Source: Eubacteriales bacterium | GTDB lineage: Bacteria; Bacillota; Clostridia; Oscillospirales; CAG-272 | Direction: 5' to 3' | Assembly (NCBI GenBank): GCA_045656445.1 | Contig: JAZORD010000042.1 | Coordinates: forward strand, 1 to 53,326 | DNA length: 53,326 bases | Shown: positions 1 through 53,326 of the stretch, in pieces | How positions within the stretch are numbered: the first letter of the stretch is position 1 | How the letters are laid out: every line of letters starts with the position of its first letter | Notes under the pieces: generated by a model | Databases searched by the model: none | Told to the model about the DNA's origin: nothing | Seen by the model: the letters and a program-made list of their open reading frames with translations, nothing else | Position numbers and translations under genes: made by a program

Positions 1-1
1 C

Positions 2-466
2 GTGCTTCTCGACCTTTATTGCGGAGCAGGCTCAATTGGTCTTTCAATGGCTGACTCGGTCAGAGAGCTTATTGGAATAGAAATAATAGACAGCGCTGTG
101 CTTTGCGCGAGAGAAAATGCAAAAGCAAATGGCATAACTAATGCAAAATTTTACACGGGTGACGCAAAAAACACAGAAAATCTTCTTGAAAATGCGGAGT
201 GCGAGCTCGGCAAGAAGATTGAGCCGACAATTGTCGTGCTTGACCCACCAAGAGCGGGATGCGACGCAGAACTGATAAAATACGTAGCATCGCTTGCTCC
301 GGGTCGCATAGTTTATATTTCCTGTAATCCTACAACTCTTGCGCGCGATTGCGCGCTATTTAAAAAACTTGGATATGCTTGCGGAAAGGTTACTGCGGTG
401 GATTTGTTTCCTATGACGGGGCACGTCGAGTCCGTCGTGTGTCTCAAACGACAGATTCAACAATGA
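2..466 (+). CDS. rlmD: 23S rRNA (uracil-C5)-methyltransferase RlmD/RumA, 5'-truncated by window edge
   Basis: LDLYCGAGSIG SAM-binding motif, LDPPRAG, YISCNPTTLARD, DLFPMTGHVE. Confidence 0.95.
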   Translation: MLLDLYCGAGSIGLSMADSVRELIGIEIIDSAVLCARENAKANGITNAKFYTGDAKNTENLLENAECELGKKIEPTIVVLDPPRAGCDAELIKYVASLAPGRIVYISCNPTTLARDCALFKKLGYACGKVTAVDLFPMTGHVESVVCLKRQIQQ

Positions 467-523
467 ATTGCCGTTGGCATGAATTGCACTTGCGTGCATG
501 AATTGACCTTCGGTCAAGAAATA
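463..523. repeat. Three ATGAATTG units (463, 479, 498), each followed by a mini-hairpin; REP-like array
   Basis: TGCC-gtt-GGCA, TGCAC-ttgc-GTGCA, TTGACC-ttc-GGTCAA read directly from the sequence. Confidence 0.75.
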
Positions 524-618
524 CAAGACTATGTTTGCAAAATGCAGTAAAATCCGTAAATTGCTAATCACCTCCATCACCACCGCAAAGTAAAACACGT
601 AAAGAAAGGAATTGCCTC

Positions 619-1341
619 ATGAAAATTTTATCCATCGGCAACAGCTTCTCTCAGGACGCGCAACGGTATCTGCACCGTCTGGCAAAAAAGGACGGCGCGG
701 AGATAATCACCGCCAATCTCTATATCGGCGGGTGCACATTGCGTTCCCATTATTTGAATATGCTGGACGACGCGTCGGCGTATACCTACGAATTCAACGG
801 AGAATCCACGGGGCTGAAGGTCTCGATCCGACAGGCTCTCGTCAGCAACGACTGGGATATCGTCACCCTTCAGCAGGCAAGCCCCCTCAGCGCAAAATAC
901 GAAACCTATACGCCCTATCTGGAGGCTCTTGCCGACTACGTGCGAAAATACTGTCCTCACGCAAGGCTCGTCATTCACCAGACCTGGGCGTATGAGGATG
1001 GAAGCGAAAGATTGAAGACGAGGGTCGGCTTTGACTCCGCCGAGGAGATGCTATCCGCCGTCCGTACTGCGTACGGGAAAGCGGCGGAGTCGATCGGTGC
1101 CAATGGCATCATTCCTTGCGGCGAAGCCATGCTTCGGGCGGTTGAGCTTGGAATCGACAAGATCCACCGCGACACCTTCCACGCGTCCCTCGGCGTGGGC
1201 AGATATCTGCTGACGCTTTGTTGGTACAAGGCACTGACGGGAACGGATATTACAAGCAACGATTTCGACGACTTCGACGTTCCCGTCACCGAACAGGAAC
1301 GACAGATCGTTATTCGGGCGGTCAACTCGGTGCTTTCATAA
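619..1341 (+). CDS. SGNH-like hydrolase, DUF4886-type
   Basis: N-terminal IGNSFS, DWDIVTLQQAS, HQTWAY and C-terminal DxxH (RDTFHAS). Confidence 0.75.
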   Translation: MKILSIGNSFSQDAQRYLHRLAKKDGAEIITANLYIGGCTLRSHYLNMLDDASAYTYEFNGESTGLKVSIRQALVSNDWDIVTLQQASPLSAKYETYTPYLEALADYVRKYCPHARLVIHQTWAYEDGSERLKTRVGFDSAEEMLSAVRTAYGKAAESIGANGIIPCGEAMLRAVELGIDKIHRDTFHASLGVGRYLLTLCWYKALTGTDITSNDFDDFDVPVTEQERQIVIRAVNSVLS

Positions 1342-1423
1342 AAGCCATGTCAAACGAAAATATACCTTTTGTCGTTACAACCCCCGTTATTGACCGATTT
1401 TTATACCTTTTGGAGTCTTGACC

Positions 1424-1459
1424 CACGTTGAAAGTGTCGTTTGTCTCAAACGCACTTGA
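1424..1459 (+). mobile_element. Duplicate of the rlmD 3' end (att-like direct repeat of 422-450)
   Basis: CACGTTGAAAGTGTCGTTTGTCTCAAACG vs CACGTCGAGTCCGTCGTGTGTCTCAAACG; 23/29 identical and both encode HVESVVCLKR. Confidence 0.85.
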
Positions 1460-1532
1460 ATTGGAGTTGGCATACTTCACCAAGGACAGCGCCGAGAAAA
1501 TAAAACCGATAAATAAGAAATTGGAGATTATT

Positions 1533-1748
1533 ATGCGTAAGTGTGTAAGATGCAACACAGCAATGGTTGAAAATTGTGGCGTTAAAGTTAAAGGTGCTGC
1601 CTATGGTTTAATATTAACTGATGATGAAAATAAATGGTGGGGCGGAAGAATGGAGCAACCCAAAGTTGCTATCTGTCCCAAATGTGGAGAGGTATCCATT
1701 TATTTGGAGAATGTAGAAAAATTGAAAAATAAACAAAGAACTTCATAA
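1533..1748 (+). CDS. Small zinc-ribbon protein (71 aa), unknown function
   Basis: GGAG RBS before ATG 1533; CVRC...CPKC cysteine pairs. Confidence 0.8.
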   Translation: MRKCVRCNTAMVENCGVKVKGAAYGLILTDDENKWWGGRMEQPKVAICPKCGEVSIYLENVEKLKNKQRTS

Positions 1749-1817
1749 ACGGAAAAAGAAATTGTAAATTCCAATTTGTCAGAGATAAAGTTTTGAAGAA
1801 AGGTAAAATGGTGAACT

Positions 1818-3419
1818 ATGAAAATTCAATTTATCGGTGCAGCGCATGAGGTAACTGGTAGCTGTACTTTGCTTGAAATCAACGACCGTTATTATTTGGT
1901 CGATTGCGGTATGGAGCAAGGAATTGACATATTTCAGAACGTCGCTTTGCCAATTTCCGCGAGTCAGGTCGATGCGGTCTTCTTGACACACGCGCACATC
2001 GACCACTCGGGAATGTTGCCAAGACTTTATAAGGACGGCTTCCGCGGCATCATATACGCAACAGAGGCAACGGCGAAGCTCGCTGACATTATGCTCAAGG
2101 ATAGCGCGCATATTCAGATGAGTGAAATCGAGTGGAAAAACAGAAAGGCAGAGCGTTCGGGTGATGAAAATTATCAGCCGTCGTATACGCTCGAAGACGC
2201 GCTTGGCGCTATAAAACTATTTCGTGGCGTTCCGTATAACGAAAGAATTACTGTTTCTGCGGGCGTGGATATCCGCTTTACCGACATCGGACATTTGCTC
2301 GGCTCTGCGGCAATCGAAATATGGCTCCGAGAGGGAGAGGCGGAAAAGAAGATTGTATTCAGTGGCGATGTCGGCAACACCGACCAGCCGATCATCAAAG
2401 ACCCTTCTCCTATCGCTGAAACCGACTATCTCGTTCTCGAATCTACCTATGGCAGCCGTAATCACGAACGTCATACCGATACGGTAGAGACGCTGGCGCA
2501 GTTTATTGACAAAACGCTGGCAAGAGGAGGAAACGTCATTATTCCGTCCTTTGCCATTGGACGCACGCAGGAGCTTCTGTATGCGATCCGTGAGATTAAG
2601 CAAAGAGAGCTTGTAAAGGATACGGATTTCCCTGTATATGTGGACAGTCCGTTGGCTATCGAGGCTACTGATATTTTCTCCAAATGCGATCCCGCTTGTT
2701 TCGATGAAGAAACAAACAAACTGATAGAGCAAGGGGTCGATCCTATCAAGTTCCCCGATCTACGCCTTTCGGTTACAGTAGAGGAATCGAAGCGTATCAA
2801 TGAAACTTCTGAGCCGAAGGTCATTCTGTCGGCGAGCGGTATGTGTGAGGCGGGTAGAATCAGGCATCATCTGAAGCATAATCTTTGGAGACCTCAGAAT
2901 CTGATACTGTTTGTGGGCTATCAAGCCGAAGGCACGCTTGGCAGGAATCTTATCGAGGGGGTTCAGAACGTCAGACTGTTCGGTGAGGATATTGCCGTCA
3001 AAGCCGAGATCCGCTCCCTCAAGGGAACCAGCGGACACGCCGATCAACAAGGTCTTATCTCATGGCTTGAGAGCTTTGAGAAAAAGCCTCGCACCGTGTT
3101 TCTAAATCACGGTAACGAGGAATCAATCGCAGTCCTTTCCTATGAACTTAAGGAGCGCGGATATTCGGTAGAAGCTCCTTACAGCGGAACCGAGTACGAT
3201 CTGATGAAGGGCATTATGACCGCATACACCGAAAAGAAGCGTGTCACGGCAGCATACGTCGCCAAGGCGCGCTCCAGAAAAAATAACATCCATCGTGATC
3301 TCGTCTCGCAGGCAGAAGCGCTTCTTGCTCTTGCCAAGCGTTGCGAAAGCCGACCAAACAAGGAAAACGCCAAGTTTGCAGCGCAGATCAGGGCCTTGAT
3401 GGATAAATGGGTGAGATGA
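1818..3419 (+). CDS. Metallo-beta-lactamase / beta-CASP ribonuclease (YSH1-like)
   Basis: THAHIDH, GHLLGS, FSGD, ESTYG, PSFAIGRTQE, SGMCEAGRI, SGHAD, NHG motifs. Confidence 0.9.
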   Translation: MKIQFIGAAHEVTGSCTLLEINDRYYLVDCGMEQGIDIFQNVALPISASQVDAVFLTHAHIDHSGMLPRLYKDGFRGIIYATEATAKLADIMLKDSAHIQMSEIEWKNRKAERSGDENYQPSYTLEDALGAIKLFRGVPYNERITVSAGVDIRFTDIGHLLGSAAIEIWLREGEAEKKIVFSGDVGNTDQPIIKDPSPIAETDYLVLESTYGSRNHERHTDTVETLAQFIDKTLARGGNVIIPSFAIGRTQELLYAIREIKQRELVKDTDFPVYVDSPLAIEATDIFSKCDPACFDEETNKLIEQGVDPIKFPDLRLSVTVEESKRINETSEPKVILSASGMCEAGRIRHHLKHNLWRPQNLILFVGYQAEGTLGRNLIEGVQNVRLFGEDIAVKAEIRSLKGTSGHADQQGLISWLESFEKKPRTVFLNHGNEESIAVLSYELKERGYSVEAPYSGTEYDLMKGIMTAYTEKKRVTAAYVAKARSRKNNIHRDLVSQAEALLALAKRCESRPNKENAKFAAQIRALMDKWVR

Positions 3420-3604
3420 AAAAGCAATAATATGGATTATACGTAAAAAAGAGCACTGATTTTTGAAAAACAAGTTATAAATATGTATAAAGGTATGATG
3501 CACACGTTGTGATGATAACGCAACGGCATTAGTAATTTCCACGCAAAATTCAAAAATACAAATTGCAGCAGTACGCTGTCAACATATTAAAGGGACGAAA
3601 GGTT

Positions 3605-4492
3605 ATGAACAACAAAAACATAGTCAAAGAATACATTTTCGATTTGTTTTGCGCAATTATTGCCGGGGCAATCGTTGGCACTGCCTACTATTTTTTTCAA
3701 AACAGTAACGGATTTGCACCGGGCGGTGTAGGTGGACTTGCCACTATAACACACTATCTTTTTGCCGATAAGCTGAGCTGGTCTGTTCTGATGGTAGCAT
3801 TTAATCTGCCAATATTCATTTTGGTAAGCGCTATTGTAAACAAAAAGTTGGGTATTATGCTGAGTATATACATGGTTGTTCAATCCTTTATCCCCAGTTT
3901 ATATGAGCTTATAGGCGCAAGACCCTATTGCTTAGCTAACAACCAGGGCGACTTTAATATCGTGTTTGCTTGTATAGCCACAGGTGTGATATCGGGTTTG
4001 GGCTTTTCGCTTATGCTCAAAAGATTTGGCGCAAGCGGCGGTACGTACGGCATTTCCGCATTGATAAAAAAAGCGAAGCCTGAAACAAATATAGCCTATA
4101 TATCGTTTATTATGGATACAAGCGTGGTGTTTTTTGCATTTTTTGTATACGGTATGAAGATAACCCCCGTAATCTGCACCTTGCTTAATCTGTTTATAGC
4201 TAATATGATTGTGGATAACGGACTGAGTGGCATTAAAAACGGTTACAAATTTGAGATTATAACGGCACATCCAAATGAATTATCCGCCGAATTGATAACA
4301 CACCTTAAGCATGGCGTTACCGAAATAAAAGTACACGGTATGTATTCTAACACCGATAAATATATGCTGGTCTGCATAATAAATAAACGTCAGATAGGCG
4401 AGATGATGAAAATAATTAAAAGCTATCCGGACACCTTTGCAAGCTTTGAAAAGGTAAATGAGGTGTTCGGCAACTTTAAAAGAAAGGTGTAA
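3605..4492 (+). CDS. YitT family membrane protein
   Basis: FAPGGVGGLA, GASGG, several TM segments, C-terminal HGVT...GMYS soluble domain. Confidence 0.85.
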   Translation: MNNKNIVKEYIFDLFCAIIAGAIVGTAYYFFQNSNGFAPGGVGGLATITHYLFADKLSWSVLMVAFNLPIFILVSAIVNKKLGIMLSIYMVVQSFIPSLYELIGARPYCLANNQGDFNIVFACIATGVISGLGFSLMLKRFGASGGTYGISALIKKAKPETNIAYISFIMDTSVVFFAFFVYGMKITPVICTLLNLFIANMIVDNGLSGIKNGYKFEIITAHPNELSAELITHLKHGVTEIKVHGMYSNTDKYMLVCIINKRQIGEMMKIIKSYPDTFASFEKVNEVFGNFKRKV

Positions 4493-4567
4493 TATTTTCA
4501 AAAATTCTCCTAATATATGGCTGTTTACTATGCAAAGACTGTCGTGTGACAAAAAAGGAGAGCAGGA

Positions 4568-5233
4568 ATGAAACTAATCTTCAATGCATTTATAAAATAC
4601 ATAATAGGTCTTGTTTCGGTGGGTGCGCTTTTGTTTTTGCCTGCGTGGACGGTGTATTATCCGGGCGCGTGGTTATTGCTTGCGCTGCTGTTCATCCCTA
4701 TGCTGATTATGGGCGCCGTTCTTTTCGTAAAATCCCCAGAGCTCCTTGAAAAGCGGCTGAATAACAAGGAAAAAGAAAAAACACAGCGAGGCATTATATT
4801 TATCTGCGGCTTGATGTTTCCGCTAGGGTTCGTTCTGTCTGCGCTTGATTTTCGCTTCTCCTTATCGGGCGTCCCCTTCTGGTTGGTTGCGACGGCATCC
4901 GTGCTGTTTTTGGCAGGCTACGCTATGTACGCCGAGGTAATGCGGGAGAATGCCTATCTTTCTCGCACGGTAGAGGTTGCGAACGGGCAGGTAGTGATTA
5001 GCGCGGGGCTTTACGGTGTAGTGCGCCATCCTATGTATCTTGCTACGTTGCTTATGTTTTTGCCGATGCCGCTTATACTCGGCTCGTTTTGGGGACTTAT
5101 TCCCTACTCTCTTTATCCGGCGGCAATAGTCATCCGGATTTTGAACGAGGAAAAGGTTTTGACACAAAAGCTTTCGGGATATGCGGAATACAAAGCAACG
5201 GTAAAATACAGGCTTGTTCCGTTTGTTTGGTAA
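4568..5233 (+). CDS. Isoprenylcysteine carboxyl methyltransferase (ICMT/PEMT) family membrane protein
   Basis: GLYGVVRHPMY, RILNEEKVL...GYAEY...VKYRLVPFVW. Confidence 0.9.
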   Translation: MKLIFNAFIKYIIGLVSVGALLFLPAWTVYYPGAWLLLALLFIPMLIMGAVLFVKSPELLEKRLNNKEKEKTQRGIIFICGLMFPLGFVLSALDFRFSLSGVPFWLVATASVLFLAGYAMYAEVMRENAYLSRTVEVANGQVVISAGLYGVVRHPMYLATLLMFLPMPLILGSFWGLIPYSLYPAAIVIRILNEEKVLTQKLSGYAEYKATVKYRLVPFVW

Positions 5234-5317
5234 GATAGGTTCGCGGCTTAAATGCCGAGCAATTTTTCAAATCTAACATAAAATATAAAAACAACAAATA
5301 TACAGAGGTAAAAAGCT

Positions 5318-6643
5318 ATGTCTACTTTCGTTATCGCTATAATTTTATTTGCGATTACCTACGTGCTGCTGTTCGCGCTGCCGAAATTTCGGGCGTGGAC
5401 TGCGCTTGGCTCAGCCGTTATTTTTTCGGTTTGGCTTGCGTTTATTTGTAAGGACGTAAATTTCACGTTCTCCGACCTTATCGTAGCTATTGACTTCAAC
5501 GTTCTGATGATGATAGCGGGTACTATGGGTATCGTTTCACTGTTTATTGAATCAAAAATGCCTATGCGTATAGCCGACGTTTTGCTATCAAAATTCAAAA
5601 ACGTCAGATCATCAATAATTGCTATGGCTCTGCTTGCCGGAGTTGTGTCGGCATTCGTTGATAACGTCGCCACGGTGCTTATGATTGCTCCGATTGCCCT
5701 TGCGGTCTGCAAAAAGCAGAATATATCCCCCGTTGCACCGATTATTTCAATTGCGATTTCCTCTAATTTACAGGGCGCAGCTACGCTTGTCGGCGACACG
5801 ACCTCAATACTTCTTGGCGGATATGCAAATATGACCTTCTTTGATTTCTTTGTGTTCAAGGGAAGACCCGGTATTTTCTGGGCGGTGGAGATAGGCGCGC
5901 TTATGACAGCTCTTATTCTGCTCGTTATTTTCCGCAAAGAAACTCAGCCGCTTAAGCTGAGCGACAAGACAGAGGTTCAGGATTATTTCCCAAGCGTTCT
6001 TATGCTCGGTGTTATCCTGCTTTTGATTTTAGCCTCATTCCTAAAGGCGCCTGCCGAGGGATTTTGGCTCACGGTTTACAATCTCAGGAACGGTCTTATA
6101 TGCGTATTTCTTCTGATAGTCGGCATTACAGTAAATATTTGCAAAACAAAAAGCATCTTCGTCACAAAGCAGGTATTTAAGGAAATGGACTACGAAACGC
6201 TTCTTCTTTTGGCTTCTCTTTTCGTTGTGATTCAAGGCATTACAAAGGCGGGAGTTATCTCAAAGCTCTCTGAGCTTTTGGTTAAGCTTGGCGGAAGCAA
6301 CCTATTCTTAATGTATACTATCATTGTTTTTGCATCGGTGCTCATTTCAGCCTTCGTTGACAACATTCCATACGTATTGACGATGCTCCCCGTCGTTACG
6401 GGTGTTGCGGCTGCTATGGGTGTTGAGCCATACGTTTTATATTTCGGACTTCTTATCGGAGCTACGCTCGGCGGAAACATTACTCCTATCGGAGCGAGCG
6501 CAAATATTACCGGTATGGGAATACTGCGCAAAGAGGGCTACGAGCCCAAGGCTCGCGACTTTATGAAAATAAGCGTTCCGTTTACGCTTACCGCCGTTCT
6601 CTCAGGATATCTTTTCATCTGGTTGTTCTGGGGAATCCTGTAA
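5318..6643 (+). CDS. ArsB/NhaD (SLC13/CitMHS-like) ion or anion permease
   Basis: SAFVDNVAT, SNLQGAATLVGD, SAFVDNIP, GGNITPIGASAN; highly hydrophobic. Confidence 0.85.
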   Translation: MSTFVIAIILFAITYVLLFALPKFRAWTALGSAVIFSVWLAFICKDVNFTFSDLIVAIDFNVLMMIAGTMGIVSLFIESKMPMRIADVLLSKFKNVRSSIIAMALLAGVVSAFVDNVATVLMIAPIALAVCKKQNISPVAPIISIAISSNLQGAATLVGDTTSILLGGYANMTFFDFFVFKGRPGIFWAVEIGALMTALILLVIFRKETQPLKLSDKTEVQDYFPSVLMLGVILLLILASFLKAPAEGFWLTVYNLRNGLICVFLLIVGITVNICKTKSIFVTKQVFKEMDYETLLLLASLFVVIQGITKAGVISKLSELLVKLGGSNLFLMYTIIVFASVLISAFVDNIPYVLTMLPVVTGVAAAMGVEPYVLYFGLLIGATLGGNITPIGASANITGMGILRKEGYEPKARDFMKISVPFTLTAVLSGYLFIWLFWGIL

Positions 6644-6706
6644 TTTATCGGAGCAAAGACAAAGACTAATGAAAAACGTTATAAAGACGCATATTAGAGG
6701 TGAGTT

Positions 6707-7159
6707 ATGATTAAAATTAAAAGCCCAGCTGAAATAAAAAAGTATTTTAATATTCCGAGCGAAGCGGTTCTCTTCCTGGAGAGCATTACTGAAGATACCG
6801 AAAACAAGAAATATGCCTTTGGCGACGACTGCTTTATAAACGTCCAAAACTGTGTTACAAAAACCGAGTGCTCCGCAATGGAAGCGCACGAAAAATATGT
6901 AGACATTCAGTATCTTGTAAAGGGCGAGGAAAAGATATATTACAGAAACAAAGACGGACTTACCGTAACGAAGCCGCGCTCCGAGGGCGGCGATACAACA
7001 ATTTACGCCTTTCCGGACGGCGCAGATTTCATTTGCTGTACTGCGGGAGAGGGTATTATACTTTATACCGACGAGGCCCACTCGCCGAACAAAGCTGTGA
7101 GCCTGCCCTGTGAAAACAAAAAAGCAGTAATTAAAATCAACAAAGCCTTAGCAGTTTAA
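6707..7159 (+). CDS. YhcH/YjgK/YiaL family (NanQ/EbgC-like) protein
   Basis: EAHEKYVDIQY, EAHSP, KKAVIK motifs. Confidence 0.85.
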   Translation: MIKIKSPAEIKKYFNIPSEAVLFLESITEDTENKKYAFGDDCFINVQNCVTKTECSAMEAHEKYVDIQYLVKGEEKIYYRNKDGLTVTKPRSEGGDTTIYAFPDGADFICCTAGEGIILYTDEAHSPNKAVSLPCENKKAVIKINKALAV

Positions 7160-7168
7160 TTCTCAAAC

Positions 7169-7216
7169 AAAAGCTCCGTGACTTCCGAAATTAAGGGGTT
7201 GTCACGGAGCTTTTTA
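7169..7216. terminator. Bidirectional intrinsic terminator
   Basis: AAAAGCTCCGTGAC...GTCACGGAGCTTTT between convergent genes. Confidence 0.85.
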
Positions 7217-7268
7217 TTTGTTTTGTTATACTTTATGTTCTTTTTGCTGTATGATATGGCAAAGGTGC

Positions 7269-8012
7269 TTATAATCCTCTTACTGCTTTATACGACTTGA
7301 AATACCTTTTCCCTAATTCGCGAAGGGACGGAGAGTCAAAATGCAGACCGTCGGATTTCAGTGCCAGCCCCTCAGCCGACGCGACGGAGCAAAAAGGAAG
7401 CTCGCCTGCAACCTCACGCATCACACCGTTTATTATTGTGATATTCTCGGGAGGAGCGAATCCGGGGTCGATTTTTTCCGAAATCTCACCCATTATAAAC
7501 GGAAGGTTTTCGGCATTTAGCTCGCGCCTTATTGAATTTATGAGATTTATTAGCTTTTCTCTGTATTCCCCGGAGCTTAAGCCGAGGCTCGCGTCGGTTT
7601 CCCCCTGGTGCCATAGAAATCCCGAAAAGCTTGAGGTACGCATAGCCAGCTTTGCCATAAAAACCGCGTGGTCGTAGAGAATCTCGCCCGGCTGCCATTC
7701 TGAAATTCCCGTTCCTCCGTCGGCACAGGGGATAAGACCTATACGGCATTTAAGCTCGCTTGCAAATTCGTTGGCAAAGCTCGGAGCCAGCCCTATACCG
7801 GGACGAAACTTGCCGTCAAATATCGCCCTGTCAACGTTCAGCGGTTCGTGCATTCTTATAAACCTACCGTTTCGCAGCATATAGCAGCGAAAATTATTTA
7901 TAGGCTCGACCTCCGAAAGCTCACCCCGTCCAGCCATATTCGACTGTCCTATCACGAGAAAAGAGCGAAGGTCCTCGCCGCCTATGAAATTACCGTCATT
8001 TATCTTGTTCAA
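7269..8012 (-). CDS. Sialate/carbohydrate O-acetylesterase (SASA, DUF303-type SGNH)
   Basis: GQSNMAGRG, IPCADGGT, WHQGETD, DGLHF; TTG start with GGAGG upstream. Confidence 0.88.
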   Translation of the reverse strand: MNKINDGNFIGGEDLRSFLVIGQSNMAGRGELSEVEPINNFRCYMLRNGRFIRMHEPLNVDRAIFDGKFRPGIGLAPSFANEFASELKCRIGLIPCADGGTGISEWQPGEILYDHAVFMAKLAMRTSSFSGFLWHQGETDASLGLSSGEYREKLINLINSIRRELNAENLPFIMGEISEKIDPGFAPPENITIINGVMREVAGELPFCSVASAEGLALKSDGLHFDSPSLRELGKRYFKSYKAVRGL

Positions 8013-8180
8013 TTTTTTACCCCCTCCGCAGCATTGCCAAGCGAGGCGACTGCTCCAAGAATTAGTATTATTTCAATAAGCTGAATACGTCCTGCAACTT
8101 ATTTAAAGGAACGGCTGCGGACAATCGGCTCGATTATGGCAAGCGGATAAACCGCCGATTTTTAAAGCAACGTTGTCTAA

Positions 8181-8209
8181 ATAATATCACAAGCAGGTTG
8201 TTTTGTCAA
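8181..8209 (-). promoter_or_regulatory. Sigma-A promoter for the acetylesterase
   Basis: TTGACA-17 bp-TATTAT with TG extension on the minus strand. Confidence 0.7.
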
Positions 8210-8238
8210 TCAAATGAGAAATTTTACGGCTAAACGAC

Positions 8239-8250
8239 CGAAATATTTCG
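8239..8250. promoter_or_regulatory. Candidate operator palindrome (possibly for the adjacent LacI regulator)
   Basis: Perfect palindrome CGAAATATTTCG between two divergent promoters. Confidence 0.45.
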
Positions 8251-8259
8251 CTTTTAGTA

Positions 8260-8288
8260 TTGAAATGTTTTTTATTATAATGTATAAT
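8260..8288 (+). promoter_or_regulatory. Sigma-A promoter for the LacI regulator
   Basis: TTGAAA-17 bp-TATAAT. Confidence 0.65.
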
Positions 8289-8321
8289 TATGATAACTAT
8301 TTATTTTAGGTAGAGTACGCG

Positions 8322-9275
8322 ATGTTTACACTTTCAAAAATTGCAAAACTGGCGAACGTTTCGGTGTCAACGGCGTCAAAGGCTTTTTCAATGAGCCCGG
8401 AGGTCAGCGAACAAACGCGCAAGATGATTTTTGACGTAGCCAAGGAAAACGGTTGCTTTAAAAAGTTTTTTAGCGCCAAGTATCCAAAACTTGTAATCGC
8501 GGTCATATGCCCTGAATTTGAGAGCCTTTATTACAGCTCCATTCTCTCACATCTTCAAATAAACCTTGAGGAGCGAGGATGCGAAATATGCGTCGCCTCA
8601 ACCCAGTTCTCAAAGGAGCGCGGGCGCGAGCTTATCGAATACTATTCAAAATACACAAGCGTTGACGGAGTTGTTTTCATTGGCGAAGCATCAGAGTTTG
8701 ATTCGGGGTGTGATATTCCGATTGTGTGCATAGGCTCTAAGCGCGAACCCTCGGTGAGCGTTGGAGCGTCAACTAAAAAGGCAATTGAAGAGGCGATAGA
8801 TTATTTTGTGTCCCACGGAATCCGCGACATAGGTTTTCTTGGAGAGAGGCTCACGTCATCGAAGCAAAAAACCGTCTGCCAGGCGCTTGAAAAGAAGCTT
8901 GGCGCGTACAACGAGGATTACATAGCGGTCGGCGAAAGATTTTTTGAGGGCGGATACAACACGATGCTCTCTCTCATTGAAAAAAATAAAATTCCCAGAG
9001 CGCTGATTTGCGCCTACGATTACCTTGCGATAGGCGCAATGCGCTGTTTATTTGATAACGGATACAGAGTGCCTGAGGACGTTGCCGTTCTTGGTATGGA
9101 CGATATACCCGCGGCAAAGTATTTTAACCCTCCGTTATCCTCTATTAATTCAAGCATCGGAGAGGTATGCAAGCTGGCGGCTGACACCTTGATAAATATG
9201 CTTATGGGTAAGCCTTACGAAAAAAACACCGTAATACCCGCTACCCTCAATCTCAGACGCTCAACCGAAATATAA
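8322..9275 (+). CDS. LacI family transcriptional regulator
   Basis: TLSKIAKLANVSVSTASKAF HTH; DYLAIGA, RVPEDVAVLGMDD, PPLSSI. Confidence 0.93.
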   Translation: MFTLSKIAKLANVSVSTASKAFSMSPEVSEQTRKMIFDVAKENGCFKKFFSAKYPKLVIAVICPEFESLYYSSILSHLQINLEERGCEICVASTQFSKERGRELIEYYSKYTSVDGVVFIGEASEFDSGCDIPIVCIGSKREPSVSVGASTKKAIEEAIDYFVSHGIRDIGFLGERLTSSKQKTVCQALEKKLGAYNEDYIAVGERFFEGGYNTMLSLIEKNKIPRALICAYDYLAIGAMRCLFDNGYRVPEDVAVLGMDDIPAAKYFNPPLSSINSSIGEVCKLAADTLINMLMGKPYEKNTVIPATLNLRRSTEI

Positions 9276-9358
9276 ATTAATTCGGAAGCAGCGTTACCTT
9301 TACAGGATAACCTTGATTTTATTAATTTGAAAATATTTTATAAGGATGGACGTAACTA

Positions 9359-10546
9359 ATGAAAAGAAACGCAATTTCTCTTGAAAGACCCGAAAGATTT
9401 TCCGAGGTTCCGGTAATAAGCCGCGAAAAGATAGACAACGCGATTTGTGTTGCCACAGACCGTCTTGAGAAAATGGGTAAAAAGCACGGCACTGATTTTC
9501 CCGGCACCCACGCTCGTTACCAGCAGTACGTTTACGGTGCTAACAACAACTGGGGCTGCGGTATGTATACCGGCTGCTATTGGCTTGCGTGGCAGCTAAC
9601 CGGCAACAGATGGTTCAAGCATCAGGCAGAGCATTTGACCGACACCTTCCAAAAGAGGATTGACGACAAGGTTGGCGTTGACGACCACGACGTTGGATTT
9701 GCATTCACTCCTTCTTGCGTTGCAGCGTACAGACTCACAGGCGTACGCAGCGCGAAAAAGGCGGCTCTTGACGCTGTAAAATATTTTTACGATAACAGCT
9801 ATTCCAAGGAGGGAAAATTCATAATCCGTATGTGGAGGCGCCGGGACCCCGTAGGATACCGTACTATGATGGACTCGCTTATGAACGCTCCCTTGCTTTA
9901 CTGGGCCGCAAAGGAAACCGGAAATGAGGAATATTTCAAGGCTGCTCACGACCACGTAAAGACTACCGAGGAGCTTCTTATAAGAGCTGACTCGTCGTCC
10001 TATCATCACTATCAGTTCGACCCCGAAACATCAGCTCCCGTAAAAGGACTTACTCTTCAGGGCCGCAGTGACGAATCCTGCTGGTCGCGCGGGCACTCTT
10101 GGGGTGTTTACGGCTTCCCTATCGCTTATTCCTACGATAAGTCTGAATTTATAAAGGACGTTCACAGAGACGTTACGTACTTTATGCTTAACCATCTTCC
10201 CGACGACTGTATTCCCTACTGGGATTACGATTTTGTATCGGGTGATGAGCCCCGCGACTCCTCTGCCGGCGTTATATCTGCTTGCGGTATGTTTGAGATG
10301 GCGAGAAACCTCGACGACTCCGACATAAACAAGACGGTATTCAACAGCGCGGCAACTCAGATACTTGAAGCAACGATTGACAGATGCACCGACGGTATCG
10401 GTGAGTACGACGACGGTCTTATTTCTCACGTTACTGCGGCTCTTCCTCAGAAGAGTGGAATCGACCAGACTGCAGTTTACGGTGACTTCTTCTACCTTGA
10501 GGCTCTCGCAAGATATACAAACCCTGAGTTCAAGATGTATTGGTAA
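9359..10546 (+). CDS. Glycoside hydrolase family 88, unsaturated glucuronyl hydrolase
   Basis: HDVGF and MMDSLMN (both catalytic Asp present), WSRGHSW, PYWDY, DSSAG, YGDFFYLEAL. Confidence 0.9.
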   Translation: MKRNAISLERPERFSEVPVISREKIDNAICVATDRLEKMGKKHGTDFPGTHARYQQYVYGANNNWGCGMYTGCYWLAWQLTGNRWFKHQAEHLTDTFQKRIDDKVGVDDHDVGFAFTPSCVAAYRLTGVRSAKKAALDAVKYFYDNSYSKEGKFIIRMWRRRDPVGYRTMMDSLMNAPLLYWAAKETGNEEYFKAAHDHVKTTEELLIRADSSSYHHYQFDPETSAPVKGLTLQGRSDESCWSRGHSWGVYGFPIAYSYDKSEFIKDVHRDVTYFMLNHLPDDCIPYWDYDFVSGDEPRDSSAGVISACGMFEMARNLDDSDINKTVFNSAATQILEATIDRCTDGIGEYDDGLISHVTAALPQKSGIDQTAVYGDFFYLEALARYTNPEFKMYW

Positions 10547-10620
10547 GAAATTGGATTTTGAATATTTAATAACCTTATATTTTGTTGCGTAATCGGAACA
10601 ATACAAAAAAAGAGATAAAA

Positions 10621-10749
10621 ATGAAAAGGAACGCTATCACACCGGAAACACCCGAAAGATTTGCTGCTCCTTATTCAATTTCAAAATCCAAGCTTGAGGC
10701 TCTTACAAGACTTCTTAAGTCCGATTACAAATCATACTGGTTGAGGTAA
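10621..10749 (+). pseudogene. Internally deleted GH88 paralogue (42-codon in-frame N-term/C-term fusion)
   Basis: MKRNAITPETPERF...SKSK-LEALTRLLKSDYKSYWLR resembles the start (MKRNAISLERPERF) and end (LEALARYTNPEFKMYW) of the upstream GH88. Confidence 0.8.
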
Positions 10750-10753
10750 AATT

Positions 10754-11584
10754 ATGAAGCAAACGGTAAAGCCGTTTGCCGTCAAGGTGCTGCAAGGCTC
10801 CCTTGTCGGCGTTGGCGCGGTGCTTCCCGGAATTTCCGGCGGAGTGCTTTGCGTGGCATTTGGAATATACAAAACGATTATGGAATTTTTAGCATCCCCA
10901 TTCCGTAATTTCAAGACTCACTTTCCTAAATTAATTCCGATAATAATAGGCGGAATTATAGGATTTCTTGGGATTGCTAATCTTCTTTCGCTTTTGCTTG
11001 AAAAATATCCTGAGCCGTCAGTTTGTGTTTTTGTCGGCTTGATTGCAGGTATGCTTCCATCTCTTTTCAGAGAGGCGGGTGAGGGCGGTCGCGGCAAAAA
11101 ATCCTATATTTCGATGGCGGTGGCAATGATAGCTGTTTTTGCCCTGCTTATATCCCTCAAGGTTTTATCGGTGACTATCACTCCAAACTTTTTCTGGTAT
11201 CTTTTTTGCGGCTTTTGCCTTGCTCTGAGCGTTATTGCACCCGGAATGAGCTTTTCAACCCTGCTTATGCCGCTGGGACTTTACCAACCGTTCGTTGACG
11301 GTATCGGGCACTTGAAGTTTTCAATAATTTTACCCGCTGCAATCGGCGCGCTTGCTACGGTCATTCTTTTTGCAAAGGCAATTAATCTCCTATTTGACAG
11401 GTGTTATTCGGTTGCGTTCCACGCAATTATCGGCGTAGTTATTGCCGCTACGGTTATGATAATTCCGTTTGCGAGCTTTGCCGAGTCGGTGCTTAGTTGT
11501 GTTATAAACCTCCTTTGCATTGCTGCGGGCGTTGCGGCAGCGCTGCTTCTTGATGAGTTTAACAGTAAATACACAGTAGAATAA
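10754..11584 (+). CDS. DUF368 family membrane protein
   Basis: LPGISGG and APGMSFS repeats, FVGLIAG, hydrophobic. Confidence 0.85.
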   Translation: MKQTVKPFAVKVLQGSLVGVGAVLPGISGGVLCVAFGIYKTIMEFLASPFRNFKTHFPKLIPIIIGGIIGFLGIANLLSLLLEKYPEPSVCVFVGLIAGMLPSLFREAGEGGRGKKSYISMAVAMIAVFALLISLKVLSVTITPNFFWYLFCGFCLALSVIAPGMSFSTLLMPLGLYQPFVDGIGHLKFSIILPAAIGALATVILFAKAINLLFDRCYSVAFHAIIGVVIAATVMIIPFASFAESVLSCVINLLCIAAGVAAALLLDEFNSKYTVE

Positions 11585-11624
11585 AAATACGCAGAGCTGC
11601 AATTTAGCAGCTCTGCGTATTTTT
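11584..11624. terminator. Bidirectional intrinsic terminator
   Basis: AAAATACGCAGAGCTGC...GCAGCTCTGCGTATTTT. Confidence 0.9.
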
Positions 11625-12100
11625 CAGCTTAGCTTAACAAGAGGCGCAACAAATCCGTCAGGAGCGGTGCTTGACACGTCGCAGGCTATAACCGTGCCCC
11701 TATAAACTATAAGATTTACAAATACGGTATCCGCGGAGTTTTCATATCCGCTCGCCTCGTATGTATAGCGTGTAACTCTTTTGTTTTTATATTTCGTTAA
11801 GTCAAGTCCCTGCTTTTTCTGTATTTCGTTATAGCCCGCGATTACCTTGTCGAAGCTCTCGGGGAGTCTGAAATCCTCGGTTTCGCACGGTTCTCCCTCT
11901 GCTTTTATACCGAACTGAGATATAAAGGAGACTCTATCCTCGTTGGTCTTGACGTTTGAAAAATCCACGGTATCAGAGGACGCAGAAACGACAGCTCCCG
12001 CTCCGCTTCCTACTATAAGAAGTGCGGCGAGTATAATCAGCGTCAGAGCTACTACTGAAAAAAAGCGTATTGTAGATGCGCGTACCGAATATATAAACAT
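11624..12100 (-). CDS. DUF4830-type Clostridial protein with N-terminal membrane anchor
   Basis: TNEDRVSFI..FG, YNEIQKKQGLDLTKYK..RYTY; GGGAGG RBS. Confidence 0.75.
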   Translation of the reverse strand: MFIYSVRASTIRFFSVVALTLIILAALLIVGSGAGAVVSASSDTVDFSNVKTNEDRVSFISQFGIKAEGEPCETEDFRLPESFDKVIAGYNEIQKKQGLDLTKYKNKRVTRYTYEASGYENSADTVFVNLIVYRGTVIACDVSSTAPDGFVAPLVKLS

Positions 12101-12160
12101 AATATCCTCCCAAAGCGGTTTTATTTAAATATACTGCCGCCCAGGGATTTTTATTACAAA

Positions 12161-12534
12161 AAAAGGGGATGAGCGCAAATAGGCGATGTCCTTAGCGGAG
12201 AATTTGTGCTTTTAATAAAGCGCAAGCATCGCATTTGTCCGGACAAACGCAGATCTGGCTAAGTCCGTACCCATATAACGACAGAAAGAGAGAACAAATC
12301 GGTTCGCAGCCGAAACGTTCTCTCTTTTCCGTTCGTTTTCAGTTTAGAGTTATGAGGCTCGCGCTTTGCTCGCCGTTTTGAGCTTACACAGCAAGTGTTA
12401 TGAAATCTAATCCAAAACTTAGCGAAGCTAATCATAACTATGCGAAGCATATCTAAACTGTAAACTTGCCTGCAAGGGCAATCATAGTTTAGCGTGAATA
12501 CTCCGCTTGGAGTATAACGCTAAAGCGCACAGCC
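12161..12534. repeat. Dispersed structured non-coding element, copy A (MITE/REP-like or ncRNA)
   Basis: Collinear similarity to 28516-28900, including identical 26-mer (12281-12306) and 19-mer (12344-12362); multiple hairpins. Confidence 0.85.
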
Positions 12535-12642
12535 CTTTCCCTGTTAAAGCCCCTCCTAAATTAATATAAGCGGGGCTTCATCTCTGTCTTTTCCGAGGTT
12601 GCCACCTTGGCGCATCTCTCGGTGAAGCTTCACGCGGCTATA

Positions 12643-12741
12643 TCAGCCGTTGCAGCAACAACAGAAAACGATAACGATTGCAAGGATTATAATCCAAGTA
12701 CAGTTGTCGTCAAAGAGATGGCAAAAGCAATTGTTATTCAT
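12643..12741 (-). CDS. Small Cys-rich single-TM peptide (32 aa), not in the ORF track
   Basis: MNNNCFCHLFDDNCTWIIILAIVIVFCCCCNG; GGAGG RBS 9 nt upstream; CATAGTAT sporulation-sigma-like -10 upstream. Confidence 0.75.
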   Translation of the reverse strand: MNNNCFCHLFDDNCTWIIILAIVIVFCCCCNG

Positions 12742-12817
12742 GTATGTCTGCCTCCGGGAGTTACTTGCGGATTTTTTCTTCCGCTTAGTATCATACTATG
12801 CCCGGGGCAAAATTTTG

Positions 12818-14929
12818 TTAATCGAAATTGAATACGGCAGCTCCATCCTTGATAACAAGCCGTCCTTCAAAGCGCTTTCCGTTTTTAGATATAAATCCGC
12901 TCATTTTTGCGGTCGAGCCCTCTTTAAGTAAACGAACTACCTCGCTTTTGGGAATACTCTTTTTACAAATATTTATTCCTACTCTGAAGGCGCAGCCCTC
13001 GCCATATCCCATACAGCCGTAGCTCGACTTTCCTCTCACCACGTTTTTGCCGCAGACAGGACATTTTCCGACGATTTCCCCGAACTTGCCGGTGTCGGTG
13101 TTCATGGCTATCGGGGCTGACCCCCCGCGTCTGAATATTTCGGATATTTCAGCCTCGGCAAGCCTTACGCTGTCTGAAACACTTATCTCACCGCGGAACA
13201 CCTTTTTCAGCGCCTTACCAAGCTCGCTCGTCTTGTATTTGTCCATTCCTATTGACAGACGCTCAAGCGACTCAATAAGATATTCTCCACCCTCAAGCAC
13301 GGTATATACGTCCTTTTTCAAGTTTATATAGCCGCTCTTTTTAGCGTTGTCTATTATTCCGGTTCTGGTGGCTTCCGTGCCAAGCTCAAGTCCCTCAAAG
13401 ATTGCGCGGTAATCCTCAGCATCGTCAACCTCACCGCTTTCGATAAGCTCCTTCGCTTTTGCCTTGTCGTCCTTGAAGGGATTTTTTAAGTAATTGTTAA
13501 GAGTTTCTATTGTGTAGTGGCGTGGCGGCGTGGTTTCTTTTTCAGATGGGGCAAAATTTATATTAACCCTGTCGCCGACCGAAAGCTTTGGAAGTATTTT
13601 ATCCTTTTGAGTATAGTCATCGTATTTCGTCCACCCCGGCTCAAGCATTACCGTGCCCTTGAGAGAAAACTCCTCAAGCTCACCCACCTTAATTTTAATT
13701 TCGCTCCTTTCAGCTATACATTCCTCGGAGCAGAAAACAGCGACGAACCTACGGAATACCGTTGAATAAACCTGCTTTTCCTTTTCGGATAGCTTATCCG
13801 ACTTCGGTATTTTATAGGTAGGTGTGAGAGCCGAATGTGACTCAATCTTTGAGTCGTCGAAGATATATTTTGAATCTCTGAATCTCACGGGATATCCCAT
13901 TGCGTGAACGTTTGAGATTATGGCGCGCATCTTATCCTTTTCTGCTGTGGCAAGATACTCGGAGTTTGTTCTGGGATAGGTAAGATAGCCCTCCTCGTAA
14001 AGCTTCTGAATTATCTTAAGGCTTTCGCTCATACTCATTTTATATTTTTTACCGAGAGTATTCTGGAGAGTCGAGAGCGAATAGAGCTTGCCCGGATGTA
14101 TCGTATCCTTTTTACTCTCGGCAGCGGTTACGGTAGCTTCGTTTGAGTTGTAAAGGACTGCGGCTTCCTCCGCCTTTGCTTTTTCATCTTTTGCGAACTT
14201 TTGTTTACTTGTAAGCTCAATTTTCTCGCCATTCGTCTTTTCATTTGAGCGAAGCACGTAGTAAATTTCCGGCTTGAAATTTTTGATTTCCATATCTCGC
14301 TCGTAAATTGCACGTACGATAGGAACTATAACTCTGCCGACGCGCAGAAGCTTTCCTGCGCGGATTGTGGCATAGCGTGTCAAATTAACGCCGTAGAGCC
14401 AGTCAATATAGGTTCTTGCGAAGCCCTCACCTGCAAGGTTGTCATATTCTTTTTCATCCTTCATATCAAGAAGGGCGGCTCTCACCGTTTCGGGTGTCTG
14501 GTCGGGAAGCCAAAGGCGTTTTTGCACCTTTTGGGTTTTCAAGGCGTGACTGACGCAAAGGCGAACTATAATTTCACCCTCTCTGTCAGCGTCACCTGCG
14601 TTTATTATTGTGTCAACATCATCTCTGTTACAGAGTGACTCAAGAATCTTAAACTGCTTTTCTACCCCGCGGTCAACCTTTTTATCATCACCGCGGCGAA
14701 GCTCGAATTTAAAATCTTTTGGAAAGCAGGGCAAATTATCAAGCGTCCAGCCTGCGCCGTTTCCTGCTCCTGTATAGCTTTCAACGTCTGCAAGAGAAAA
14801 GAGGTGTCCAAACGCCCAGCTTACTATATACTCGCTATTTATGAAATAGCCGTCTTTTTTATCCATCTTGCCGATTCCAGCCGTGATATTTCGCGCAAGG
14901 CTCGGCTTTTCTGCAATTATAAGCTTCAC
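12818..14929 (-). CDS. topB: Type IA DNA topoisomerase, topoisomerase III-like
   Basis: IAEKPS, WAFGHL, AGDADREGE, GRV, catalytic TYPRT, LGTEATR, C-terminal CPVC ribbon; GTG start with GGGAG RBS. Confidence 0.85.
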   Translation of the reverse strand: MKLIIAEKPSLARNITAGIGKMDKKDGYFINSEYIVSWAFGHLFSLADVESYTGAGNGAGWTLDNLPCFPKDFKFELRRGDDKKVDRGVEKQFKILESLCNRDDVDTIINAGDADREGEIIVRLCVSHALKTQKVQKRLWLPDQTPETVRAALLDMKDEKEYDNLAGEGFARTYIDWLYGVNLTRYATIRAGKLLRVGRVIVPIVRAIYERDMEIKNFKPEIYYVLRSNEKTNGEKIELTSKQKFAKDEKAKAEEAAVLYNSNEATVTAAESKKDTIHPGKLYSLSTLQNTLGKKYKMSMSESLKIIQKLYEEGYLTYPRTNSEYLATAEKDKMRAIISNVHAMGYPVRFRDSKYIFDDSKIESHSALTPTYKIPKSDKLSEKEKQVYSTVFRRFVAVFCSEECIAERSEIKIKVGELEEFSLKGTVMLEPGWTKYDDYTQKDKILPKLSVGDRVNINFAPSEKETTPPRHYTIETLNNYLKNPFKDDKAKAKELIESGEVDDAEDYRAIFEGLELGTEATRTGIIDNAKKSGYINLKKDVYTVLEGGEYLIESLERLSIGMDKYKTSELGKALKKVFRGEISVSDSVRLAEAEISEIFRRGGSAPIAMNTDTGKFGEIVGKCPVCGKNVVRGKSSYGCMGYGEGCAFRVGINICKKSIPKSEVVRLLKEGSTAKMSGFISKNGKRFEGRLVIKDGAAVFNFD

Positions 14930-15106
14930 ACATTTCTCCCTTCTCTTTTTCACACGGATTATATTGTATCACAGTTTTTCCTAAAATTCCAGAGTTTTCA
15001 AAATTTTCTAAACTTTTGTGAAAAATAGATAAATTTGGCTCTCCCCCCTTTTATTTTTGCTTACCGTATGGTATACTTAATATATAATAACAGGAATTTG
15101 GTGATT

Positions 15107-15709
15107 ATGGCAAAGCTTTATTTCAAATACGGAGCTATGGGCTCGTCAAAAACGGCGCAGGCTCTTATAACAAAATTCAATTACGAGGAGCGAGGAATGA
15201 GCGTTTGGCTCATTAAGCCGGCCACAGACAAGCGCGATGGGGTTGATACACTGACGTCAAGAATCGGACTTAGCGCAAGCTGTACTCCCATCAAAAAAGA
15301 GGACAGTATTCTTTCGCTTTTTCTATCGGCTGAGGATAGGTGCGACGTTATAATTTCGGATGAAAGCCAGTTTTTCACCGAGGAGCAGATTGACGAGCTA
15401 CGCGCGATAGTGAACGATTACGGTATTCCCACCCTTTGCTTCGGACTGAGGACGGACTTTTTGACAAGGCTCTTCCCCGGCTCAAAAAGACTGCTTGAGC
15501 TTGCAGACTCGATTTCGGAGATTAAAACCATATGCGAGTGCGGAGCAAAGGCTACCGTCAGCGCAAGAGTTGATGCCGAGGGCAAGATAGTTACCTCGGG
15601 GCGTCAGGTTTTTCTCGGCGGTAACGACAGATATATCGCTATGTGCCATAAATGCTGGACTAATAAAATCAAAGAACAGAAAAGCAAGGAATATAAGGAT
15701 GAAAATTAA
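15107..15709 (+). CDS. tdk: Thymidine kinase
   Basis: [32 protein letters not shown]. Confidence 0.95.
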
Positions 15710-16367
15710 AGAACTTCTCTCAAAATGCGACCACACGCTGCTCTCACAAACTGCAACGTGGGATGACATTAAGACGGTAATTGACGACGGAATTGAATAT
15801 GGGACGGCATCGGTTTGTATTCCCCCGTCATTTGTAAGGCGGGCTGCGGGATATGCTGACGGCAGAGTGAAAATATGCACTGTGGTAGGCTTTCCTAACG
15901 GATATTCCACAACAAAGGCAAAGCTCTTTGAAACCGAGGACGCGCTTCGTGCCGGCGCTGACGAGATAGATATGGTAATAAACGTCGGTCTTGTAAAGTC
16001 GGAAAACTACGATGCGGTGCTTGACGAGATAAAGATACTTAAGACTGCCTGCGGTAAAAAGGTGCTTAAGGTAATTGTTGAAACCTGCCTTCTCACAGAA
16101 GAAGAAAAAATCAGGATGTGCGAGGTCGTGTCGGCATCCGGCGCAGACTTCATTAAGACCTCGACAGGCTTTTCTACGGGCGGCGCTACTCCTGAGGACG
16201 TCGAGCTTTTCGCAAAGCACGTCACGGGCGGCGTCAAGATAAAGGCGGCTGGCGGAATCTCCTCGCTTGAGGACGCAGAAAGATTTATAGAGCTTGGTGC
16301 AGAGAGACTCGGCACGAGCAGAATTGTAAAGATACTGAAAAATCAGAAAAACATTACGGGTTATTGA
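15699..16367 (+). CDS. deoC: Deoxyribose-phosphate aldolase
   Basis: [38 protein letters not shown]. Confidence 0.96.
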
Positions 16368-16416
16368 GGTTATAAAAAGTTACACGGTCGCCTGTGGCGA
16401 CAGAATGGAGATTAAT

Positions 16417-17139
16417 ATGGCAAAAAATTATCCTACTCCGCATATAAACGCAACCCCCTCTGATTTTGCAAAAACCGTGCTTATGCCGGGGGACCCTCTG
16501 CGCTCAAAATTCATCGCCGAAAATTTTCTTGAGGGCGCTGTGCTCGTCAACAACGTGCGCGGCATTCAAGGCTATACGGGAACATACAAGGGCGAGCGCG
16601 TTTCGGTTATGGCGAGCGGTATGGGCATGCCCTCGATGGGCATATATTCCTACGAGCTTTTCAATTTCTTTGGAGTGGAAAACATAATGAGAATAGGCTC
16701 GGTGGGTGCTATGAGCGAGCGCGTCAAGGTACGCGACATAATTATAGGTATGGGCGCTTCCACCACCACAAATTTTGCCGTTCAATACGGTCTTGAGGGT
16801 ACGTTTGCCCCCATTGCCGACTATAAAATGATGAAAACCGCTATTGAGGAAGCCGAGAAGATAGGCGCAAGGTATGCCGTAGGCAATCTTTTATCCTCTG
16901 ATATATTTTACAACGCGAATCCGGAAGCGCAAAAAAGGTGGCAGGCTCTCGGAATTTTAGGCGTTGAGATGGAGGCGGCGGCGCTTTATATGAATGCCGC
17001 TTATTCAGGAAAATCCGCGCTTGCTATATGCACGGTGTCAGACCATCTTATAACAGGTGAGTCGCTTGACGCACTTGAAAGACAAAATTCATTCACCGAA
17101 ATGATGGAAATTGCGCTTAACACAGCGATAAGACTTTGA
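16417..17139 (+). CDS. deoD: Purine nucleoside phosphorylase
   Basis: PTPHI, MPGDPLR, GMGMPSMGIY, GVEMEAA, TVSDH; start could alternatively be 16405. Confidence 0.95.
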   Translation: MAKNYPTPHINATPSDFAKTVLMPGDPLRSKFIAENFLEGAVLVNNVRGIQGYTGTYKGERVSVMASGMGMPSMGIYSYELFNFFGVENIMRIGSVGAMSERVKVRDIIIGMGASTTTNFAVQYGLEGTFAPIADYKMMKTAIEEAEKIGARYAVGNLLSSDIFYNANPEAQKRWQALGILGVEMEAAALYMNAAYSGKSALAICTVSDHLITGESLDALERQNSFTEMMEIALNTAIRL

Positions 17140-17142
17140 TTC

Positions 17143-18312
17143 ATGAAAAGAGTATTTTTGATAGTTCTCGACTCGCTCGGAATAGGCGAAGCTCCTGACG
17201 CACAGTTCTTTTCTGACGAGGGAGCAAATACACTTTACAGTCTTTATAAAAGCGGGGAGCTAAAAATCCCCGCGCTTACCGCAATGGGTATCGGAAATAT
17301 TGACGGTGTGGATTACATTGAAAGCGTAGACTCTCCTATGGCGGCTGTCGGCAGACTGCAGGAGCTTAGCGCGGGAAAGGACACGACCGTCGGTCACTGG
17401 GAAATTGCGGGGCTGATTTCAAAAAAGCCGCTTCCGACCTACCCCAACGGATTTCCGAGAGATATAATAGAAAAATTTGAAGAAGCTACCGGGCGAAAAA
17501 CACTTTGCAATAAGCCATACTCCGGAACTGAGGTTATACGCGACTTTGGACGCGAACATATCGAAACTGGTAAGCTTATCGTATACACCTCAGCTGACAG
17601 CGTTTTTCAAATAGCGGCGCACGAGGATATAATTCCGCCCGAAAATCTCTACGAATACTGTCTTATGGCAAGAGAAATTCTTGTCGGTGAGCACGCTGTT
17701 GGCCGTGTTATCGCACGCCCCTTTGTGACGGCAGAGGACGGCAGCTATAAGAGAACTGCTAACAGACGTGATTTTTCACTCGAGCCGCAGGGCAAAACTA
17801 TGCTCGACGCTATAAAAGATAAGGGGCTTGACGTAATCTCGGTGGGCAAGATAAAGGATATTTTTGCGGCTCAGGGCATCACCGAAGCGATTATTTCCCA
17901 CGGAAACACCGAGGGAATGCAGCTCACCTCAGAGCTTCTCTCAAAGGATTTCCACGGACTTGCTTTTATAAATCTCGTGGATTTTGATTCTCATTACGGA
18001 CACAGACAGGACGCCCGCGGTTATGCAAAAGCCCTTTCCGAGTTTGACGCATGGCTATCGGATTTTTCAAAGAAGCTGAAAGAGGACGACGTCCTTATAA
18101 TAACTGCAGACCACGGCTGTGACCCGTCGGACGATTCCACCGACCACACACGTGAGTTCGTTCCGCTTCTTGTTTTCGGAAAGGGCGTTTTACCAAAAAA
18201 TCTTGGCACGCGGGAAAGCTTTTCGACGGTTGGACGGCTTGTCACTGATATTCTCGGCGTAGATTTTAAACCCGAAAGATGCGAAAGCATAAGCGAGGAA
18301 ATTTTATTATGA
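17143..18312 (+). CDS. deoB: Phosphopentomutase
   Basis: VLDSLGIG, GKDTTVGHWE, YTSADSVFQ, GHR, TADHGCDP, TDHTRE. Confidence 0.96.
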   Translation: MKRVFLIVLDSLGIGEAPDAQFFSDEGANTLYSLYKSGELKIPALTAMGIGNIDGVDYIESVDSPMAAVGRLQELSAGKDTTVGHWEIAGLISKKPLPTYPNGFPRDIIEKFEEATGRKTLCNKPYSGTEVIRDFGREHIETGKLIVYTSADSVFQIAAHEDIIPPENLYEYCLMAREILVGEHAVGRVIARPFVTAEDGSYKRTANRRDFSLEPQGKTMLDAIKDKGLDVISVGKIKDIFAAQGITEAIISHGNTEGMQLTSELLSKDFHGLAFINLVDFDSHYGHRQDARGYAKALSEFDAWLSDFSKKLKEDDVLIITADHGCDPSDDSTDHTREFVPLLVFGKGVLPKNLGTRESFSTVGRLVTDILGVDFKPERCESISEEILL

Positions 18313-18707
18313 CAAAATCTGAGCTTTTTAAGCTGGCAGACTGTGCGAGGGAAAAATCCTACTCGCCCTATTCAAATATAACGGTTGGCGCGGCGCTTCT
18401 TTGCGGCTCGGGCAAGGTTTACACCGGAGCTAATATAGAAAACGCGGCTTATTCTCCGAGCGTTTGCGCTGAGAGGGTTGCCATATTTTCTGCTATCAAT
18501 GCGGGCGAGCGCGAGTTTATCTCTTTAGCGGTTGCAGGCGGCAAGCGTGGCGAGGCGGCAAGGGAAAGCTTCACCCCCTGCGGAGTATGCAGACAGGTTA
18601 TGGCGGAGTTTTGCAAGGGAGATTTCAAGGTGATTTTGTCGGAGTCCGATGCGCTTGACCTCTCGGCTCTTTTGCCCTACCGCTTTGACGGAGATAAGAT
18701 AAAATGA
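18309..18707 (+). CDS. cdd: Cytidine deaminase
   Basis: YSPYS, GANIENAAY, CAER, PCGVCRQ. Confidence 0.95.
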   Translation: MTKSELFKLADCAREKSYSPYSNITVGAALLCGSGKVYTGANIENAAYSPSVCAERVAIFSAINAGEREFISLAVAGGKRGEAARESFTPCGVCRQVMAEFCKGDFKVILSESDALDLSALLPYRFDGDKIK

Positions 18708-20005
18708 CAGTCTACGATATAATAACAAAGAAAAAGCGCGGAGAGGCGCTTTCGCGCGACGAAGTGCGGTGCTTCGTCAAGGGCTATACCGAGGGCGCGA
18801 TACCCGATTATCAAGTCTCGGCTCTGCTTATGGCGATATGCCTTAACGGTATGAACGACGATGAAACCTGTGAATTGACTATGGCAATTGCCGAATCGGG
18901 CGATACTGTGGACCTTTCGGAGTTTGGCGCGCTTACGGCAGACAAGCATTCGACGGGCGGCGTCGGTGACAAAACCACCCTTATAGTTGCGCCGCTTGCG
19001 GCGGCGCTTGGCTGCAAGGTTGCGAAAATGAGCGGCAGGGGGCTTGGACACACGGGCGGTACCGTTGACAAGCTTGAGTCCTTTCCGGGATACAGAGTTA
19101 CACTATCCGAGGATGATTTCAGACGTCAGGTTCGTGAAATTGGCGTTGCCGTTATCGGTCAGAGCGGAAATCTCGCTCCTGCGGACAAAAAGCTGTATGC
19201 CCTGCGCGATGTGACGGCGACGGTTGATTCTGTGCCGCTTATAACCTCGTCTATAATGGGCAAGAAGCTTCCGTCCGGCGCAAAATCAATAGTGCTTGAC
19301 GTAAAATACGGTTCCGGCGCGTTTATGAAAACACCCGAGGAAGCCGAGATTCTTGCCGAAAATATGGTTAAGATAGGCAGGCTTGCAGGACGAAATACCG
19401 CGGCTCTTATAACTAATATGGATACACCGCTCGGCTTTGCCGTGGGTAATACACTTGAGGTTTGCGAGGCTATAGCGACGCTTCGCGGCGAAGGTCCACC
19501 CGACCTTGCTGAAATTTCGATTTCACTTGCGGGGGCAATGGCGCATCTTACACTTGGTATTGCTTATGAGGTTGCCGTGGAGCGCGCAAGAAAGCTTCTT
19601 TACTCTGGTGCGGCACTCAAAAAATTCAAGGAGTGGATTTCTGCTCAGGGCGGTGACGTGTCGTTTATAGACAACCCCGACAAATTTATCTCGGCAAAAT
19701 ACAAAAAAGAGCTAAAATGCGGCACGGATGGCTACATTTCGGCTATGGATGCCGAAAAAATAGGACTTGCGGCAATGGAGCTTGGCGCAGGCAGAAAAAC
19801 AAAAGACTCTGAAATTGATTATTCTGCCGGCATAATTCTCGCGAAAAAGACTGGCGACAAAGTTAATGCAGGTGACACGCTTGCGACGCTTTATTCAAGC
19901 AAATATGAGCTTATCAAAGAAGCCGAGGAAGCGCTGCTTGATGCGTATAAATTCTCCGATAAACCAAGAGAAAAGGAAAAGCTTATCTATAAAATTCTGC
20001 TTTAA
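18704..20005 (+). CDS. pdp: Pyrimidine-nucleoside (thymidine) phosphorylase
   Basis: DKHSTGGVGDK, KMSGRGLGHTGGT, LYALRDVTATV, LDVKYGSGAF. Confidence 0.95.
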   Translation: MTVYDIITKKKRGEALSRDEVRCFVKGYTEGAIPDYQVSALLMAICLNGMNDDETCELTMAIAESGDTVDLSEFGALTADKHSTGGVGDKTTLIVAPLAAALGCKVAKMSGRGLGHTGGTVDKLESFPGYRVTLSEDDFRRQVREIGVAVIGQSGNLAPADKKLYALRDVTATVDSVPLITSSIMGKKLPSGAKSIVLDVKYGSGAFMKTPEEAEILAENMVKIGRLAGRNTAALITNMDTPLGFAVGNTLEVCEAIATLRGEGPPDLAEISISLAGAMAHLTLGIAYEVAVERARKLLYSGAALKKFKEWISAQGGDVSFIDNPDKFISAKYKKELKCGTDGYISAMDAEKIGLAAMELGAGRKTKDSEIDYSAGIILAKKTGDKVNAGDTLATLYSSKYELIKEAEEALLDAYKFSDKPREKEKLIYKILL

Positions 20006-20140
20006 TTAACGGTGGGGCGTTTTCTTAACCCCCCCTTTTATTTATTGATAAATATTTAACTTTCATTAAAGCTATTGATTTATATGGGTTTTTGTGGTAT
20101 CATATTATTCGGTGAAGATTGGCTTGGGAGAGTGGCGAGT

Positions 20141-20422
20141 ATGCACAAAAAACTGTTTAGCGTTTTGTACGCAATTAACATAATATCTCAGGCAATTTTC
20201 ACGCTTCTGTTGCCTGCAGCGCTTGGATTTTGCCTGTCTTGGCTCTTTGTCGCAAAGCTCGGCGCGCCAAGATGGCTTTACGCCGTGCTTATCACAGTTG
20301 GCGTAATAACCGGACTCGTTTCTATGGTGAAATTCTCCATAGCTGCCGCGGAGGGTCTTGAGCGACTTGATAAACAAAATAAAAACAGTAATAAAACGGG
20401 ACATAATAAAAATGAAAAATAA
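20141..20422 (+). CDS. AtpZ/AtpI-like small membrane protein
   Basis: Two TM segments; first gene of the atp operon. Confidence 0.7.
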   Translation: MHKKLFSVLYAINIISQAIFTLLLPAALGFCLSWLFVAKLGAPRWLYAVLITVGVITGLVSMVKFSIAAAEGLERLDKQNKNSNKTGHNKNEK

Positions 20423-20870
20423 ATCACTTCCTTTTTACGAGGCGGCGCTTGTTCTCCTCGGTGAGATAATAGTTTCGCTCGTGATATGCGGCGTATGTCT
20501 CATATTTGATTGGTTTTCTTATAAGATAGTTACGGGTGTTGCGCTCGGGACTGCGGTTACAACTCTTAATTTCCTTTTTCTCGCGCTATCAACCAGCCGC
20601 GCATTCGATAAGGCGGTGGAAGCTCGCGGCACTCGCGAGATGGACGAGGACGAAATTGAGAAATTCACCGAGGAGCATCAGCAAAATATGAATAACGCCG
20701 TTAAGCTTTCCTTCATCATAAGAACGCTTACGATGCTTGCGACGCTTATCGTGGCTTTTATACTGGATGTGTTTAACGTTTTAGCAACTCTTATTCCGCT
20801 TCTGATGCTTCGTCCGATAATAATGATTGAGGCGCTTATCAGAGAAAAACTTAAGAAAGGTAATAGCTGA
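20412..20870 (+). CDS. atpI: ATP synthase protein I
   Basis: Four hydrophobic segments; position upstream of atpB. Confidence 0.7.
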   Translation: MKNKSLPFYEAALVLLGEIIVSLVICGVCLIFDWFSYKIVTGVALGTAVTTLNFLFLALSTSRAFDKAVEARGTREMDEDEIEKFTEEHQQNMNNAVKLSFIIRTLTMLATLIVAFILDVFNVLATLIPLLMLRPIIMIEALIREKLKKGNS

Positions 20871-21637
20871 TGGACCTTCAGGTAAACGGACCGCGGATAT
20901 ATTTTACTGTTCACACTCCGTGGTTTGATATTAACATAACTCAGACTGTTGTTTCTCTTATTGCCGTGTCGCTGATTCTTATCGCTATTGCGCTTATTGC
21001 GACACGCAAGCTGACGAAGCGCCCGGGACGCCTTCAGGTCGTTACCGAGAAGCTTGTCAATATGCTTTACGGTCTGGTTGAGGACACGATGGGCAAGCAC
21101 AATTTAAAGTTTGCCCCATATATAGGAACGCTTTTCCTTTGTTCCATTATAGGAACGCTTATAGGAATGACACAGATTTTTCGCTCGGTTACTGCCGACC
21201 TTTCCGTAACGCTTGCCTGGGCGCTCGTCACGACGGGTATGGTGTGGTATAACAATATAAAGAATTTCGGCTTTAAAACCTGGCTCCGTGGCTTTACCGA
21301 GCCGATTGTGGTTATGACGCCGATGAACGTTGTCAGCGAGATAGCCCAGCCCATTTCAATGGCTTTCCGTCATTTCGGTAACGTTGCGGGCGGCTCGGTG
21401 CTTACGGCGCTCGTTTACGCAGCGCTTGCAGCGCTTTCAAACTTTGTTTTCGGATGGATTCCGGGCCTTTTAGGCTCTATTCCATTTTTCCAGGTCGGTA
21501 TCCCCGCATTTCTGTCTATTTATTTCGATTTGTTCTCAGGTTTTGTTCAGGCGCTCGTTTTCTCGCTTCTGACGATGGTATACGTCGGCGGTGCTTGCCC
21601 TCCGCCTGAGGAGATTGAAAACAAGGCGGAAGATTAA
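20870..21637 (+). CDS. atpB: ATP synthase Fo subunit a
   Basis: PISMAFRHFGN, FVQALVFSLLT. Confidence 0.95.
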   Translation: MDLQVNGPRIYFTVHTPWFDINITQTVVSLIAVSLILIAIALIATRKLTKRPGRLQVVTEKLVNMLYGLVEDTMGKHNLKFAPYIGTLFLCSIIGTLIGMTQIFRSVTADLSVTLAWALVTTGMVWYNNIKNFGFKTWLRGFTEPIVVMTPMNVVSEIAQPISMAFRHFGNVAGGSVLTALVYAALAALSNFVFGWIPGLLGSIPFFQVGIPAFLSIYFDLFSGFVQALVFSLLTMVYVGGACPPPEEIENKAED

Positions 21638-21685
21638 TTTTAGATTTTAATAAAAAATAAATACACATTTTTGGAGGAATTAAAA

Positions 21686-21940
21686 ATGGAAGGTTTAACA
21701 GGTTCTATTGAGGTTGCGGCAAGAGCCCTCGGCGCAGGTCTTTGTATGGGTCTTGGCGCTATCGGTCCCGCAATTGGAGAAGGTAACGCGGTTGGTAAGG
21801 CGCTTGAGGGTATGGCAAGAAATCCCGAAACTGCGGGAAATTTGCGTACTAACATGATTCTCGGATGCGCTATAACCGAGACAACGGGTATCTATTCGCT
21901 CGTTATATCCCTGCTTCTCATGTTTATGAAGCTCAAATAA
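21686..21940 (+). CDS. atpE: ATP synthase Fo subunit c (Na+-type signature)
   Basis: GPAIGEG, ARNPE, ETTGIY; GGAGG RBS. Confidence 0.95.
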   Translation: MEGLTGSIEVAARALGAGLCMGLGAIGPAIGEGNAVGKALEGMARNPETAGNLRTNMILGCAITETTGIYSLVISLLLMFMKLK

Positions 21941-21967
21941 TTAAGTAAGGATTGGCTAACCACTTTA

Positions 21968-22486
21968 ATGGGAATCGAAGTTTTTTTAGATAAATTCGAG
22001 GCCTTTGTCGGCGTAAATTTATTTACGATGATTTTCGCGTGGCTCAACCTCTTAATACTCTATCTTTTCTTAAAAAAATTGCTCTTCAAGCCGGTCAAGA
22101 ATATGATTGACTCACGTCAGAAGGAAATTGACGATATGTACTCGGATGCGGAAAAATCGCGCACGGATGCCGCTGCAATGAAGTCCGAATACGAGGAGAA
22201 GATTTCCAAGGCAGGCGAGGAGAGCGAGGAAATACTCAAAAAGGCGGTGCGCCGCGCTCAGCTTCGCGAGGAGGAAATTCTTAAGGAAGCAAACGACAAG
22301 GCGGCAAGGACGCTTGAACGCGCCGCCGAGCAGGTTGAGCTTGAAAAGAAAAGAGCTATAAACGAGGTCAAGGACGAGGTTTCGGATATGGCTATTAGTA
22401 TCGCTGCGGCTGTTATTGAGCGCGACGTCAATGAAAACGAGCACAAAGAGCTCATTGACGAGTTCATAGACCGGATGGGTAATTGA
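21968..22486 (+). CDS. atpF: ATP synthase Fo subunit b
   Basis: N-terminal TM, FKPV...R.KEI, long charged helix; operon position. Confidence 0.93.
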   Translation: MGIEVFLDKFEAFVGVNLFTMIFAWLNLLILYLFLKKLLFKPVKNMIDSRQKEIDDMYSDAEKSRTDAAAMKSEYEEKISKAGEESEEILKKAVRRAQLREEEILKEANDKAARTLERAAEQVELEKKRAINEVKDEVSDMAISIAAAVIERDVNENEHKELIDEFIDRMGN

Positions 22487-22487
22487 T

Positions 22488-23021
22488 ATGGCGGCAGGCA
22501 AGGAATACGGAAGAGCGCTTTTTATGCTTTCCGAGGAGTGCGGAACGACCGAAAAGGTGCTTGCCGACGTTTGTGCGGCAGACGAGATTTTTAAAAGCAA
22601 CCCAAAATACGTAAAGCTGCTGGATACCCCCGCAATAACGAAATCTGAGAAGCTTTCGCTTGTTGACGAGGCGTTTTCACCTCTTGACGAAAACGTTTTG
22701 AACCTTATCAAGATTTTGTGCGAGCGACACTCGGTCTTCACCTTTTCTGAGGTGAAAAAGGCTTTCTGCGAGCTTTATAACGCATCACGCGGTATTGAGC
22801 ACGTTGAGGCGGTAACGGCGGTTGCTATGACACCCGAACAGATAAGCCGAATGAGCGACAAGCTGGCGGCTATGACGGGAAAGAAAATTATAATTAAAAA
22901 TACGGTATCCCCCGAAATTCTCGGCGGAGTGAAGCTCAGATATTCGGGAACACAGCTTGACGGCTCGGTCAGAACAAGGCTCAAAAGCTTTGAGAAGAGC
23001 CTCAAAAATACGGTAATTTAA
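22488..23021 (+). CDS. atpH: ATP synthase F1 subunit delta
   Basis: YGRALF, ILGGVKL, LDGSVR. Confidence 0.93.
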
Positions 23022-23031
23022 CGGTGATAAA

Positions 23032-24546
23032 ATGCAATCAAAAATTGATGATATCAGCAAAATAATTAAAGAACAGATTAAAAACTACTCAAAGAAGACC
23101 GAACAGGACGAGATAGGCTACGTTATATCCGTCGGTGACGGTATTTCAAAGGTTCACGGTCTTGACAAGTGTAAGGCTAATGAGCTTCTTGAGTTTGCAA
23201 ACGGAACATACGGTATGGCGCTCAACCTTGAGGAGAGCTTTGTCAGCGCGGTTTTGCTCGGAAGCGACGTCGGAATCAGCGAGGGCAGCCTTGTTAAGAG
23301 AACCGGAAGAGTTGTTTCTGTGCCTGTCGGTGAGGCTATGATTGGCAGAGTCGTAAACGCTCTCGGTCAGCCGATTGACGCAAAAGGTCCTATTGAAGCT
23401 GACGGCTACTCCCCTATTGAAAGACGCGCTTACGGAATAATCGAGAGAAAGTCGGTTTCGGTACCGCTTCAGACGGGTATTAAGGCAATCGACTCTATGA
23501 TTCCGATAGGACGCGGACAAAGAGAGCTTATAATCGGTGACAGACAGACGGGTAAAACGGTTATTGCAACCGATACAATAATTAACCAAAAAGGCAAGGA
23601 CGTTATCTGCATTTACGTTGCGATAGGTCAGAAGCAGTCGACCGTTACGAACGTTGTGGATACTCTTTACAAGTGCGGCGCTATGGATTACACGATAGTC
23701 GTTTCTGCTACGGCATCGGATTCCGCACCGCTCCAATACATTGCCCCTTATGCCGGATGCGCTATGGGTGAGTATTTTATGGATAAGGGACGCGACGTGC
23801 TTATCGTTTACGACGACCTTTCAAAGCACGCGGTTGCTTACCGTGCCCTCTCTCTTCTCATAAGGCGTCCGCCGGGCAGAGAGGCTTATCCCGGAGACGT
23901 TTTCTATCTTCATTCAAGACTTCTTGAGCGCGCGGCAAGGCTTGCACCGGAATACGGCGGCGGCTCGCTTACGGCTCTTCCTATAATTGAAACCCAGGCG
24001 GGTGACGTTTCTGCTTATATTCCGACTAACGTTATTTCTATTACCGACGGGCAGATATTCCTTGAAACCGAACTTTTCCATTCGGGCGTACGCCCTGCGG
24101 TAAACCCGGGTATTTCGGTTTCCCGTGTCGGAGGAAATGCGCAGATAAAGGCAATGAAGAAGGTTGCGGGAACGCTGAAGCTTCTTTATTCCCAATACAG
24201 AGAGCTTCAGGGCTTTGCTCAGTTTGGCTCAGACCTTGACGCAGACACAAAAGCTCGTCTTGAGCAGGGTCAGAGAATAGTTGAGGTTCTAAAGCAGGAC
24301 AGAAATTCGCCCATTGCGGTTGAGCTTCAGGTAGCCATAATTTACGCGGTAGTAAATAATCTCTTAAAGGACATCAAGGCAGAGGATATCGGACGCTTTG
24401 AAGAGGAGCTTTTCGATTACCTCGTTGCAGCAAAGGACTCGCTTCTTGCGGATATTCGCAACACGGGGCTTCTCACAGACGAGAGCGCATCGGAGCTTCG
24501 CGAGGCTATAATACACACAAAAAATAAATTTTTAGGAAAAGACTAA
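23032..24546 (+). CDS. atpA: ATP synthase F1 subunit alpha
   Basis: [30 protein letters not shown]. Confidence 0.98.
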
Positions 24547-24562
24547 GAAAGGCGGTGGCACT

Positions 24563-25411
24563 GTGGCAGGAGCATCGATGAACGATATAAAATCGCGTAT
24601 GAAAAGCGTTAACAGCACGATGCAGATAACCAAGGCTATGGAGCTCGTTGCCACCTCTAAGCTCAGACGCGCGAAGGAGCGTGTCGAGCGCGCTCGCCCC
24701 TACTATGAGATTCTCTGTGAGGCTATCAAAAGCATTGAAGCCTCGCGTGATGCGGGTGCTTCTGTGTGGAGCGAGAGTCGTGACGGCGGCAAGACGCTTT
24801 TCGTGGTTATAGCAGGTGACAGAGGGCTTGCGGGCGGTTACAACGCAAATGTTTTTCGCTTGACTGAGTCTCTTGCAAAGGGCAATGATGCCGTATATCT
24901 TCCGATAGGAAAAAAGGCTCTTGAATATTACAGACACAGAGGGCGCGAGATATTATCATCGGAGCTTGAATACGTGAGTGCTGTCGGTGTCGGCGACTCG
25001 TTTTCTGCAGCAGAGCTTATCTCACGCGCGTTTTGCGAGGGAAAAATATCGAAAGCTGTTATGGTTTACACTAAATTCGTTTCTATGATGACGCAGTCGC
25101 CCGTTTACGAGGAGCTTTTACCCTTCGCCTGCGAAGAAGATGAGAAACCACAGGCTTCCGACCCTGTTTTTGAGGGTGAGGCAGAAGAAATTCTTGACAA
25201 GCTTCTCCCCGATTATATTGGCGGTGTGCTTTATTCTGCCGTTTGCGAGGCGGTTGCTTCCGAATCCGGTGCAAGAAGAAGCTCTATGAATGCGGCAAAC
25301 AAGAACGCCCAGGAAATGATTGACAGTCTGATGCTTAAATACAACAGAGCGCGTCAGGCGGTCATTACACAGGAAATTACAGAGATTGTTTCCGGCGCGG
25401 AGGCGCTGTAG
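24563..25411 (+). CDS. atpG: ATP synthase F1 subunit gamma
   Basis: QITKAMELVA, DRGLAG, NRARQAVITQEITEI; GTG start. Confidence 0.96.
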   Translation: MAGASMNDIKSRMKSVNSTMQITKAMELVATSKLRRAKERVERARPYYEILCEAIKSIEASRDAGASVWSESRDGGKTLFVVIAGDRGLAGGYNANVFRLTESLAKGNDAVYLPIGKKALEYYRHRGREILSSELEYVSAVGVGDSFSAAELISRAFCEGKISKAVMVYTKFVSMMTQSPVYEELLPFACEEDEKPQASDPVFEGEAEEILDKLLPDYIGGVLYSAVCEAVASESGARRSSMNAANKNAQEMIDSLMLKYNRARQAVITQEITEIVSGAEAL

Positions 25412-25456
25412 GCAACAGAGTCTAACAAGCAAGTCTTGCATAGTTAACAGTTATAA

Positions 25457-26875
<1,419 letters not shown>

Positions 26876-26877
26876 CT

Positions 26878-27279
26878 ATGCGTGAATTTCACCTACAAAT
26901 AGTGACGCCCGACGGTCTTATATTTGACGGCGCAGCGGAGGCTATACTTGTTAGGACAGATATGGGTGACGTTGAAATAATGCGCGGCCATACCGATTAT
27001 TTTGCGACGCTCGGCACAGGCAGAGCCAAGCTGACCGCGGGCGGACAGCAACGGGACGCTTCGGCATCCGGAGGATTTGTTTCGGTGAAGGGCGGCGAGG
27101 TAAGGCTCGTTTGCAGGACCTTTGAATTTGCCGACGAGATAGACCTAAATCGCGCAAAAGCTGCTAAGGAGCGGGCTGAGGCAGTGCTCCGTCACGCAGA
27201 GGACGATAAATCCGTTCGTATTGCCAAGGCAAAGCTCGCAAGAGCTATAAGCCGTATCAGCGTTGCAGAGCAAAGGTAG
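26878..27279 (+). CDS. atpC: ATP synthase F1 subunit epsilon
   Basis: IVTPDG, SGGF, EIDLNRA; last gene of the operon. Confidence 0.93.
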   Translation: MREFHLQIVTPDGLIFDGAAEAILVRTDMGDVEIMRGHTDYFATLGTGRAKLTAGGQQRDASASGGFVSVKGGEVRLVCRTFEFADEIDLNRAKAAKERAEAVLRHAEDDKSVRIAKAKLARAISRISVAEQR

Positions 27280-27284
27280 ATTTT

Positions 27285-28511
27285 ATGAGAGCGTACGAGA
27301 GATTTTTAGATTATATAAAGTTTCCGACTATGTCAAACGAGGAAAGCGAGAGCTGTCCAAGCACTAAAAAGCAGCTTAAGCTTGCTCAGTTTCTTGTAAA
27401 CGAGCTTCTTCGGCTTGGGCTTTCGGATGCGAGAGTTGACGAGTTCGGTTACGTTTATGCAACTCTTCCGCAAAACTGCGAGGGTGAGATAAACGCAATA
27501 GGATTTATTGCTCATATGGACACCTCCCCCGAGGCGTGTGACGAAAACATTAAGCCCGCAGTGGTTGAGTACGGCGGCGGAGATATTCTGTTGAACGAAA
27601 AAGAGGATATTTGGCTCAAGGCATCAGATTACCCATACCTATCGGACTACGTGGGTCACCACCTTATCGTGAGTGACGGAACTACACTTCTGGGCGCTGA
27701 CGACAAGGCAGGTATTGCCGAGATAATAACGGCGCTTGAAAAGATTATAAAGTCGGGCGCGCCTCACGGAAGGATATGCGTGGCATTTACTCCCGATGAA
27801 GAGATTGGCAGAGGAGCTGATAAATTTGACGTTTCCGGCTTTGGCGCAGATTACGCTTACACTGTTGAAGGAGGTCCTATCGGAGAGCTTGAATATGAGA
27901 ATTTCAACGCGGCCAGCGCGAAGGTAACCGTTCACGGAGTTTCGATACATCCGGGAAGCGCAAAGGGCCGAATGAAGAACGCATCGCTTATAGCGTGTGA
28001 ATTTAATTCGCTTTTACCGAAAGACGAGATACCAGAAAAAACCGAGGGATACGAGGGATTTCACCATCTTATTTCTATGTCGGGCGAGATTGAGCTTGCC
28101 AAGCTCAGCTATATAATCCGCGACCACGACAAAGAGAGGTTTCTGGAAAAGAAGCGTGTATTTGAGGAGTGCGCAAGCAGCATAAACCAAAAATACGGTG
28201 AAGGGACTCTCACGCTTGAGCTTCAGGACTCATACTACAATATGAAGGAAAAAATCGAGCCCTGTATGTATATCGTAGAGCGCGCAAAGGCGGCAATGCT
28301 TGAGCTTGATATTCGCCCCGTTGTCGTTCCCATCAGAGGCGGCACGGACGGAGCAAGGCTTTCCTTTATGGGTCTTCCCTGCCCCAATTTATGCACGGGC
28401 GGAGAAAACTTCCATTCGAGATTTGAATTTGTTTCTGTTGAAGCAATGGAAAAGATTTCGGATATAATAGTAAGGATAATAGAAAATGCCGTCTGCGACG
28501 GCAGAAAATAA
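27285..28511 (+). CDS. pepT: Peptidase T (tripeptide aminopeptidase)
   Basis: AHMDT, LGADDKAG, FTPDEE, ENFNAA, HPGSAK, RGGTDG, NFH. Confidence 0.95.
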   Translation: MRAYERFLDYIKFPTMSNEESESCPSTKKQLKLAQFLVNELLRLGLSDARVDEFGYVYATLPQNCEGEINAIGFIAHMDTSPEACDENIKPAVVEYGGGDILLNEKEDIWLKASDYPYLSDYVGHHLIVSDGTTLLGADDKAGIAEIITALEKIIKSGAPHGRICVAFTPDEEIGRGADKFDVSGFGADYAYTVEGGPIGELEYENFNAASAKVTVHGVSIHPGSAKGRMKNASLIACEFNSLLPKDEIPEKTEGYEGFHHLISMSGEIELAKLSYIIRDHDKERFLEKKRVFEECASSINQKYGEGTLTLELQDSYYNMKEKIEPCMYIVERAKAAMLELDIRPVVVPIRGGTDGARLSFMGLPCPNLCTGGENFHSRFEFVSVEAMEKISDIIVRIIENAVCDGRK

Positions 28512-28515
28512 AGAT

Positions 28516-28900
28516 AAAAAGCGATGAGAAAAATCGTGATGTTCTTAGCGAAGAATTTGAAAAATACGCTAAGTGCGAGCATCGCATTTGACTGGTCAAA
28601 CGCATTATGGGCTAAGCCCAAACCCTTATAACAAACAGAAAGAGAGAACAAATCGGTTCGTAGCCGAAATGCTCTCTCTTTTTTTGTTGTTTTAAGCTTA
28701 GAGTTATGAGGCTCGCTTACGCTCACCGTTATGAATTTGCTGCGCAAATGTTATGGTATGATTGCCCTACTAACCTGTAACTTGGCGAAGTCAATCATAA
28801 CAATGCAAAGCATTTCATAACTCATAACTTGCCCAAAGGGCAATCATAACTTAGCGTGATTTGTCCGTTAAGGAAATCACGCTAAACCTCACCGCTTTTT
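28516..28900. repeat. Dispersed structured non-coding element, copy B
   Basis: Homologous to 12161-12534 in the same orientation; ends AAAAAGCGATGAG / CTCACCGCTTTTT are near-inverted. Confidence 0.85.
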
Positions 28901-28913
28901 GTTTTGCAATTTA

Positions 28914-30263
28914 TCAAACAACGCCCTGAGCGAGCATTGCATCTGCTACCTTAAGGAAGCCTGCGATGTTCGCGCCGGCAACGAGGTTGCCCTCCATTCC
29001 AAATTCCTTTGCAGCATTTACGGATGCCTCGTAGATATTCTTCATTATGGTTTGAAGCTTCTCGTCTACCTCCTCAGCGCTCCAGCTGTAACGCATAGAG
29101 TTCTGGGACATCTCAAGACCGGAAACCGCAACTCCGCCCGCATTTACTGCCTTAGAGGGAGCAACTACGACGCCGTTTTCCATAAGATATGCCACAGCCT
29201 CGTTGGTAGTGGGCATATTGGAAACCTCAACGTAGTACTTAAGGCCGTTAGCAACCATCTTCTTAGCATCGTCAAGATTTACCTCGTTTTGAGTAGCGCA
29301 AGGCATAATTACGTCAGCCTTAACGCCCCAAGGCTTCTCACCCTTGAAGAAGGGCACGCCGAACTTATCTGCGTAATCCTCAACTCTGTTACGGCAGGAT
29401 GCGCGCATTTCAAGCATAAAATCAATCTTTTCCTTAGTGGAAACTCCGTCCTTATCGTATACGTATCCGTCAGGACCGGAAATCGTAACAACCTTACCGC
29501 CAAGCTGATTTATCTTCTGAACCGTTCCCCAAGCAACGTTACCGAAGCCGGAAACAGCGAAGGTTTTACCCTTTACGCTCTCACCGTAGGTCTTAAGCAT
29601 CTCCTGAGTGTAATAAACCGCTCCGTAACCCGTTGCTTCGGGACGGATAAGAGAGCCTCCGTAGGGTCTTCCCTTACCTGTAAGAACGCCTGTGAACTCA
29701 TCGCGAAGTCTTTTATACTGACCGAAAAGATATCCGATTTCACGAGCGCCGACTCCTATATCACCTGCGGGAACGTCGGTATCAGGACCTATGTACTTGG
29801 AAAGCTCCGTCATAAAGCTCTGGCAAAACGCCATAACCTCTCTGTCACTCTTACCGTTGGGGTCAAAGTCGGCTCCGCCCTTACCACCTCCCATAGGCAG
29901 ACTTGTGAGCGAGTTTTTAAAGGTCTGTTCAAAGCCGAGGAACTTTATAATGCTCTCGTTTACGCTGGGATGAAAGCGAAGTCCTCCCTTGTAAGGACCG
30001 ATTGCGCTGTTGAACTGAATACGGAAGCCGCGGTTAACTCTTACGTTTCCTGCATCGTCTACCCACGGAACTCTGAACTTTATTATTCTCTCAGGCTCAA
30101 CTATTCTTTCAAGAACACCCGCTTTAACATATTCGGGGCGAGCCTCGATAACAGGCTCAAGAGATTCGAGAACCTCTCTTACGGTCTGATGAAATTCAGG
30201 CTCGTTTGGGTTGCGGGCTTCGACTCTTGCCATAAGGTCTTTTAAATACTCGGATTTAAACAT
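28914..30263 (-). CDS. gdhA: NADP-specific glutamate dehydrogenase
   Basis: GPYKGGLRFH, MGGGKGG, DVPAGD, RPEATGYG, GFGNV. Confidence 0.97.
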   Translation of the reverse strand: MFKSEYLKDLMARVEARNPNEPEFHQTVREVLESLEPVIEARPEYVKAGVLERIVEPERIIKFRVPWVDDAGNVRVNRGFRIQFNSAIGPYKGGLRFHPSVNESIIKFLGFEQTFKNSLTSLPMGGGKGGADFDPNGKSDREVMAFCQSFMTELSKYIGPDTDVPAGDIGVGAREIGYLFGQYKRLRDEFTGVLTGKGRPYGGSLIRPEATGYGAVYYTQEMLKTYGESVKGKTFAVSGFGNVAWGTVQKINQLGGKVVTISGPDGYVYDKDGVSTKEKIDFMLEMRASCRNRVEDYADKFGVPFFKGEKPWGVKADVIMPCATQNEVNLDDAKKMVANGLKYYVEVSNMPTTNEAVAYLMENGVVVAPSKAVNAGGVAVSGLEMSQNSMRYSWSAEEVDEKLQTIMKNIYEASVNAAKEFGMEGNLVAGANIAGFLKVADAMLAQGVV

Positions 30264-30602
30264 AATTTTTCCTTCTTTCGATGTTGTTTTTTATATGATT
30301 TTTAATGAAATTATTTTATCACAAAAATTTTCTAAAATCAATGCCTTTTTGCAAGTTTTATCAAAAATTCCTGCACAAATAATATATTTTTACCTGTTTT
30401 TATGAAAAATGACGGAATAATGAAAGAATCCTTCATAAATTGTCAAATTAATACTGCTTTTTTTGACTCTTTGGATGGAAAAATAACAAAGACCGAAAAA
30501 TTATAAAATCCCGTATGGCGAGTCTTAAAAATTTTCGGTACAGACGGACCAAGATAGCGAGCACCGCCACGTCGGACAAAAACCTGTAAGAAATGCGAGA
30601 GA

Positions 30603-32018
30603 ATGATGTCGACAAAAGCACGAAAAAATTTTATAATGCGAGCTGAGATAAAGGCTTCTGTTTGGTATATTCTTTCAAGCACACTCTCTCGCGGAGTTAC
30701 ACTCCTCGCAACACCCATTTTTACAAGGCTGCTTACGCCTGAGCAATACGCAACCTATCCTCTGTACGTCAGTTATATGGGTATATTTACCGTCCTTGCC
30801 ACCTTTGAGATACCGGGCTCTATAACCTACAGCGGACTTTCACGCTTCGGCGAGGAGGGTACGCGCGGCTTTATGCTCTCCGCACTCTTAGCCGAGATTC
30901 TGCTTTCCTTAGCATTTCTGTCGCTCTATTTGCCGCTCAGGAATGCTATAAATTCAATAACGGGTATGGGGACGACTCTTACTCTTATTTTGATACTGCA
31001 GGTTTTTCTCAATTCGGCAGAGAGCCTGTATTTTTCAAAAAAACGCTTCTTTGGCGCTTACAGATGGGTGACGCTGGTAAACAGCGCAGTAGGAATACTG
31101 ACTCCTCTTTTATCCATACTTCTAATCAAATCAGGACTTACAGGCGGCGCGAGAATAATATCTCAGCTCGCGGTGTCTACTTTACTTGTGAGCTACGCTA
31201 TTTATAAAACAGTGTCAGAGGGGCGCGGTCTTATTCGGGGTAAATATTTCCGTTATATATTCGGTCTTGCCGTTCCGATGCTTCCGCATTATCTTGCGCT
31301 TTCCGTAACGACGGGGATAGATAAAATAATGATATCCTCGCTTCTTGGGGCAGATGCGCTGGGTAAATATTCAGCAGCGTTTTCCGTCGGCTTCATTATT
31401 TCAATCGTAGGTAGCGGTATTCAAATGGCTCTTTCACCGTGGATAATAAAAAGAACGGTTAAGGGCAGCACGGAGGGCGTAAGAGAAGCGCTTCTTGCCT
31501 CGCAGTCGCTGCTTTCGGTAATTACGATGCTGTTTTTATGCGTTGCGCCTGAAATTTTCCGTATATTTACGGGTGCCGCCTATCAAGAAGCTCTCGGCGT
31601 CATCTATCCGGTTGCGATAAGCTCTTTATTCAGCTTTTCCTCCACCTTGTGCGTGAGCGCATCGGTAAAGCTCGGCAAAGCCCGCGGGGTAACCGCGGTT
31701 ACGCTTCAAACTATGCTTCTTTCGGTAGGGTTAAATTACCTCCTTATAAGCAGGGTCGGTTATATAGGCGGTGCAATTGCAGCTCTGTTAGCTTCGGTTG
31801 CGAGATTTTTCTTAAACTTTTCCCTATTATGTAAAGAAGAATCAAGAGAGTCCTTAAAAGTAAAGTCTTATTTGCAAAATTTATGTTTTGTAGCGGTGTT
31901 TGGAATTGTGCTTTATGCTCTCAAATCGGTATCCGTGTCAAGAATTATGATGTTTTTAGCACTCTCTTTAATTCTTTTATCCCTTTTGACAAAATACAAA
32001 AAGCTTTTGCGTGGTTAA
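30603..32018 (+). CDS. Wzx/MOP-family oligosaccharide flippase (start may be 30636)
   Basis: KASVWY...TPIFTRLLTPEQY, PMLPH...DKIMI...GKYS; many TM segments. Confidence 0.8.
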   Translation: MMSTKARKNFIMRAEIKASVWYILSSTLSRGVTLLATPIFTRLLTPEQYATYPLYVSYMGIFTVLATFEIPGSITYSGLSRFGEEGTRGFMLSALLAEILLSLAFLSLYLPLRNAINSITGMGTTLTLILILQVFLNSAESLYFSKKRFFGAYRWVTLVNSAVGILTPLLSILLIKSGLTGGARIISQLAVSTLLVSYAIYKTVSEGRGLIRGKYFRYIFGLAVPMLPHYLALSVTTGIDKIMISSLLGADALGKYSAAFSVGFIISIVGSGIQMALSPWIIKRTVKGSTEGVREALLASQSLLSVITMLFLCVAPEIFRIFTGAAYQEALGVIYPVAISSLFSFSSTLCVSASVKLGKARGVTAVTLQTMLLSVGLNYLLISRVGYIGGAIAALLASVARFFLNFSLLCKEESRESLKVKSYLQNLCFVAVFGIVLYALKSVSVSRIMMFLALSLILLSLLTKYKKLLRG

Positions 32019-32104
32019 CCGTAATACGCGGCAGCGGAGCTTAAATACGTTTGCTAAATCCCTCTAATATTTAAAATATATGATAAAATATATTATGTAA
32101 ATGC

Positions 32105-32133
32105 TTGACAAGACATTTTATTTGTGATAATAT
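32105..32133 (+). promoter_or_regulatory. Sigma-A promoter for the thrS leader
   Basis: TTGACA-17 bp-TAATAT with TG extension. Confidence 0.7.
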
Positions 32134-32140
32134 ATTTTCC

Positions 32141-32340
32141 AGTGGAACACGTCGCCGTGACACGCTTCGCACAGAGAGCCGCCGACAGCTGAAAAGGCGG
32201 ACCCAGCGACCCGGATGATACCGCCCACGCGCCATAGGCGAAAATTTTATATAATGAGTTAATCGCTCGGGTGGAACCGTGCGGGACTTTGTCCTCACCC
32301 CGAATGCCTTTTTGGCTTTCGACGTGGGGTTTTTTGTTTT
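32141..32340 (+). ncRNA. T-box riboswitch (Thr)
   Basis: AGAGA and GCTGAA stem I motifs, likely ACC specifier at 32220-32222, GGTGGAACCGTG T-box near 32270, hairpin plus T-run terminator, upstream of thrS. Confidence 0.9.
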
Positions 32341-32367
32341 GTTAATACAATCAAGGAGAAATATATT

Positions 32368-34311
32368 ATGTCAAAAATCAAGTTTTCATCCGGCGAGGTC
32401 TACGAATTTTCAGGCGAGGTTTCGGTTTACGAGGCGGCGCAGGCACTCGGTATAATTTCAAGAGAGGTACTAACCTGCCGTGTGAACGGTGTACTCACCG
32501 AGCTTTCGACAAAGGTGGTAGAGGATGCCGACGTTACCCTCTATACCTACCGCGACAAAGAAGGGAAAGAGGTTTTCCGTCATACTGCGGCGCACATTAT
32601 GGCTCAGGCTGTTAAAAGACTTTACCCTAACACCAAGCAGACGATAGGTCCTGCTACCGAAACGGGATTTTTCCAGGATTTTGATTCCGAGGTATCCTTT
32701 ACTCCCGAAATACTCAAGAATATTGAGGCGGAGATGAAGAAAATCGTTAAGGAAAACCTTCTTATTGAAAAGAGCGTGCTTTCAAAGGACGAGGCAATAA
32801 AGCTTATGACAGAGCTTGACGAGCCCTACAAGGTTGAGCGCATTACGGAGCTTGGCGACGACGCCACACTCACGTTCTACAAGCAGGGCGAGTATATCGA
32901 CCTTTGCCAAGGTCCGCACCTTCACACAACTGGCGCTGTCAAGGCGTTTAAGCTTACGCAGTGCACCGGCGCATACTACAAGGGCGACCAGAACAACAAG
33001 ATGCTTCAGAGAGTATACGGCATAGCGTTTCCGACAAAGGACGAGCTTAACGCTTACGTTACGGCGCAGGAAGAGGCTCTTAAGCGTGACCACAACAAAA
33101 TCGGACGCGAGCTTGAGTATTTCACAACCATTGATTCCGTAGGTCAAGGTCTTCCCATTCTTCTGCCGAAGGGCGCGAGAACTATCCAGCGTCTTCAAAG
33201 ATGGGTAGAGGACGAGGAGGAAAAGAGGGGTTATCTTCTTACAAAGACTCCTCTTATGGCAAAGCGCGAGCTTTATAAGATTTCGGGCCACTGGGACCAC
33301 TACCTTGACGGTATGTTCGTTATGGGCGACCCCGACGACTATACCAAGGAATGCTTTGCGCTCCGTCCTATGACCTGCCCCTTCCAATATCAAGTATATC
33401 TTAACAAAAAGCGCTCATACAGAGAGCTTCCAATGCGCCTTGGCGAGACCTCGACGCTTTTCAGAAACGAGGATTCGGGCGAGATGCACGGTCTTATAAG
33501 AGTCCGTCAGTTTACAATTTCCGAGGGACATCTCATTCTCCGTCCTGAGCAGCTTGCAGAGGAATTCAAGGGCTGTCTTGAGCTTGCAAAGCACGTGCTT
33601 GAAACCGTCGGTCTTTGGGAGGACTGCACCTTCCGTTTCTCTCAGTGGGACCCCAAGAGAACCGACAAGTACGAGGGCACACCTGAGCAGTGGAACGAGG
33701 CGCAGGCAATCATGGGTGAGCTTCTTGACAAGCTCCTCGGACGCGAAAACTACGCTATCGGTATTGACGAGGCTGCATTCTACGGTCCTAAGCTCGATAT
33801 ACAGTGCAAAAACGTATTCGGCAAAGAGGATACGATTGTTACAATTCAGATAGATATGCTTCTTGCTAAAAAATTCGGTATGGAATACGTTGACCGTGAC
33901 AATACTATGAAGACACCCTATATAATTCACCGCACCTCCCTTGGTTGCTACGAAAGAACGCTTGCGCTTCTTCTTGAAAAGTATGCGGGCGCACTTCCCG
34001 TTTGGCTTGCACCGACACAGGCTGTGGTAATTCCCGTAGTTGCGGATTTCGCAGATTATGCACAAGAGGTTACAAATACCCTTAAATCTCTTGGTGTGCG
34101 CGCAGAGCTTGACGACAGAAACGAGAAGCTCGGTTACAGAATACGCGAGGCTCAGCTTTCCAAGGTTCCCTATATGCTCGTCGTCGGCGAGGACGAGAAA
34201 AATGCGCGCGCGGTAACCGTTCGCGCAAGAGTTGAAGGCGAGGGCGGAAAGTTTACTCTTGAGGAATTCGCACGCAAGATTTGTGAGGAAATCGCCACTA
34301 AAAAACGTTGA
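32368..34311 (+). CDS. thrS: Threonyl-tRNA synthetase
   Basis: HTAAH editing motif, RDHNKIG, SGHWDHY, RPMTCP, GLIRVRQF, AFYGPKLD, IIHR. Confidence 0.97.
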   Translation: MSKIKFSSGEVYEFSGEVSVYEAAQALGIISREVLTCRVNGVLTELSTKVVEDADVTLYTYRDKEGKEVFRHTAAHIMAQAVKRLYPNTKQTIGPATETGFFQDFDSEVSFTPEILKNIEAEMKKIVKENLLIEKSVLSKDEAIKLMTELDEPYKVERITELGDDATLTFYKQGEYIDLCQGPHLHTTGAVKAFKLTQCTGAYYKGDQNNKMLQRVYGIAFPTKDELNAYVTAQEEALKRDHNKIGRELEYFTTIDSVGQGLPILLPKGARTIQRLQRWVEDEEEKRGYLLTKTPLMAKRELYKISGHWDHYLDGMFVMGDPDDYTKECFALRPMTCPFQYQVYLNKKRSYRELPMRLGETSTLFRNEDSGEMHGLIRVRQFTISEGHLILRPEQLAEEFKGCLELAKHVLETVGLWEDCTFRFSQWDPKRTDKYEGTPEQWNEAQAIMGELLDKLLGRENYAIGIDEAAFYGPKLDIQCKNVFGKEDTIVTIQIDMLLAKKFGMEYVDRDNTMKTPYIIHRTSLGCYERTLALLLEKYAGALPVWLAPTQAVVIPVVADFADYAQEVTNTLKSLGVRAELDDRNEKLGYRIREAQLSKVPYMLVVGEDEKNARAVTVRARVEGEGGKFTLEEFARKICEEIATKKR

Positions 34312-34325
34312 TAGGAATTTGTGAT

Positions 34326-35210
34326 ATGAAAACTTGCACGATAAAGAACGAATACTACACCATTACGGTTTCCAATCTCGGCGCTGAGCTTATCTCTTTG
34401 AAGACGGCAAGCGGATTCGAGTGCCTTTGGCAAAATAGCGATGGTAAGTTCTGGGATTCTCACGCGCCGTTGCTTTTTCCCGTTTGCGGCAGGCTTCTTA
34501 ATCAAAAATACACCTTTAGGGGAAATGAATATGAGATGGGGCTTCACGGCTTCCTTAAAGATTTTGAATTCGCCGTTGCCTCAAAGGAAGGCAGTCATAT
34601 CACTATGACACTTTCTGCAAGCGAGGCTACGAAGAAGATTTATCCCTTTGATTTTACCGCTATTGCTGATTACGAGCTTTGCGGTGAAGAAATTATATTT
34701 TCCTTTAAGATAAAAAACAACGGCAATTGCGATATGCCGTATATGTTCGGCTGGCACCCCGGATTTAATCTGCCGACCGGAGATGGACTTGATATAAACG
34801 ACTACAAGCTATGCTTTGACGGCCTTAGCGAGCTTGTGTGGCATCCTTTGCAGAACGGCCCGTTTTTTTCTCCGAGAAGAGAAAGATATCCTCTTACAAG
34901 CGGCGCGTATCAGTTAAATGAGGCGGAAATATACGCAAACGATACTATGATTTTCACAGGGCACAAGAACACGCTTAAAATGTGCGCCGATGGGCATCCG
35001 TACGAGCTTTTCCTGTCGTGGAGCGATAACCTTCCCTATCTTTGCGTATGGAAGGAGGACTCCAACGCGGCTAAGTTTATATGCCTTGAGCCCTGGAGCG
35101 ACGTTCCCGGTGACGGAGTCACAGAGGAGAATTTTGATACCCGCAACATGCATCGCGTTTCTCCCGGAAAGAGCGAAACCTATGCTTACAGGCTTAAGAT
35201 TAAGCATTAA
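34326..35210 (+). CDS. Aldose 1-epimerase family protein (LacX-like)
   Basis: GAELISL, PLLFPVCGR, HGF, YPFDF, GWHPGF, FICLEPW. Confidence 0.88.
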   Translation: MKTCTIKNEYYTITVSNLGAELISLKTASGFECLWQNSDGKFWDSHAPLLFPVCGRLLNQKYTFRGNEYEMGLHGFLKDFEFAVASKEGSHITMTLSASEATKKIYPFDFTAIADYELCGEEIIFSFKIKNNGNCDMPYMFGWHPGFNLPTGDGLDINDYKLCFDGLSELVWHPLQNGPFFSPRRERYPLTSGAYQLNEAEIYANDTMIFTGHKNTLKMCADGHPYELFLSWSDNLPYLCVWKEDSNAAKFICLEPWSDVPGDGVTEENFDTRNMHRVSPGKSETYAYRLKIKH

Positions 35211-35255
35211 AAAAATACGGGGGCGAAAACGCCCCCTGTAAGATGAGAAGGAATA

Positions 35256-36989
35256 ATGAAAAAGCTTCTTAAGAAAAATCTTTTTACATATATGAAGGAT
35301 TACAAAAAGGAGTCGGTGCTGGGACCGCTTTTCAAGCTGTTCGAAGCTACGCTGGAGCTTATAGTACCGCTTGTTATTGCCGCTATAATAGATAACGGCA
35401 TAGGTAGAGGCGATAGAGGCTACGTCGTTAAAATGTGCCTTTTGCTCGTGCTTCTTGGCGCTGCGGGGCTCGCCTTTTCAGCTACGGCTCAATATTTTGC
35501 CGCTAAGGCTTCTGTTGGCTACGTCACGAAGCTGCGCTACGCCCTTTTTGCCCATTTGCAGACTCTTTCCTATACCGAGATAGATACCGTCGGCACATCA
35601 ACTATGATAACTAGGATGACCTCGGACACAAATCAGATACAGTCGGGGCTCAATCTTGCATTAAGGCTATTGCTTCGTTCTCCCTTTGTCGTTTTCGGAG
35701 CTATGATAATGGCGTTTACAATAGACGTAAGGTCTGCATTAACCTTTGCTGCGGTTATCCCCGCCCTCTCGGTCGTGGTTTTTGGAATAATGCTTGTTTC
35801 GATGCCGCTTTATAAAAAGACTCAGGCAAGGGTTGACAGAGTGCTCAGTAAAACGCGCGAAAATCTTTCGGGCGTAAGAGTTATCCGCGCCTTTTGCCGC
35901 GAGGATGAGGAAAGACGCGAGTTTTCCGAAAGAAACCGTGAGCTTACCGAAACGCAGAAATTCGTTGGCGGAATATCAGCGCTGACAAACCCTCTGACTT
36001 ATATACTGATAAACCTTGCTATAGTCTGGCTTATAGACATCGGCGCTATGCAGGTAAATGCGGGGATGCTTACTCAGGGCACGGTTATAGCTCTTTATAA
36101 CTATATGTCGCAGATACTCGTTGAGCTTATAAAGCTTGCCAATCTGATTATAACGATAACAAAGGCGCTTGCTTCATCCGCAAGAATACAGTCGGTATTT
36201 GAGATTGAAAGCTCGATTAAGAGCGGAAAAGAGCTTGCGGGTACAGATTCGCAATACGCAGTTGAGTTTTCCTCTGTTACTCTTCAGTATAAAAATTCCG
36301 GTGCTCCGTCACTTCAAAACATTTCATTTAAGGTTAAAAAAGGTGACACGGTAGGTGTCATAGGCGGCACAGGGTCGGGCAAAAGCTCTCTTGTAAATCT
36401 TATTTCGCGCTTTTATGACGCAAGCGAGGGCATAGTCTTTATTGACGGGGCTGACATACGCACATACAACACCGAAGCCATCAGAGAGAGGATTGGCGTC
36501 GTGCCTCAGCGAGCCGTGCTTTTCTCCGGCACGGTGCGTGACAATATGCGCTGGGGAAACCCCAACGCCACCGACGAGGAAATTTACCATGCGCTAAGGA
36601 TAAGTCAGGCATCTGACGTGGTAAGGGATAAGGGCGGTCTTGATTTTGTCGTGGAAGAGGGAGGCGCAAACCTCTCGGGCGGTCAGAAGCAGAGGCTTAC
36701 TATTGCAAGAGCACTGCTCAAAAATCCCGACATTCTGATACTTGACGATTCTGCCTCGGCTCTTGACTTTGCAACCGATGCGGCGTTAAGGAAGGCAATT
36801 CGCGAGAATATGGATAGCAAGACGGTGTTTATTGTGTCTCAGAGAGCCTCATCAATTATGTATGCGGACAAGATAATAGTGCTTGATGACGGCGAAGCTG
36901 TCGGAGTTGGTACTCACAGCGAGCTTCTCAAAACCTGCCCTGTCTACCGCGAAATCTACAGCTCGCAGTTTGAGGAGGATGCCGTATGA
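35256..36989 (+). CDS. ABC exporter TMD-NBD subunit (degenerate site)
   Basis: GGTGSGKS, LSGGQKQR, Walker B LDDS lacking Glu, switch SQR. Confidence 0.93.
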   Translation: MKKLLKKNLFTYMKDYKKESVLGPLFKLFEATLELIVPLVIAAIIDNGIGRGDRGYVVKMCLLLVLLGAAGLAFSATAQYFAAKASVGYVTKLRYALFAHLQTLSYTEIDTVGTSTMITRMTSDTNQIQSGLNLALRLLLRSPFVVFGAMIMAFTIDVRSALTFAAVIPALSVVVFGIMLVSMPLYKKTQARVDRVLSKTRENLSGVRVIRAFCREDEERREFSERNRELTETQKFVGGISALTNPLTYILINLAIVWLIDIGAMQVNAGMLTQGTVIALYNYMSQILVELIKLANLIITITKALASSARIQSVFEIESSIKSGKELAGTDSQYAVEFSSVTLQYKNSGAPSLQNISFKVKKGDTVGVIGGTGSGKSSLVNLISRFYDASEGIVFIDGADIRTYNTEAIRERIGVVPQRAVLFSGTVRDNMRWGNPNATDEEIYHALRISQASDVVRDKGGLDFVVEEGGANLSGGQKQRLTIARALLKNPDILILDDSASALDFATDAALRKAIRENMDSKTVFIVSQRASSIMYADKIIVLDDGEAVGVGTHSELLKTCPVYREIYSSQFEEDAV

Positions 36990-38737
36990 AAAATCAAAAG
37001 AATCAACGCACCCTCTCAAAAGTTTTGAGGTATATAGGAAAATATAAGCTCCTGTTACCCATCTCTATGCTTCTTGCGCTCATCACCGTAGCCCTCACCT
37101 TATACGTACCCAAGCTAATCGGCGACGCCATTGACCTTATCGTAGGAAAGGGCGAGGTTGATTTTGCAGGAGTTGCCAGAATACTCGGTTTTGCGATAGC
37201 GCTGATACTTATAACCGCTCTCGCTCAATGGTTAATGAGCGCTATAAACAATAAGGTTGCATACAGCGTTGCTTCTGACGTAAGACGCGACGCCTTTGAT
37301 AAAATTGAAAAGCTTCCGCTTTCCTATCTTGACGGAAAATCCGAGGGAGAGCTCGTTAACCGCGTGATAAACGACACAGAGCAGTTTTCAGAGGGACTTC
37401 TACTTGGATTTACTCAGCTTTTCACAGGTGTTCTCACTATCCTAGGAACGCTGGGACTCCTTATTGCTATAAACTGGAAGGTAGCCATAGTGGTAGTCGT
37501 CCTGACTCCTATTTCGCTTTTTATAGCTAAGTTCATCGGTTCAAAAACCTACGATATGTTCAAGCTCCAATCAAAAACCAAGGGAGAACAAACATCCCTC
37601 ATAAACGAGATGCTTACAAACCAAAAGGTTGTCGTAGCCTTCTCTCACGAGGATGAGGCTCTTGCGGAATTTGAAGAGGTCAACGACAGGCTTGGCGCAG
37701 CATCGCTTCGCGCGATATTCTTCTCCTCACTCACAAATCCTACCACAAGATTCGTATACAGCATCGTATATGCCGCAACGGCTCTCGTGGGCGCGCTTAT
37801 GGTAATCGGCACGGGCGGCAGCTTTACCGTGGGCGAGCTTTCGGCTCTGCTCGCTTACGCCAACCAATATACAAAGCCGTTTAACGATATCTCCGGCGTT
37901 ATCACTGAGTTTCAAAATTCACTTGCCTGCGCGTCGCGGGTTTTTGAGCTTATTGAGGAGGAGCCGGAGCTTCCCGACTCTATACACGCCTTAAGGCTTA
38001 AAAAGGTTGACGGGGATGTTCTGCTTTCCGACGTTTCCTTTTCGTATACGAAGGATGTTCCGCTTATCGAAAATCTAAGCCTTTCGGTAAAGCCGGGTCA
38101 AAGGGTTGCAATAGTCGGTCCTACGGGATGCGGAAAAACCACCCTCATAAACCTTCTTATGCGGTTTTACGACGTTAAGGACGGCAGCATTTTGCTTGAC
38201 GGCAACGACATCAGAAGGGTGACACGACGCTCACTGCGTAAAAACTACGGAATGGTGCTTCAGGATACCTGGCTTTCTGGCGGCACCGTCAGGGATAATA
38301 TAAAATTCGGCAAGCCCGACGCCACAGACGAAGAGGTCATAAGCGCGGCAAAGGCGTCGCACGCTCATAGCTTTATAAAAAGGCTGAAAAACGGCTACGA
38401 TACCGTTTTAAGTGAGGGCGGCGGAAATCTTTCACAAGGACAAAGGCAGCTTTTATCTATTACAAGGGTAATGCTCACCCTGCCCCCTATGCTCATACTT
38501 GACGAGGCAACCTCTTCTATTGACACGAGAACCGAAATTAAGATTCAGGACGCATTCTCAAAAATGATGAAGGGGCGCACGAGCTTCATCGTAGCGCACA
38601 GGCTTTCAACTGTTAAGGACGCTGACATTATCCTCGTTATGCGTGACGGACACATCGTGGAACAGGGCTCACACACCGAGCTTTTAGCAAAGGGCGGCTT
38701 CTATTCCGAGCTTTACAAAAGTCAGTTCGCGCATTAG
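36986..38737 (+). CDS. ABC exporter TMD-NBD subunit (partner of the heterodimer)
   Basis: GPTGCGKT, LSQGQRQ, LDEATS, AHRL; ATGA overlap with previous gene. Confidence 0.93.
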   Translation: MKNQKNQRTLSKVLRYIGKYKLLLPISMLLALITVALTLYVPKLIGDAIDLIVGKGEVDFAGVARILGFAIALILITALAQWLMSAINNKVAYSVASDVRRDAFDKIEKLPLSYLDGKSEGELVNRVINDTEQFSEGLLLGFTQLFTGVLTILGTLGLLIAINWKVAIVVVVLTPISLFIAKFIGSKTYDMFKLQSKTKGEQTSLINEMLTNQKVVVAFSHEDEALAEFEEVNDRLGAASLRAIFFSSLTNPTTRFVYSIVYAATALVGALMVIGTGGSFTVGELSALLAYANQYTKPFNDISGVITEFQNSLACASRVFELIEEEPELPDSIHALRLKKVDGDVLLSDVSFSYTKDVPLIENLSLSVKPGQRVAIVGPTGCGKTTLINLLMRFYDVKDGSILLDGNDIRRVTRRSLRKNYGMVLQDTWLSGGTVRDNIKFGKPDATDEEVISAAKASHAHSFIKRLKNGYDTVLSEGGGNLSQGQRQLLSITRVMLTLPPMLILDEATSSIDTRTEIKIQDAFSKMMKGRTSFIVAHRLSTVKDADIILVMRDGHIVEQGSHTELLAKGGFYSELYKSQFAH

Positions 38738-38747
38738 TTTTACAAAG

Positions 38748-38784
38748 AAAACTCCCACAGCCGTAACGGTTTGCGGGAGTTTTT
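38748..38784. terminator. Bidirectional intrinsic terminator
   Basis: AAAACTCCC...GGGAGTTTT between convergent ABC and typA genes. Confidence 0.8.
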
Positions 38785-38802
38785 GTTTTACTATTTATAT
38801 TT

Positions 38803-40638
38803 TTATTTGAGCGCAGCTCTTTTTTGCGCCTGCAGTCTTTTTCTTGCAGGAGTGTCAAGAACTACCTTGCGGAGTCTTATGCTCTTCGGAGTAACCTCGA
38901 TAAGCTCGTCCTCGGTTATAAACTCAATTGCTTCCTCAAGTGAGAGCTGTACGGGAGTTATAAGGGTAAGCTTTTCGTCAGCACCGGATGAACGAATTGC
39001 TGTGAGATGCTTTTCACGGCAGACGTTCACCTCAATATCGTCAGGCTTCGGGTTTTCTCCTACTATCATACCCTCGTAAACAGGAGTTGCAGGACCGATA
39101 AAGAGCGGGCCTCTGTCCTGCGCCTGAAAGAGTCCGTAGGTTGTGGACGTTCCGGTTTCTGATGCCACAAGAGAGGATGTGAAGCGCGTTTTTATCTCAC
39201 CGCGGAATGGCTCGTAGCCTGCGAAAAGAGTTGATATAATTCCCTCTCCTCTCGTATCGGTGAGAAGCTCACTTCTGTAACCGAAAAGGCATCTTGTGGG
39301 AATTGAATAGAAGAGCTTTTGACGCGTTCCGTTAAGCTGCATATCAACGAGAGTTCCGCGTCTTGAGCCAAGCTTTTCCATAACAGCTCCGAGATACTCC
39401 TCGGGAACGTCTATTATAACGTCCTCTATCGGCTCGCATTTAACGCCGTCAATTTCCTTATACAAAACTCTTGGGTTTGAGCAGCACAGCTCATATCCCT
39501 CGCGGCGCATATTTTCGACCAGTATTGAAAGGTGCATCTCGCCTCTTCCCGCCACTCTGAAGCTATCGGTGGTGTCACCGTCGGTAACACGCAGCGAAAC
39601 GTCACGCAAAAGCTCTCTGTAAAGTCGCGCGCGCAGATGCCGTGAGGTGACAAATTTACCCTCTTTTCCTGCGAAGGGAGAATCGTTTACCGAGAAGGTC
39701 ATCTCCATCGTAGGCTCACCGACCTTAACAAACTCAACCGGCTCAACGAGCGCAGGGGAGCAAACTGTGTCGCCTATTGATATATCCTCACAGCCGGAGA
39801 AGCAGACGATATCGCCAACCATAGCTTCCGAAACCTGCGTTTTTTTAAGTCCGTCAAACTGGTAAAGAGAGACTATCTTGGCGGGTCTGGATTTGGCGTT
39901 TTTATCGTGATAGTTGCATATTGCTACGCCCTGCCCCTGCTTGATAGATCCTCGCTCTATGCGTCCGATTCCTATTCTGCCGACAAACTCGTTATAGTCG
40001 ATTGATGAAACGAGAAGCTGAAGGGGGTCGTCCTCCTCACCCTCCGGCGCCGGCATATATTCAAGTATAGTATCAAGAAGCGGTTTTAGGTCGGTGCCGG
40101 GGGTATGAGGGTCAAGAGATGCCGTGCCCGCCCTGCCGGAGCAAAAGAGCATCGGAGAGTCGAGCTGCTCATTAGTGGCGTTAAGCTCAAGCAGTAACTC
40201 AAGCACCTCGTCACCTATTTCGTCAAGACGCGCGTCTGGTCTGTCTATTTTATTAACGACGACTATAACCCTGTGGTCCATTGCGAGTGCTTTTTCAAGA
40301 ACAAACCGCGTCTGCGGCATCGGTCCTTCAGCCGCATCGACCAGCAGGATAACTCCGTTTACCATTTTTAAGATTCGCTCGACCTCACCGCCGAAATCAG
40401 CGTGTCCCGGAGTGTCGATGACGTTGATTTTTACGTCCTTATAATATATTGCCGTGTTTTTTGCGAGTATGGTTATTCCGCGTTCACGTTCAAGATCGTT
40501 TGAATCCATTACGCGATCCGCCATTTCCTGATTTTCTCTGTATATTCCGCCTTGCCTGAGCATTTCGTCGACAAGGGTGGTTTTTCCGTGGTCAACGTGA
40601 GCTATGATAGCAATGTTTCTGAGATCTGTGCGCTTCAT
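38803..40638 (-). CDS. typA: Translational GTPase TypA/BipA
   Basis: AHVDHGKTT, ERERGITILAKN, DTPGHADF, NKID, GRGEMHL, EVTPKSIRLRK. Confidence 0.98.
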   Translation of the reverse strand: MKRTDLRNIAIIAHVDHGKTTLVDEMLRQGGIYRENQEMADRVMDSNDLERERGITILAKNTAIYYKDVKINVIDTPGHADFGGEVERILKMVNGVILLVDAAEGPMPQTRFVLEKALAMDHRVIVVVNKIDRPDARLDEIGDEVLELLLELNATNEQLDSPMLFCSGRAGTASLDPHTPGTDLKPLLDTILEYMPAPEGEEDDPLQLLVSSIDYNEFVGRIGIGRIERGSIKQGQGVAICNYHDKNAKSRPAKIVSLYQFDGLKKTQVSEAMVGDIVCFSGCEDISIGDTVCSPALVEPVEFVKVGEPTMEMTFSVNDSPFAGKEGKFVTSRHLRARLYRELLRDVSLRVTDGDTTDSFRVAGRGEMHLSILVENMRREGYELCCSNPRVLYKEIDGVKCEPIEDVIIDVPEEYLGAVMEKLGSRRGTLVDMQLNGTRQKLFYSIPTRCLFGYRSELLTDTRGEGIISTLFAGYEPFRGEIKTRFTSSLVASETGTSTTYGLFQAQDRGPLFIGPATPVYEGMIVGENPKPDDIEVNVCREKHLTAIRSSGADEKLTLITPVQLSLEEAIEFITEDELIEVTPKSIRLRKVVLDTPARKRLQAQKRAALK

Positions 40639-40655
40639 TTTATACCTCTTTTGTC

Positions 40656-41756
40656 TTAAGCTTCTATTTTTGGATTTTCCTGCGCGAATCTTTTCATAAA
40701 TGCGACGAGTTTTTCAACGCCCTCAATCGGCATGGCGTTGTAGATTGCGGCACATATTCCGCCAACCGAGCCGTGTCCTCCAAGATTGTAAAGCCCCTCT
40801 TCCATTGCTTCCTTTGCAAACTTTGCATCAAGAGAAGCATCTCCGGTCACGAACACGACGTTCATCATAGAGCGGCATTTTTTATCAACGGGGGCTGTAT
40901 AGTAAAGCTGGCTGTCAAGATAATCGTAAAGGCGGCTTGCCTTACGCTCATTGCGGCGCTTCATTTCCTCAAGTCCGCCGATTGATTTTATCCACTCGAA
41001 TACGAGCTTTGCAATATAAAGGGAGATTGCAGGTGCTGTGCTTTTTACAGCACTGCCCTCGCCAACCAGCTTGTAGTTGAGGGCGCTTGGCGTGTCGGGG
41101 CGGGCCGCAGACACAAGGTCCTCACGCACGATAACTACCGTGAGAGAGCCGGCGCCTATACAGGATTCCGCATTAGCGTAAATCAGCGCAAATTTTGATA
41201 CCTCAACAGGCTCTGAAAGCAAAAACGTGGACATATCGGCGACCAGTGGAATATTTCCCGTGTCGGGAACGTAGTGGAATTTCGTGCCGTATACGCTGTT
41301 ATTAAAGGTTATGTGAACATAATCCGCATCCGGTCTGAAATCACTTCTTTTCGTTTCCGGAACCGTCGAAAACGCAGGGGTTGCTCCTGCGCTTGATGCG
41401 GCTATTGCTATATCACCGTATTTTTTAGCCTCGAGCGATGCAATTTTTGAATGTTGCCCCGAAACTATATAGTCGGCGCACTTATGCCCGGAAAGCAGGT
41501 TGAGGGCAATTGCAGAGTACTGACAATCTGTTCCCCCTTGCATAAAAAGCACCCTATAGTTCTGCGGTATATTCAAAAGCTCCCTTAGCAGCTCCTCGGC
41601 GGATGCGGCAATTTCGGCATACTCGCGGCTCGTTTTGTCAATCTCAAGAATCGGAATAGCGCCCGTTGCGTAGTTTTCAAGCTCAGTCCTTATAAGCTCA
41701 ACCACCTCGCTTGGCAGGGTTGACTGCACCGAGGAGAAGTTATATGTTTTTTCCAT
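40656..41756 (-). CDS. SerC (phosphoserine aminotransferase) homologue, apparently catalytically inactive
   Basis: SerC scaffold (YNFS, LNIPQNYRVLFMQGG, PLVADMS, GGLEEM..RN..KA..LYDYLD, RSMMNV.F, IYNAMPIEGVEKLV) but QKN replaced by ESC, with no PLP Lys. Confidence 0.88.
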   Translation of the reverse strand: MEKTYNFSSVQSTLPSEVVELIRTELENYATGAIPILEIDKTSREYAEIAASAEELLRELLNIPQNYRVLFMQGGTDCQYSAIALNLLSGHKCADYIVSGQHSKIASLEAKKYGDIAIAASSAGATPAFSTVPETKRSDFRPDADYVHITFNNSVYGTKFHYVPDTGNIPLVADMSTFLLSEPVEVSKFALIYANAESCIGAGSLTVVIVREDLVSAARPDTPSALNYKLVGEGSAVKSTAPAISLYIAKLVFEWIKSIGGLEEMKRRNERKASRLYDYLDSQLYYTAPVDKKCRSMMNVVFVTGDASLDAKFAKEAMEEGLYNLGGHGSVGGICAAIYNAMPIEGVEKLVAFMKRFAQENPKIEA

Positions 41757-41782
41757 ATTTCTAAGCCTTCCTTACACATAGA

Positions 41783-41811
41783 ATTATAGTATTCGTATTC
41801 AAAAATGTCAA
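41783..41811 (-). promoter_or_regulatory. Consensus sigma-A promoter for the serC-like/typA unit
   Basis: Perfect TTGACA-17 bp-TATAAT, followed by AAGGAAGG RBS. Confidence 0.85.
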
Positions 41812-42324
41812 TCAGCTGAGCTCCTCAAGGGAAATTTTTTCAATCCACCCGTCAAATATCGGCTCATATTTATCCCTAAGGTCTGCTCCGCAATTCATAG
41901 TTACGTGCGCGAGCATGTCGTAGTTCCGTATTACGAAATCACAGTAAAAGGAGCTTTCAAATTCGTAGATATATTTTGCCGTAGCCGTGTTTTTCTCAGA
42001 ATCGGCGGTAAATTCAACGTCGGTATATTCGTTATACGCGATGAAATCCTCAAGATACTCCGCGCTCGTTGAGTCCTTATCTATGAAATTTTTTGTAAGA
42101 AGCTCGTCCCTTGAATAATAGTAGACGAAAAACTCACATTCTTGGTTTCCGTAGCACAGGTCGGCGTATGTGACGTTCATCTGCTCCATATCCTTAGGCA
42201 GATAAAATACGAGTCCTGCCGAGGAATGCTTTTTCATATTACCGCAGGAAGAAAGAAGCAGCGCCGATATAATGACTGCGATAAAGAGTGCTTTTTTAAG
42301 TGATTTTTTCATTTTGATTTGCAT
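41812..42324 (-). CDS. Hypothetical lipoprotein
   Basis: Basic N-terminus, hydrophobic stretch, lipobox LSSC. Confidence 0.75.
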   Translation of the reverse strand: MQIKMKKSLKKALFIAVIISALLLSSCGNMKKHSSAGLVFYLPKDMEQMNVTYADLCYGNQECEFFVYYYSRDELLTKNFIDKDSTSAEYLEDFIAYNEYTDVEFTADSEKNTATAKYIYEFESSFYCDFVIRNYDMLAHVTMNCGADLRDKYEPIFDGWIEKISLEELS

Positions 42325-42425
42325 CCTTTTGTAAAGGTAAGTAGTTACATTAAAAATGGCATTGAGCGAAATAGCTGCGATGATAATTCAGGATAGGCTG
42401 AGCAGAAATTTTGTCACGGGTCGGC

Positions 42426-43088
42426 TCATTTTACCGAAACAACCGCCGAAAGTATTTCATCGGCAGAAGAAACCACGGTGTCAGCGCCCGCGCCTAAAAG
42501 CTCGTCTATTTTTCTAAATCCCCAAAGCACCCCGATATTAAGACTCACCCCAAGATTTTTTCCTGTTTCAATATCAACGGACGTATCACCTATCCAAGCA
42601 GTTTCACTTTCATGTATTCCAAGTTTTGAGAGCACCGCTTTTGGCATCGCGGTGTCCGGCTTTAGAGGTATGCCGTCAACGCCCCCGAGCGCAGCATCAA
42701 AAGCGTCTCCAAAGAAGCGCTCTGCAATCGGCTTAACCGCAGAGTCGGGCTTGTTTGAAACGAGGGCAATCTTAATACCCCTTGCCTTAAGCTCGGAAAG
42801 AAGCTCCGCTATTCCGTCAAACAGCTTTGTGAGATAAAAGGGATTGGCGTTGTACGCATTTTGGTATTCATTTAAAAGCGACCCAACAAGCTCCCTGTCG
42901 GTTATACCCTTTGATTTGAGCGAGCGCTCCATAAGAAGACGGGCGCCGTTGCCGGCAAAATACTTACATTCCTCTGTCGTAATTTTATCTATTCCGTGCT
43001 TTTCAAGGATAAAATTTACGTAATGTGTTATCGTGCTTACGGTGTCAAGCACCGTTCCGTCAAGGTCAAATATACAGCATTTAATCAT
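42426..43088 (-). CDS. HAD-family phosphatase (phosphoglycolate phosphatase-like)
   Basis: FDLDGT, SNK, KPD, IGDT..D, WGF. Confidence 0.9.
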   Translation of the reverse strand: MIKCCIFDLDGTVLDTVSTITHYVNFILEKHGIDKITTEECKYFAGNGARLLMERSLKSKGITDRELVGSLLNEYQNAYNANPFYLTKLFDGIAELLSELKARGIKIALVSNKPDSAVKPIAERFFGDAFDAALGGVDGIPLKPDTAMPKAVLSKLGIHESETAWIGDTSVDIETGKNLGVSLNIGVLWGFRKIDELLGAGADTVVSSADEILSAVVSVK

Positions 43089-43090
43089 TT

Positions 43091-45493
43091 TTATATTCTT
43101 CTTAATTTTGCAAAGGTTGCCATTAGTTTTTTTGTTATACCCGTGTCAAATTTCACCTCGTAAAGCACGTCCCCGCTCATATCGCGTGATGACAGGATAA
43201 CTCCCTCTCCAAAGGTAGCGTGAGAAACCCTCGTGCCCGGAGGTAGACACTCTATACCGTATCCCGAAGCGCCCTTGGTTTTTTTCGCAGGAGATATTTC
43301 AGGTCGTCTATGAAATTCGCGCGACATGCTTTCGGTATAAGGAGCGCTGCGGTTATATGGAAGCTGTGTTCTCGGCGGGGTCCTTTTCGGACCGTCGCGC
43401 ATAATAAGCGTTTCCGGTATTTCCTCTCTTACAAACCGAGAGAGCATATTATAGCTCGTTCTGCCGTAAATGGTTCTGTTTTTGGCGTAGGTGATATAAA
43501 GCTTTTCCTTAGCGCGCGTTATTGCGACGTAGGCAAGCCGCCTTTCCTCGCTCATCTCCTCCGGTTCTCCGATATTTTGCAGCGACGGGAAGATTCCATC
43601 CTCCATTCCTGCAAGAAAAACCACCGGAAACTCAAGCCCCTTCGCTGCGTGCACGGTCATAAGGACAACCGAATCCGAGCTTTCATCGTATTTATCAACG
43701 TCACTTATGAGAGATATTTCTTCAAGAAAGCCTGAAAGCGTAGCTTCTATTCCGTTTTCGGAGCATCGCTTTTCGTATTCAACGGCGGCAGAGGTAAATT
43801 CGTTGACGTTGGCTATTTTTCCCTCTCCCTCAAAGCCCTCTGCCTCAAGCATTGCACGATATCCGGTTTCATCAAAGACTGCTGAAATCAGCTCTGACGG
43901 AAGCGAGTATTTACCTTTAATCCCCTCGATGAGATTAATAAACGCAGTAAGCTTATCGGCGCTCTTTGCAAGCGCGTTATACTCCGAGGCTCTTCTCATC
44001 ACCTCATACATAGTGAGTCCGACCTCTGCGGCAATTTGCTCAATTGCCTCGACGGTAGCCGCCCCGATTTTGCGCTTAGGCTCGTTTATTACTCTTTTGA
44101 GTCTAAGGTTATCGTACGGTGAGTTAATCACCGTAAGATACGCCGCAACGTCCTTTATTTCCTTGCGGTCGTAGAAGCGCATAGAGCCTAGTATTCTGTA
44201 GGGCACACCGCTTTTGGCAAAAGCAGTTTCGAGTGAACGGGCAAGCTCATTTACGCGGTAAAGTATAGCGTAATCCGAATATTTTCTGCCCTCGTCACGA
44301 ACACCGGAATTTATTCTTTCTACTATGTATTTACCCTCATCACCCTGGTCGAATGCTTCGCGAAGGGTGATTTTGGCGCCGCAGCCCTTATCGCACCACA
44401 GCTTTTTCGCGTGGCGCTTGTCGTTGTGACCTATAACCGAATTTGCCGCCGACAAAATATTTTCGGTGGAGCGGTAATTCTGCTCAAGCTTTATAACCGT
44501 AGCATTGTGGTACACCTTATTAAAGTCAAGAATATTTGCCACGGTTGCGCCGCGGAAGCGGTATATGCTCTGGTCATCGTCACCAACGACCATAATATTT
44601 CTGTATTTATCCGAAAGAAGCTTTGTTAAGATGAACTGAGCAAAATTCGTGTCCTGATACTCGTCGACGAGAACGTATCTGAATTTATTCTGATAATAAT
44701 CCCGCACCTCAGAATCGGATTGCAAAAGCTCAACAGTCTTCATTATTATATCATCAAAGTCAACTGCGTTATATTCCATAAGCTTCTTTTGGTAAAGGGT
44801 ATATATTTTTGATATATCCTTTGACCTTGGGTCGCTCGTTATTTCAAAGTCACAAGGACCGATAAGCATATCCTTAGCCATACTGATAGCGTTTGCCACA
44901 GCCTTTGGCGCAAGACGCTTTTCGTCAATATACAGCTCCTTCATACACAGAGTAAGCATTCTTTTTTTATCGTCTGTATCGTATATTGAAAATCCGTCCC
45001 TGTAGCCAAGCCTTGCGCCGTATTTACGGAGTATGCGCATGCATACAGAGTGGAATGTGCCCGCCCATACCGAATCGCTTACTGCGGGGTCGCCAAAGGT
45101 TTTTATCAGTCGGTCCTTGATTTCCCTTGCCGCCTTATTTGTAAAGGTTATGGCAAGCACCTGCCACGGCGGACAGGGTTCGCATATAAATTCGGGTAGA
45201 ATAGCGGATATTTCATCGATAGGCAGATTTTGAGCAGATTCCAGCGCGCGTACCGATTCCTCGGTTATATAATCATCTGTGACCTCCGAAAAGTAAGCGT
45301 TGCCGTACTTTATAATATAGGCTATTCTGTTTACTAGGACGGTTGTCTTTCCGCTGCCCGCGCCCGCCAAAACGAGAAGTGGTCCGAGAGTTGTGAACAC
45401 GGCTCTTGATTGCTCCGGGTTGAGAAAGGCAGAGTACACCTTATCAAAGAGAGCTCTTTTTGCTCTTATATATCTTGTTTTCAGCTCTTGCAT
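43091..45493 (-). CDS. pcrA: ATP-dependent DNA helicase PcrA/UvrD
   Basis: AGAGSGKTT, ITFTNKAA, DEYQDTN, GDDDQSIYRFRGA, QNYRS, HAAKGLEF, EERRLAYVAITRA. Confidence 0.96.
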   Translation of the reverse strand: MQELKTRYIRAKRALFDKVYSAFLNPEQSRAVFTTLGPLLVLAGAGSGKTTVLVNRIAYIIKYGNAYFSEVTDDYITEESVRALESAQNLPIDEISAILPEFICEPCPPWQVLAITFTNKAAREIKDRLIKTFGDPAVSDSVWAGTFHSVCMRILRKYGARLGYRDGFSIYDTDDKKRMLTLCMKELYIDEKRLAPKAVANAISMAKDMLIGPCDFEITSDPRSKDISKIYTLYQKKLMEYNAVDFDDIIMKTVELLQSDSEVRDYYQNKFRYVLVDEYQDTNFAQFILTKLLSDKYRNIMVVGDDDQSIYRFRGATVANILDFNKVYHNATVIKLEQNYRSTENILSAANSVIGHNDKRHAKKLWCDKGCGAKITLREAFDQGDEGKYIVERINSGVRDEGRKYSDYAILYRVNELARSLETAFAKSGVPYRILGSMRFYDRKEIKDVAAYLTVINSPYDNLRLKRVINEPKRKIGAATVEAIEQIAAEVGLTMYEVMRRASEYNALAKSADKLTAFINLIEGIKGKYSLPSELISAVFDETGYRAMLEAEGFEGEGKIANVNEFTSAAVEYEKRCSENGIEATLSGFLEEISLISDVDKYDESSDSVVLMTVHAAKGLEFPVVFLAGMEDGIFPSLQNIGEPEEMSEERRLAYVAITRAKEKLYITYAKNRTIYGRTSYNMLSRFVREEIPETLIMRDGPKRTPPRTQLPYNRSAPYTESMSREFHRRPEISPAKKTKGASGYGIECLPPGTRVSHATFGEGVILSSRDMSGDVLYEVKFDTGITKKLMATFAKLRRI

Positions 45494-45668
45494 TGCAGTT
45501 TTTCCTTTGTTTTTACACTATGCTTGGGGGTTTTCGTAACAGATACGAAAGTTTTTTCGAAAACTTCTTAAATGCGTCGAAAATTAGATTCAAATTTTCT
45601 TTGTTCGGAGAATTTTTGAGTCACTTTTTTCCGTTTTGAAAAAATTAAAATTCTTTGTGAGTAAAGAT

Positions 45669-45802
45669 ATTTCCACAATTAAAAATGTTGAAATTGTGGA
45701 AAACTTTTTGTCGAAAATCTGCGGTTTTCGTAGTTTTTCCCGTGGTCAAGCCTGTTGTATCCACACTTTTTCCACATTGACGGAAGGCGGGGATGTTGAA
45801 AA
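45669..45802. promoter_or_regulatory. Cluster of DnaA-box-like 9-mers
   Basis: TTTTCCACA at 45695-45703 (-) and 45768-45776 (+); one-mismatch boxes at 45669, 45757, 45794; two-mismatch box at 45686. Confidence 0.7.
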
Positions 45803-45957
45803 GCTCAATTACACAAAAAATCTACTTTTCCGTTTTTTGCGGCATTTGACTTCACTTTCGGGAAATCTTCGATTTTTTTGACATTTATACTTCTGCCTTG
45901 TATTTTCACCGGTACATATTCGTAATAAATACTCCGATAGCCAAAAAAGTGACGAAT

Positions 45958-47949
45958 TTACTTGCTTTTTTTCTTTTTTTGGTATGATGAGGCTGCATTT
46001 TTTATTCTGATTTTGCCACGGTCAGAGTTTTTTGCCTTTTTTGCGTTGTTTGAAGCCCGCTTAACCCTGACAGAAGGTCTTTTGCGCGGTACATCTGACG
46101 CGCCTTTTGAGCCGCGAGGTCTATACATATTACGTCCGCCCTGACCGAATGCCTCTTTTACAAGGCAACCGGGATCGTTTCCTATAAGGTCCTCTCTCCC
46201 AGCCTTCTTAAGCGCCTCTCGCACAAGGTTGGCGTTTTCCGGCTTTGAGTACTGTAGGAGCGCGCGTTGAAGCTGCTTTTCGCGGTAATCGGTTGTGACA
46301 TAGACGCGTTTTTCCGTCATAGGATTTATTCCGGTGTAGTACATAACGGTGGAAATTGTACCGGGGGTGGGATAGAAGTCCTGGACCTGTTCGGGAGAAT
46401 ATCCCCATTTTTTAAGCCAAAGAGCCATTTCAACGGCATCCTTCATCGTAGAGCCGGGATGGCTTGACATAAGATACGGAACGAGATATTGCTCAAGACC
46501 CGCGCGCTCGCAAAGGGCGAAATATTTCTTTTTGAAGCGCTCGAAAACCTCAACAGACGGTTTACCCATCATAGCCAGGGTGTTCGACGAGCAATGCTCC
46601 GGCGCGACCTTAAGCTGACCCGAAACGTGACGGGTGACAAGCTGCTCAAAGAAGCTGTCGTCCTCATCGTATATAAGATAGTCAAAGCGTATGCCTGAAC
46701 GGACGAATACCTTTTTGACTCCCTTAACCCGTTCTATATCGCGGAGCATCTCAGCGTACTCGGTATGGTCTACCTCAAGATGCTTACAAGGGGTAGGAGC
46801 TAAGCATTTTTTATTTGGGCATACGCCAAATTCCTTTTGTCTTTTACAAGAAGGATATCTGAAATTTGCGGTAGGTCCGCCAACGTCATTTATATATCCC
46901 TTAAAATCCGGCATTGCGGCGATTATGCTTGCCTCTTTAAGAACGCTCTCTTTGCTTCGCGAGCGAACCTCGCGGCCCTGGTGAAAGGCGAGAGCACAGA
47001 AATTGCAAGCGCCGAAGCAGCCGCGGTTATGAGTTATTGAAAATTTCACCTCAGCGATGGCGGGAACTCCGCCGAGAGCTTCGTAATCCGGGTGATAATC
47101 TCTTGCAAAGGGAAGCGAATATACCCTGTCAAGCTCCTCCCTCTCAAGCGGCGGCATCGGGGGATTTTGAACGAGCATTTTATCCCCGTAATACTCTATT
47201 ACTGCCAAGCCGCGCACCGAATCGGTATTTTTATACTGAATAGCAAAAGCCTTGGCGTAGGCTAGCTTATCCTCCTTAAGAACGTCGTAATCATAGGTTT
47301 CTATGCTGTCAAAAAATACTTTATCGCCTTTTTTGGCAAGATAGACACAGCCTCTGACGTCCCTTATCTTCTTGATAGGAACTCCCTTATCAAGAAGTTT
47401 TGCTATCCTGGTTATTACGTTTTCACCCATTCCGTAGGTTAAAACGTCCGCACGGGAATCAATCAGAATACTGCGCCTGACTCTGTCCTCCCAATAATCG
47501 TAGTGAGCAAAACGGCGCAGGGATGCCTCAAGTCCTCCTATTATTATAGGAACGTCCCCGTATGCTTCCCTTATTCTGTTAGAGTATACTATAACAGCGC
47601 GGTCAGGCCGTTTTCCTGCTACACCTCCGGGACTGTAATAATCGTAGGAGCGTTTTTTCTTGGAAACTGTGTAATGCGCAACCATCGAATCAATGTTTCC
47701 GCTTGATATGAGGAAGGCGAGGCGCGGTCTGCCAAAGCGCTTGAAATCCTCACAGCTTTTATAGTCCGGCTGAGAAAGAACAGCAACTCGAAAGCCCTCG
47801 GCTTCAAGAACTCTTGTGATTATAGCCGCGCCAAAGGACGGGTGGTCAACGTAGGCATCACCCGTGACGTATACAAAGTCCACCTCCGACAAAGCTCTGT
47901 CGGACAGGTCCTTTTTCGTAAGCGGAAGAAAATCAAGTCTGCTTCTCAT
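45958..47949 (-). CDS. ygiQ: YgiQ family radical SAM protein (UPF0313)
   Basis: GDAYVDHPSFG, GGLEASLRRFAHYDYW, CFGACNFC, GGPTAN, QVQDFYPTP. Confidence 0.93.
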   Translation of the reverse strand: MRSRLDFLPLTKKDLSDRALSEVDFVYVTGDAYVDHPSFGAAIITRVLEAEGFRVAVLSQPDYKSCEDFKRFGRPRLAFLISSGNIDSMVAHYTVSKKKRSYDYYSPGGVAGKRPDRAVIVYSNRIREAYGDVPIIIGGLEASLRRFAHYDYWEDRVRRSILIDSRADVLTYGMGENVITRIAKLLDKGVPIKKIRDVRGCVYLAKKGDKVFFDSIETYDYDVLKEDKLAYAKAFAIQYKNTDSVRGLAVIEYYGDKMLVQNPPMPPLEREELDRVYSLPFARDYHPDYEALGGVPAIAEVKFSITHNRGCFGACNFCALAFHQGREVRSRSKESVLKEASIIAAMPDFKGYINDVGGPTANFRYPSCKRQKEFGVCPNKKCLAPTPCKHLEVDHTEYAEMLRDIERVKGVKKVFVRSGIRFDYLIYDEDDSFFEQLVTRHVSGQLKVAPEHCSSNTLAMMGKPSVEVFERFKKKYFALCERAGLEQYLVPYLMSSHPGSTMKDAVEMALWLKKWGYSPEQVQDFYPTPGTISTVMYYTGINPMTEKRVYVTTDYREKQLQRALLQYSKPENANLVREALKKAGREDLIGNDPGCLVKEAFGQGGRNMYRPRGSKGASDVPRKRPSVRVKRASNNAKKAKNSDRGKIRIKNAASSYQKKKKSK

Positions 47950-48040
47950 TAAAACTCCGTTAGGTCGCCAAAGGCGGCCGCAGAAAAAACACAATAATTT
48001 TCAGTATTAAACCACAGCGGTAAGAGTTGCTGCGGTTGCA

Positions 48041-49282
48041 TTAAATGCAAAATGTATCAAGATTTACCTCGGTCTGCGTTCCGTCGGTCATATTTTTGAG
48101 CTGAGCACATCCTGATTCTATTTCAGAATCTCCGATAATAAGCGTATATTCAGCACCTATTTTGTTAGCGTATTTCATCTGCGCCTTAAGACTTCTGCCC
48201 ACAATATCACATTCGGCATACTTGCCCTCGCGGCGAAGACGCTCGGTTATCTCAAGAGCCTTAAGCGCGGCACGCTCACCGAGCGCCGCAACGTAAAGAC
48301 TTGGCTTCTTTGCATCTATTTTATCAAGCCCCTGCTCGCGCATAGCGAGAATAACTCTCGTGATGCCCATTCCAAAGCCTATACCGCTGAGCGCAGGTCC
48401 ACCGAGCGACTCAACGAGTCCGTCGTATCTTCCGCCTCCGCAGACGGTTGACTGCGCGCCGATGCCCTCTGCAATAAATTCAAACACAGCACCGGTATAA
48501 TAATCAAGTCCGCGAACTATCGACGGGTCAACCTTGTACTCAATTCCCATTGCATCAAGAGACGCCATAAGAGTGTTGAATTTAGATTCACAAGACGGAC
48601 AAAGATGCTCGACAGTTTTCGGCGCGTCCTTCGCAAGAGCCGCGCAATCGGGATTCTTGCAGTCAAGAAGCCTAAGGGGATTCTTATCCAGTCTTGACTT
48701 GCAGGTATCGCAGAGCTTGTCACCGTGCGCCGTGTAATATTCAACGAGCGCACGTCGGTATTCTGGACGGCACTCCTTACAGCCTATGGAATTTAGATGA
48801 AGCTTAACGTTTTTAAGTCCAAGCCTGCGTATTACAGATGCGGCGAGAGATATTGCGGTGGCGTCTGCAGCAGGACTTTCCGAGCCGAACATTTCAGTTC
48901 CGAACTGGAAGAATTCACGGCTTCTGCCCGCTTGCGGCTTCTCGTGACGGAAGCAAGAGATTATGTAATAATATTTAAGCGGCATCGGGTCTTGGCACTT
49001 GCCGTTTTCAATTATAGCTCTGGCAACAGAAGCCGTTCCTTCAGGACGAAGCGAGATAGAACGGTTCTCCTCTCTGTCACTAAAGGTATACATTTCCTTT
49101 TGCACGACGTCAGTGGTGTCACCAACCCCTCTGACAAAAAGCTCGGTATTTTCAAAAGTGGGGGTTCTTATCTCTCCGTAGCCGTATTTTTCGGCTTCTT
49201 CGCGCATAATTCCTTCAATATACCTAAAAAGTGGGGTTTCTGTGGGGAGTATATCCATTGTGCCTTTAATTTTCTGTATCAT
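48041..49282 (-). CDS. hisS: Histidyl-tRNA synthetase
   Basis: KGTMD, LRPEGTAS, FRHEKPQAGRSREFFQ, VRGLDYY, GGGRYD. Confidence 0.97.
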   Translation of the reverse strand: MIQKIKGTMDILPTETPLFRYIEGIMREEAEKYGYGEIRTPTFENTELFVRGVGDTTDVVQKEMYTFSDREENRSISLRPEGTASVARAIIENGKCQDPMPLKYYYIISCFRHEKPQAGRSREFFQFGTEMFGSESPAADATAISLAASVIRRLGLKNVKLHLNSIGCKECRPEYRRALVEYYTAHGDKLCDTCKSRLDKNPLRLLDCKNPDCAALAKDAPKTVEHLCPSCESKFNTLMASLDAMGIEYKVDPSIVRGLDYYTGAVFEFIAEGIGAQSTVCGGGRYDGLVESLGGPALSGIGFGMGITRVILAMREQGLDKIDAKKPSLYVAALGERAALKALEITERLRREGKYAECDIVGRSLKAQMKYANKIGAEYTLIIGDSEIESGCAQLKNMTDGTQTEVNLDTFCI

Positions 49283-49685
49283 TTCCGTCATCCTTTTTGT
49301 GTGATTTATCAAGTAAGTATTCGAGCCTTTCCTCGTCGCGAAGCCAACAGAGCATTCCTATAACCGCCTCAAAGCCGGTGGCGAGCCTGTAATCCTTGCC
49401 GCTCGCGTGCTTCGGTCGGTTAAGATGGGTTGAGTTTGACGCGCGTCTGAAAACATCCGCCTCAGAGTCCGTCAAATCATCCTTTATTTTTTCATACATT
49501 TTCGCCTGCGCCTCGGCTGTTACGTAAAAGAGCGCCTCTCGGTTGAGGTCAGCGGATTTTGATATACCGCGAGCAACCAGCATGCGCCGAACGTAAAGAG
49601 CGTGTCTTGCATCTCCAAGATAGGAAAGCGCTGCAACCGTAGGCAGACTTGCGCCTCTTATTTTTAAGTCCATATCGTCCTTCAT
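49266..49685 (-). CDS. mrnC: Mini-ribonuclease III
   Basis: LSYLGDA, YVTAEAQA, YRLATGFEAVIG. Confidence 0.88.
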   Translation of the reverse strand: MKDDMDLKIRGASLPTVAALSYLGDARHALYVRRMLVARGISKSADLNREALFYVTAEAQAKMYEKIKDDLTDSEADVFRRASNSTHLNRPKHASGKDYRLATGFEAVIGMLCWLRDEERLEYLLDKSHKKDDGNDTEN

Positions 49686-49773
49686 GCTCCGTTTGATTCT
49701 ATCTAAAATATTTTATCATATTTTAACCTAAAAATCAACAGTTATATTGAATAAAATATTTTCCTACAGATAC

Positions 49774-49802
49774 TTGAAAAAAAACGCAATAAATGTTATA
49801 AT
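49774..49802 (+). promoter_or_regulatory. Sigma-A promoter for the yggS operon
   Basis: TTGAAA-17 bp-TATAAT with TG extension. Confidence 0.7.
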
Positions 49803-49823
49803 AACTCATAGTAGGTGATTAAT

Positions 49824-50516
49824 ATGGAAAATTTCGATTACGTAAAACATAATTACGAGTCACTGACCGAGGAAATAAGAGAGCTTGCTCTGCGGCTCGG
49901 TGTGCCGCAGCCTACGCTGGTTGCCGTGACTAAAAGCGGAAGCGACGAGGAGCTTATTGCCCTTGTGCGTGCGGGTGCTTTGGATATTGGCGAAAACCGA
50001 CCGGGCGAGGTTAAAAGGCGCGGCGAGCTATTGCGCTCCCTTGGCTTTTCTCCGAGAATGCACGAGATAGGAACACTTCAGAGAAACAAGATAAAGCTTA
50101 TAGCCGACAGCACTTATATGATACATTCGGTGGACTCATTCCATCTGGCAAAGGATATTAACAGGCATGCCGAAATGCACAGCAGAGTGATACCCGTGTT
50201 AATTGAGGTAAACTGTGCAGAGGAGGAGCAAAAGAGCGGAGTTCTCCCGGGTGATGCGGAAAGGCTTTTATGTGAGATAAGGGAGCTTCCGAACATATCC
50301 GTCGAGGGACTTATGACGATGGGACCTGTGACAGACGATGCGGAAAATTTACGCCCGTATTTCAGAGATACAAAAAAACTGTTTGACAGACTGCGCGACA
50401 GCTACGGCTTCGGCGAGCATCCCACGCTTTCGATGGGAATGAGCGACTCCTACAGAGTAGCTATTGAAGAGGGCTCTACACTAATCAGAGTCGGACGCAG
50501 GCTGTTTTTAAAATAA
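49824..50516 (+). CDS. yggS: YggS/PLPBP pyridoxal-phosphate homeostasis protein
   Basis: VAVTK, GEN, IGTLQRNK, HSVDS, GLMTM, LSMGMS, GSTLIRVG. Confidence 0.95.
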   Translation: MENFDYVKHNYESLTEEIRELALRLGVPQPTLVAVTKSGSDEELIALVRAGALDIGENRPGEVKRRGELLRSLGFSPRMHEIGTLQRNKIKLIADSTYMIHSVDSFHLAKDINRHAEMHSRVIPVLIEVNCAEEEQKSGVLPGDAERLLCEIRELPNISVEGLMTMGPVTDDAENLRPYFRDTKKLFDRLRDSYGFGEHPTLSMGMSDSYRVAIEEGSTLIRVGRRLFLK

Positions 50517-50536
50517 AACAACAAGGAGATAAAAAG

Positions 50537-50923
50537 ATGTTTGAAGGACTTAGAAAAAGACTTGCTCAGGCGGCTGGGGAGGAAGAGGAAATAACCTTTA
50601 AGAATTTTGACGAGGAGAAAGCTGCACCCACAATTCCGGAAGAGGCAGAGGCCACAGCATCCACGCAAGGCTCGTCGATAGAGGGCAACAATATTGAGCT
50701 TAAGGTGGTTCGCCCCGAGTCGATGGACGAAATATTCACTATTGCGGATTATCTTCTCGACGGATGCACGGTTGTGCTCAATCTTGAGGTTTTGGACAGA
50801 GAATGCATAACGAGAATGCTTGATTTCCTCAACGGAGTTACATATACCACGGGCGGCGACGTTAAAAATGTTTCTCCCGGAACGTATATTATCACTCCCA
50901 GCGGAATAAATATCAACAGATAA
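50537..50923 (+). CDS. sepF: Cell division protein SepF
   Basis: IADYL...VVLNLE...RMLDFLNG...YIITP; follows yggS. Confidence 0.9.
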   Translation: MFEGLRKRLAQAAGEEEEITFKNFDEEKAAPTIPEEAEATASTQGSSIEGNNIELKVVRPESMDEIFTIADYLLDGCTVVLNLEVLDRECITRMLDFLNGVTYTTGGDVKNVSPGTYIITPSGININR

Positions 50924-51043
50924 AACGATAGAATCCGGGCTGTTTCAAATAAAGGTTTGAGACAGCCCTCTCAATATATGAACCCGTGGTATATGCAAGA
51001 TTTAACACGGGATAAAGAAACAACTGAAAGAGTAGATATAAAA

Positions 51044-51316
51044 GTGGGCTTTCTTGATTTTTTTGCAAGGTTCGTTTCGGCAACGCTCGACGCAGTTTCT
51101 CTTGCAATGCTCATACGGATGCTCCTACCTCTGTTTCGGGATGCCGAGGGGAGCAAATTTTATACCTTTCTCGGCTGCATAACCGAGCCTTTTATAGCAC
51201 CCGTGCGATTTCTTATGGTGAAATTCAACCTTTTGCAGAACTCACCTATAGACTGGTCATTCACCGTTACATACCTTGTTATCGCATTGGTTCAGATGCT
51301 GCTTCCGGCAGTATGA
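51044..51316 (+). CDS. YggT/YlmG family membrane protein (probable GTG start)
   Basis: ITEPFIAPVR, PIDWS; follows sepF. Confidence 0.85.
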   Translation: MGFLDFFARFVSATLDAVSLAMLIRMLLPLFRDAEGSKFYTFLGCITEPFIAPVRFLMVKFNLLQNSPIDWSFTVTYLVIALVQMLLPAV

Positions 51317-51326
51317 AGGAGTAAAA

Positions 51327-51830
51327 ATGAAAAGACAAAATCCTCTCGAATACGCTATTTTTTCGGCAATAATACTTGTAGGAATAGCGTTAGACCAGCT
51401 TGCAAAATGGCTGGCTGTTAAGTATTTAGAGCCGATAACCACATTTCCTATAATAAAGCAGGTATTGCATTTTACTTACGTTGAGAACAGGGGCGCCGCC
51501 TTTGGAATGCTCGCCGAACACAGATGGGTTTTTATCGCCATTTCCTCGGTTACGATCCTTGCGCTCCTCGGAGCTCTTTATGCAGGATACCTGCCTAATA
51601 TGCTTTACAAGGTATCTGTTTCAATGATAATCTCGGGCGGTATCGGCAATATGATAGACAGGCTTATGCTCGGATACGTGGTAGATTTTATTGATTTCAG
51701 GCTTATAAACTTTGCGGTTTTTAACGGTGCTGATTCCTTTGTTTGCGTTGGCGCGGGACTTTTGATTTTTGCGCTCATTAAGGACATAATCGACGAATCC
51801 AAAGCAAAAAAAGAGGACAGCGTGCCGTGA
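51327..51830 (+). CDS. lspA: Lipoprotein signal peptidase II
   Basis: LDQLAK, NRGAAFG, GGIGNMIDR, VVDF, FNGAD. Confidence 0.95.
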   Translation: MKRQNPLEYAIFSAIILVGIALDQLAKWLAVKYLEPITTFPIIKQVLHFTYVENRGAAFGMLAEHRWVFIAISSVTILALLGALYAGYLPNMLYKVSVSMIISGGIGNMIDRLMLGYVVDFIDFRLINFAVFNGADSFVCVGAGLLIFALIKDIIDESKAKKEDSVP

Positions 51831-52768
51831 AATACTTGATTTTGGAAAAGGATGAGGGATTAAGGCTTGACGTTTTTGTTTCTGAGAACACAGAGCTTTC
51901 AAGAAGCGCTGCGGCAAAGCTCATAGAAAACGGCAATATTACCGTTTCCGGAAATACGCGTGCTAAAAAATACGAGCTTCGATGCGGCGACGAGGTAGAA
52001 ATCATACTTCCCGAGCCCGAGCTCTCGGAGGCTTTACCCGAGAATATTCCGCTTGATATCGTCTTTGAGGACTCTGATATAATAGTTATAAATAAGCCTG
52101 CGGGTATGGTGGTGCATCCTGCGCCGGGAAATTACACGGGTACCTTAGTAAACGCCCTTTTATATCATTGCAAGGGCAGCCTTTCCGGCATTGGCGGTGT
52201 TATACGCCCCGGAATCGTGCACAGAATAGACAAGGACACAAGCGGTCTTTTGGTTGTTGCCAAAAACGATGCGGCACATATTGCGCTTGCATCGGAGCTT
52301 GAGCAACACGGCATTGAGCGGGAGTATCACGCGCTTGTGCGCGGAGGATTTAAAGAGGACACGGGCACGGTTGATGCGCCGATAGGCAGACATCCCGTTG
52401 ACAGAAAAAGAATGGCGGTTCTCACAAAGGACGAAGCGCACGCAAAGAATGCGGTTACGCACTACGAGCTGCTTTCCCGCTTTGGCGACGTGTCATACAT
52501 AAAGTGCCTTCTCGAAACCGGCAGAACGCATCAGATAAGAGTTCATATGTCATACATCGGTCACCCACTGCTTGGTGACGAGGTATATTCGAGCACTAAA
52601 ACAAGGTTTGAAAAGCTACACGCCCCCCTGTTTAGCGGTCAGGCGCTGCATGCAAAAAGGCTCACGCTCACCCATCCTACGACAATGGAGAGAATGAGCT
52701 TTGAGTGCGAGTTGCCCGATGGCTTCAAGAAACTTCTCAAGATATTAGACCGTGAAGCAGACAAATAA
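51827..52768 (+). CDS. rluD: RluA/RluD family pseudouridine synthase with S4 domain
   Basis: RLD S4 domain, NKPAGMVVHP, HRIDKDTSG, TGRTHQIRVH. Confidence 0.92.
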   Translation: MKYLILEKDEGLRLDVFVSENTELSRSAAAKLIENGNITVSGNTRAKKYELRCGDEVEIILPEPELSEALPENIPLDIVFEDSDIIVINKPAGMVVHPAPGNYTGTLVNALLYHCKGSLSGIGGVIRPGIVHRIDKDTSGLLVVAKNDAAHIALASELEQHGIEREYHALVRGGFKEDTGTVDAPIGRHPVDRKRMAVLTKDEAHAKNAVTHYELLSRFGDVSYIKCLLETGRTHQIRVHMSYIGHPLLGDEVYSSTKTRFEKLHAPLFSGQALHAKRLTLTHPTTMERMSFECELPDGFKKLLKILDREADK

Positions 52769-52807
52769 GAAAGAGTCAACACAGATAAACTCCGTGTTGA
52801 CTCTTTC
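52769..52807. terminator. Bidirectional intrinsic terminator
   Basis: GAAAGAGTCAACAC...GTGTTGACTCTTTC between convergent genes. Confidence 0.85.
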
Positions 52808-52822
52808 CTTACTTATAACTTA

Positions 52823-53326
52823 TTAAGCAAGAGTTGCCGCCATTACAGCCTTGATGGTATGCATTCTGTTCTCTGCTTCCTCAAAAACAAGAGAAGCCTT
52901 ACTCTCAAACACCTCGTCGGTTACTTCCATTGAGGAAATACCGAATTTTTCGCCTATTTCCTTGCCTATCGTGGTGTTAAGGTCGTGGAATGAGGGCAGG
53001 CAGTGCATAAATACAGCATCCTTGCCTGCTGCATTCATAATATCACCGGTTACGGCGTAGGGCGAAAGCTCCTTAATGCGCTCTGCCCATACCTCAGTGG
53101 ACTCGCCCATAGATACCCACACGTCAGTGCATATTACGTCGGCGCCGGCTACAGCCTTTTGGGGATTGGTTTCAAAGGTGAGGGTTGCACCGCTCGCCTC
53201 TGCTACCTTGCGGCACTCTTCGATAAGCGCCTTGTCGGGAAAATACTTTTCGGGCGCGCAAGCTGTGAAATTGAGTCCCATCTTTGCGCATCCTACCATA
53301 AGGGAGTTGCCCATATTGTAGCGGGC
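52823..53326 (-). CDS. argF: Ornithine carbamoyltransferase, C-terminal part (runs off window)
   Basis: MGNSL, TDVWVSMGE, FMHCLP, AENRMHTIKA. Confidence 0.95.
   Translation of the reverse strand, partial: ARYNMGNSLMVGCAKMGLNFTACAPEKYFPDKALIEECRKVAEASGATLTFETNPQKAVAGADVICTDVWVSMGESTEVWAERIKELSPYAVTGDIMNAAGKDAVFMHCLPSFHDLNTTIGKEIGEKFGISSMEVTDEVFESKASLVFEEAENRMHTIKAVMAATLA

What the first reader, a model, noticed from the sequence alone, without database searches (positions are those of the whole stretch)
40656..41756. Full-length SerC homologue with the active site selectively erased: candidate pseudoenzyme
Seen: the 366-aa ORF is intact and keeps SerC structural motifs from end to end. Compared with the canonical SerC motifs as I recall them (E. 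coli numbering happens to coincide), almost every functional residue is changed: NFSAGP to NFSSVQ; H41-R42 to K-T; PLP-stacking W102 to H; Q197-K198-N to E-S-C (Schiff-base Lys is Ser, codon 41163-41165); N239 to S; H328-R329 to H-G; carboxylate-binding R335 to C. D174 is retained. Random pseudogene decay would not concentrate on active-site positions while sparing the scaffold and reading frame. Inference: a repurposed, non-catalytic fold-type-I protein (metabolite sensor, scaffold, or regulatory partner of a true SerC).
Basis: partly seen in the sequence, partly recalled or inferred. Interest (0 to 1): 0.85.

Follow-up and report, generated by a model that had tools for sequence, protein, structure and literature searches.

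The report
Dead SerC copy kept by selection
This intact gene is a copy of the serine-pathway enzyme SerC that has lost the residues needed for catalysis, yet related gut bacteria have kept it under selection, so it probably has a new, still unknown, non-enzymatic job.

Summary
ORF 40656-41756(-) encodes a 366-aa SerC homologue with a confidently predicted SerC fold. It differs from the canonical consensus at 13 of 18 residues that contact PLP or substrate in solved PSAT, including Lys198->Ser.

It is not a lone oddity. At least 57 distinct intact sequences share the Lys loss, and 8 related MAGs carry it in the same synteny (rSAM-pcrA-HAD-lipoprotein-serC*-typA). All come from one uncultured Clostridia genus of herbivore guts. 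Other species of the genus have serC-serA-typA there, so this is the resident serC after loss of serA.

The same genome has a canonical serC-serA operon on another contig. Such an operon was found in 9 of 10 clade genomes.

Selection is purifying: omega is about 0.11, against 0.055 for canonical SerC, and 0.10 in an unsaturated pair. A perfect consensus promoter is retained.

Changes concentrate on the ligand contacts and the predicted dimer interface. The cationic pocket has become acidic (D77, E197, C335).

Best reading: a non-catalytic, probably dimeric protein with a new binding role. The function is unknown. My literature searches found no described SerC pseudoenzyme. The scan has noted Lys-less aminotransferases of other families on other DNA.

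The parts
40656..41756 (-). Lys198-less SerC homologue (366 aa), member of 'clade A'
   Evidence: ORF; NF003764 403 bits and TIGR01364 below cut-off; PDB alignments; AF2 pLDDT 95.3; Foldseek TM 0.93-0.94 to PSATs
41163..41165 (-). codon 198, TCC = Ser, in place of the Schiff-base Lys
   Evidence: sequence; alignments
41166..41168 (-). codon 197, GAA = Glu (canonical Gln that binds the PLP phosphate); Glu in 52 of 57 clade A sequences
41526..41528 (-). codon 77, GAT = Asp, in place of the Ser/Thr that binds the PLP phosphate; Asp in 37 and Glu in 5 of 57 clade A sequences
   Evidence: role of the residue from PMC6043687 section 11
40752..40754 (-). codon 335, TGT = Cys, in place of the substrate-carboxylate Arg; Cys in 53 of 57 clade A and 10 of 10 group B sequences
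41235..41237 (-). codon 174, GAT = Asp, retained (pairs with the pyridine N1 in PSAT)
41783..41811 (-). sigma-70-type promoter TTGACA-17-TATAAT, 12 of 12 matches, directly upstream of the ORF
   Evidence: sequence; the same perfect match upstream of 6 of 9 other clade A genes, 8 of 10 group B genes and 9 of 10 canonical type-2 serC genes
41766..41771 (-). ribosome-binding site GGAAGG, 9 nt before the ATG
   Evidence: read from the sequence
38803..40638 (-). typA/bipA GTPase, 17 nt downstream with its own RBS; probably co-transcribed; conserved downstream neighbour
41812..42324 (-). 170-aa predicted lipoprotein (signal peptide with LSSC, read by eye), conserved upstream neighbour, fast evolving (32-48% identity)
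42426..43088 (-). HAD-IA phosphatase (phosphoglycolate-phosphatase-like, below every equivalog cut-off), part of the conserved block
43091..45493 (-). pcrA/uvrD-type helicase by the sequence (name from my reading of the translation, not scanned), part of the conserved block

Best explanation
The gene encodes a catalytically dead descendant of phosphoserine aminotransferase, a pseudoenzyme that natural selection has kept.

History (shown by comparison): species of this uncultured Clostridia genus typically carry serC-serA-typA. In one lineage serA was lost from this locus, while a second, canonical serC-serA operon elsewhere does the enzymatic job. The orphaned serC stayed in place in front of typA. 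It lost its Schiff-base Lys, the PLP-phosphate cup and four of the five residues that hold the substrate's phosphate and carboxylate.

Properties (inferred):
- It still folds like SerC and probably still forms the SerC-type homodimer.
- Its once cationic pocket is now acidic and roomier (D77, E197, D174; Lys198, Arg329 and Arg335 replaced by small residues). It therefore should bind neither PLP nor phospho-substrates.
- It is transcribed from a consensus promoter, probably together with typA.

Most likely mode of action (inference, not shown): a non-catalytic binding protein. It would use the remodelled pocket for a different, non-anionic ligand, and/or the strongly conserved outer surfaces (residues 111-150 and 249-322) for a protein partner.
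For: Dead site: 13 of 18 PSAT ligand contacts are changed in the query (contacts from PMC6043687 sections 11 and 13, mapped).

Intact fold: AF2 pLDDT 95.3, pTM 0.93 with a 149-row alignment. Foldseek TM is 0.93-0.94 to human, Pseudomonas and Bacillus PSAT.

Family:
- 60 of the 120 best database hits lack Lys198.
- 57 of 233 distinct sequences form 'clade A'.
- All loci with DNA are intact ORFs of 359-366 aa.

Orthology: the order rSAM-pcrA-HAD-lipoprotein-serC*-typA, or the part of it that the locus holds, is seen in 8 other genomes. Twelve loci of other species have serC-serA-typA.

Selection:
- omega 0.117 (9 sequences) and 0.114 (5), against 0.055 for canonical SerC of the same 5 genomes.
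- An unsaturated pair, L079/L067, gives dS 0.83, dN 0.083, omega 0.10.

Link with serA: of 91 distinct serC loci next to serA, 91 keep Lys198 (83 match the majority at all 18 contacts; the other 8 differ only at positions 76, 77 and 102, carrying G/A76, T77 and W102). Of 21 loci with no serA within 1.7 kb on either side, 19 lack Lys198 and the other 2 carry other contact changes.

Second copy: a canonical serC-serA is present in G000 and in 9 of 10 clade genomes.

Localised change:
- 17 of 18 contacts changed in the clade, against 58 of 172 other canonical-invariant positions (p = 5e-7).
- 32 of 45 invariant positions in the predicted interface changed, against 43 of 145 outside it (p = 9e-7).
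- Only 2 of 14 invariant positions changed in 111-150, and 3 of 34 in 249-322.

Expression signals: a 12 of 12 promoter and an RBS, conserved across the clade.

Homodimer model: ipSAE 0.82 against a best control of 0.00. Runs agree in at least 93% of contacts and partner pLDDT is at least 89. In the calibration 20 of 30 solved homomers and 1 of 23 monomers reached the mark.
Against: - No biochemical datum exists. 'Non-catalytic' rests on residue roles known from canonical PSATs.
- Asp174, Ser176, Thr/Ser154, Asn152-153 and His328 are largely kept, so a pyridine-type ligand is not excluded.
- The homodimer pass may simply reflect the model's memory of solved SerC dimers.
- The groups used for the site statistics were defined by the active-site signature itself, and the sequences are kin. 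The p-values therefore overstate.
- dS is saturated for most pairs.
- In the query's own subclade (P0001-P0008) positions 198 and 199 vary freely (S/T/P/A/I and C/S/A). That argues against a precise new catalytic or metal site there.
- The 99.5%-identical variant in run X1 differs by 4 non-synonymous and 3 synonymous changes. This is too few to test, but not a strong signal of constraint.
Confidence: 0.72

Rival explanations
1. Regulatory or poisoning subunit of the true SerC. The dead copy would form heterodimers with the canonical SerC of the same cell and tune or block serine synthesis, as the plant pseudoenzyme PDX1.2 modulates its catalytic paralogues.
For: A canonical serC-serA operon co-occurs in 9 of 10 clade A genomes. 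SerC active sites are built across the dimer interface: H110*, R111*, N306* and T307* come from the partner subunit (PMC6043687 sections 11 and 13). The fold and an SerC-type interface are retained in the models.
Against: - The two proteins are only 57% identical.
- 32 of 45 canonical-invariant positions in the predicted interface have changed. This fits insulation from the paralogue at least as well as pairing with it.
- A heterodimer would lack the partner's H41*, R42* and N239*. It would cripple the good subunit, which sits badly with a consensus promoter. This step is my inference.
- In G176 (90% complete) neither a canonical serC nor serA was found.
- No heterodimer test was run.
Confidence: 0.13
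2. Still an enzyme, with chemistry that does not need the Schiff-base Lys. One model is a PMP-type enzyme like the sugar dehydratases ColD and E1, where His replaces Lys (recalled, not checked here). Another is a cofactor-free activity that uses Cys335 and Glu197.
For: Asp174 is kept in 53 of 57 sequences, Ser/Thr176 in 57 of 57 and His328 in 48 of 57. A new conserved set has appeared: E197 (52 of 57), C335 (53 of 57) and G201 (100%). The omega value is as low as for many enzymes.
Against: - The PLP/PMP phosphate cup is destroyed and made acidic: S77->D/E in 42 of 57, Q197->E, N239 and T240 variable.
- Residue 198 is C, S, A, Y, T, P or I and residue 102 is L, F, H, Q or R across the clade. 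No constant catalytic candidate sits at the centre of the pocket.
- The loops 195-205 and 233-248 are the least conserved parts of the protein.
Confidence: 0.1
3. A decaying relic. On this view it is a redundant serC on its way to becoming a pseudogene. It would be kept open only because it lies between a strong promoter and the essential typA, or because too little time has passed.
For: It arose after loss of the serA partner and in the presence of a redundant operon. Lys loss has happened repeatedly in serA-less copies, one case very recently: L071 has Gln198 while the near-identical P0092 has Lys. The active-site loops evolve freely.
Against: - omega is 0.10-0.12, including unsaturated pairs.
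- 115 of 190 canonical-invariant residues are still kept across a clade whose members are only 59-73% identical to the query.
- All sequences examined are full length, with no stop inside the query-like best matches listed. No indels were seen.
- A spacer that only carries a promoter would not be constrained at the protein level.
- The genome is small (1.51 Mb), where dead DNA is usually lost (general knowledge).
Confidence: 0.05

Closest known systems
Phosphoserine aminotransferase SerC/PSAT (EC 2.6.1.52; NCBIfam NF003764 and TIGR01364; e.g. PDB 4xk1, 1bjn, 6czx)
   Same: Clear homologue over its full length: 42% identity to 4xk1, and 57% to the genome's own SerC. Same fold (TM 0.93-0.94) and a predicted SerC-type dimer. 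It descends in place from a serC of a serC-serA-typA locus.
   Different: - No Schiff-base Lys.
- PLP-phosphate cup and substrate-binding His/Arg residues replaced.
- The pocket charge is inverted.
- No serA neighbour.
- Below the TIGR01364 cut-off.
Pseudoenzyme paralogues that act through their catalytic relatives, e.g. Arabidopsis PDX1.2
   Same: A dead paralogue kept next to live ones in the same cell. It is a possible model for a hetero-oligomeric regulator.
   Different: Unrelated fold and pathway, and no evidence here for hetero-oligomers. I saw only the title of the PDX1.2 paper, in the reference list of PMC6522883. The mechanism is recalled.
MocR/GabR/PdxR regulators (aminotransferase-like fold-type-I domain used as an effector sensor)
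   Same: A fold-type-I aminotransferase scaffold reused for binding rather than metabolism.
   Different: Those keep the Lys and bind PLP, and are fused to a wHTH DNA-binding domain (recalled). This protein has no extra domain (366 aa, SerC length) and has lost the Lys and the phosphate cup.
Lys-less aminotransferase homologues noted earlier in this scan (YbdL-like next to recO in Bacteroidales; Lys-less HisC in an Asgard archaeon)
   Same: Intact, conserved aminotransferase-fold proteins without the catalytic Lys. The recO-linked group was also reported to have lost the Lys repeatedly (AI notes, not checked here).
   Different: Different aminotransferase classes and different taxa. Here the ancestral locus, the lost operon partner and the stepwise intermediates are all visible.
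PMP-dependent sugar dehydratases ColD / E1 (aspartate-aminotransferase superfamily, Lys replaced by His)
   Same: They show that loss of the Lys alone does not prove loss of catalysis.
   Different: They keep the cofactor-phosphate site (recalled). Here that site is replaced by acidic residues.

Membership tests
SerC / phosphoserine aminotransferase | Full-length match to the curated family models above their cut-offs | tested here: inconclusive
   NF003764 scores 403 bits, above its 253 cut-off. TIGR01364 scores 384.2 bits, below its 443.6 cut-off. In whole-genome searches canonical copies score 544-562 bits and clade A copies 387-436 bits.
SerC / phosphoserine aminotransferase | Schiff-base lysine (K198 E. 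coli numbering; K265 AtPSAT1) | tested here: not met
   Ser198. The residue is absent in all 57 clade A sequences; this is by definition of the group, but it also holds for all loci that share the synteny.
SerC / phosphoserine aminotransferase | PLP-phosphate cup (residues 76, 77, 197 and, from the other subunit, 239 and 240) | tested here: not met
   Query has T76, D77, E197, S239; only T240 is kept. Residue roles are from PMC6043687 section 11.
SerC / phosphoserine aminotransferase | Asp pairing with the pyridine N1 (D174) | tested here: met
   D174 is kept in the query and in 53 of 57 clade A sequences.
SerC / phosphoserine aminotransferase | Substrate phosphate and carboxylate binding residues H41*, R42*, H328, R329, R335 | tested here: not met
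   Query has K41, T42, H328, G329, C335. Residue roles are from PMC6043687 section 13.
SerC / phosphoserine aminotransferase | Fold-type-I, class V aminotransferase fold | tested here: met
   PF00266 at 2.4e-26; AF2 pLDDT 95.3; TM 0.93-0.94 to PSAT structures.
SerC / phosphoserine aminotransferase | Homodimer | tested here: inconclusive
   The model supports a SerC-type homodimer: ipSAE 0.82 against a best control of 0.00, at least 93% contact agreement, partner pLDDT at least 89. In the calibration 20 of 30 solved homomers and 1 of 23 monomers reached the mark. The pass may come from likeness to solved SerC dimers.
SerC / phosphoserine aminotransferase | Transaminase activity / PLP binding | not testable with these tools
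   Needs purified protein.
SerC / phosphoserine aminotransferase | Gene linked to serA in this group of organisms (a regularity seen here, not a formal definition) | tested here: not met
   No serA lies beside it; typA follows after 17 nt. All 91 serA-adjacent loci are canonical.
Pseudoenzyme (dead homologue of an enzyme kept by selection) | Clear homology to an enzyme family with loss of essential catalytic residues | tested here: met
Pseudoenzyme (dead homologue of an enzyme kept by selection) | Purifying selection on the coding sequence and conservation across species | tested here: met
   omega is 0.10-0.12. Intact copies in the same synteny occur in 8 other species-level genomes.
Pseudoenzyme (dead homologue of an enzyme kept by selection) | Demonstrated lack of the ancestral activity and a demonstrated new role | not testable with these tools
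   Needs biochemistry and genetics.

The most novel reading that the evidence does not exclude
Orphaned SerC copies in this genus have repeatedly been turned into a new family of abundant, dimeric, non-catalytic proteins. Two syntenic lineages are seen (clade A and group B), plus recent single cases. Their PLP and phospho-substrate pocket has been converted from cationic to acidic and now binds a different, cationic or metal ligand. Their dimer interface has been rewritten to insulate them from the working SerC. This would be a natural, step-by-step record of how an enzyme becomes a binding protein.
Probability: 0.3. Interest if true: 0.75.

Novelty: new variant of a known kind. Interest (0 to 1): 0.6.

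Why it matters
Databases and pipelines name this protein '3-phosphoserine/phosphohydroxythreonine transaminase' (source names seen; it passes the NF003764 cut-off). Metabolic reconstructions of these herbivore-gut bacteria may therefore count it as a working transaminase.

It is also an unusually legible case of pseudoenzyme birth. The following are all available as natural sequences:
- the ancestral locus (serC-serA-typA);
- the lost operon partner;
- the redundant operon elsewhere;
- a ladder of intermediates: R329 changed first, then H41/R42, then K198, then the acidic rewrite;
- a second parallel lineage.

That makes two questions directly testable by expression and structure work. What keeps a dead enzyme under selection? 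Is the dimer interface re-engineered to avoid poisoning the live paralogue?

Tried and rejected
- First structure prediction. With the shallow clade-only alignment A1 (52 rows) it gave pLDDT 67.2, with residues 76-169 below 50. I attribute this to alignment depth, because the 149-row alignment gave 95.3.
I could not measure distances in the pocket, for example between Cys199/Cys335/His328, nor map conserved surface patches.
- Expression. No RNA holder was listed for the stretch, so nothing can be said about expression from reads.
- Runs X2-X4 held only short or diverged pieces and were not used for habitat or strain claims.
- Run X1. One contig is 99.5% identical over 40582-42400. It shows 7 differences in the ORF (3 synonymous, 4 non-synonymous) and no indels. 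This is too few for a test, and the run may be close to the source sample.
- A metal or disulfide site from Cys198/Cys199/Cys335/His328/Glu197 was considered and not adopted. Cys198 is present in only 34 of 57 clade sequences, and three close relatives of the query (P0003, P0006, P0007) have no Cys at 198 or 199.
- A functional link with HAD phosphatases was considered, because a HAD gene lies two genes upstream here and directly upstream in group B. It was not adopted. The two HADs are only 22% identical over 119 residues and belong to different HAD-IA subgroups.
- A functional link with typA was not adopted, because the adjacency is inherited from the ancestral serC-serA-typA order.
- ESM Atlas returned only ordinary SerC clusters.
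- Rfam and ARAGORN found nothing in the window.
- Literature. Searches found no paper on a Lys-less or pseudoenzyme SerC. One search found nothing useful. These searches cover only the open-access library. Supplementary Figure S2 of PMC6043687 (the PSAT alignment) could not be seen; I mapped residues instead.
- No heterodimer prediction (dead copy with canonical SerC) was run. The single job went to the homodimer.
- Earlier scan notes by sequence and by place returned nothing.
Full report
1. THE OBSERVATION

The window holds an intact 366-codon ORF at 40656-41756 on the minus strand. It is a full-length SerC homologue by several measures:
- Pfam Aminotran_5, E 2.4e-26.
- NCBIfam NF003764, 403 bits against a cut-off of 253, but TIGR01364 only 384.2 bits against a cut-off of 443.6.
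- 22 solved PSAT-type chains matched at E <= 0.001, the best being P. aeruginosa 4xk1 at 2.3e-86.

These include Lys198->Ser (TCC at 41165-41163) and the retention of Asp174.

I took the list of ligand contacts from the Arabidopsis PSAT1 structure paper (PMC6043687). I read sections 10, 11 and 13; I could not see its supplementary alignment.
- The Schiff base is at K265.
- D241 pairs with N1, W171 stacks on the ring, and T221 binds O3'.
- The cofactor phosphate is held by A145, T146, Q264, N306* and T307*, and through water by S243, G262 and Q142*.
- The substrate is held by R403, H396, R397, H110*, R111* and, through water, K174.

Through the 6czx alignment these are query positions 198, 174, 102, 154, 76, 77, 197, 239, 240, 176, 195, 73, 335, 328, 329, 41, 42 and 105. 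The query differs from the canonical majority at 13 of these 18. It differs at 98 of the other 348 positions (Fisher p = 2e-4).

2. NOT A SINGLETON

Of the 120 best hits in the 5.8-billion-protein collection (64-99% identical), 60 lack Lys198.

After adding sequences read from genomes I had 233 distinct proteins:
- 129 are fully canonical at the checked positions.
- 57 form 'clade A': no Lys198 and no Asn199, typically E197, C/S198, G199, S/G329, C335.
- 10 form 'group B': Lys198->Ile/Val, R329->Pro or another residue, R335->Cys.
- 37 are intermediates or canonical variants.

A scan of 1.84 billion cluster representatives with the clade profile returned one representative for the clade (P0121, 676 bits), with the next hit at 446 bits. 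Among the 150 best representatives 146 keep the Lys. The four without it are P0121, one apparently independent case (P0134) and two fragments. Lys-less SerC homologues are therefore rare overall and concentrated in this lineage.

3. WHERE IT LIVES AND WHERE IT CAME FROM

The assembly is 1.51 Mb in 78 contigs, 98% complete.

In 150 other genomes of the same GTDB family (97 genera), the 27 loci fetched from other genera were all canonical. Query-like copies appeared only in the window's own genus. Record titles of related loci are MAGs from yak, deer, sheep and goat hindgut, labelled Eubacteriales, Clostridia, uncultured Ruminococcus or Oscillospiraceae bacterium.

Eight other species-level genomes carry a Lys-less copy in the same gene order as the window. 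These are G176, G221, G238, G202, G161, G249 and the genomes of L102 and L136. The order is radical-SAM (45958-47994), pcrA, HAD phosphatase, 170-aa lipoprotein, serC*, typA, a polysaccharide-synthesis gene and gdh, or the part of it that the locus holds. L079 shows lipoprotein-serC* at a contig end.

Twelve loci from other species of the genus instead have serC-serA-typA, several followed by the same downstream genes. Their serC is fully canonical. So the dead gene is the resident serC of that locus after deletion of serA.

Trees place clade A, through a ladder of intermediates, inside this genus-specific 'type 2' SerC radiation. I used FastTree on 186 rows and an IQ-TREE quick search on 62 rows (SH-aLRT 90-97 on several ladder nodes). 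Long-branch attraction could exaggerate the ladder. The synteny does not depend on the tree.

4. THE SECOND COPY

G000 has a canonical serC (544 bits, all checked residues intact) followed by serA on contig 21. It is 57% identical to the query. It groups with the SerC of other genera of the family.

The same operon is present in G221, G238, G161 and G249 and in G250, G251 and G252. In G202 it is cut by a contig end. It was not found in G176, which is 90% complete. That makes 9 of 10 clade genomes.

5. ASSOCIATION WITH LOSS OF serA

I examined 121 distinct serC loci.
- All 91 that lie next to serA keep Lys198. Of these, 83 are identical to the majority at all 18 contacts. The other 8 differ only at positions 76, 77 and 102, carrying G/A76, T77 and W102.
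- Of 21 loci with at least 1.3 kb of flank on both sides and no serA, 19 lack Lys198. The other two have other contact changes: L083 has R329H, and L096 has D174N.
- Four more have no serA downstream but short upstream flank: three keep the Lys (two of them with changes) and one lacks it.
- Five have too little flank to judge.

The intermediates suggest an order of events. S77T and G195S and a change at R329 came first, then H41/R42, then K198, then the E197/C335/D77 set.

The Lys was lost several times. One case is very recent: L071 has Gln198 and the near-identical P0092 has Lys. Kin are not independent, so I give no p-value for this table.

6. SELECTION

IQ-TREE codon models (GY+F3X4) gave these omega values:

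Set | omega
Clade A, 9 sequences | 0.117
Clade A, the 5 genomes that also yield a canonical copy | 0.114
Canonical copies of those same 5 genomes | 0.055
Group B, 10 sequences | 0.091
Canonical type-2 copies, 12 sequences | 0.056

Most pairs are saturated at synonymous sites, but two unsaturated pairs agree:
- L079/L067: dS 0.83, dN 0.083, omega 0.10.
- L130/L134 (group B): dS 0.25, dN 0.025, omega 0.10.

Between G000 and its relatives, protein identities are as follows:

Protein | Identity
TypA | 92-96%
Canonical SerC | 85-92%
PcrA | 73-77%
Dead SerC | 66-73%
HAD phosphatase | 53-65%
Lipoprotein | 35-48%

The dead copy thus evolves about twice as fast as the live one, but it is clearly constrained.

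7. WHAT CHANGED AND WHAT DID NOT

Of 190 positions that are at least 95% invariant in canonical sequences, 115 keep the same residue in at least 85% of clade A. The 75 that changed are concentrated as follows:
- 17 of the 18 ligand contacts, against 58 of 172 other positions (p = 5e-7).
- 18 of 27 invariant positions in segment 1-45, 9 of 9 in 195-205 and 9 of 10 in 233-248.
- Only 2 of 14 in 111-150 and 3 of 34 in 249-322.

Using the interface residues of the homodimer model, 32 of 45 invariant interface positions changed, against 43 of 145 outside it (p = 9e-7). With the ligand contacts removed the figures are 26 of 39 against 32 of 133.

Two caveats apply. The groups were defined by the active-site signature, and the interface surrounds the active sites.

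Nine positions moved to a new conserved residue: Y80, S81, I83, V155, F178, E197 (91%), G201 (100%), A241 and C335 (93%; also 10 of 10 in group B).

Asp or Glu replaces Ser77 in 42 of 57 sequences. The five cationic residues R42, K105, K198, R329 and R335 are gone; only position 41 stays basic, Arg or Lys in 48 of 57. The paper stresses that a wide positive patch is the hallmark of PSATs (PMC6043687 section 10). Here the pocket carries D77, D174 and E197. Mean net charge falls from -3.6 in canonical sequences to -8.0 in clade A, and is -9 in the query.

Within the query's closest relatives (P0001-P0008, 84-99% identical) residue 198 is S, T, P, A or I. The centre of the old active site is therefore not under precise constraint.

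8. FOLD, DIMER AND EXPRESSION SIGNALS

With a 149-row alignment AlphaFold2 gives pLDDT 95.3 and pTM 0.93. Foldseek finds PSATs at TM 0.93-0.94.

A two-copy prediction supports a SerC-type homodimer:
- ipSAE 0.82 against a best control of 0.00.
- Runs agree in at least 93% of contacts, and partner pLDDT is at least 89.
- In the calibration 20 of 30 solved homomers and 1 of 23 monomers reached the mark.

This may reflect likeness to solved SerC dimers, and it does not show binding.

Upstream of the ORF, the stop codon of the lipoprotein gene abuts a perfect TTGACA-17-TATAAT promoter (41811-41783). An RBS GGAAGG follows. typA starts 17 nt after the stop codon with its own RBS, and no terminator-like site lies between them.

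The same 12 of 12 promoter stands upstream of 6 of 9 other clade A genes (one more has 11 of 12). It also stands upstream of 8 of 10 group B genes and 9 of 10 canonical type-2 serC genes. The strong ancestral serC promoter has therefore been kept.

9. READING

Shown:
- a SerC-derived protein without the catalytic apparatus;
- orthologous across species;
- under purifying selection;
- accompanied by a canonical operon.

Inferred:
- it does not bind PLP or phospho-substrates;
- it is a well-expressed homodimer;
- its role depends on the conserved outer surfaces and/or on a recharged, enlarged pocket.

I rank a non-catalytic binding role first (0.72). A regulator of the live SerC through heterodimers comes second (0.13), a Lys-independent enzyme third (0.10) and a decaying relic last (0.05).

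The heterodimer idea is weakened by three points:
- the extensive interface change;
- the expectation that such a dimer would cripple the good subunit;
- G176, where no canonical copy was found.

G117 (98% complete) keeps a serA-less, Lys-containing member of the same orphan lineage with no serA in the assembly. This hints that the orphan lineage has a role outside the SerA-SerC pathway.

10. COMPARISON AND NOVELTY

It works like other pseudoenzymes derived from metabolic enzymes. It is not a member of the functional SerC family, because the Lys, the phosphate cup and the substrate-binding residues were tested and not met.

I found no paper describing a Lys-less SerC in three full-text searches (open-access library only). 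Earlier notes of this scan describe Lys-less homologues of other aminotransferase families on other DNA. The phenomenon recurs, and this is a new instance with an unusually complete evolutionary record.

Noticed in passing
L110:5956-7104 (+) and L093, L119, L120, L126, L127, L129, L130, L134, L137: A second Lys-less SerC-like lineage ('group B', 368 aa). It has K198->Ile/Val and R335->Cys in 10 of 10, and R329->Pro in 6 of 10. It has its own conserved synteny: a 237-aa HAD hydrolase directly upstream and an RNase T-type exonuclease downstream. omega is 0.091, and most copies have the perfect consensus promoter. One member (L072/L090, the third SerC copy of G221) still has the Lys. G000 itself lacks this lineage.
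   Followed up: partly
upstream of serC in L085, L094, L117, L110, L120, L126: The 5' leaders of canonical type-2 and group B serC genes share GAAAGG followed by a short hairpin (ATTACC...GGTAAT-like) between the consensus promoter and the start codon. This could be a small regulatory leader. The query's 55-nt spacer lacks it.
   Followed up: no
L071 (G200:C57) versus protein P0092: These are near-identical proteins (tree branch lengths 0.003 and 0.000). Their checked residues differ only at the catalytic residue: Gln198 in one, Lys198 in the other. Both already lack H41/R42 and R329, and L071 sits next to typA without serA. This looks like a very recent or polymorphic Lys loss.
   Followed up: partly
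G117 (L034/L083): This genome is 98% complete. Its only SerC homologue is a serA-less copy with Lys198 kept but R329->His, S77->Thr and G195->Ser. No serA was found in the assembly at E <= 1e-20.
   Followed up: partly
G027 (L033 and L035): A species of the same genus carries two fully canonical serC-serA operons (type 1-like and type 2). This may be the redundant state that preceded the decay seen in the window's lineage.
   Followed up: partly
protein P0134 (358 aa): An apparently independent SerC-like representative without the Lys (K198->Asn), also with D174->Gln. It was found among the 150 best cluster representatives. Its origin is unknown.
   Followed up: no
window 43088-43091: The pcrA stop and the HAD phosphatase start overlap (ATGA), which suggests translational coupling of the helicase and the phosphatase. 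The pair is conserved in the related loci.
   Followed up: no
window 45958-47994 (-): A YgiQ-type radical SAM protein (Radical_SAM_N + DUF3362, 678 aa) heads the conserved block. Its function is unknown.
   Followed up: no
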